A DNA stretch of 64,000 bases from Eledone cirrhosa. Lineage: Eukaryota. The position numbers were made by a program, and so were the translations under genes. Position 1 is the first letter of the stretch; every line of letters begins with the position of its first letter. The stretch is from the NCBI GenBank assembly GCA_964016885.1, contig OZ024745.1:70184001-70248000 (forward strand), in the 5' to 3' direction. Positions 1 to 64,000 of the stretch are shown here, piece by piece. Below the pieces are notes generated by a model. It was not told the origin of the DNA and searched no databases. It saw only the letters and a program-made list of their open reading frames with translations.

Positions 1-344
1 CTTAACGGCGCCATCTTTCTGTTAGATTGAAGTAGAGCTATCAGAATGCACGCACAATCACATATATAAGCGGCTATACGCACACACACACACATATGGG
101 GGATGTATCGAGTTTTTAATTCTTTTCTTTTAGATAACTCTGATGTTGATTGACAATATTCAGTAGACGTAAAGCAATATTTCTTAGGAATAAATTGTAT
201 GTTCAAATACAATATAATACTTTTTGCACCTAGGCTTAATATACTGCAGCAAAAAATAGAAGTGTGGAGATGGAAAAGCCAATTTTAAAATAGAACAAGT
301 ATATGACATAAATGTTAATATGTTTATCTATGTATATGTATAAA

Positions 345-434
345 TATATATAAATATGTGTGTGTGTATGTATATATATATATATATATATGCATAGGAT
401 ATATGTATTTATATATGTATTTATATATATGTAC

Positions 435-520
<86 letters not shown>
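345..520. repeat. (TA)n microsatellite, compound
   Basis: Long TA run with TG interruptions; explains ORFs 236-584. Confidence 0.95.
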
Positions 521-524
<4 letters not shown>

Positions 525-797
525 TCTATTCCTTTCGAACAACCCATGCTTTGCGTTTTCTCTCATTTTTTAAACTATGCTTAAATTTCCCAATTTAAAT
601 ATTTCTGGAAACAGATGGCTCTTTAAAATATCTATTAAATTCTCATAGATCCGCTCTGAATAGTTTTGGAATCACATGCACTTCTACAAAGGATTTAAAC
701 TACTATGTATTCCTGGTTGGATATCATTCCTCAACTTGCTGGAACAAAGGAGAATCTGCCAAAATTCAGCTGTTCCTCTTCATATCCTTTCTTCCCC

Positions 798-895
<98 letters not shown>

Positions 896-1464
896 ACTTT
901 TTTGTCAATTTGGGGATTGATTCGTTCCAAGATATCGTAAACTAATCCGATAATATCAGTATCCAGTTTCAATTGAAATCGACTTGCGGATGAATTTTAA
1001 ATATCATTCTCACTATAATAATTATGTTAATTCAGTGTATTGAATTCAAATTTCAAGCAAGAGATTTAAAATGTTGAGTCTTTTCCGTATTCTTGTTTTT
1101 CGGCTGACAATGCTTTCGTTCTTTATTTGATTTGTTTAAGATGATAGGGTACGGTGTGTGAGAGATTTGCCTACTATTTCTAGCAGTACTGAAGCCCTCG
1201 TAGACGATCTATCGTTGGCTCCGAAAAAAAATTAAATCAGTTAGGACGATAGACTTCCTTGATATTTTCACAAGATATTAGATGTTAAAAGACCAGGTAT
1301 TGTGAGCAGACCTATGATCAACTCCGTTAGAGCTATGACAATCAAATCAATTGCATTGTTCAGTACATGTGTCCGTTTGGATGGTTTCTTCCTGTTATTC
1401 AGTTTGTATGGGTGTTATGGTAAATTCATTTTCTCACACTGTAACAACTTAAACAATAAACCAC

Positions 1465-1600
1465 TATTAAAATTTCACCAAAGTCCTTGCTGTTTGGTCA
1501 ACTTTAATTTATAGTAAATGACACTTGTTCAAGATACTAAGCATATAACATCAAACTCAGGAATGTCGGACTGGGAAGCGAACTTCTTAACAATTGGGAC
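1465..1600 (-). mobile_element. Diverged copy of a second SINE family
   Basis: Shares aaatttcac..caa / tatagtaaatgacacttg.tcaag / gaagcgaacttcttaac motifs with 15030-15155 and 58410-58560. Confidence 0.45.
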
Positions 1601-2299
1601 ATTCTGCATCAAATTTCGGATAATATGAACAATGTCTGCCTTATTTGATAAAGTATTCTGCCATTGAGAGTTGTTTAGCAAATATACCGGATATGATCTT
1701 CACACGTGTAACATATAAATCATAGATTTTCGTTTATGATTTCTCGCGTGTGAATCATAGAAAATATATTAAATATAAAACATAAACATTTTATGGCACA
1801 AGGAATAAATTATTCGGTCAAAATATCTTCGTACACAAAAGAAACGTTATATTTATAACATTACCTTCTTGATATTTTCTTCTTACTGTATTACTCAATA
1901 TGTAACGAGGGAACAGGGATTAGATCAAAACTCACAAGAACAAAATATATGCATGTATATTTCATTAAATTGATAGCGATTGTGTTAAGTTGGGAAAATC
2001 CCCAATGAGACATAGCGACACAGCCAGAAAACCGAGACGAGTGTGAGAAATAGGAAAAATAGGTTTCAGCGCGAAAGAAATGTGGAGGGAGCAACAGGAA
2101 AAAAAAACAAAAAAAAAACGAAAGATGCAAAATAGGATGGAAAGAGGAAATGAAAGGAAGTATGGAAGTAAGAATAATAGTCAAAATATGTGATACTTTG
2201 ATAGATACAGGGCGCGATGGAATTTTACAACTGAAATACGACAAGTGGGTAAATAGATAAATATGTAAAGGTAACAGATATATACATAGATTGATAGGT

Positions 2300-2783
2300 A
2301 TAATATATATAAATAAATAAATATATATATAAAAGAATAAATAAATATATATATATGTATATATATATTTATATATAAGTATAAATATATATGTATATAT
2401 ATGTATATATATAAATATATACATATATAAATATATATATATATAAATATATATGTATATATATAAATATATACATATATAAATATATATATTTATAAAT
2501 ATATATGTATATATATAAATATATACATATATAAATATATCTATATATACATATAAATATATATATATACATATATATGTACATATATAAATATATACAT
2601 ACATAAATATATATATATATATACATATAAATATACATGTATATATAAATATATACGTATATATGTATATGTATGTACATATGTGTGTATGTATGTGTAT
2701 ATATATATATATATATATATTTATGTATATATAAATATATACGTATATATGTATATGTATGTACATATGTGTGTATGTATGTG

Positions 2784-2857
<74 letters not shown>
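2300..2857. repeat. Degenerate (TA)n/(TATG)n array with an internal ~85-bp duplication
   Basis: Low complexity; 2651-2700 is repeated at 2736-2785. Confidence 0.9.
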
Positions 2858-2858
<1 letters not shown>

Positions 2859-3396
2859 AGAGAGAGGGAGATGGAGAAATAGACAAACAGATTGATACAT
2901 TAATAGATACGTAGATAAAATAGATAGATAAACATAGTTTAATAAATAGATATATAGAGAGAAAGGAGATAGAAACATAGAGACAAAGAGACCTACAGAA
3001 TATGAGACTCATGTATAACGAGAGAAAGAGATAGGTAGTTTCCTCAGAATGTTATGCACATAGTTTCATTAAATTCGTGATCTACCAGTTTTATGTATTC
3101 TCTTCAAAATTTTCGCATCCATTTCAGCAATATTCACAATGATTTTTTGCTATTTTAAAAGCAAATCGTATTGATTTTGACATCAGTTCATTGTTAACGA
3201 ACCTTTAATAACATACCGCCTGCCCCAAATAACTTCTTTCCTACATGTCTTACTTCTATTAATGTAGTTTACATTGACTCTTAGTCTATTTTCTGCTTGC
3301 ATTTCGATTCTATCTTCTTATTCTTCCTCATTATTCTTTTGTTGTTATCATCATTCTTGTTATTGCTGTTTTTGTTGTTGTTGTTATTATTATTAT

Positions 3397-3590
3397 TGGC
3401 AGTTATTATTGGTATAGGGTTGGACGCCATGCTCTCTAGCATAGTTACGTCCCTTTACGGTCTGAGTTCAAATCCGGTCGAGGTTAACTTTGCCTTACAT
3501 CCTTACGGAGTCGATAAAATAAAGTACCAGTAATGTACTGGGTCATTGCTGGCCTTGTGCCAAAAGTAGAAACAATTATTATTATTATTA
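3397..3590 (+). mobile_element. tRNA-derived SINE (main family)
   Basis: B-box GAGTTCAAATCC, core TTTGCCTT.CATCCTTACGG.GTCGATAAAATAAAGTACCAG, tail GGCCTTGTGCCAAAAGTAGAAAC(ATT)n; repeated many times in the window. Confidence 0.9.
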
Positions 3591-3591
3591 A

Positions 3592-3765
3592 TCGGTAGAG
3601 CGTCAGACTCCATGCTTTGCAGCATAATTATGGCGCTTTACGTTCTGCGTTCCAATCCTGCCTTTCATCCTTACAGAGTCGATAAAATAAAGTACCCGAA
3701 TTGCACTGAGTAATTGCTGGCCTTGTGCCAAAAGTAGAAACAATTATTATCATTATTATTAGTAT
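3592..3765 (+). mobile_element. tRNA-derived SINE, partial tandem copy
   Basis: Same core and tail as 3397-3590, with a 5' truncation and a small deletion. Confidence 0.85.
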
Positions 3766-3774
3766 TATTGTTCT

Positions 3775-4033
3775 TTAAGTCTCAGTCATTGATGTTATTT
3801 AACAGGAAAGTTTGTTGCCTCAGATATTCAGGACGTATCGGAGCCTTCTTGCTGTTCCCAGCAAGCATGCCTTTTGAAGTCTCCCAAAAAGCGGGGTTGG
3901 ACTAATCTTCTTTAACCATCCTTGGAAACTCTTTGAGATAGTACCTAGGTGCCAGTGGATCACCCTGCCCATCACATCATGTCTCCAGCCTTTATAGTGA
4001 GTCTGGGCTAGGTGTTTACACTCGCATACAATG
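3775..4033 (-). mobile_element. R4/Dong-like non-LTR retrotransposon 3' fragment, internally deleted
   Basis: Minus-strand translation IVCECKHLAQTHYKGWRHDVMGRVIHW, then LGTISKSFQGWLKKISPTPLFGRLQKACLLGTARRLRYVLNI*. These match the RHD..IHW and LQK..LLGTA..LR motifs of restriction-like-endonuclease LINEs; 3' end abuts an (ATT)n tract. Confidence 0.8.
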
Positions 4034-4128
4034 TTGCTGGCCTTGTGCCTATATAAGAAACCATTATTATTATTATTATTATCATTAGTAGTTGTAGTAG
4101 TAGTAGTAGTAGTAGTAGTAGGAGTAAG

Positions 4129-4256
4129 GGCGGTAGATTGGCAGTTTCGGTAGAACGACGGACACTCTCCTTCGTGGCATAGAGTTACGGCCCTTTCGGT
4201 CTCAGTTCAAATCCCACCGAGGTTAGCTTTGCCTTTCATCCTTACGGGGTCGATAT
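4129..4256 (+). mobile_element. tRNA-derived SINE, 3'-truncated
   Basis: GGCGGTAGATTGGCAG..CGG A-box region, GTTCAAATCCC B-box, core start. Confidence 0.85.
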
Positions 4257-4448
4257 AATAATTGTTTCTATTTTTAGGCACAAGGCCAGCAATTATCCAG
4301 CACATTACTGGTACTTTATTTTATCGACCCCATAAGGATGAAAGGCAAAGTTAACCTCGGCGGGATTTGAACTCAGATCATAAAGGAACGTAACTCTATG
4401 CTTCAGAGCATGGTGTCCGACTCTCTACCGATTCTGCCAATCCACGTC
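4257..4448 (-). mobile_element. tRNA-derived SINE, full length
   Basis: Reverse complement of the family consensus from head to tail. Confidence 0.9.
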
Positions 4449-4451
4449 GAT

Positions 4452-4560
4452 ATAATAATAGTTTCTACTTTTGGCACAAGACCAGCAATTACCCAGTACA
4501 TTACTGGTACTTTATTTTATCGACCCCGTAAGGATGAAAGGCAAAGTTAACCTCGGCGGG
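4452..4560 (-). mobile_element. tRNA-derived SINE, 3' half
   Basis: Reverse complement of core and tail. Confidence 0.85.
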
Positions 4561-5466
4561 AATTATAATAATGTACCACTAATGCATTTGGTCAATTTAA
4601 TCGATTCTCCCCTCCCCTTTTGCTGTCATTTTTCCTAAATAAAAACAATTATTATTGGTTTAGAAACCATTATTGGGCTCACAATCATAAAGTTTTGAGT
4701 TTGAATCCCGGAACGGACGGTGTGATATGACCTTCTTTTCAGCGATGCTCAAGTCAACTGGTGCCAAGCTATATCGGTCTTTCCGTTTTCTTCGGACAAC
4801 AGCGGTTGTGCGTTGAGGGAGGACTAGCATGCAGAGACTACTGCTGGTCTTCCATAAAATAATTTGGCTGGGATTGAGTCACTCATAAGATCTGACCTTC
4901 CAAATGCCAAACTATGTTCCTTCATGAAAAATGGGTTAATCTTTATTTTAAATTTTAAGTATTGATGTCATATATATGAGAATTCTTATTTTCAGAATAA
5001 TGGCATTTTAGATATTAGATACAAGAATAATTGCAGCTTTCGGTTTCGACAGGTCACTAGTGCATTTCAGTAGAACCCCGATCTTAACGAAATTCGTCTA
5101 TGTGCATTAGCTAATACAGCTACTGTTGTAAATATAACTAATGGATAACCGACTAACACATCTCGCATTTCAATGAAATTTATTACCCGTGTCTAATTCG
5201 TCATTTGTTCTTTTTCATTTGATATACATATAATATATGAGACAACTTTAAAGCAGGACAGTATACACACAAACATAAATACAAACACACTTACACACAC
5301 TTGCAGACGCCCCACACGCACACGTGTGTGTGTGTGTGTGTGTATGTGTGTATGAAACATCCTTTCAAAATATGCTATGCAGCACTTTATTCTAGATTTA
5401 CAATGGAAAGTGTATTGGTTCTAACAATATGAATTTGCCTAAACACTTTTAGTGCACAAGGAAATG

Positions 5467-5526
<60 letters not shown>

Positions 5527-6502
5527 AAAAAATATGTGAAGAATGATTCTTTTGTCATGACGAGATAGGTTATTTAATTAATATCGAAACACTCGGAACT
5601 GTGTAACGTATTTATTTGCAAGAAGCTGGGAATGGCAATCACCATCTATTGACTTGGTGTCACATTCAACTAATTCTATATTTCTATATTGTTACTACAT
5701 TTCCTTGTACATTCGTATTCCAAACATTATTTGCTTGTTAGCGAGAAGGCTTAACACACATACTGTATTTTTCTATTTTGCTTACAACACTATTATTTAT
5801 TTGTTGACTATATATATATATATGCAGAGGTTATATTTAATTTGTTGGGATTCAACAAGCTGAGACATTTTTATAACTGATATATATTAGAAAATTCTTT
5901 GAAAATTCCTTTGAAAGATATAAAAAAACCATTATTTTCATATCTTCCAATATTTTTATATCTTCAAACTTTTTTAATATATGTATCCAAATATTTATAT
6001 ATATGTGGAATAACATGATTTTTATATATAGCTGTGTTATATATATGTGGAATAACCTATGGTTTATGTTTTAACTTTATTCTTAAGATAAATTTGTTTA
6101 ACTTTATAGCAAGTATGACTTCTTATAAAATAACCTATGGTTTATGTTTTAATTATACTGTTAAGATAACATTTTTAACTTTATAACATTTAATCCTTGG
6201 AATCATTTGAGATCTTAAAAAATCACTTCTAACTTCCTTTATACTTCCTTACTGTTTTTATAATATAATTAAGTAGTTATTCCTTTGTAAACTCTCGTAA
6301 ATTTTCATAAATTTAGAATTATTTGGATGTTTAAATTTTGACTTACAACTATTAATAAATATAATTTTGCCAAACTTACTTTAATAAATTTTCTCTAATG
6401 TAAAATACTATATATTTATTTTAATAATTTATAATCCTTAACATACACATCTAAACCAATATATTATTACTAATACATCTTAATATAATATAAATACTTC
6501 TG

Positions 6503-6641
6503 TTTTAATTTTAATTTTTAATTTTTAATTTTTAATTTTTAATTTTTAATTTTTAATTTTTAATTTTTAATTTTTAATTTTTAATTTTTAATTTTTAATT
6601 TTTAATTTTTAATTTTTAATTTTTAATTTTTAATTTTTAAT
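6503..6641. repeat. (TTTTTAA)n heptamer tandem array, about 19-20 copies
   Basis: Direct reading; near-perfect 7-bp period. Confidence 0.95.
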
Positions 6642-6754
6642 GTTTTATTATTTATTTATTTTTATTTTTTTTAATATTAATATTAAATTATTAAATTAAA
6701 CCTTTAATATTAAGGCAAATTTTAATCTTTAATTTTAATATAATGTTTCAACCT

Positions 6755-6846
6755 ATCTTGCCTTTCATTCTTACGGCGTCGATAAAATAAAGTACCAGTA
6801 ATACCCTGTGTAATTGATGGCCTTGTGCCTACCGGAGAAGCAATTA
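6755..6846 (+). mobile_element. SINE 3' fragment
   Basis: TTGCCTTTCATTCTTACGGCGTCGATAAAATAAAGTACCAG...GGCCTTGTGCC. Confidence 0.8.
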
Positions 6847-7283
6847 TAAATATTATAATCACAACGTAATGAACCCAACATTCTAAATATTATTCTTCCA
6901 CGTTAATCTTATTTCTTCTTTCAATTCTTTCACTTAGATATATTTACGCGATGTATATTTCTCCAATAAAACTTATTTCTTCATTCATTCTGACTTTCTT
7001 CAATATCACTATATAAAATCGTTCTTTCTTTCCTCTTCTCTCTTTCTCCTTCCTTTTCTTATTTCTTTTTTCTTTTTTTCTTTCTCCCTCACATATCATC
7101 CTCTTCCAACAGTTTAATTTAAATAAACCGTTATCCTTTCAACTTTTCGGACACTCATTTGCATACTCACTCATAACTTTGTATTACCCTCAATAAAATA
7201 TAATCTCCACTATCCAGGAAGCTCCAACCGTTAAGGTTGTGTTTTTTCCGGGTATGTCAATATTTATTTATAAAACAAATAAG

Positions 7284-7349
7284 TATTTTACCTGATGAAA
7301 GGGCACCATAATTTGCCTTGGTTGCCCTTGAAATATATATAATAAAATA
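7284..7349 (+). ncRNA. Minimal type-I hammerhead ribozyme motif (PLE type)
   Basis: TATTTTAC-CTGATGA-AAGGGCA..TGCCCTT-GAAA-TATATA-TA-ATAAAATA. Stem I has 7 of 8 pairs (first pair is a C/A mismatch), stem III is palindromic, and the downstream tail is shared with 41320-41370. Confidence 0.75.
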
Positions 7350-7420
7350 AATATGGTTTTATAAATATAGTTTCCATTTATTAATATATTGTATATATCT
7401 TTTTATATATATATATAGAA

Positions 7421-7470
<50 letters not shown>

Positions 7471-7586
7471 TTATTAAACTTTAATCTGTTATTTTAATAA
7501 ATATTTGCTCTACGGTTCTTATATATTTGATATATATTTATCCTTATCGAGCCCTCTGTGGATTTTAGTCTTCAAATTTATTATTA

Positions 7587-7697
<111 letters not shown>

Positions 7698-8438
7698 AGA
7701 TGAGTAGCACATGATTTCTTTTCACCTGACCTGGACCGGTAATGATCTAAACTCCCCAACATACATCCTGTTGGGGCTGGAGTTGCTCTATAACACAAAC
7801 ATGGATCTTGAGCAAACCATCTGTGAAACGTTCGTAATTGGGCCTAATCAATAAAAACATCATATATATATATATTTATATATATATATATATATGTATG
7901 TATGTGTGTGTGTGTGTGTGTGTATAAATGCATGTATATATTCAAAGCGCACTTGTCTGTGAAATACTCAACCACACTTGCACGTTAATTACCCTATCAG
8001 GCACTTCCGTTGTTTAGAAAGCTGGAACGCTTGTCTTCCGAATTGAAGGAGGTACAACTATTTCTGTGTTGCCTTAAATATATTGAACGTACATTCATAC
8101 ACGCAACTAGATATGTTTATGTGTTCCAAACAAATCCTGAGAGCATATGTATAAAAGGTGAAAGAGGTGGGGATTAAGGTATCTGCATATACACACAAAT
8201 AGAAATTAGGGGGTAAATTGACGAGGCAACTGTTTAAAGGAATTTTAAAAGCTTTATATTGAAATGAATGATTAAATATATAAGTAAGCGAATGAATAAG
8301 ATAAAATCAAAGTTAAACATAAATACATTAGTAGTTAGATAAGTAAACCCTTACCTCTCCTATATTTTATCCCTATTCCACTATTTGTATGACACGACTA
8401 TGTGTTTGCATGTACATAGACATATATATATATATAAC

Positions 8439-8506
<68 letters not shown>

Positions 8507-9137
8507 GAATACAAACACGCATATTTCCAAACACGCATATTTATGTCTACTTATTTATTGGGCTTTTTGTTCCCACTTCATGCTGTTTAATAAGTTGTTT
8601 TCCTTCAATAAAACATTCGATTAAATCGCCAACCTCTAGTCTACATTTGCAAAGTATTATAACAATGAATCAATAAATATTCTCACAAAACTGATGCATG
8701 GTTGTTTCTAAACACTCCTAATAGAACTTTTTTTTAATTCAATATTTATAGGAAATATGTGTCCAAAGCTTGGTAACAAAATCAATGTCAGGAAAGTGAT
8801 TGTGTCACAGATTAGATGTTGACTATCTCCAAAGCAACCATGTTTGGTTAGTTCTTTGCTTATAGCTGCCTTTCCACACACTTCTTTGTTGTCAATATAT
8901 TTCCTATCTGTGATCTCAAATTTTATACACAACATACTCACAAAATTATCCCTATGTTAGATGTATACATGTATAAATACAGCGTAACTGAGTAACCGAA
9001 TCTCCCCTTAACTGATCGTGCTAAGAAAAAGCATATTAATTTTTACTATCACCCCATCCAATATATTATTATCGTTGTTAAATGCTAAAACATTGTTGAC
9101 ACGTATGTGAAATAAATTGTGGTATTAGGCCATGGTA

Positions 9138-12174
<3,037 letters not shown>

Positions 12175-12195
12175 CATATATATATATATATATAC

Positions 12196-12234
<39 letters not shown>

Positions 12235-12723
12235 CATATAAATACATATATATATATATGTGTGTGGGTGTGTGTGTATTTGTTTGTGAGTTCAAGACAT
12301 AGATATATATCATGCAATATGTATAAAATACATAATTAAAGTGGCTATAGTATCATTCAAAGAGGTACATCTACATATTTATATTTATATTTTTTCAAAG
12401 GTATTTCTAGGCATCATGCATTACCATTCAATGTTAATCTAATATAGTTGGTGGAAATATTATAACAATCGCAATCATATGTGGACGACACGCTAGTAAA
12501 AGTATAATTAAATTGTAATATTTTATCATAGTTGGCATAATCTAAATATAATATAAATGTATAGCGGGCAAACTTTAATATTAATCATGCATTAGCAACG
12601 AGTATATTAGTGCTCGTTATTGATGGGATAGCTACTGGACAATAGGCGGTTGTTAATCGTTTATGCAAAAATGTATTCTGAAACGACTACATTAAAAATC
12701 CTTTACAAATATAGTGTATGAGG

Positions 12724-12816
<93 letters not shown>

Positions 12817-15029
12817 AATCTATAACGAGAGTTGATAACATATTTTGATGGTTGCATTCTCCTTTGATTTTTAAGATCGTACAATATATAAATGATATAT
12901 TTATATAGCGAGAGAAGAATAAAGGTAAATATTTGACCTTTGGAGATCAGACGTGTATATCTCCATTTGATATGCAATTTTCAATTCAGGGTTTATAATA
13001 ATGGATTTGTGACTTTTACGCCTCCCAATTTCGTTAACAGAGTAAGTAAAATTGATAACAGTAGCATTACCTATATTGGTCAAACGCTACCTTTATCAAA
13101 ATGTATGGAATATAGAACATCGATTTCATAACTCCGATCAATTTGTGGCTCTGATCACCACCGATATTTTCAACACAGGTAGAATGTGAATGCCATGTAT
13201 CCATCTCTGTACTGGAATGGTATCTTATTTCTCAATCTCAGAAGAAGCAAATTACAAATTTGCCCTCGATTGGATTTGAAATCAGAACGTAGGGAGCCAG
13301 AAGGAATCCATGGAAGATGGCAGGGGAGATGCCTACCTCGTTCTTGTTGGCATAAGACGCTAAATATACAAAGAAGTCAACATTTTGCCACCACTATTGT
13401 GGAAATACAAATCAATTTTATGCAGATAGTGAATCTACATAAAAGGGATATATCGCATCAGACATTAATATTGTAACTTCAAAATTTAGGAAAATGTTTC
13501 AACTGTATATAAGACAGCAGATACATAGGAAAAGAAACTGCTATTTGGCGAGGCCAACATATTCTGTTAGCATTAATATTGTTCACGTATGTTTTTCATC
13601 TTAGAAATAGCCGCAATCTAAATATGAACAATTAAATTCAAATTAAATTTATCATTTGTAGTTGCAGCAGATCTTTGTAAATGACAATGTGGCAACAAAA
13701 ACCTAGAATTAAATGAGAAATGTGAAGCGCAATTAACAATTCCTGTGTTTTTTATAGGAAAATATGATACATCTATGATGTATTTGCTTCAAATTTAGCA
13801 TGGTCTCGAATCGATTCACTTGCCACAAACTTACAGCACACATATATGTGTGTACATATATAAATCTTCGCAATCATTCTACATTGTTAACTCTCTATCT
13901 ACACCCACCCACCCCCTCTCTCCCTTTTTATACATACGCACACAAAGACACACACACATATGTATGTGTCTGTACAGTTGGGAGCATTCTCTTTATTCTC
14001 ATGCTCAGCCATTTATGCACTGTTTAATGTAAAGTTATGACGATATATAGAGCGGGTATATTAATGAGCTGATGATGATGATGTGGATATTTGTAGAATG
14101 TTATACTAATGTTTATTTACACACACACACATATATATATACATATATATAAAGATGTCCTAAAAAGATATATACACCATTCTAATAAATATTGCCTGAA
14201 CAGGTAATTAAAGTATGTATAAATATTGGGAGGGGTGGGGCATCCTTTATATAATGTGTGTGCGTATGTATATGTGTGCGTACGTATATGTGTGTATATC
14301 TCTTTCTCTTTTTCTCTTTCTCTCTCTTTCTTTTATATCACTTTTTCTCTCTCTCACGCTCGCTCTCTCTCTCATGCTCTCTCTCTATCTTTCTTTCTCT
14401 CTTAAACTCTATCACTCTTTCCCCCTCTCACTATATCTCTTTCTTTCTATCTGTCTTTATCTTTCTGTATATATATATATATATATATATGCATGTATTC
14501 ATATTAAATATACTGGTAGGTTATCTACAGGTATAATTCCTTCCTAATTGCTTATGACCGCGTAACTTTGATCATGTATATACGTATTTACTGATTGGTT
14601 TATATGGCGCCATTAGTGAAGTATGTGTCCCGTCTGAGACTAATGAATGTTTGTCGACAAACAGAAAGACATTTGGGAAAATTTCTATTGCCTTCTTGTG
14701 ATAAAACTGAAATGCCTCTCCATCGTTTCAGAATTTGAGTCTTTCAGTTCGATCAACCGATCAGTTTTCTCGTGAAATAAACGTGCAAGTAACTGAGCAT
14801 AAAACATACTCATTTCTGTTTAACTTAATTAATTCTCAAGGAAATTGAGCCATTTTAGGTTTTTTGAGGACGTCGGCCATTTAAATTACAATTATAATTT
14901 ATATTATATTATAGTGTATATGGCTGAGGGCAGAGTATTCCTTTAATTCGATTTCCAGAATATTCTGCTGGAAATATCTGTCCTCTGGATCATTGATTTA
15001 TTACAGGCTATTTGGCTGATTTCCAAACA

Positions 15030-15155
15030 GTTTCCATCTACTTAGTTTCACTTACAAGTCACGTGTCTACCTGTGGCTGTTAAACGACACTTGCTCGAAA
15101 TGTCACACAGTGGGATCGAACCAAGAATATGATTTTTGAGTAGTGAACTCTTTAC
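15030..15155 (-). mobile_element. Second SINE family, diverged copy
   Basis: GTTTCCATCTAC..TTTCACTTACAAG...GACACTTGCTC...CAGTGGGATCGAACC (B-box-like on the minus strand). Confidence 0.55.
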
Positions 15156-15319
15156 ACATTCGACCAAACAATGATTAAACTAGAATTAAAAAAAAGGTAA
15201 AAATGATTATTTACTATACATTTCAGGGTGGACAACCCTTTATTGAAGGATAGCATGCTATGGGTATTCAATATTATTCTTTCATATGTATAACATACTA
15301 CAAATATCATCCTTTTGAC

Positions 15320-15445
15320 CAATACCACCTTCATCATCATCATCATCATCATCGTCGTCATCGACATCGTCATTGTCATCGGCATCGTCATCATCGTCAT
15401 CATCCTCATCACTGCCCGTATCAGCCCATTCATAATCATCATTGA
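15320..15445. repeat. Degenerate (CAT)n trinucleotide repeat
   Basis: Direct reading; explains the His/Met-rich ORFs. Confidence 0.9.
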
Positions 15446-15486
15446 TATGGTTATTGTCGTGTTCATTATTATTATTTGTTCTCTAA

Positions 15487-15610
15487 GGGTGGTGAATTGG
15501 CAGTATCGGTAGAGGGTCAGACGCCATGCTTTCTAGCATAGTTATGTCCCTCAGTAATGTACTGGGTAATTGCTGGCCTTGTGCCAAACGTAGAAACAAT
15601 TATTATTATT
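15487..15610 (+). mobile_element. SINE with internal deletion
   Basis: Head GGGTGGTGAATTGGCAGTATCGG joined directly to tail CAGTAATGTACTGGGTAATTGCTGGCC. Confidence 0.85.
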
Positions 15611-18600
15611 TGTTCTCGTATATATCATTTACAAGATATTTATGGATTCATAATATATGCAACGTAATATATTATCCTCCAGCGTCTCATTTTTGTAAAT
15701 TAATGCAGTATGTTCCCTATTAATTTGTGTATACATCTATCTGTTTACGTATTAATATATTTCTCTGATAATCTATATTATAATGTCATCTATATCCTAT
15801 ATCGATCCCAAGCAGATGTATATTTTATATACACACATCAATTTGCACATATATATATGTATGTAATGTATGTATTTGTGTGTGTATGTATTTATCTGTT
15901 TGTCTGCCCGTGTGTGTATGAGAAAATGTTTTAAGCAAGAAAATGTCAATATTTCACACCAAGTATATATATGTAGTTTATGACTCATACGGCCGTTATT
16001 CCGAGTTTCCATAGGCACGTAAGGACTTCTCCAATTCTTCAGTTCTCTGTGATGAGTCCATAAGCACAAACATCCACAGACACAGAGACATAAAAACAAA
16101 CTACACACAAAAATACTCACAAACTACCGATGAATGCGGTGAATTATGAGCGAAATTTGATTAATTATATCTACACGAAACCTTACATAATGTACTTCTC
16201 CTGTTTGCATAGATATATTCATATATATGTGCGTGTGTGCGCACGTTTGATTGTGTAATTGATTCGAACCAACCAGGATATACAAATGAAGGGAGTCTCA
16301 CACAATTTTCAAATTTCTTATCGACTTGCGGAATAATGGAGAAATATTTGTAGAATACATTATAACAATTTATACAAATATTTAGGATATGCCTATCAGT
16401 GTATATTCTAATATGCTTATGTATATATTATGTATATATTATACAAATTATATATTACATAAATATAGAAATGCATTCATAAACACACGCTCACATGTGT
16501 GTGTTTGTGTGTTTCCATATTTTGCCTACCTATGTATCTATATTTATTTGTAGGTTACTGTTAGTCAGTAAAATGGGAGCAATGATAACACATCAGAGGG
16601 TTACAGTTCTTCAGAGGAATTATTAGAATAAAATATTTAAGTTCTCAAATTAGGTGAGAATTTATTGTAGATGTTTTTGGTTTTCTCGTGTATCCACAGC
16701 AGCTGTATTAAGCAGCTGTATGAACACAGGTGTACCATCCATAATGTCTTGTTTCGTTTTAGATAAATGCTTTATGAACGATTGTATTATGCAATACACC
16801 CATTTTTAAGACAGTAGTGTATTTTAATTGTAGCAAATGTAGCGATATACCTAGTGTGCGGTAGTGTGATAAACCTTCTCGTTCAGAGTAGACGTAGCCG
16901 TTGCTTTATAGTATATGTGTTTAACAGTATTCTGATAAGAATCACATTCCCTCTTCATTAAGTTTAAACATCATACAAGATCTGAGGAATTTTCTGGCTT
17001 GAATTCAAATGTAGTTGTGCAAATATTATATAGATGACATTGCCTAAAGATGCTATGAAATTTTGTGAAGCATATTATTTGAAGATATAGAGAATGATTT
17101 AAATCTATTATTCATATATGTAAGTAGAGATATTTGTGTCGTTGGAAAAGACAAGGTTGCATGTCACTATTGACGAATGTTTTAATGTATTTTCCTAGAT
17201 ACACATCTATTACTCGAAAACATACAAGCCTATCTGCCCATGAACATTTTGTGTGAATGCTTTGAAGATTGTAAAAGTAATATTAGATGCCGAATAGTGT
17301 GTGATCGAACGCAAACTATAGAAGTTTATGCGAATAAGTAAGAGCTCGCAACACGCATTTGAACATTGAAGTGTAATAGAATTAACAGAACGGGAGTGTG
17401 AGTGGTTCTCGCCAATATCGTACGTGATGGACTAATATTACTGGAAACCTGTGATTCGAGGTATGAAACTAGACAAGGCCTATTCGCGTGTAAACGTAGC
17501 TAGGGATTTCATATTCCAAACAGTTGTGGAAGGATTTTAATGATGTCATAAACGTTTGTTTCAGTGTATTTAAAGTGCGAAGAACCGCTGAAGTGTGATA
17601 TAAAAGTAAATATATCCAGTGTATCTGAGTCTACACAAAAGTGAAGTAAGTCTGTAGTTTACAGGATAAAGGAGACAGCATTATAAGGGAGGTGTTACAA
17701 CATTATCGTATGTTAATATAGACTAAAACGTGTGCAGTGAAAATGAGTCATCCATGTTGTACTCTGTTTTATGTTAATAGAGATCAGGTGTGAATCATAG
17801 CTTGTGTCAAAGGTTCTCAGCCTGTATCTAGCGATTATTTCATCTGTTAGTTGAGTTAAAATATCTTATGTAACCATTACATGAATGTGGGTTAGACGTG
17901 AATATGGCACCTGAATATAATCAGAATTACGATTAGCGTTGGTTTGATAGATAGTTGAGAAATCAGTGTATGTAGTATAAACTCGACAGATAATTCATGA
18001 TGCAATGAAACTGGGCCCTGTGGCTTTTGTATTGCTTTGGAGACAATGGTTGTTATGTGAGTTGAATGCATTGAGGATGTCGACTTCAAATGAAATGACT
18101 TGAAATTGATATCTCACTCAATGCATATGCGTTTTTCTTTGTTTTTACTTCCGACGAGATAACATCGACATGATATTCATTTCTCCGAATCATCGCCATT
18201 TCATAACATATTTATACTTTGCTTTTCGCCTTTTATTTCGTGGTAAAATTGGTTGACTCTCTGTTAAATTAATCTTATTTTCTTCATTGAAATCTTCATA
18301 AAATCTTTGTGAAATATCACAAGGATAATGTAATATCCTGTTTGGTGTAAACAAGAAGCCGGGTTTAGTTTGCATCTTTGTGAAATATAATTTTAATCTA
18401 ATGACAAGCTGTGCTGGAGAGAACTCCGAGAGGAGTATTTGAAATGAGCTTTTGAAAGTCGTGTTACTTATTCTGAATGGTGTCAATATTGAGAAGAAGA
18501 TAATTAAACTCTTTTAGAGATTTGAAGTTGAAAGGAATGGACCTTGCTAAAGAATCAGCGCAATGAGAGCAAATACGAGGCAAATCTTTGGTGTATTCCT

Positions 18601-19744
18601 TGTGTGTAAATAATAATAGATTTGAATGTCTATTGAGTTTTGATTAACTATGTTTTATTCTGAGCGGTAAGACTAATACGCAGTACAGTTTAACGCTACC
18701 ATTCATTAATACACAGAGGAGTCCATTGTATTGCAAGCTTTCATACTAAACATTCAGTTTCCTTCTCACTGCGATTTCCCCTGTAGATATAGAAGCAAAG
18801 TATAAATATCAACAGTCTGAGAGGACCTTAAAAGAATGATAGACAGTTTTGCTTCTCTTTGAGCTACCATAAAATATATGTTTTATTCAAAGAACTATTC
18901 ATGGGTAAATAAACGCTTGCTTTTCTATCGTTGTTAGGGAATAACACTTGATTTCAAATATAGAAAACAAAACTTACTTTTCCACTATATTCTGTTCATA
19001 ATTGTTTGGAACTTAGATAGTGTATTATTATTTTCAATTCGGTACACTGTGTTTTGGTTTGTTTCAAATATTCATTTACTCCCTATTCACAACAAACCTA
19101 TCACATACTGTGCACATAACATTGTAAAAACAGAAAGTCACACAGCATGGAGGAACGCACAACCAACAATGTAAGCGCCCGAGTGCAGCAGATGAATAAT
19201 ACCAGTTAAATTTACATACATATCCTGTAGAGGTTTATACCATTGAAGAAATTGCAGTTTCATTAAAGCAAATTTCTATTCCCATGACTTTCGCATATGT
19301 CCTTGATACTCCTCTCATTATATCTTGTCACCGTATCATCGTTCAAAACATGTGAACACAAATATATTCAGCACTTTCCATTTGAAATATTGCCAAAATC
19401 TATCTTTGGAAAGAAATGTATTTATCTTTCAAATTCGGTTTCATTTTCGTATCTCAGCATATATCAAGTACTGGCAGAATGCAATGGCTTGTCTAGTGAC
19501 AAAGCCTGCTTATATTTCATTATTAAACACAATTTAGGTAAGTTTTCAAAAGCTAGAGCTGAACGTAGAATTTCATATATATTCATCTATTTCTTTCTTT
19601 GTCTATTCTTCATTTATGTTGCTTTATTAATCATTATATGTGCACTCATTTATACAAACGCACTTATATACATTCCAGTCCGCACACACACATATATATA
19701 CACACACACATATATACATATATATATATGCATGTATGTATGTC

Positions 19745-19796
<52 letters not shown>

Positions 19797-20039
19797 AAGT
19801 ATGCATGTATACGTACATACATATATGTATACAGACGTACAGTAGCATGCACATATATATATATATACATATATACATACATATGCATACAGGTACACAT
19901 ATATATATGCACGTATCAGTTTAGCGGCGCTTATTATAACGTCGCTTTGTTCGTTTGTAAACAAACTGAACAGCCTGAATTTATGCCATACGGTGTTAAG
20001 GCAACCACGTCACCTTTTTGTTCAACACTGACACAGGAA

Positions 20040-20080
20040 CGATGTACTAGTTTCAAGCTTGTTAGCTATCATCAGCACCG
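20040..20080 (-). ncRNA. Minimal type-I hammerhead ribozyme
   Basis: Minus strand: CGGTG-CTGATGA-TAGCT(AACA)AGCTT-GAAA-CTAG-TA-CATCG. Stem I 5 bp including one GU, palindromic stem III, T/T mismatch at the base of stem II. Confidence 0.8.
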
Positions 20081-20511
20081 TTTACCCATCTGCCAGATAG
20101 TTGAACGTTCGAAAGTATATACTTTCCTTATGAAGATTAACGGCTGAGCAGCCTAATTTGCATATTGAGTTAGTTAAATCGGTCAGGCATACCGAAAACG
20201 ATAAATTGAAACAAAATGAAAACGAAATTTCATTTCTCACTCTTAGTATGGCACTTACTTAAATGTAAGTATGCATGTATACGTACATACATATATGTAT
20301 ACAGACGTACAGTAGCATGCACATATATATATATATATACATATATACATACATATGCATACAGGTACACATACATATATGCACGTATCAGTTTAGCGGC
20401 GCTTATTATAACGTCGCTTTGTTCGTTTGTAAACAAACTGAACAGCCTGAATTTATGCCATACGGTGTTAAGGCAACCACGTCACCTTTTTGTTCAACAC
20501 TGACACAGGAA

Positions 20512-20552
20512 CGATGTACTAGTTTCAAGCTTGTTAGCTATCATCAGCACCG
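20512..20552 (-). ncRNA. Minimal type-I hammerhead ribozyme (second unit)
   Basis: Identical to 20040-20080, 472 bp away. Confidence 0.8.
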
Positions 20553-20950
20553 TTTACCCATCTGCCAGATAGTTGAACGTTCGAAAGTATATACTTTCCT
20601 TATGAAAATTAACGGCTGAGCAGCCTAATTTGCATATTGAGTGAGTTAAATCGGTCAGGCATACCGAAAGCGATAAATTGAAACAAAATGAAAACGAAAT
20701 TTCATTTCTCACTCTTAGTATGGCACTTACTTAAATGTAAGTATGCATGTATACGTACATACATATATGTATACAGACGTACAGTAGCATGCACATATAT
20801 ATATATATATACATATATACATACATATGCATACAGGTACACATACATATATGCACGTATCAGTTTAGCGGCGCTTATTATAACGTCGCTTTGTTCGTTT
20901 GTAAACAAACTGAACAGCCCGAACGTTCAACTATCTGGCAGATGGGTAAA

Positions 20951-20991
20951 CGGTGCTGATGATAGCTAACAAGCTTGAAACTAGTACATCG
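20951..20991 (+). ncRNA. Minimal type-I hammerhead ribozyme (inverted unit)
   Basis: CGGTGCTGATGATAGCTAACAAGCTTGAAACTAGTACATCG read directly. Confidence 0.8.
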
Positions 20992-21309
20992 TTCCTGTGT
21001 CAGTGTTGAACAAAAAGGTGACGTGGTTGCCTTAACACCGTATGGCATAAATTCAGGCTGTTCAGTTTGTTTACAAACGAACAAAGCGACGTTATAATAA
21101 GCGCCGCTAAACTGATACGTGCATATATGTATGTGTTCCTGTATGCATATGTATGTATATATGTATATATATATATATATGTGCATGCTACTGTACGTCT
21201 GTATACATATATGTATGTACGTAAACATGCATACTTACATTTAAGTAAGTGCCATACTAAGAGTGAGAAATGAAATTTCGTTTTCATTTTGTTTCAATTT
21301 ATATATATA

Positions 21310-23169
21310 TTGGTAAACGGAAAAGAAAATGCTGACAAATTGTTCACAGTGAAAAATAGTTTAATTAGGAATAAGTGAGAATTAGTAATAGTATTGGTTA
21401 GTATTCAGTTTTGGTTTAAAGTTTTACCGGTTGCGCATTTCTAATGCTTTTCAAAAATAATTTTCAATAACAAACTCTACAGGCAGACATCTGGGACCGC
21501 TATGGGAACGAAAACAACCCCCACTTATACCAACCTAGTCATGGAATACCTGGAAATCACCCTCTACACTAAAGTCCTAAGCAAATTGGGAAACACTCTC
21601 CACTTACACATAGAAAGGAACTGGAAGCGATATCTAGATGACTGCTTCATCCTTTGGCACGAAAATGTCGAGAAACTTAAAGAATTTCACACCCTTATAA
21701 ATGGGCTCAACACGAATATTAACTTTACGATGGAATACAGCCATCAACAACTCACCTTCCTCGACATCCTCATTAATATCCATAACAAAAAATAGAAACA
21801 GACATATACTACAAGCCCACAGATTCCAAGCAATATCTTCCTTTCAACTCTTGCCACCCTAGACACGTTAAAATTAATATTTCCTACAACTTAACCAAGA
21901 GAATATGTACTATAGTCTCCAATAAAAACACCTGCTACTTACGGCTACAAGAACTAAAGGACACACTCATAGGCAGGGACTACCCTGCATCACTAATTGA
22001 CAATGGAATCCAACCTGCCCTAAAACTCAGTACCCAGGACCTTAGACACCCTAAAGTAAATCAACCGAAACTAAAAGCTCTTCCATACATCTCCACACAC
22101 AACCCACTCAACAATGAGGCCTTTGACACCATCCTTCAGAACATCCCTGTGTTAAAAAAGGACCATAGAATGAACCAAATCCTATGAACACACGATATCA
22201 TAAAGAGCAAAAGACATTCTAAGTCAATGAAAAACATCCTAACACATGCCAAAGTACTGCCAACCACAACAACGAAACCCACAGTAAAAAAATGCGATAG
22301 ACCCAACTGTGGCATATGCATCAAGCTAATAGAGGGTTCGGAATTCTATTTCAAAGAAGGACAACGTTTTACAATAAAACACAATTTCATATGCGCATCA
22401 GAAAATCTGATATATGTATTAACTTGCTCAGGTTGTCGAGAACAATACATAGGCCAGACCAAATGAATCTTACTTTATTAAAAAATACGGACCCCGTCTA
22501 AACACTTCTCCCTAAGATGAACCCACAACATACACACGTCAACATACATACCTACATCAGCATACATCTCTATCCACATATAAACACAATGACATACGTA
22601 ATCACACATGTTCTATGGTGCAACACAAATATACACACATTTGCATACCTTTTGATGTCTATAGATATAAACGTGCCGACACACACACATACATAAACGC
22701 ACACATGCATTGCACATTGATGGGCACATACATATTTGTACACAAGTATTCCAATACGGCAAGGCCTAATGGATTCCCCTTGCAGTACGTACAATCTGGA
22801 CACTCACACACACCTTGGTATTATGCCAATACTATATATCATTTCACACGTTTTATTATGAAGGTTTTTGATGTTATATTGAGAGAATCGTTTTTACTGA
22901 AAATATCGAATAATGTACACCATTTTACCAGTATCACAAAAATAAATACTGGTCCACCCACACACACACACACATATATACACACACACACATATATACA
23001 CACACTACACACGCGTACATTAACATACAAAGAGACATATACACACACACACACACACACTTCTCCGTATAAGACAAGAGCTGAGAAATATCTTTTAACA
23101 TGTTAAAATATCCCCCGCACACTTACAGACACATTCCTACTGACCATCCCTCTACCACGAATTAGTCTG

Positions 23170-23220
<51 letters not shown>

Positions 23221-23592
23221 TACACACACACACACACTTGTCTTAATAAGCATTTGAACTGTCAACAGGCTGCGGTTCGCACACACATCCCTGCTGACCA
23301 TTATCACAACAACGAACCTCTTTACTACTACTACACACACGCACACACACACACATATTTGTTTTGAAAGACTTATTTTTCAGTGACTTCTCAATCAGCC
23401 GACACAAACCTACATTTGGCGCAAAATCAATTTTTAACATTCACATGACCTCTACTGACCAATCAAAATTGTTTTGACCACAAGAATTTTTGCAACACGA
23501 ATTGGCGCGAAACTGATTTTAGTACCTCTGGAGCCACTTTTCTCACATAAAAACAGGTAGAATTTCCAAAACTAATCAGATTAGAGCAAACA
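21310..23592 (+). mobile_element. Penelope-like retroelement (Neptune-like), 5'-truncated, with an inverted 3' tail at its 5' junction
   Basis: RT and GIY-YIG remnants at 21462-22466; 3' region homologous to 10930-11950; 21310-21464 is the reverse-complemented element end. Confidence 0.9.
21462..22466 (+). pseudogene. PLE reverse transcriptase C-terminal half, thumb, Cys linker and GIY-YIG N-terminus (disrupted)
   Basis: NNKLYRQTSGTAMGT..PTYTNL, WKRYLDDCFI, FLDI, TDIYYKPTDSKQYL..SCHP, KKCDRPNCGIC, NLIYVLTCSGCREQYIGQT. Frameshift near 21790, stop near 22186, rest of the endonuclease missing. Confidence 0.92.
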
Positions 23593-24299
23593 AGTAGATC
23601 TCTCAGTTTACAATTACATATTTTATAGAGAAGATCAGTGGAGTCATTTTTCGGGGAAAAGGTCAATTAAATAAATAAATATTCATCAAAACCTTACACA
23701 GTTGATTTGACACTGAAAATAACATAGCAAATTTAATCAGATTTTGCTGTCTTCACCACCAATAACACCAAGCACATTTATGCCAAAACGTATGCCAAAA
23801 TATCACAATTTCCCATATTTTATTCAAAGACGTCAAATCAAAAATTCAAATGTTCCAAGCTATATTTCAAATCATGCAAACTCGTTTCCGTGTAAGAAAA
23901 CTTCAATTCATAATTAATAGTGAGAATTAAATATTACATATTTGTACCGGATCACAGTCCTCTGATTTCGAATCGGCTAAGGGAATACTTTGTCACTGAT
24001 AATTTCGAAGTAAATAATTGAATTACTAGTTCACACTATATAGATTTGGGTGTTGTTAAATTATCAGATAGATAGTCCTCTTTCCTTTATAGCTGAGAAA
24101 CATTGGCCACAGAAAGTAGAGCATGTGTCTTGACGTGATCAACCCAGCAATGCTTACATTTTCTGAGCATGGAGCAGTTTTATCGAATTTCGATTTTCAT
24201 ACACATATTCCTAATGAAGAGGCCCACAATACGAAAACGATTTATAGTTAGTGTAAATTTAGTAACAGATTATCTTGTAGCTAAACATAAACAGTCTCG

Positions 24300-24462
24300 T
24301 AACATCGGTAGAGGATCGGACGTCATCCTTTGACGCATAGAGTTACGGCCCTTTCCATTCTGAGTTCAAATCTCGCCGAGGTCAACTTACGGGGTCGATA
24401 AAATAAAGTACCAGTAATGTACTGAGTAATTGCTGGGCTTGTGCCAAAAGTAGAAACAATTA
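24300..24462 (+). mobile_element. SINE copy
   Basis: Matches the family consensus, with a small core deletion. Confidence 0.85.
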
Positions 24463-24821
24463 ATTTCATATATTAACACACGCCCACACATTCATATAAA
24501 TATATCATCGATTGCAATAGCTAGTACTTCCTTAGTGCACAGAAAATCGGGAATGCTTTACAAAACTGTATACTACCCTAACATTTAATACAATCAACTA
24601 ATTATTAGGAAACAAGTTTCTACAGAACACAGAACCCGTCGCTTATCGGCTTTCACTTTTGTACTACCACCTTACGATGAACTAGGCCATTTCGTAATTG
24701 CCAGTATATTCATGCAAGAGTAAAGAAGCTCAACCCATGATGTCAAGACCTAAAACGATGAAAGAAGATATATGTAGAGAGATAATAGATTTTGGAAGAA
24801 ATACACAAAGTTTGTTACAGA

Positions 24822-25014
24822 ATAATTGTTTCTACTTTAGGCACAAGGCCAGCAATTTACCCAGTGCATTACTGGTACTTTATTTTATCGACCCCGTAAG
24901 GATGAAAGGCAAAGTTAACCTCGGCAGGATTTGAACTCAGAATGGCAAGGGCCGTAACTCTATGCGTCAAAGCATGGTGTCCGACCCTCTACTGATACTG
25001 CCAATCCACCGCCC
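24822..25014 (-). mobile_element. SINE, full length
   Basis: Reverse complement of the consensus, starting GGGCGGTGGATTGGCAGTATC. Confidence 0.92.
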
Positions 25015-25465
25015 TAAAATTTTTTACAGAATAATCACGGACAAATAGATGCAAAATTCAAATGATGATTTACGGGTATCTCATGTGAAACTTGGCATCA
25101 AAAAGAGAAAGCAAATATGTGGTTCTCTAGAAACCATATTTAAACAAATTTTGTATTTTGTAATTATTCTTATTGTGTTTCCTTAGAATGAATGGCTTGT
25201 CTACCGTAAGGTAGTTTTAATAGACTTTGTGTTGGTAAAGGGGATATTTGTACATATAAAATATTTATGCTGGTCCGCTAGAAGAAAGTTCATATTTGAA
25301 CATTTAGGGTAAACTATATATATATATATACGTGCCAAAAGACTCATTTACGTTTACATACATACACACAGACACACAAAACACATATTCTCTCTCCCAC
25401 ACATATTTCTTCTCTCTCTCTCTCTCTCTCTCTTTATATATCTATATATATATATATATATATAT

Positions 25466-26217
25466 ATGAAAAATATGGGGAGAAGAATACTGCATGGCTG
25501 CACATGGATTACATGTTATAAAATGAGTCCCTCATCAGTGATTTGCCAACGATCATTGGTATTTCATCGCATTAAAAATCATATACCTCACGTTGGTGCG
25601 ACAATAACTAAAATAAGTTATTGGGACAATTGACACGCGTAAAGCGAGTGAGACAAGTAAACAACACAGGGGAAAGCTAACCGAAGATGGAAAGAAAAAC
25701 AAGCAACATGGTTATTCTGTCAGCATAAACTGGGTGAATACATGAGCGTGTAAGAAACAGACCTTTCGCTAGTGAATCCGATGTGAGAAAGAAGGAAAAT
25801 CGGATTCGTAGCGAACGGGAGGAATTAAGAAGGGGAGAAACAGAGAGTGAGTGAGTGGAAGTGTAAGGAAGAGGTCAGTAGAGAGAAAGTGTTAACTGAC
25901 ATGACAGAGGGGACGAAAGTAAGAGAAACAGAGAGAACGAGGGAGCAGTAAGAGAGAAAGAGAGAAACATAGAATCGCAGTTTAGGTAAATATATGAAAA
26001 ATATGGGGAGAAGAATACTGCATGGTTGCACATGGATTACATGTTATAAAATGAGTCCCTCATCAGTGATTTGCCAACGATCATTGGTATTTTATCGCAT
26101 TAAAAATCATATACCTCACATTGGTGCGACATTAACTAAAATAACTTATTGGGACAATTGAAACGGGTAAAGCGAGTGAGACAAGTAAACAACATAGGGG
26201 AAAGCTAACCGAAGATG

Positions 26218-26220
<3 letters not shown>
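25466..26220. mobile_element. Non-coding element bounded by ~226-bp direct repeats (25466-25691 and 25994-26220)
   Basis: High-identity direct repeats with 528-bp period, embedded in (TA)n; CTGATGA on the minus strand of each repeat but no complete HHR fold. Confidence 0.7.
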
Positions 26221-26311
<91 letters not shown>

Positions 26312-26427
26312 CGTTTTACGAGATATTTACTTCTGCGTCCACAGACTGTTTTTTTTTTTAGTTTCAGAAGATTCAGTTAAGGGTGAGAGCAGCGATTCTT
26401 TTAAACTTTAATCTGTTATTTTAATAA

Positions 26428-26506
<79 letters not shown>

Positions 26507-26656
26507 TATATATATATGGGAGAGAGAGAACGAGCGAGAGAAAGAGAGACGTGGGCGGTTGATTACGTGGCATTGAGAAAATAGTGAATTCGAAGCGTTA
26601 GCATTTCAATACAAATGACCGACATAATAATAGTTGAGAAAATCTGATAGAATACT

Positions 26657-26845
26657 GAATTGGCAGTATCGGTAGAGGGTTGGACGCCATGCTTTCTAGT
26701 ACAGTTACGTCCCTTTACGGTCTGAGTTCAAATCCCGCCAAGGTTAACTTTGCCTTTCATCCTTACGGGGTCGATAAAATAAAGTTCCAGTAATACACTG
26801 GGTATTTGCTGACTTTATGCCCAAAGTGGAAACAATTATTATTGT
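26657..26845 (+). mobile_element. SINE, near full length
   Basis: A-box TGGCAGTATCGG, B-box GAGTTCAAATCCC, core and tail. Confidence 0.92.
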
Positions 26846-27019
26846 AGTTATTTGCGTGGCGACAAATTATATTTTTAATTTGATTTGTATCTTAGTATGT
26901 GTGAGAGAGAAATTTAAGGGAAAGAACAGAGAAAGACAAAGCGTGGGAGAGAATGTTTGTATAAAAGTTTGTGTGTGTGAGTAAATACAGGATATTCAGA
27001 ACTATTATTAAGCCTTCAT

Positions 27020-27200
27020 TAGAAGATGGCAGTGGAGACTTCTGGTGTCCTCAGCCCTTGGGATACCTCCCGACTCACCACCATAGGCGCAGAGCTGGCC
27101 AGCCGCAGGTGTGAGCCCCGCGAGTTGGAGTGGCTTTTCCAGCGCGTCTCCCTTGCCGTCCTCCGGAGAATCGCCTTCTCCATCCTGTCCGGCGGGGCTG
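27020..27200 (+). mobile_element. CRE-clade non-LTR retrotransposon C-terminal fragment
   Basis: GC-rich island translating AVETSGVLSP...IG..LA.R..EPRE.EWLFQRVSLAVLR.IAFSIL, resembling the AVET.G...QR.S.A..RGNA..IL end of CRE elements. Confidence 0.7.
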
Positions 27201-27565
27201 TGTGTGTGGGGGGGGGGCATCGCATATCATTCCATATTTAAGTATGGTCAATGAAGAATATGTGCCAATAACAATATGCTAACTATATTTACTGAACAGA
27301 GATTAAGTAGAAATATAGAAAGTGAGAAGAGGTGGCGACGTAAAAATAGTTTGAGAAAAAAAATATCTGCGTATATATTCAGCTATTTCGGGAAAATGTA
27401 TATATATATATTTATATATATATATATAGGGGGGTGGGGTGTTGTAGAACAAATTGAAGTAACATGCGCAAACAACCTTCTGAAGCGATCGTAAACAATT
27501 ATCTATTCAAGCAATAAACTTTCCCTGCATTGTTCCATACACATATATATATATATATATATATA

Positions 27566-28330
27566 TATTGTTATAATTTGGGAGGGTCATGTTGCCAATA
27601 AGAAACATGCGCACCAGTCGCTTTCACTCCAATTTATTATAAATTAAAACATTTTTTTTTTTTTTTTTTTTATAAATTTCCGGTTGGTTGGTTGGTTGGT
27701 TCCACAACCGGACGGTTGTTCATATATTATCAAAGTTCTTTTGTTACACATTCACCAACATGCTAAAATAGAACATAAGGGCAAATTAGAGAACGTAGAA
27801 ATAAAAATAAAATCTAAACACAGAAAAGACGCAATGTTTAGATAAAGCACAGAGGCAATACACATAGATGAACTCCAACCAAAATTAAATAGAAAACATG
27901 AATGGAATAGCAACATCACAACTTACAATTAAGGACAAAATGAAAACACACACACATAGAACAAACAACCAACCAGTAACATATAAATAAACAAATAAAT
28001 AAACAAATAAAAACACACAGAGACACGCGGATGTAACACATGCGCAAATTAAGCACACAAAAACAATATGGCGCAGGACAGAACAAAGGAGAGGCACAAA
28101 ACAAAGAAAATAATCCCAGTCACTGAAGAGGTCGCAGAATGTGTGACGAAAGAACTTTGACAATACATGAACAACCGTCCGGTTGTGGAACCAAACAACC
28201 AACCGGAAATTTATAAATTTAAAAAAAAACATTTCTTTTTTACATTTTTTAAATTTATAATAAATTGGAGTGAAAGCTCTGGTGCGTGTGTTACTTATTG
28301 GCAACATGACCCTCCCAAAGTATAACAATA
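27566..28330 (+). mobile_element. Non-coding element with ~155-bp inverted ends (27566-27723 and 28167-28330) and an HHR-like motif just before the right arm
   Basis: Arms are imperfect reverse complements; GTCA-CTGAAGA-G-GTCGCA..TGTGAC-GAAA-GAAC-TT-TGAC at 28119-28161. Confidence 0.7.
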
Positions 28331-28514
28331 TCGGTTTCAACACACGTTTTCAGATAAAGAATCTTGCTAAACAAATTCAGAAACGATATATATATATTGA
28401 AAATTGAAAATTAGAATTGGTGCTCTGAAATAGCTATATCATAATCTATAAAGCTCAGTGTGTGGTCATGCTCCTTTCTTATAGAAATCTACGATATAGA
28501 AATTCTTCAATTGA

Positions 28515-28925
28515 ATATATATATAAATGTATATATAGTGTGTTTTGAAATACACTGTATGCTTAATGAAAAGCATTTTGAAGACCATACGCTACTGGTT
28601 TAAAATAGTCACAATGTCACTTCAGACCACCAATTCTAATTTTCAATTTCTTCTGGACCGGCAGCCCCTCTGTATAATCAGTTCCTGATTATTACTGGAA
28701 TTCTATAAAAAACCCAACACACATCATTTTCAGCAAACAGGAGGAGTAGTCAACTTTGATAAGTACCAAAAAGTACGAAACAGAGTTCTGTCAGAGTTCT
28801 GTTTGCTGAAAATTTGAATAAGTGACATCGTCATTATTTTAAAACAATAGCGTATGGTCTTCAAAATGCTTTTAATTAAGCATAGATTGTATTGCAAAAT
28901 ACAGCATATATACATTCATATATAT
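28515..28925. repeat. Imperfect ~100-bp inverted repeat (28515-28620 and 28823-28925) with nested shorter inverted repeats
   Basis: AAAAGCATTTTGAAGACCATACGCTA versus TAGCGTATGGTCTTCAAAATGCTTTT; ATTTTCAGCAAACAG versus CTGTTTGCTGAAAAT. Confidence 0.8.
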
Positions 28926-29270
28926 ATATATACATATATATATGTGTGTGTGTGTGGGTGTGGGTGTGTGGGTGTAATGACTTTTTTATGTGTGTGTATG
29001 TGCACTGAATTTCATTGCTTTAATAGTTTATTCACGATATCATTATTCCATGCATACTTACTGTTATTCTATATATATAGTTATTCTATTTTGACGTTTC
29101 TCATACTGAACACTTAAACGCTGTAACTGATGGGAAGATCCGTCATCTATATATATGCGCACGTCAATACATAACTATTGATATATATGCATATGTATAC
29201 ACACCCACATGGACAAATGCACGCCTAGCTTCCTGCACACATATACATGAATACATCCTTACACACACAT

Positions 29271-29367
<97 letters not shown>

Positions 29368-29715
29368 TACACATATACACATATATACTCACATACATAT
29401 CTATACATGCATGCATGGCTAAAAAGAAATCATAGAAACATATCCAAAATGGGAAAATGCATAAACGCAAAGGCAGAATCACACATAGACATGCATAGAT
29501 GCAAGTCTGTACAAAGGTAGGCATATATGTAATTAAATGTTGATCTGAAAATCAATATACAAAGGCATACAGACATACTCATAAACAGACACACACACAC
29601 ATAAGTATATAAAAAATCTTATACATCTCATGTTGTATTTTATCTGAAGAAGGCACACTCTAATATACATATATATACATATATATATACATATATACAT
29701 ATACATATACTCAAA

Positions 29716-29844
<129 letters not shown>

Positions 29845-29980
29845 GAGTATATGTTGGTGATATACAACAACCCAACCAGGTTGAAATAACAACCCAAAGC
29901 AGGAACTGGGCATATCAGAGTATTGACAATATTATACACCTCAACAACATATGTACTTGTCTATACCATACTAATTCAAA

Positions 29981-30033
29981 CTGCCTGAAGAGGTCACAGC
30001 CAAAGATGGCTGTCACTGAAATATATATAGCAG
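29981..30033 (+). ncRNA. Minimal type-I hammerhead ribozyme
   Basis: CTGC-CTGAAGA-GGTCACAGCCA(AAGA)TGGCTGTCACT-GAAA-TATATA-TA-GCAG, followed by AATAAA; lies in a ~245-bp insert (29841-30087) between (GA)n and (TA)n. Confidence 0.85.
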
Positions 30034-30079
30034 CAATAAACGAAGCTAAATTTTAATCATTTGACTTTTTATTTAACTT

Positions 30080-30141
<62 letters not shown>

Positions 30142-30217
30142 CGAAGGAAATGTGGTAAGGAACCAGGGGGACCATAACGCACCAAAGTACTCAATACTTG
30201 AGGTAGTAGAGTGGGTA

Positions 30218-30444
<227 letters not shown>

Positions 30445-31247
30445 TGTATCTGTGTGTGTGTGCGTATGTATATATGTATGTAAACTTAGGTGTGTCAGTG
30501 GGTTTGTGTGTTTATATATTTACTATATTACTGAGATTTCTCACAGTCTTTTGCTAATTGCCGATGGCTAATGACAAACCTAGGAAAGTAAAAGTTGCAA
30601 CGGGGGATAATCCTAGATAATACATCTATAATAATCTCTATCTTGATATTGAGCAGTGCAACCTCGCGTTAGCTAAATCAAACGTATATAAGTTTACGTG
30701 TACGTTTCTATAAGTAATATATCTTGCAGTATGCTCTTCCACACAAGAATTTATTCTCATAAGAAATCTCATTTTTGGTAAAACATATCAAGACGTTTTT
30801 GATTCTTTCTGTAAAATCGATGGACCATAACGTTCTATATTTGAAAAAAAGTTTCCTCATCACAGGTATAGAATGAATCTTTTCTCGAACCACAACAGAC
30901 ATTTGCATATCGATTTTAAGACCAATAAAATAAATTTTGCATTCATAAAAGAAAATATGGGGAATTATTTCCTGTTACACTGCGTGTCTGTGTACAGGGT
31001 CAATGACAGAGAATGGATAGCATGTATGTACATGGGCGGACAAGTATATATATATATGTTGTGTGTGTGTGTGTGTGTGTGTATGTGTGTGCGTGTGCGT
31101 GTGTGTGTGTATATATATATATAAATATATATATAAATTTAGGAATTTATAAATTTCCGGTTGGTTGGTTGGTTCCACAACCAGATGATTGTTCAGTTTC
31201 AACACACGTTTTCAGATAAAGAATCTTGCTAAACAAATTCAGAAACG

Positions 31248-31292
<45 letters not shown>

Positions 31293-31329
31293 TACAAATA
31301 TTAATAAAATAGATGTTCTTTTGATCAAT

Positions 31330-31388
31330 TACATTTTATTATACATATTTCGGATGTACAACAGTACGTCCTCATCAGACAAAATATA
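31330..31388 (-). ncRNA. Minimal type-I hammerhead ribozyme (mirror copy)
   Basis: Reverse complement of 31494-31552, one stem II difference. Confidence 0.82.
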
Positions 31389-31493
31389 ATGATACATGAC
31401 ATACCCTGAGATGTTAAATGGTTAAATCTTAAATCTTAAATCTTAAATCTTAAATCTTAACCATTTAACATCTCAGGGTATGTCATGTATCAT

Positions 31494-31552
31494 TATATTT
31501 TGTCTGATGAGGACGTGCTGTTGTACATCCGAAATATGTATAATAAAATGTA
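31494..31552 (+). ncRNA. Minimal type-I hammerhead ribozyme
   Basis: TATATTTTGT-CTGATGA-GGACGTGC(TGTT)GTACATCC-GAAA-TATGTA-TA-ATAAAATGTA; stem I 10 bp including GU pairs. Confidence 0.82.
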
Positions 31553-31689
31553 ATTGATCAAAAGAACATCTATTTTATTAATATTTGTATTTTAATATTA
31601 ATAACTCCGGAAAATCTTTTTACCGTAGAGTGCTTCCAATCTATTGTAAAACTCATTCTTTGACATATTCATTGAATATTGTTTAATAC

Positions 31690-31734
<45 letters not shown>

Positions 31735-32625
31735 TAGCTACACACACACACACGCATGTATTAGCTTAGTCCCCGCCAAAATGATAGTAAGAACATATAT
31801 AATTTATTGTTTCTTTTATTACAACAATCTATGTAACAAGGCTTGAATCCTCCACCTTTGAGTCAGCATTTCCCTCTTGTCAAGCCGGCCATTAATGTAT
31901 TCCATTTTACATTGTTTTACATCAGTTATTTTCTGATCATTATCAAATCTATTATCAAATCTATATCCGTTATTATCCAATCTATATCCGTTAAATTATT
32001 CGGAATTTGCTCTAGCCATGTATCTGATTATAAATCAGGCTCGAACAACACTCTGGCCACCCGCAGTTGTCTAGCCATATCAGGACATTGCTCTGTCCGT
32101 GATCTATACATTATTTGGCAAGGATTGCCTACGGAAATATTTATAACATAATCAACAAATTGCTCTTTAACAAAATTCTAAAAGTCATGGAGAGAGAATT
32201 TGAATGAAATAAAATATTGATTTTTGTTGTCAAAAATTAGGTCAAATTTTGTAGGACATGTATCTGTCGATATTATATTTCGTAGAAGAGATGAATTGAA
32301 GTTAAAGACCTGGAACTCCCTATCCATGTAGGTAGTTATAAATCTCCGTTTCTCTGTACCTATCAATTTCCAGTACTACTTCACACACACAGACACATAC
32401 AGACACACATAGACAAACACACAACACACGCAAACACACACAAAACCACACATACGCACACACGTGATAGAAGTATTATAGCATCATTGTATTGTATGGA
32501 ACCCATACGTTGCGTTGTGTGTGTGTGTGTGCGTGTGTGTGTGAATTCCATGTAAGGGTATTGTAAATATATGTAGAGAATGTGTAGATGAAATAAATAA
32601 TGTATTAACTGTCGTACCCTGGTGA

Positions 32626-32662
<37 letters not shown>

Positions 32663-32683
32663 GATAATTGATTCATCTTGTAG

Positions 32684-32885
32684 ATGATAGTCATGGCAAC
32701 GTCACCTTAGTCATTGATGCATGTCTAAACCCGGTGGTGAACGTTCAATTCAGCTAGAAATGACAAGAGAAAGACCCTACTTCTGGTCACTGGCAACACT
32801 CAAATATTAGCTCAGCTGACTGGGAAACAGTGACTGCTCTCGACTATCTTGAATTTTCCGAGGAGATGAATCTACGGCATAGTAG
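32684..32885 (+). pseudogene. Possible decayed exon (Ig-like segment)
   Basis: TCTTGTAG acceptor, AG|GTATTT donor; DDSHGNVTLVIDACLNPVVNVQFS*K*QEKDP..., where both stops are one substitution from TGG. Confidence 0.3.
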
Positions 32886-34924
32886 GTATTTCATTTGCGC
32901 AAATGTGCGGGACACACCAGTAGCCTCAGCCATACATAAACTGTCTATTTGTTACCAAGGATCCTGAGACTTTGCTTCCATTGTCTAGAGAGATAGAATG
33001 ACATGGAAATATAGCAAAATACATCATTGGTTATAAGGACAAAGTGATTATTATCTGATGATAAGCTTAAGCAATATGATCAGTAAACACGTAAACCACA
33101 GACATCACTTAAGGGTTAGAATCATTTTTATGAATGCTGTACAAGCAGCTTAGTGTCCTTCACTCACAGTGAACTTACTGTGCACCCTGACACAAACCGG
33201 GGTATTTCTGATTTCTCCCCTCACAGATGTGCTGTCATAAGTTTGATTAATTACTTTCATCGATCCTTGTTTTTAAAATAGAATAACGCTTTTCCCAAAG
33301 AGTCTGCCACCCATTTTTGACGTTTTCAGTTACCGGGACTAACTGGATTTTAAGGCACCAGTAGATTGCCTTTGGGCCTTTTCCTTGACAGTTCCAAACA
33401 ACTCCGCCACGGGAAGACCAGGAGGTAAGATTCAGTTGTCAGAGACTATATGAGACACAAGCCGTTTGCAACATTTTATCAGAAACAAGTGTTTTAATGT
33501 GTTTGCTTGCATGATCTCGTAACTATTAAGTGAATCTTAGGGGCGGCGAATTACATATGCCGAATCTGAGGCATTTTAAAGCCAGTCAGAGCCCATCTCC
33601 CTTCGAGTTTAATGTGTTTATACATATCTAAATATTATGTAGTAACCTTTGTTAGGTTCTGTTCCAAAAATCAACTTTCTAACGAGAAATTTAGTTACAT
33701 TGCTGAAGCCACGCTATTTCGTTATTATTTTATTCTTCAATAGAAATATGGTAATGAAAGGTTCATATTGCTTATGTTTTCCTAAAACATCCCATTATAA
33801 TTTTTATGCAAGAAATTTTGTAAAGCCATATTCTAAACACCTAATTTCACTTAATTCCTATAAATAATTGATAATTTTCAAAATTATTTAAAAAAATCAT
33901 ATGCAATGCCTTTCATTAGAAATACGGTAACAAAGGAGTTAAATTACATCTTATACGTCATTTGAAGTCAATCTTGAAATTATACTTTATCAAACACAAT
34001 ATATGTTTTCTAATAACTGTTGATAACTAAATCTGGTTGAGAAAATAAGGTTTCTTTCATTATACGTGTGAATATAGAGCATATGTCAGCAACCTAAAGT
34101 AATATATGAACACTCCAAAGTGTCGTCGTAAAGTAGGCACTTCTAAAATCCTTTCCCAAATGTTTTCAAAGATTTTATCCAGGAAGTTATTATTGGCTAA
34201 ATTGAAGTAGTGATACGAAAAGCAGTTGTCAAGGACAATCTGTATGGATACAAATAAACACGAGACTAATTCATGGAAGGCTGAACAAATAAATGGAATA
34301 ATGATTGCTTGAATCATGTCTACACAAGCAACGATAAATATACGTAATTGATAAAGTTAATTATCAACAAGGTAAAATAACAGGAAATTAAATGTGCATG
34401 ATGTATATTTTGTTCTTATCCTCTGCATGGGGTGTTTCGTTGGTTTTCAAGTTTTACTCCTACCGACGGCGGTCTTATTTTTTCTTTTTGTTTTCTATGC
34501 AGCTTTATAAATGAGGTGGACTTCACTGTAAAATGTAATATTGGAAACCGGAAATTAACGCTCAGAACCATAAAACATAAACAGGATAGTATATAGAATT
34601 AAACAAAGAAAAATCTACGAGTGGAGGCGGTCAAGTCTTATTCGGCTGCTATAATCTATCAATCAATTTAAAACTTATTTCTATATTTTCTTTTCTGAAA
34701 TGCAGATTACATTGCACAGAGATATGCTTTATGGTTAATCCCAAGTAGATAGGAAAAACTAAACTTAAGATGACTGATATATCATAAACTGTGCGCTTCC
34801 TAAGAGGCATTTATTTATCTTCTGAGAGATTTAAACATTAGACAGCTAAAATTAAAGTAGGAGGAACAAAGCATCAAAGCGGAAATCACTCATGCTTGGC
34901 TGTGCTGTTGTCTTGTTTGTACTT

Positions 34925-35310
34925 CAGTGTTACACATGGAATACATTGAAATACAGCGGTAGTGTCTTACACATGGGAGAGCTTAATATACTTGAGATAG
35001 GCTGTTACATATACCATTTCATGATGCTTATGCAACACAAGAGAGAGAGCCTGTAGCACAATAGAGAGTCTGTTACACCTAGGTAGTCTACTACGTTACA
35101 CATAAGTTAGCATGAAACAAATCATGTCTGTAACACAAGATATAAACATTTAGGTATGTGATGGGCTGATATAGATAGGATAAGTTATTATATATGGGAT
35201 AGCCAGATGCACGGATATGGCATATACACTGTTACATATGGGATGGGTTGTTATACATGAAATTGGCTGTTATATATAATGCAGTCTGTTACACAAAGGC
35301 TAGGTCGCAA
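34925..35310. repeat. Degenerate ~21-22-bp minisatellite (CTGTTACACATGGGATAGG-like)
   Basis: About 10 recognisable TGTTACAYA cores at semi-regular spacing. Confidence 0.55.
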
Positions 35311-36922
35311 CACAGTCATTATTTAGATTCAGTCATGACAAAATATTACGTTGTCAGATTATTTTAACTGATGTACTCTGCACAGAAATCTGGCATCAAT
35401 ACTATCTGATATATGACAAACTTAAATAAATGATTCTAGAGGTTTTATTCACTAATCATTCCGTTGAGGAGATAGAATGAATAAGGCCTTTTCAAAATCT
35501 TGTTAAGTAGTAAGATTGAACGTGATTTGTGCGCAGTTACAGCATGGATATATAAGCGTTTTCAGGAAACATTAGGCGGGGAAAGAATGTCAAAGGGAGA
35601 AGGAATGTATGAAGTGTTTCCTGTGAGTTCTGCAGAGTGTCATTTTCTGTGATTAGCGACAGGTCGATGGACATAGTGGTGACGAATTCCTAGAGTGAGA
35701 TGGATTTGCAACTAACCATATAATAAGTGAAGAGACTGTTGTCGTATCATTCGAGACGAATTGCGTGTCTCCGAGCTAGTAACTGGAGTGTTTCGTGAGG
35801 CAATCATTTTTTAGGTATTGTATTATAATATAGATGTCTTGATGACCAGTGATTTTCTGCGACGTCCTGTATAAATTAAATCGAATATGTGCAGATTTAG
35901 GTCGATAAAATGTCGGATTGAATGCCATGGTATTTGCACCGTGTCACTGAGCTCTGATTCAAGGTCAACCTTGCGCGCTAACCATTTGCTGCTAATAATT
36001 AAAATATCTCTTTATGTTTTGGTTCGCCTGATTGACATTAGAGATCAGTTTCAAGAGCTTATTGTGAGATGGTTGACGAAGTTGGGCCCCAACTAAAGTA
36101 CCACTCTAGTGGCGATGAATTAGCGGTACCATTAAATGGTTGAACAGGAAGCCTTGCGGTATATGTTCTGTGTGCAATCCAAGTTCAGACTCCCGCCTCT
36201 CGTCATCAGAAAACGCTTGTGCTTGTATTTGCGATTGGCAGATCATATAACCCTTCACAGCAGGCTAGTATTTAATAGGAAGTAATAAAGCTAAGCATAT
36301 ATGATCATGAGCATTATAAAATATCATCTGAAATGAGTGCATACTGCTTCATTCTCTGCTGTAGACTGAAATAACAATGAGAAAGAAAGTATATATTTAG
36401 ATTGACTCTCCATCTGTATTTACATATTTAATATGTTTCTCGTGTGTAAATCTCTTCCTCGATTAATATTACTTGGCATCGAGATTATCGATGTTGTATC
36501 TATTTGAGATATACCAGCACGTCATCACCATTTCTATTTGTCCCACAGGCTTAGTCATTTACTGATAACTGACACTAAACAATGATTTGACATTTCCATA
36601 TCATTTCCATGGTATCAAATACATAATATATTTATCATGTGTGCGAATAATTTACAGTTTGAACCAAGTGAATTTATAGTGATTTCGTTGTATCAGTTTT
36701 GAGATCAACGTCAGGCGTCTCCAAATCGACCAGGCCAAAGGCGTTCCACCCTTTACCATTTTGGATTATTTTCATACATAACGTATCTATATTACATTAG
36801 GCAATGTTTCCTTCCTGATATAAAACAGTAAAATGTGAGTTGAATTTTTTTTCTGATTGAATGAAACATTGCTTTAATACACGACTCTCATTGCTTCAAA
36901 ATTCTACAGTTGAATTTGTTTG

Positions 36923-36977
<55 letters not shown>

Positions 36978-37000
36978 GATGCTGCTGCTGCTGATGCTGC
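36923..37000. repeat. (TAC)n followed by (TGC)n trinucleotide repeat
   Basis: Direct reading. Confidence 0.95.
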
Positions 37001-37234
37001 CACAGCTACCAGTCCTATGAACCCCAAAACTAGTAACAATATAAAATATCGCAAGCAACCGACATACCACAGATCAAAAGTGGGACAAATTGAGTTTCAA
37101 TAAGTATAAGGGAAATTTAATGATTTAGAGAAGAGACGATCATCAATTTTCTTCAGATCATATAGTTTACTGAATTTTACAGATGCTGAAGTGAATTCTG
37201 GCTCCAAAACAGATTTCCAGCTTCATAACAAAAA

Positions 37235-37622
37235 CACTGTTGTTGTGAATGTTTCATTAGTGTTTGTTGTTGTTGTGATTGTTCTCGTTGTGGTTCTTGT
37301 ATTCTGATAGTCGTTACTGATTTGGGTATTGAGGTTCTTTTTTTGATTTTCTAATAGTTGTTGTAGTAGTTATGATTGAAGACCTAGTTACTGTTATCGT
37401 TCTTATGATTGTTGTGATTCTTGTGCTTCCTGGTTACGTTAAATTGAAAATTGAGGGCCGTTGTGGTTGTTGTGGTAGATGTGATTGTTGAGTTTCCGGG
37501 AATCGTTGAATTGAGGGGCCGTTTGTCTGTTGTGGTTGTTGCAATTGTGGTGTTTCTTTGTTTCTTTAAATTGATAGGGGTTGGCGTTGTGGTTGTTGCG
37601 ATTGTTGTAATTGTTGTTTTTC
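37235..37622 (-). pseudogene. Possible mucin-like Thr-rich exon, frameshifted
   Basis: After a minus-strand TTTTAATTAAACAG acceptor: GKTTITTIATTTTPTPINLKKQRNTTIATTTTDKRPLNSTIPGNSTITSTTTTTTALNFQFNVT; Thr-rich reading continues in shifted frames. Confidence 0.35.
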
Positions 37623-38043
37623 CTGTTTAATTAAAATAAGTGTAGTTGTATTTGTTGTAGCTGTTTCTGTAATTGTTGTCCTTGAGTTTAGCCTTAAATC
37701 ATCCATCATCATGTAGAATTATGTTCAGACATTCTGACCTTGACAATCCTCACATTTATTCCCTCAGACTATATCTAGAAATACATATAATAAACATTGT
37801 TATTTCTTTTTTTATTCAGGTAGTAATGAATAATTTAAATGCGATTTGCTTAGAGGTCACATTATTGCTAACTCGCAGCATCTCGACGGAATATGAATAT
37901 AATTGAATTTCTATGGCAAATTTCAGAAGGAATCTATGAAGAAATGTTTAAGTCCGATCATAATTACATGTGACATATGATAATAATTGAATAATTAGAT
38001 GAAACTAAAACAATCGCAATGATGACTAAAATTCAAACCATAC

Positions 38044-38096
<53 letters not shown>

Positions 38097-38251
38097 ATAA
38101 CAATACACACACACACACAGACATATGCACATATATGCATACATATATATGTATTTATACACATATACACATATATGCATACATATATATGTATTTATAT
38201 ATATATATATATATATTAAAATATATGCGTTAACACACACACACACACAAA

Positions 38252-38327
<76 letters not shown>

Positions 38328-39275
38328 CGTGTGTATGTGTGTGTGTGGTCCAATCTCGTTGTAGGCAGAAGTCATTGGGTGAGAACCAGTGAATATATTT
38401 TCATAAATTACTAGAGTCAAGGACATTAAACCAATCAATCAGTGCTCAGTTGACAGTTACCTGAAACCATCCGTCTATGACGCATGCGTGATGAAATGGA
38501 TATTTATTTTATTTATATGAGAATCTGCATCCGGTCGGCTGCCAAAGTCGAGTCATTTGTCAAGTGACTCCTACCCAATGGCGTAAACGTAATCAGCAAG
38601 TGGTCTGCAAACATCTTCTTGCTTTTAGTCTGAAATAAATATTTTAAGTGGTTTCATACTACTTTATGATGCTCTCATTCTTCATCACTTCGTTACAAAC
38701 AAATACAGACATACACACGTACACAGACACTCACACATACGCATATACACACATAGTCCCTCTCTCTCATCCCCAATCGTTCTCGCTCAATATATTTGTG
38801 TGTTTGTTTGTTTATATATATATATATATAAATACATACGTGTAGCTAGATATAAAAATACACATAAAAACACAAATATAAATACACACATATATATATA
38901 TATATATGTGTGTATGTGTGTGTGTGAATGTGTGTGTGTGTGTGCGTCTGTCTGTATTTTGTAGTCCATCAATAAAATAAAGATTAATCAACATATATAT
39001 ATATATATACGGTAGACTTTATAATATGTCTGTGTTTATTATTGCCCAATATTTAAGACCGCGTAGATATTCGAGTTAAATCAATAAACACACACATGCG
39101 AACACAGAAATATATATATAAACACACACACACATGTATATATATATATATATATATATTAGAAAGTGAGGTTTTTTTTGTTTTTTTTTACAAAATGGAA
39201 AATAACGGAGGTGTCCTACATGAGTGAAAGTATAAAGAAAAAGACTCCAGTTGCATTTTTGATTTCATCTTTTTT

Positions 39276-39316
<41 letters not shown>

Positions 39317-39365
39317 ACATGTATATATATATATATGATATAAATATGTATATAATATATACATG

Positions 39366-39402
<37 letters not shown>

Positions 39403-39474
39403 GCGAGAGAGAGAGAGAGAGGGAGAGAGATAGACAGAGGGAGAGAGATAATATATATATATATGATATGTATA

Positions 39475-39539
<65 letters not shown>

Positions 39540-39671
39540 ATATATATAAGATATATATATTTTATATATATATATATATATGAAATATAGGATATATATC
39601 ACGCATACTCAGACACACATTTATTCAAGTATATAAATCGTCTAGTTATACATGAGTATATGTATACACAC

Positions 39672-39707
<36 letters not shown>

Positions 39708-39708
<1 letters not shown>

Positions 39709-40730
39709 TAGCAGCAGAACCCATCGTTGCCTGGGTAGGTAAAATAATATCTGCTTTGATGAAAAGGTGTTGATCTTAGCGACTGCGAGTTTCTTGAAAA
39801 TCGGTCGCAAGGTGTAGCAAATGGCGAAATGTTGAGTGAAATCGTATGGAATATGTGGGAGGTGGAAAAATCGTATTTTGAAGAGTTAAACGGCTGCCAC
39901 GCCGTCCTTGAACAAAAAAATGCAAAGTGTAAAGCTACTATAAGATGTGCAATGATAGGTCCTATCGTAGTATAAAAGTTGAACCAAATAAATTGATTTA
40001 TGTGTGAGGTGGAGCCGAAGTTTCGAATTTGAACGAAATCGGTTAAAAAATGTGGGAGCTAATAATAGGTTCTATCGTAGTATAAAAGTTGAACCAAATG
40101 AATTGATTTATGTGTGAGGTGGAGTCGAAGTTTCGAAATTGAAAACGAAATCGGTTGAAAAAGGTGGGAGCTAGAGTCGAAAATGCGGAAATTTGAGCGA
40201 CAAGGTGGTATTTTCGAATATTTAAGCGGCTGCTACGCCATTCGTGAGTAAAAAATGTAAAGCCACGTGAAGACGTGAAATAAGCAGATCTAGCGTAGTG
40301 TAAAATTTAAACAAGGTAGGTTGATTAATGTGCGAGCTACAGCCGAAAAAGTTGTATTTTTGAATATTTAAGCGGCTGCCACGCCGTCCCTGAACAACAA
40401 AAGTAAAATATACAGCGATTACAGGATGTGCAATGATAAATTCTATTATGATTTAGAAGTTGAACGAAATCGGTGGCAAAATGTGGGAGCTAGATCCAAA
40501 AATCTTATTTTTCTATACCTAAAACAAGGTGACCCCCTATCGATTTTTATCTGCAGAATCACCCCGAAATCGAAATAACGATACGCTGATATATAGAAAA
40601 AACTCCATGATGACTAATCTATGAGCCTGTAAAGTTTCATGAAAATCGGTGGTAAGATGTAGGCCCATATAGGTAATACACAGACATACAGACACACACA
40701 CATACATACTTAATTTTATATATATACAGA
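39708..40730 (-). mobile_element. Non-autonomous Helitron with internal tandem repeats
   Basis: Minus strand begins A|TC (40730) and ends CTAG|T (39708); subterminal hairpin ACCCA..TGGGT about 7 nt from CTAG; internal ~110-bp repeats (39953-40050 and 40063-40172); microsatellite near the 5' end. Confidence 0.85.
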
Positions 40731-40749
40731 TATATTATATACCATATAT

Positions 40750-40886
40750 AATTGTTTCTACTTTTGGCACAAGGCCAGAAATTACCAAACGCATTACTGA
40801 TACTCGGCGGGATTTCAACTCAGAGCATAAAGGGCCGTAACTCTTTGCTGCAAAGCATGGCGTCCGACCATCTACCGATGCTGCCA
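40750..40886 (-). mobile_element. SINE with core deletion
   Basis: Reverse complement of head and tail, central core absent. Confidence 0.8.
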
Positions 40887-40968
40887 TATAAATATATTAT
40901 ATATATATGTGTTTATTATATATTATATATGTGTTTATTATATATTATATATGTGTATATATTATATA

Positions 40969-41100
<132 letters not shown>

Positions 41101-41185
41101 AAAGTTATATTTAAATTGTTGGGTTAACAACGAGTAAATATTTATAACTGATATAAAAGCACTCAACAAGTATTTGGAGTATATT

Positions 41186-41376
41186 TATGATATTAAATAA
41201 ATGGAAACTATATTTATAAAACCATATTTATTTCGTTATATATATTTCAGGGATATCATATTAACAATATGTTATGTTTGTCTGAAGAAGGCATAACATA
41301 TTGTTAATATGATATCCCTGAAATATATATAACGAAATAAATATGGTTTTATAAATATAGTTTCCATTTATTTAAT

Positions 41377-41382
<6 letters not shown>
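41186..41382. repeat. Fold-back palindrome (~91-bp arms) with the HHR core in the apex
   Basis: Perfect arms around TTTGTCTGAAGAAGG. Confidence 0.95.
41277..41336 (+). ncRNA. Minimal type-I hammerhead ribozyme
   Basis: TTTGT-CTGAAGA-AGG..CATATT(GTT)AATATG..CCT-GAAA-TATATA-TA-ACGAA. Confidence 0.8.
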
Positions 41383-41413
<31 letters not shown>

Positions 41414-41415
<2 letters not shown>

Positions 41416-41590
41416 TGGCTGCCAACTCGTTTTCGAGTACGGCCACTACTTTATATCCATGTAGGAGAAGCCCTACCGATGCGCTGAACGAGTGTGACTT
41501 TTTAGTCCAGCCAGCGACTTGAAATCTCTGGTACAAACACTACAATTGTGACAATTATTGACACATAGTGCTGGGCCCATGGTACCATGT
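41414..41590 (-). mobile_element. RTE-like LINE 3' end
   Basis: Minus strand: NNCHNCSVCTRDFKSLAGLKSHTRSAHR* (terminal C2H2 finger), then a short 3' UTR with hairpin CTCG(AAAA)CGAG ending at (TA)n. Confidence 0.65.
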
Positions 41591-42007
41591 GATGACAAGT
41601 ACATAGAGATCTCCAGATATAAAGAAATTCCTGTGCTGTGAAGCTTTTATAGTGAGCAAAGGCACTGCACAAAGCCAGTCCCACTCTCTTAACCAAGATT
41701 ATATTTTTCCAAAAGGAAGAACAAGTCAACATCATTGGATACCATCAGAGTTGTAGGTGTTATATCAGAGTTTTCCTTCTCATAGAATTCTGCCTTGACA
41801 AAGGCTAAGGGGTCATCTCTCCCGGTGATTTTGAATGGCCATTGACGCTTAAGAGCTCGTTTGCCCTTTGACAGGTTTTGTTTTTAGTCCTGCAGGATGT
41901 CCAAAGTCACCCTCTCACCAACAAACGTTGGTGGGGTTGCCAGTTTAGTCGCCAACGACCTGACTAAGATAGAGGTTGTACTGGGATACATGTTACCAGT
42001 AGCACCA

Positions 42008-42586
<579 letters not shown>

Positions 42587-42817
42587 ATAAATGATGTCCA
42601 TAAAATCATTTGATAAGATATATACTCCATTTCCTCTCCCAAATAACATAATCAACCACACAAGTAAACCAAATAAACCAGGCTATAAGATTAAAAGGTA
42701 CCTATGAAGAATAGATAAATAAACGACATCCATCTATTCGCCATCAACAGCTATAGAATATTTACCCACCATTTCAATCGCACGTGGAAATCGATTAAAT
42801 ATATCGTCTCACCATAC

Positions 42818-42927
<110 letters not shown>

Positions 42928-42930
42928 ATG

Positions 42931-42983
<53 letters not shown>

Positions 42984-42988
42984 GTATG

Positions 42989-43039
<51 letters not shown>

Positions 43040-43155
43040 GTATATATATATATGTATATATATATATGTATATATATATATGTATATATATATATGTATA
43101 TATATATATAAATATATATATATGTATATATATATATAAATATATATATATGTAT

Positions 43156-43940
43156 ATATAAAAGACGTAAAATAAGAAAATCCCTTTCGAAAAAAAATTT
43201 TTTTATCAATTTTTACTTACTTAAATTTTCACTCCAAGTAATTAGTCTATGCAATGGGATAAAGACAGTTACGTAATCTAACTGTCGAGAATTCATTGCG
43301 TCATCAGGGAGTCTATTCTCAGCTAAGTCTCCAGGCAATGCGCGGACACTGGCGGCTCATATAAAAATAATAATAATTCGGTAGATGGAACAGCTAGCGA
43401 GGACTGAATTCCATGCACTGAAATCCTCACTGCTTCTAGTCAAATGGCCGATTCTAAAGAATCAATCACGTGACACAGAGGCTAGTCAGAAGGAATGGGA
43501 TGGTAAGATGACTGACGCCTACTAACACCCCCAAAAAAATTTTTTTAGAAGTGGTTTTGGCAGGATTCCTCGACAAATCAGTGATTTGGAGATAAATATA
43601 GATAATTTAATATATCAACTAACATAAGCGCACAGATGCACGCCCATGCCAGCAAATACACAGGTTATGTCATAGTACCTAGGTGGTTCAATGCAGGAGG
43701 ATGCAGAACAATAATATAAAAGACGTAAAATAAGAAAATCCCTTTCAAAAAATTTTTTTAAGAAAAATCTTTACTTACTTACTTAAATTTTCACTCCAAC
43801 TAATTAGTCTCTGCAATCGGATAAAGACAGTTACGTAATCTAACTGTCGAGAATTCATTGCGTCATCAGGGAGTCTATTCTCAGCTAAGTCTCCAGGCAA
43901 TGCGCGGACACTGGCGGCTCATATAAAAATAATAATAATT
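43156..43940 (-). mobile_element. Non-coding element bounded by ~225-bp direct repeats, each with a degenerate HHR (retrozyme/pLTR-like)
   Basis: Repeats at 43156-43378 and 43714-43940. Minus strand ACTCC-CTGATGA-(GCAAT..ATTGC)-GAGA-CTAATTAG-TT-GGAGT at 43793-43874; more decayed at 43231-43312. Confidence 0.7.
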
Positions 43941-44048
43941 ATAATATATATATGTATATATGTATATATATATATATCTATATATGTATATATATATATA
44001 TGCATATGTGTATATATATATATGTATATATATATATATGTGTATATG

Positions 44049-44150
<102 letters not shown>

Positions 44151-44154
44151 TATA

Positions 44155-44968
44155 TCATAAATCATGTCTTATGAATCATCAGATATTAAAATATATACTA
44201 TTTCTTCTTCTAATCAGCATAATTAACCATATACAAAATCCATCCTAGCAAGTTATAAGAATAAATTCTCTTATGGGGAAATCTCCGACAAATAATCGAT
44301 CGTAGCCTCTTCGCGTCGGCCCCGTTCCATTATTTATCCAACATTTCGACAGCATGTAGGATCCGACTAAATATACCATCAACCATACATAATTAGTAGT
44401 AAAATTAAACTTAGAAGAAATGCGCACATACCATAATTATATCTCTACCATGGTTTCTTCCTTATTTAGGACTTCCAAATAATATGGATGCTCAGAGTTA
44501 GGTTTCATCAGGAGATAAACTCAAAATCAGACATCTAGTTTTTCTAACCGATCGCGCCAAATTTAGATTCAAAAATGGCTAAAATCGCTATGTAGCTGTG
44601 TTCCAACCAGAGAGAAAGAGTGTGATTGGTTGCTTACAGCGGGTAGGCTTGCTGCTAGAAAGCGCAGCCATATATCGCCAAATTTAATCTCAACCACTTG
44701 GGAGATTATTAAATATAAAGGTTATCATACATAAAGTTAAAGATATATATATGTTGCAACTGTTCACTTTTAAGCTCTATGAAGAATTAATAAATTAAAA
44801 TAAAAAAATCAGAGCATTATATCATGAATCATGTCTTATGAATCATCAGATATTAAAATATATACTATTTCTTCTTCTAATCAGCATAATTAACCATATA
44901 CAAAATCCATCCTAGCAAGTTATAAGAATGAATTCTCTTATGGGGATATCTCCGACAAATAATCGATC

Positions 44969-44971
<3 letters not shown>
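44155..44971. mobile_element. Non-coding element bounded by ~165/150-bp direct repeats (44155-44323 and 44822-44971)
   Basis: Near-identical direct repeats with ~668-bp period, between (TA)n tracts. Confidence 0.7.
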
Positions 44972-45053
<82 letters not shown>

Positions 45054-45065
45054 CATATATATATG

Positions 45066-45124
<59 letters not shown>

Positions 45125-45144
45125 GTATATATATATGTATACAC

Positions 45145-45801
45145 AAGAATAGTACTAAGACGCAAATAAGACCCTCTACACTAGAGTCCCACTCATCCAG
45201 CTGTCGATTTATTGACTGCGTCGTCGCAGAGGACATCCACTGCTACGGCCTCCATCCGACAGACATACACCCATTTTTGTCCTTCACCTTCCACCGCCAC
45301 CTTCACCTTCACCTTCACCTTCCACCGCCACACATACAGACAGACAACAGGATTACCCATGGGATCCAGCCTATCGGGCCTGCTGGCCATCACTTATATG
45401 AACCAGCTAGAATGCCGAGCCCTCAACACCTGCCACCTATACCTTCTTCACCCGATATGTAGATGACATACTCATCCTTACATCATCCCGTGAGGAGGCA
45501 GATGAAATATACACAACATTCTCCAGCATGGACGCCAGTATACAGTTTAGCATGGAATACCCCGATGACCGCGGATCCCTATCCCTACTGGACTTCCAAC
45601 TCAGGGTAACAGAAGAAGGCAACATCCACACCTGCTTCTATAAAAAAGCTGCCAGCAGGGACCTGTTCGTACATTCCAGATCGACCCTCCCAGCCGGCGC
45701 TAAGTTCGGATACATAAGGAACGAACTTACACGTATCCGGAACAAATGCACCGACGCTAGAGACCGAGACACACACACCACACATTTCCTGGAAGTACTC
45801 A

Positions 45802-45803
<2 letters not shown>
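45145..45803 (+). pseudogene. PLE reverse transcriptase fragment (second family), frameshifted
   Basis: [68 protein letters not shown]; GC-rich island between (TA)n tracts. Confidence 0.9.
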
Positions 45804-45887
<84 letters not shown>

Positions 45888-45908
45888 TATATAGATATAG
45901 ATATATAG

Positions 45909-48710
<2,802 letters not shown>

Positions 48711-48758
48711 GTGTGTGAGCGTGTGTGTGTGAGCGCGCGCGTGTGTGTGTGTGCGTGT

Positions 48759-48807
48759 GTATGTATGTATACGTACATACATATATGTATACAGACGTAC
48801 AGTAGTA

Positions 48808-48847
<40 letters not shown>

Positions 48848-49283
48848 TACATACAGGTACACATATATATATATGTACGTATCAGTTTAGCGGACGTTTA
48901 TTATAACGCCCCCTTTGTCCGTTTGTAAACAAACGGACAGTCTGATTTGTGCCGTACGGTGTTAAGGCAACCACGTCAGCTTTTTGTTCAACACTGACAC
49001 AGGCACGATGTACTAGTTTCAAGCTTCTTAGCTATCATCAGCACCGTATACCCTTCTGCCAGATGGTTGAACGTTCGAAAGTATATACTTTCCTTATGAA
49101 AATTAACGGCTGAGCAGCGTAATTTGCATATCGAGTGAGTTCAGTCGGCCAGGCGCACCGAAAACGATAAGTTGAAAATAGAATGAAACGAAATTTCATT
49201 TCTCACTCTTAGTACGGCACTTACTTAAATGTAAGTATGTATGTATACGTACATACATATATGTATACAGACGTACAGTAGTA

Positions 49284-49327
<44 letters not shown>

Positions 49328-49350
49328 TACATACAGGTACACATATATAT
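48759..49350 (-). mobile_element. Second locus of the ~472-bp retrozyme-like repeat (about 1.2 units)
   Basis: Roughly 90% similar by eye to 19794-20265; ~110-bp terminal redundancy; HHR at 49006-49046. Confidence 0.85.
49006..49046 (-). ncRNA. Minimal type-I hammerhead ribozyme
   Basis: Same as 20040-20080 except one stem II loop base (AAGA versus AACA). Confidence 0.8.
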
Positions 49351-50379
49351 TTTCAACCTATGTGTATATATATTTAGATTAAACAGACCATCGCTTGCCA
49401 TTCTGTGATACCTGGCGCCCTGGAGTGTATAAAATTCTGGATTCTGTAGGAAAATTCATTCAACTCACGATGACCAGTAATAGAGAGTTTGTTGGGCACC
49501 ACTAAATTAGAGTATCAAAATGTACTTCCCTTAAGCCACACCCTATATCTGTGACGGATAGAACAACATTTTGGATAATTATTCCTCGATAATATCAGCC
49601 ATACAAAAGTATACAAAGGGTGTATGCAGAATTTTCTTGATATGTATGTCTTCTTGAAAAAGGCTAAACAAAAACATCAATATCAAATCCTTCCTATTGT
49701 TAGAATATATGAAGTTATTTCAAGAGATAAAGTGCAATGATCTCAATATCAAAATGTAACTTTTCTATCTTCTATCTACGGTATTCTTGTGAATAGTGTA
49801 CATGGTGCAGATATTTTATCTGCAGTCTTCTCATAGAAAAATCACCATCAGTGAACTAAAATATCATTTATATTAATAGCCAGTCTTTCATTCAGATATA
49901 TATGTTCACGTTTGTTACAATATTTCTCTATTCAATACTTCACCGGTAAATACTTGACTATTGTCTTAATTCTTCAATATTCATTACAATCTATCAATAC
50001 ATCCATAACATGTTCATGGGATGCCATCGTGTATAAGGAGATTGCCAGCGTTGTTCAATAATAGCAAAATAAATATTATATCATTACTCAGACATGTCGC
50101 CTTTATTTCTATAAACCAAATTCTACTCTTTAATTGGAGAAAAGTTGAGTGTTAAATGTATTCTTCTAGTTTTATAACTATAGAAACTATCAACCACTCT
50201 AATTCGGCCTTACAATTTCCAAAACGCTCTCTCCTGGAAACTTACAAGGAATCGCCGCGTGACATTCAATATATATACGATATACACTCTAAAATATATG
50301 TTAGTCAAGAACGTTTTATAATCATGTCAATTGGAATAAATATTATCAATATGACGAGGGCCCTTGATTATTAGACGAG

Positions 50380-50570
50380 GATGGTGGATTAGCAGTATCG
50401 GTAGAGGGTCGGACACCATGCTTTGACGCATGGAGTTACTTCTCTTGTCATTCTGAGTTCAAATCCCGTCGAGGTTGACTTTGCCTTTCATCCTTACGGG
50501 TAGATAAAATAAAGTACCAGTAATGTACTGGGTAATTTCTGGCCTTGTGCCAAAAGTAGAAACAATTATT
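50380..50570 (+). mobile_element. SINE, full length
   Basis: Matches the family consensus. Confidence 0.9.
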
Positions 50571-52114
50571 AGACGAGGCAAATTGTCAGACATTTTTTTT
50601 TTCTCTAAACAATTTCGCCTTTATTCAACCAGCGTTCAGATCGAAACCATTCTTGCTTTTATCATTCTGGGATCGATAACTCATTTGCCAATATATGTAA
50701 TCGGGGTTATCTTATCGACTATATCCTCCCACAAACTCTGTTGTATTGTATACATGTTAGAAATAATTTAATTATTTAATAGAAACTGGATTAATTCAAA
50801 AGTATACGTTCGCCTTGAATACGTAGTACATTGAAAAATATTGTTCAAACGGACACACAAGAAAACTATTTCACACATCTACATGCATAGAAAACACAGA
50901 AAGCCATAAACTGTTCATTTCCGAAAGCGGTGCTCTAGAATGGCCCTAGCCGTAATGACTAAAGTTAAATTAAGGACTAAACAATGTCTTCAAAACATAA
51001 AACGTAACATTACAAACGAATGGATGTGTCATATTTTCTTTTGTTAATCACGTACTGCTTATTAAATTATCACATTTAATAATGTCTGAGCGCATAGCGG
51101 AAATACAGACAGACACAATGTATAAATTCAACTACAATTAATAATTTTACCTGAGTTAAACACCCCTATCTACTTTTCTTATGAATATCTTTCAGCTTCT
51201 CAAACATTGGCCCCAAGCTGAAAAACATCAGCCAACATTGAATATTGATTAAGACGCTTGTCCAACTAAAACATTAATTAACTTGACAACTGATGTACGA
51301 AGCTCAACTAAAAAATAATTATTTGATTACGACCATATCTAGACTATAGTAATTAGAAATCTCATGAGTTTAACATCTGGCATATGTTGTACACAGTTTT
51401 TTGTTCTGATAGTATATGTACGATGTATCTATGGATGTATTTATGTATGTAGGTATTTATTTATGTATGTATGTATTTATGTATGTATGTATGTGTGTAT
51501 GTATTTATGTATGTATGTGAGTGTGTGACTGTGTACAGAAAGAAAGTGAAATGGGCGGGGTGATTTCAAGGCAGCCTACACACATTATGTTTCCGTTCTT
51601 TTATTCTGTTCCGTTACAAGTTCACGTGTACTGCATTTCCATGAGAATAAATATAACCTGTACAAAAATCATATGTATTTAACAGAGATGACTAGAATAT
51701 TTAATGACCAGATTGAAATGGGGCCCTCATTTTACGACTCACATCGACCTATCACAAACTTCCCACAAACATCCGTGTGTGGATACACACAGCATACACA
51801 CCACACACCACACACCACACGCACACGCACACGCTCACGCACATATATATACACACAAAATATGTGTGTGTGTGTGTGTGTTTGGATAATTAACTATGAT
51901 TGTCCTGATGAGAAATTAAATCTTATATGTTGTATTTCTAAAGAGAGAAAAATACCGATTGTCAGATCATTCCAAGGAAGCTGTAATCCATCTCTTTTTT
52001 TTTTTTTTCATTGCTGCAACTATCTCTGTCGGGTGCTGTCCCTGGCAAAAGTGTCACCTCGTCCGCTAACTTGAGCTAGGATTGAAACTCAGTATTCGGA
52101 ATGCCAGTACAAAT

Positions 52115-52310
52115 AATGCTTTCTAATTTAAGCACAAAACCAGCAAAATTGGGGAAAATTCATATCCGATAAAAATACCCTCAGTACTTGAGGGTTACTT
52201 TACTTTATTGATCTTCGAATGATAAAAGGCAAATTTTACCGATTCAGTATAACCGTAGAGGGCCGTAATTAAATGCTACATGCCATCCCATCCGTCACTT
52301 TAACAATTCC
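52115..52310 (-). mobile_element. Old diverged SINE copy
   Basis: TACTTTATTGATCTTCGAATGATAAAAGGCAAA resembles the reverse-complemented core. Confidence 0.55.
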
Positions 52311-53131
52311 GTCTGAACTTGAATTTTTTTAATCGACCTACAAAATATTTAACGAAAGTGAGGTGCATTAGGGTTCACAACGGTTGTGTTTGAACTGCGT
52401 ATAACTAGAGGAAAGGAAAAAATACTTAATCTGACCAACACTTAGCGTTAACCCATTATCCGCCTATTTAGAGATTGTCAAAAAAGTGTATAGTGAGATG
52501 ACCTCTGAACCCGGGAAGAGTGTTCAGATTGAAAATTGAATCAGATGTCGAATGGGTAGGTCATCTAGATCATGGCATTAATATAAATATCCACAAATAT
52601 TTTTTCTATAGCCACTTGCTAAATACTCGCTTCAATGTAACCTATGCTTGCTCAAGATTTGGTTACTAGAATAAACAAAAAAATCTGAAATATTTTCATT
52701 TAACTGTAAACAACTGCTGAGGATGTATTTACTTCTCTAAACACCCGAATGATATACAAATATTCAAATACAGCTTCACAGCCTCATGCAGACAGAGAAT
52801 CACCTCTCAAATTCTTTCATTTTCTATAATAACAGATTATTACTAGAATGCGATAAATACGCACCCCCTCTCCCACACATACACAAACATTCTTTACATA
52901 GAGAGATTGCTAATACAAGTTGACTGTCTTAATATATGCGTGTGTTTTTTATTTCATTTAACGAGCCTTTTCTACACAAAGAGGAAGTCAACGTTTGCAA
53001 AAAAAAAAGGAATATCCAAAGCAAGTTAAACCCGTATAGATAGAACTGTATAGACTATGATGTCTTCATTCATTTTTAGACAATTTATTGCCCTCTCTGT
53101 CTCCCCATCGCATATATACATTATATATATT

Positions 53132-53208
<77 letters not shown>

Positions 53209-53318
53209 AGGGAGTGTAACTTGGAATTACTGTAGGTTCACCCGCGAGAGCACTCGATGTTTAGGTTCACTTCAGTGTCGAGGTGTAGATATATAAATAA
53301 GATAACAAGGGTGATTGG

Positions 53319-53384
<66 letters not shown>

Positions 53385-53640
53385 AAACGAGGTATCCTTT
53401 AAGGTTATCCAAGGAGAGGTTACGAGTAATATTTACCGTGGAGGATTTTAGCGTGCGGCGCTTGTTGACTCAACAACATGTTTATTTAGTTATGGTGTTC
53501 GGAGGGTTGATTGCGGAGACTTCCGAGATAAGCAGTTCCTGGAATATTAATAGGCAATGAAACATATGATAGTGCTTGAAATAAAACCCTATTGTATAGC
53601 TTATCCATGTTAATTTTCATTCATTCGTTATACACACACT

Positions 53641-54465
<825 letters not shown>

Positions 54466-54589
54466 GTAGGAGGTGAGTTTTATTGTAGTACAATAAAGCA
54501 ATGCAGATATCGGATAAGAAGCACTCTACAGTTTGTAGGACTGGAGTATGCATAATATATGATCAAAAGATGGTTAAAGGAGTTCCATG

Positions 54590-54660
54590 TATTTTATTAT
54601 GCGCATTTCAAAAACAAACATCATCATGCAATAATATTTGTGTTTTCATCAGATAAAACA
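54590..54660 (-). ncRNA. Minimal type-I hammerhead ribozyme (mirror copy)
   Basis: Reverse complement of 54787-54857. Confidence 0.85.
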
Positions 54661-54786
54661 GGAGAACATGATATGAAGGCTAAAAAACACTTGTGGATAG
54701 TGCAGTTTTAAATCAACATATCAACATATGTTGATTTAAAACTGCACTATCCACAAGTGTTTTTTAGCCTTCATATCATGTTCTCC

Positions 54787-54857
54787 TGTTTTATCTGATG
54801 AAAACACAAATATTATTGCATGATGATGTTTGTTTTTGAAATGCGCATAATAAAATA
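54787..54857 (+). ncRNA. Minimal type-I hammerhead ribozyme
   Basis: TGTTTTAT-CTGATGA-AAACACAAATATTATT(GCAT)GATGATGTTTGTTTTT-GAAA-TGCGCA-TA-ATAAAATA. Confidence 0.85.
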
Positions 54858-54998
54858 CATGGAACTCCTTTAACCATCTTTTGATCTTATATTATATATA
54901 TATATATATATATATAAAGCGGTTCACCCTGTTCCAAACCTTAACACCCATATATATCTGCATATATACATTTTATATTAGACACACACACACATATG

Positions 54999-55064
<66 letters not shown>

Positions 55065-55065
<1 letters not shown>

Positions 55066-56130
55066 GTGGAGAAATATATAAAGGAGAACAAACCGTTAAA
55101 ACATGTTTATTTAAAATAGCACTTACGTACGTTTCGCCCGAATGGGCTTCTCAAGGGCATAAAACACTAAAAAGCGTTCCTTACATGACCCATAATGGGT
55201 TTTAGAGATAAGTTCACATCACAGTCCATTCTTCGTAAAAAACATATATTGATTTTGCAGTAGGTCAAGGGAGATAACTATAGCCGTTGCTAGAGCAGTG
55301 TTCCCCGGGCTACTTTTACTTTGTGGTTACTGCATTACCATTGTCGATTCATGCAGGGTCAGGAATGCAAAGTTAGTTTCCAGATGTTTGTTTGCTGCGC
55401 CTTCCCGCCGGGGTCCTTTCATGCCGGGTCTGGGATGCATGGTTAGTTTCTGGATGTTTTTTGCAGCGCCTGCCCACCGGGGTGTTAAGGTTTGGTGCAG
55501 GGTGACCCGGTTTACGGTTCTCACGGCTCATTCTTAGTCCATCTGGAGTAAGAGATTTTTAAGCGGTGCGTACAGCTTATCGTCGTTTCTGCTCTCGTGG
55601 GGTGCCGTCATTATATGGTAAAGCTCCATGAGGCAATGCTCGCACTTCCTCTTGAAATGTACGGTGCTGCTCTGCCGACAATTTCCTTGTGCGTGGAGAA
55701 GCTGATGTTTGGATCTGTTAATGCTGTGATGTAATTCGCGAGGGAAGTGGAGTGTCTTAGTTTCTTGTTTGCAAAAGAGTGGAGATGTGTTCGAAATCTA
55801 TTTTTGAACGGGCCAGAGGTAGCCTCTATATAATGTTTAACGCTATTATGGCTAGTTACGATGCACCTATAAATAACCCTATCAGTCAAGCAGTTTCCCC
55901 TAAGGGGGCAGCGTCCCCTGTCACGGCAGTTGCATTTTCGGTCAAAGTCCTTTCTAGTTCCCAAGGTAAGGCTATTATTATTGCTATCTGTGTTGTTACC
56001 TACGCCCCTACACCTGTCGTTGGTACCATTATAACCCACTGTGTGCGGAGTAGTACCATTATCATTCCGGACGCCGCAACACCTTCTGTTGTCGATATTA
56101 ACGCTTCTAATATTTAACACTGCAGGCACA
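55065..56130 (-). mobile_element. PLE 3' fragment: GIY-YIG endonuclease, 3' UTR and HHR variant
   Basis: CNCRDRGRCPLRGNCLTDRVIYRC..KHYIEATSGPFKNRFRTHLHSF..STSLANYI..AAPY, then frameshifted RKCEHCLME; downstream TTGAGAA-GCCC(ATTC)GGGC-GAAA-CGTACG-TA at ~55119-55160. Confidence 0.85.
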
Positions 56131-56210
56131 AATATTGAGCACCTTTTGTATATACTATTGGCAAATAACTACATGTATCGCCTATCTCTTCTTCTCTTTC
56201 TCGATACTTA

Positions 56211-56263
<53 letters not shown>

Positions 56264-58811
56264 TATATTGCATATGTACATATATATATGTATATATATT
56301 ATATTACATATCATTTTTTCTTCATGATTAAAAGAACAAGGAAATAAATAGAAAATAGCAGATTTAGACATGAATATAAATGAGCACTTGCTGCTCATGT
56401 AAGGGACACATGATGGAACGCGTAAAATGAAGAGGTCGATGTAATAAAATCAGTATTAATGTACTTTAATTGTACTCTTGTGATACAAAAGCATTCTGCA
56501 TACATTTGTTTGTGGTGACTTTGAATCTTTCAGAATTTCAAACATCTAAAGTTATATTAGATTTTTAACCGATTCAATACATTTCTACAGGATATTAATG
56601 ATTGATTTAATCCTAATATCTGTGATGTACAATAACTAAGGCTTACCTTCTTTTACATTGTATAAAACCGAAGTTCGGCCATGCGAGACGAGGTGAATAT
56701 TTTCAAAGAAATCAGATATTAGATAGTTCTATTGAACAATTGATTATACTATAACTAAGAACAATGCCTTATTTTAAGCGATATGTGATTTAAACAGAAT
56801 ATTCAGAAATCTTGCTTTGTAAATGTTAAAACAGATATTCCCCTCTAATTTATTATATATTTTTGTGTATTTATAAATATTTCATGGATGTAGCATTCTC
56901 AAATGGTTGGGGTATTTGCTTCGTATTCATACGGTTCTGGTTTTGATCACATGTCATTTACCATAGCCTCAGATCGATTCAAGAGACGTGATTGGAGTTT
57001 GCATAGACTGAAGCTGCTTAGAACACCGTTGAATGGAAAACACGTGTAATTAAAACGGTCATTTTTGTCTAGTAGTGCCATACTCAATATCATTAACCAT
57101 TACGTTAAGGTTATAGGTGTTTGTGTAATCCGGCAAATTAATTTCATAGATACCCAACATTTAGAACATTCGCTGTTGAGAGTGCTCAAGTTTCACTCCA
57201 TTATGTGTACTCCACTCAAAATGTTTATGTATGAACATTAATTTAACTATAATTTCGTCATTTCCATACAGTTTAGGTGCCTTGATCGGAGTGCATTCTG
57301 TTGCAAAATATCGGGCCAGGTATTTGGCCTAAGGAAACGCCCTTCCCTCACTTAACATCTCGGAGTCTGCGAAAAGTCCCCTGTCATTGATCTTCATCCC
57401 TTAATTACACCATAACAAACTGACCCTCTCCGAAACACAGAAACAGGTATACAAATATACATATTATTTCATATCAAAATATGCAGTTACTAGCACTACA
57501 GGTTTCCTGACTGGCTGCTTATATTTATGATCAGTTTAGGATATAAAACATTCATTCATAAAGATGAACATTAATAAAGATGCCGTGAAGAAAGATATGA
57601 AATCCGGAATTAAGCTACAAATACAATAAATAATATATTTCTTGTGCAATGACTTCTGATTCTGAATGTGTATTTCAAAATATCGGGAATAGTTGAGCGC
57701 TGGTCAAAATGTTATTCGATGCTTCCTTAGTTTGTTTGTGTCTCACTTTTTAGAGTTGTTAATCGGTTTTCTTCGTTGTGGCGTAAATCTGGATTCGATG
57801 TCTCTTTTCACAGCATTTTGATTAATTCTCGTCTTTATGTGTGAAATGTCGTATCCTGAAATTGCTCGTAACTATGAGCAGCAGGCCAAGAGACTTGTAT
57901 TGCTAATAACTGCATGTTGTTATATAAAATAGTATGTATATCTATATGCCTGTCTCTGTGTTTCGGAGAGAGTCAGTATATTTGGTGTGTCTGGTAACAA
58001 TATGTATTGTTCGGTTTCTGCAAGGTAATGTAAGCTATATAATCGAATAAACCACAAAATATTCTTCCACCTTCCATAGTTACAGTGGGATACATCTCGA
58101 ATAGATTTCTAAAAAACTTGATAGCACTTGGGTCTAATTTACTGTGTATAATATACTAGTTTATCTCTTTTAACACCAAAATGCGATGAGACAATATATT
58201 TTTACGTGATGATGCATTAGATGTCGGATTCACGGATGAGAATTTAGTTCTTCCTTAAACTTAACGTTCAACTCGTGATGTACCTCATAAGTGATTGAGT
58301 ATTAAATATATAAGTGCACCAATAATTCTCAAGGCAATCCAGAGTGACTCAATATATATACCAATGCTAGACTATTGAATTAGAAATACGACCAGTCCGA
58401 CAGGAATCTACAAGGTTTCTCACTATGTAACTTAATTTTAATTGCTAGGGTCAATCAGAAGCTATGACAAAATCACTTACATAAGACTTCACGTACTAGC
58501 ATCGAAGCCGGTACCCCTTGATTGTGAGGTGTATTTCTTAAATTCTGAACTACGCCTGCATCAATTCTAGAATATAGACTGATGGGAAAAGATAGGATCA
58601 TCAACGTATTCGCTCTGTTTGTAGGTAAATGATAAGCCTATTAAGAGCAGGGCTACAACATGTAATGTATATATATGGGATCTCAGCTTTAACAAATTCA
58701 GTCATCCTCAGATTCATGCTCATTCCATTAAATTCAAAAACAATAGCAATAATACCATTAAGAGACTTGTCAATCTACTATGCACTTTATATTGATATAG
58801 GCATTGATAAA

Positions 58812-58879
<68 letters not shown>

Positions 58880-58916
58880 TATATAGTAATAATAATATAT
58901 AAACTTTAATCTGTTA

Positions 58917-58959
<43 letters not shown>

Positions 58960-59352
58960 TTTGGATAATGATTAAGAAGATAAGATAAACTATTGAAATT
59001 AATGTAAGTTGTAAAATATAAAATAAAGCTGACACTCATTTAAAATAACAGTAAGCCTTCATTAAATGCGACATAATATTAATTAATTTAACTAATATAT
59101 AGCAAATATGAACTGAAATATTATCTTCAGTTAATTCCTTATTAATGTGTTGCAATGCGAGTATTAAAGAGATGTTCATCATAAATGGCTGGCCTGGGAT
59201 TCTTCACTGTTAAACCTCAAAAGGTGGGTGTTGCCCCATTAAATTAAGTACTAAATAGCGTTTTTAAATTGTGTCTTTTTAAGTAGAACAAAACGAAAAT
59301 ACAATGATTTAAGTAACACAGCGGTGGTAGCATTATATATATATATATATAG

Positions 59353-59540
59353 GGCGGTGGTTAGGCAGTGTCGGTAGAGGGTCGGGCGCCATGCTTTGCA
59401 GCAAAGAGTTACGGCCCTTTATGGTCTGAGTTCAAATCCCGCCAAGGTTAACTTTGCCTTTCATCCTTACGGGGTCGATAAAATAAAGTACCAGTAATAC
59501 ACTGGTATAATTGCTGGCCGTGTGCCAAAAGTATAAACAT
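59353..59540 (+). mobile_element. SINE, full length
   Basis: Matches the family consensus; inserted in (TA)n. Confidence 0.92.
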
Positions 59541-60219
59541 TTATATATATATATATAACAAATTTCTCCAGGTTTACCACCGATTGAAAAGGAAAAAAAA
59601 ACAATGCGACTAATTCAATTCGATGAGAGAACGGTTTAGGAATAGCATTCAGTAAAATGTCAGATACATCAGGAAGAGCTAGATAAACATGACCTTATCA
59701 GAGAAACAAGAAAATTCTTCCAATATATATGAACGAAATTCAAACGTGCATGTAGAATAACTGTGAGATTATTTCACTATTTAAACTATATTTTTATGTT
59801 AACTGATTAGGACACAAGCCGTTTTTTTATTCCTATCAGAAGAGCAATAGATTTTAGATAAGCTAAATGGCAGTGGCATAACAACATCGTCGTAGCACCT
59901 GAACAGAATGTATACAACCGGGGAGAAAAAGCATTATGCCTAGCACCACAACTTGTTTAATCATGTACACTTACTCCCGTAACAAGGAGAAAATTCATTA
60001 GCTTTAATGCAATTATTTGAAAATTAATCCAATGGAAATATATACCACCGAATTGAAAATGAATATAAAATTAATCAGGCATTCAATGAGGTATTGTGAA
60101 ATCTGAATATGTTTCTATCTTATTAGACCTGCTAGTCTTCAGCAGGTCCTAAAATACATGAGAAGGCAACATAGAATTTGAGTAAAATCCACTCAGTAAT
60201 TATGTATTAAAAGAAATTG

Positions 60220-60412
60220 ATTCTAATATTGGCACAAGGACATATATTGATTATATCGACGCCAGTATTTAAATGGTACATTGTTCTTTCGGGGTCGGAA
60301 TATGAAAGAGAAAGTTGCCCTCATTGTGATGTGAATTCAGAATGTAAATTGTTGTAACTAAATCCCGCAATGAATTTGATCCAACGCACAAGTTTTACGC
60401 CAATTTTCCACC
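60220..60412 (-). mobile_element. Old diverged SINE copy
   Basis: GGCACAAGG...TGGTAC...ATGAAAGAGAAAGTTGCCCTC...GAATTCAGAA resembles the reverse-complemented consensus. Confidence 0.55.
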
Positions 60413-61583
60413 TTTAAAGCAATTCAAAATAATCACGTGGAGACATGATATATTCTACACACTTAGTTCCATTTTCACATTTCATGTAATATATCTTAAA
60501 TGATTATCATACAGTATTTCATGTTTGCCTTATACAAAGCTATGTAAATAAATGATCGAATTTGCTTGGCCGTTATAACTTATGAGGAAATAGCACATTC
60601 AGTTCAATATCAACTTTGCCTTTCATCCTTTCGGTTTAGAAAAAGATGTATAATTCAAAGGTGATGAATTGGCAGTTTTTTAATGGCAGACTAGTGTATA
60701 TGTTATGGCTATTTACCTTCTGCGGTCAACTCCGGTCTACTTTGCTAGTAGACTCATACCATCACTGGGTTTAGCATCACCGTCTCTCCTGGCGTATTGT
60801 GTGTGTTTAGCGAACTCCTCTCTGTTGCATTTGGACCAGGTTTCCTGTTTGTGGGTATTTTCCCCCTCCTTCCCACCAGTATCGAAAATCTTCAAAAGGT
60901 TATGGCACGATTATTCTCTCACAGACAAAACCGTAAAACATTAATATATCATCAAATGTAAGGTCTTATATAGTTGCGTGAAATGTTTACTTTTATGCAC
61001 TCGAACCTTCTAATTTTTGCTGCTCGTACTTCGGCATGGCTATGAATATATTCTCATGTGAGATTTGTCGCAATTGTTAAAGGAAGCTTTTTGTTGTGTT
61101 TCTTTACATTCAGAGCAAAATTATTTCTAAGTTTGAATTTCATCCTTCCGGGATCGATAAAATAAAGTGTCACTCAAGAACTTGAGACCCTTTAATGATC
61201 TCTTTCTTGACCTTAACATGTGTTTTGTGCCTTAATTATAAACTCTTATTTCTTCACCCTAAATCTCCAGTTAAATATTTACTGAAATGAAAGCTATTAA
61301 TGTCGAAATCAACTACTTGTCTTCATATTTTGTATAATATCCAAGCTAATATGTATATCTTCCGCGTTGTTTTCTCTTTGAAGATCAACATCGTATATAG
61401 TAATGTGTCGACATGTGCTTCTTTAGTACTTCAGCTAGAAAGAAAAAGATAACTTTCCTTTGGTTGGAATATAATATTCTTATATAAGATGATAACAAAC
61501 CGAACTAATACACTATCTAAATGTACTTTCTCATTGAAAATCGGCAGTTTTAGAAGAAAGTCATATGGACATTCATCGGAAAG

Positions 61584-61614
<31 letters not shown>

Positions 61615-64000
61615 AAGTTTCCTTCAGAAACGAAGGAAAATGCATTGAGGTGTGGCGCTTGATGAGAGTTAGAAAAGATACGCTCCAAAACATGCCTTTC
61701 TATTGATTATATATTCCTCAGAATGCTAATACCTTGTTTCTCTTTTCAGATTTCCCGTATATATGATAGTTTTTAGCAAGAAAACCAGGATACACATCTC
61801 AACCGTTACAGCTAGAAGTAGCGAACACTAATGTATTGTTGTATCCATTGTAATTGCCTAACATAGGTGTCATCCTCTGGAGCATCACAAATGGATATTT
61901 CTAAAGGATTTCCTATAGAAATATACATTATTTAGTATCACAAAGTGAAAATTACAGGCTGCAGATGTTTTTCTATGTATTCCTTAAAGCATTAATCAAT
62001 AAGACAGTTATTGTTATGTTTTACTTAGATTTGTTTTGTGAATATCTAGCATCTAGCAATTGATTCTGTGGTTTCTGATGTAGAACCAATATGGTTACCA
62101 AATGAAGAATAGGGAATTGAATTAAATTCAAAAACTCCTTTGCGTCTCAATAAAATAATACGATGTTATCTTAAACATCTTTCTGCTATTCTTAAATAGA
62201 AAACCATACAAATGCAATAATGATATTGGTTTCTTTTGAATATTTCGTACGTTTTAGGGGATAAACGATGGCTTCTTTATGCATCATCCATGTACACTTG
62301 CAGCTAAAGTACGTTCAAATAACCGTCTTTGCCTGCGAAGTGGTTATCTCATTTGTGGTGATGTTCGCCTTATAAACTGTTATCAAACAAATAGTTGATT
62401 AGGTGTTAATGATAAATCTAGCAATCAGTGCATTTATTTATTGTCGTCTTTCCCTTCTTAAATCTCCCCAAGCAGGTTGGGGTCTATTCTAAATCCCTAT
62501 TATTCAATGTCAGCCATGATAGGACTTAAATAGTCAAGAGATACACTTGCTATACTGATATTTGGGGTTCAATCATATTGCATGAAATCTTAGGCGAGTA
62601 ACTTTTTTTTATATTCACGAATCGACCCCTACCTGGGAATTACATAAATTGTACATGTTTCTGTAAAATACTACACATTCATTTAACGAGTATGATGTTC
62701 CGTTGCTTAATCAAATAATGCGCATCTTTGTAATGGACGGGTGATCCACCATCATCATCAACATGATTTTATGAAAGTCAAAGGCGAATGTGTAGTAGAT
62801 TTGTTGGGGTTCTATATATTAATTAGTTCTAGCATTCATCACGTCTATGTTACATTTTGTCTCTTCAGAGACGGTAAAATATATACCAGATATGAAATTC
62901 ATTGGAAAATACGTATTATAATCCACCCTTCGTAACAATCTCTGGCATTTTATTGATGTAACAATTATCCCAATTATTGAGGTAAGAGTAACGTATTGTT
63001 GATATTGACAATATGAACATAATTCGTAGTCTTTTTTACCTCATTTCATTAGAAATATAAATGTTTATTATACTTCAGAAACATACTAAAAATTAAGATA
63101 AAATATGACAAAATAATTGAGAGGCGGAATACTCTACACACAAAGCTGGAAAATATATTTGAGTAGCGACAAGATATTTTGTACGCTAATTAGTAATCCT
63201 CTATCGTTTCATGCTGATATTATTGTTATGGCAACTAACTGGATCAGCACTTAATACTGGTTTTCTGTATATATTGTTTTCTGTGATCAAAATTTTGGAC
63301 TGTATTTAGAATGGCTGTTTTCTGGAATGTTGCGTTTCATGATATTGTGCATATATTTCAGTTCATTATAAATGAATTAAAGTGCTAATGTCAATTAATA
63401 TTCATATCATCTGTACTTCTATGTCAGTGTGTTTTAAAATTGTATTTATAATTTGCATTATTTGTTCAGAAAAGATGGTGGTCACTGAATTCAAATGCTT
63501 AAACCTATATTCTGAAAGCTGGAATCTGAGCCTATATTTCTCAATTATATAGGTTTCCCTCGTGTATTCTTCCCAATCCTTTGCAAACAGATCATTTTAA
63601 TGCATTTCTATAACGTATAGTCTGCTTTCATCGCTACTATGTTATTCGTCATGAATAAGCGTCGTCTGCTCTCAGTGGGTTCAAATATAGATCGCCATAT
63701 CTGTCTTTCTTGTGCCGTCCTTCAGCATTTCCTCTATCATTACGCTACCTGATGCTTGGTTGTATTCATACATGCAAGTCAGCATCACTTCCATTTCATT
63801 TTACTTTGTATTAATAATCTCTGTAAGTCATTTCTTTTCAAGAACATTTAAGATTTGTTCTCTCGTGATGATTCTAAATAATGTTTTGTAGGTTTTGCCA
63901 TACAATATATATAATACATTTATCATGCCATGCCGCAATGATTAGGGTTAATTACAAATGAATAGTTAGCAGCAAAATGTTCTACAATAATGCCCAGTCA

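Follow-up and report, generated by a model that had tools for sequence, protein, structure and literature searches.

Which enzyme spreads the retrozymes of animals, and whether its template is circular, are posed as open questions in both PMC7229834 and 10.64898/2026.07.22.740005. A tail and an inverted arm are known as features of Penelope-like elements (PLEs) (Craig 2021, 10.1101/2021.04.23.441226). In Frangieh 2024 (PMC11167929), the tail lies between two internal start sites of reverse transcription (RT), and the PLE protein cuts and extends both strands of AT-rich DNA. In two other hammerhead repeats, newt satellite 2 and Schistosoma Sm-alpha, the promoter falls inside the cut monomer, and transcription of the next unit needs the tandem arrangement (PMC2220036, PMC6765202).

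Here, we analyze a 64,000-nt stretch of the Eledone cirrhosa genome (contig OZ024745.1, positions 70,184,001 to 70,248,000; "the window"), in which an original prediction had placed a hammerhead-bearing tandem as a candidate retrozyme. We consider it likely that this locus is a recent, ORF-less tandem insertion, copied into a (TA)n run by the RT and GIY-YIG activities of a PLE, probably from a circular monomer RNA. Its insertion ends bear the PLE signature, and the young PLEs of the same genome provide an internal control.

Architecture of the locus

As predicted, the locus holds about 2.4 head-to-tail copies of a ~472-bp unit: TRF reports a tandem at 19794-20923 with a period of 472 and 98% matches. 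The proposed inverted copy is also present, as a 383-nt arm (20920-21302) that is 99% complementary to 20201-20583; its own third hammerhead, on the plus strand at 20951-20991, had been overlooked. Viewed along the hammerhead strand, the locus consists of two arms that meet head to head near 20921 and both point outward to (TA)n, which is found at both flanks of the array. A descriptor scan recovered the cores of the two minus-strand hammerheads that had been placed at 20512-20552 and 20040-20080, and returned in the 64-kb window four hammerhead-shaped motifs, all belonging to what we call retrozyme family A. The unit is non-coding, as had been claimed, its only frames being low-complexity ones out of the TA-rich part. 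Core positions are numbered along the hammerhead strand, with core 1 at window position 20735; site A is the boundary preceding core 1, and site B is core 57-63. The features of the locus and its surroundings are as follows:

19794..20923, minus strand: arm 1, 2.4 tandem units, read from 20923 to 19794 and ending 3' at site A without a tail, next to (TA)n
20920..21302, plus strand: arm 2, inverted partial unit, 5'-truncated and ending 3' at site B with the tail, next to (TA)n
21240..21302, plus strand: 3'-terminal segment of arm 2
20500..20568, minus strand: extended type I hammerhead 1, core 20552-20512, putative cleavage predicted between 20517 and 20516
20028..20096, minus strand: extended hammerhead 2, core 20080-20040, putative cleavage predicted between 20045 and 20044
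20935..21003, plus strand: hammerhead 3, in the inverted arm, core 20951-20991
20045..20516, minus strand: predicted 472-nt monomer between the two predicted cuts, with a predicted branched fold that is 67% paired as a circle
20625..20636, minus strand: 12-nt U6/U6atac-type element, a candidate promoter element; second copy at 20153-20164
20587..20594, minus strand: TATA-like box, 43 nt away from where the 12-nt element starts; second copy at 20115-20122
20728..20743, minus strand: predicted small hairpin, the loop of which contains site A; further copies at 20256-20271 (minus) and 21232-21247 (plus)
20264..20384, minus strand: TA-rich segment of the unit, a predicted long hairpin that holds the family's own (TA)n target
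19746..19793 (left part) and about 21303-21311 (right part), no strand: (TA)n target
48759..49350, minus strand: older locus of retrozyme family A, 91% identical, hammerhead core 49046-49006
21303..23592, plus strand: neighbouring, separate element, a member of PLE family 2 that is decayed and truncated at its 5' end, and whose own inverted terminal arm reaches 21464

Elsewhere in the window, a short dispersed repeat (15493-15602, 24338-24462, 24858-24962 and 26656-26838) resembles a tRNA-derived SINE. Two 234-nt direct repeats (25459-25692 and 25987-26220), 96% identical and 528 nt apart, adjoin (TA)n in a layout that resembles a small terminal-repeat element.

A young copy of a large family

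The exact 30-nt hammerhead pattern has 25,198 matches in the 3.0-Gb genome, and the reversed control has none, which disposes of the possibility, raised with the original prediction, that the unit exists at only two loci. A sister family, B, has 2,600 matches genome-wide. If each of the 25,198 motifs stood for a unit of 0.4-0.5 kb, family A would account for an estimated 10 Mb or so of the genome. Units of these retrozymes are 420-550 nt long with a GC content of 0.35-0.38, and A1, A2 and B are diverged ORF-less units of a common layout. Among the 11 best-matching loci, the number of full units ranges from 1 to 101, spanning up to 52.6 kb; ten of these loci are ORF-less arrays of 2-101 full units, and the remaining one is a single unit. 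Our unbiased sample comprised the first 40 hammerhead clusters listed on contig C1 (the position-picked loci). One family B insertion (L037 3040-4420) is nested within a family A unit, in its TA run, and has the same two-end layout.

The window array matches its closest relatives at 99.5% identity and is a single young copy of a high-copy, protein-free repeat family. The many loci, together with the lack of a joined PLE ORF at the sampled loci and of a match to the terminal repeats (pLTRs) of three young PLE families, support its initial reading as a non-LTR retrozyme. The class itself is known; the family is a new member of the metazoan non-LTR retrozymes. In our literature search, the family, cephalopod retrozymes and tails in retrozymes were all undescribed (supplements, Dfam and Repbase could hold the family), and the words "hammerhead", "ribozyme" and "retrozyme" are absent from the main text of a 2026 octopus repeat annotation. 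The family seeds satellite-like arrays of more than 50 kb, and is easily overlooked and uncalled by Rfam. The genome also holds at least four other, unrelated hammerhead-like repeat families, some of them tandem or inverted (L122 6053-6726; L079 400; L082 6514-8845; L182 7060-7143; L183 4915-5001; L126 2292-2448).

Structure of the hammerhead

Our hammerhead model consists of a helix I in three segments, a helix II and a one-pair helix III, with 93.6% of alignment cells paired in a hand-picked set of 28 A1, A2 and B copies, against 31-48% in slid controls. Both sides have changed in 7 of the 20 pairs, much of this two-sided covariation stemming from two family B rows. One pair switches from G.U to U.G inside family A. 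The motif has the features of a canonical type I hammerhead: a CUGANGA / GAAA / UH core, a short palindromic helix III and an extended helix I with a loop. Helix II has 4-5 bp, with G10.1-C11.1 present in family B and a U.U in its place in family A. The original prediction had called the hammerhead minimal, which does not hold, as helix II is 4 bp plus the U.U and helix I is extended via an internal loop into two more stems. The minimal hammerheads of PLEs are described as having a long helix II (7-8 bp), a short helix I and a poorly defined loop 1 (PMC4209133); the helix II of 4-5 bp and the covarying extended helix I rule out that class. Judged by its sequence, the hammerhead is a canonical extended type I under the same definitions.

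A search of the window against Rfam, one of the checks that had been proposed, returned no hit at the gathering score, and gave weak Hammerhead_HH9 matches at the three motifs of the array, the best with 18.5 bits against a cut-off of 52 (E 0.24). TA-rich miRNA-like matches lead the E-value list of that search, and we took them as chance. The earlier suggestion that the tandem would allow two hammerheads to pair as a dimer is feasible by folding predictions: in the natural tandem of the window, the double-hammerhead fold is predicted to lie 0.9 kcal/mol above the unconstrained minimum. Folding of the whole unit gives a z-score of -6.3, and of -4.7 (sense) and -3.4 (antisense) when the TA palindrome is left out; since the palindrome inflates the former value, folding z-scores are weak evidence on strand.

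By analogy with other retrozymes, we infer that these hammerheads would self-cleave in a transcript. Two features associated with weak monomer cleavage in axolotl (PMC7229834) occur here as well, namely a U.U at the start of helix II (in family A) and a helix III of one pair. The largest array among the best-matching loci (G000:C3:12271878-12324502; L123, L085, L039-L043), with 101 units over 52.6 kb, has G at the cleavage position in every unit and is thus predicted to be inactive. That array also carries three further array-wide A>G changes and higher-order repeats. Contigs from three of four sequencing runs cover the unit, and are uninformative on RNA as the run type (DNA or RNA) is unrecorded.

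Insertion ends

By alignment, 40 of the 50 hammerhead-bearing arms at the 40 position-picked loci end at one of two sites, 17 at site A and 23 at site B, the other 10 ending elsewhere. Since alignment may assign too many ends to site A where a TA-rich stretch abuts a TA flank, we also made a strict motif count at the same loci, which gave 12 ends at A and 18 at B. Both sites lie beside (TA)n and are 60-63 nt apart, a distance that corresponds to the tail. A hairpin holding site A in its loop is predicted in A1, A2 and B.

The two kinds of end are strictly combined in inverted insertions. With strict motifs, all seven inverted insertions join an A end to a B end; with the alignment, six do so and two join B to another end, and A+A or B+B pairs do not occur. 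The inversions of family B have one end of each kind in 8/8 cases among 20 stretches, a count taken with a (TA)n filter, and so do all five long young arrays that we viewed at both ends, the window array included. The genome's PLE families 1 and 2 obey the same rule, in 9/9 and 5/5 cases, with tails of about 36 nt. Thus, the family shows what is expected of a PLE-type insertion: two alternative ends, an inverted 5' arm and an AT-rich target, the (TA)n nature of which means that a target-site duplication, which in metazoan retrozymes exceeds 4 bp when there is one, cannot be delimited.

Since the retrozyme and the PLEs of this genome follow a common two-site end rule, PLE enzymes have likely spread the family, and it is likely that a PLE enzyme produced these insertions. 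Mobilization by PLEs, which the earlier note had cited from the literature, thus gains direct sequence support from the insertion ends. An inverted insertion would record that priming took place twice, once for each strand and site. At core 66 (window 20670), which lies 3 nt beyond site B, five young arrays each have one unit with an identical T>C change, and a sixth array has it fixed; this position is likely a hotspot of copying errors.

Template form and array growth

Young arrays are 99.8-99.9% identical internally and 97-99.7% identical to one another, and carry markers common to all units of both arms. Array-wide variants differ in spectrum from those of single units, A>G or T>C making up 16/32 of the former against 31/176 of the latter (p 0.0003), which suggests that array-wide variants predate insertion. 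The "private" deletion of array C789 also occurs at L179, so that some array markers are lineage markers. Editing of the template from A to I, suggested by four array-wide A>G changes in array C3b, was rejected for lack of a general strand bias (10 A>G against 6 T>C array-wide, p 0.46; 13 against 18 in single units). The homogeneity of young arrays fits repeated copying of one monomer, and also the copying of a young, uniform multimer; we lean slightly towards a circular template.

The alternative that survives best, and one that we hold to be unlikely, is that a PLE mobilizes the family from uncut linear transcripts of several units, with a weak or idle hammerhead and no circle. The 5' junctions agree with it, as they show no pile-up where the cut is predicted, with 20 there and 17 at a control position; cut linear monomers are thus not a favoured template, and the genome bears no footprint of cleavage. 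Insertion by the PLE studied in vitro did not require the hammerhead (PMC11167929), and eight of nine predicted Xenopus retrozyme dimers stayed uncleaved in vitro (10.64898/2026.07.22.740005). A homogeneous source array would likewise yield homogeneous daughters. An idle hammerhead, however, sits poorly with the conservation between A1 and A2, which is highest in the hammerhead block (93%, against 55-79% for most others), and with helices kept through paired changes. Except for one change that recurs, single-unit variants are each confined to one of the six young arrays that we compared; ordered copying of a source array could have made them common to several. Moreover, an arm of 44 units would demand 44 uncut ribozymes in one transcript.

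A second alternative, along the lines of the 2026 preprint, is a satellite that grew by unequal crossover at the DNA level from single inserted monomers. Old arrays (C3b, C7) do contain periodic shared variants, which indicate subsequent DNA-level expansion, and a young 48-unit array shows one shared change at a spacing of 10 units. Against this origin, the loci are dispersed over many contigs, mostly with 1-3 hammerheads per arm, their A and B ends are fixed beside (TA)n, and young inverted arrays hold several identical units in both arms (in array C2a, 13/13 TA-rich segments are identical). Satellite growth accounts for late expansion and not for spread; as an explanation of the family, we find it improbable.

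Penelope-like elements of the genome

We recovered three young families of PLEs from the genome, whose open frames measure 777, 784 and up to 785 aa. We found RT in families 1 and 2 and GIY-YIG in family 2, and a Cys motif precedes GIY-YIG in both families 1 and 2. A Cys motif in this position is assigned to Neptune and Nematis in Craig 2021. Family 1 (L076 1176-2456) also has a second, upstream frame of ~427 aa that overlaps the RT frame and has no Pfam match, and a long, microsatellite-rich 3' region. Families 1 and 2 contain hammerhead-shaped motifs of their own with altered cores (UUGAAAA for CUGANGA, and in family 2 also GCAA for GAAA), which are identical in all young copies viewed (L075 945 and 5882; 3' regions of L117-L122).

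None of the terminal regions of the three families matches the retrozyme unit, the far 3' end of family 3 being known from one locus, and we reject these families as sequence donors. Similarity of the tail to families 1 and 2 is not significant (14 tests, best p 0.14), and neither is that between site B and one end of family 2 (p 0.14-0.72), which we discarded. The PLE adjacent to the window array (21303-23592) is ~95% identical to intact family 2 copies over the ORF and carries a deletion in the GIY-YIG part. It was rejected as a parent, being an older family 2 copy with an unrelated terminal repeat of its own; most likely, the array entered the TA run at the end of this PLE copy.

That the unit is merely the pLTR of some autonomous PLE, and the arrays its truncated ends, is very improbable: the ends and inversions are of PLE type and the PLE families examined number three, yet a PLE ORF is joined to the unit in sense at 0 of the 40 position-picked and 0 of the 11 best-hit loci, arrays of up to 101 units are ORF-less, and A1, A2 and B diverge as ORF-less units of equal layout. 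The original prediction had named this outcome as one that would count against it, and neither the position-picked loci nor the termini of the three young families point that way. At 4 of the 40 position-picked loci, PLE-related pieces lie at a distance of at least 1.6 kb.

A candidate promoter

Conservation between families A and B peaks in core 99-146 (75%), a block that starts with a 12-nt element, upstream of the hammerhead. Three unlinked types of U6 promoter and the best U6atac gene carry the same element at -77 to -79, each together with a TATA at -30; it is lacking from most lower-ranked U6/U6atac matches. A matrix of these four host promoters scores A1 at 15.7 and B at 17.0 bits, within the range of the genes themselves in leave-one-out scoring (13.4-22.8), and this level is reached at one of 671,074 background positions. 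Two A2 copies score just 7.3-7.5, and U2 upstream regions and PLE repeats score low. The TATA-like box of the unit is 43 nt from the start of the 12-nt element, 4-6 nt closer than in U6/U6atac (47-49 nt), and so departs from the host spacing. A U2-type promoter was rejected, there being no element in common with U2 upstream regions.

Runs of at least four T on the sense strand of family A are confined to core 42-131, with none in the ~340 nt that separate the predicted start from the next tail. With this layout, Pol III initiating immediately ahead of the hammerhead would yield an RNA of ~350 nt ending near site B. A monomer would thus need read-through, against which the T6-T7 runs in A2 and older A1 copies argue. 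As read by eye, one non-inverted arm out of 18 has its 5' end at the predicted start. A working U6-type promoter in the unit is a tentative proposal, for which we put the chances somewhat below even. Independently of the retrozyme, the element at -77 to -79 and the TATA at -30 define host U6/U6atac promoters (L235, L236, L237, L287), and this upstream element could serve in guide-RNA expression constructs. Tandem U6 genes lie at G000:C19:31.78-31.84 Mb (~1.8-kb period) and tandem U2 genes at G000:C3:307.35-307.45 Mb (~2.2-kb period).

Discussion

In the mechanism that we prefer, copying by a PLE from a probably circular monomer, transcription would cover two or more units and may begin at the U6-type element that each unit carries. 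Two hammerheads, with the structure and covariation described above, would pair through their palindromic helix III and excise the 472-nt monomer, which a host ligase would close, as may be supposed from other retrozymes. A PLE protein would then nick both strands of a (TA)n run and start reverse transcription inside the RNA at A or B, the two sites at which the insertions end. One start would give a direct, 5'-truncated array; two starts, one per target strand, would give head-to-head arms, and might in this way produce the A end and B end that are paired in the inversions. Copying round the circle, or along an uncut multimer, could account for the several near-identical units in each arm. 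Old arrays, with their periodic shared variants, would grow further through unequal crossover.

It is conceivable, if doubtful, that all of these elements form one cycle, in which the retrozyme has a gene-external promoter of U6 type that is kept through the hammerhead and the circle, and in which the PLE starts once per site and strand. Through read-through and double cleavage, the monomer would come to include the promoter, which the PLE enzyme, copying in rolling-circle fashion, would then set before the next unit. If this is true, tail and inverted arm would in all EN+ PLEs be the products of a single two-primer event at structure-defined sites, and the family would offer a small, ready substrate on which to examine both the two-primer model and a circular RNA template in target-primed reverse transcription. 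The strict pairing of A with B in inversions amounts to a testable statement on general PLE chemistry, and the intact PLE frames, the 472-nt substrate and the two predicted start sites make for a straightforward test in vitro.

Comparison with known systems

The family resembles the metazoan non-LTR retrozymes of coral, mussel and axolotl (Cervera and de la Pena 2020, PMC7229834) in its ORF-less tandem with one type I hammerhead per unit, its GC content under 45%, its thousands of copies, its branched predicted circle and its coexistence with PLEs. Helix III is like that of HHR_Amex1, and the U.U at the base of helix II like that of HHR_Amex2. The unit, however, is 420-550 nt long, compared to 150-450 bp there, and the strict (TA)n target, the two fixed ends, the 60-63 nt tail and the A+B inversions set this family apart; the words "tail" and "inverted" do not occur in the main text of that paper. 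Circles were demonstrated in that study and are predicted from sequence here. The vertebrate retrozymes of Li, Clavereau and Pollet 2026 (10.64898/2026.07.22.740005) likewise come as monomers, dimers and multimers, and are proposed to be non-autonomous PLE derivatives. Their link to PLEs consists of co-occurrence and of pLTR homology in Xenopus, whereas here no pLTR homology was found with the three young PLE families and the link lies in the insertion ends. In the text of that preprint, no mollusc is sampled, and "tail" and "promoter" are absent.

Newt satellite 2 and Schistosoma Sm-alpha (PMC2220036, PMC6765202) share with this family a tandem hammerhead repeat with a promoter of small-RNA type, a candidate one here. 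The newt promoter is of snRNA type and used by Pol II and that of Schistosoma is a Pol III promoter; our candidate element matches the upstream regions of U6/U6atac, not of U2.

In contrast to EN+ PLEs (Craig 2021, 10.1101/2021.04.23.441226; PMC11167929), the family has no ORF, and its tail measures 60-63 nt rather than 30-40 nt. It differs from the PLEs of its own genome in having no match to the terminal repeats of the three young families, and in a catalytic core that is intact in the retrozyme and altered in PLE families 1 and 2. With EN+ PLEs, it shares 5' truncation, the inverted 5' arm, a tail at one end only, insertion at (TA)n and a hammerhead in the repeat.
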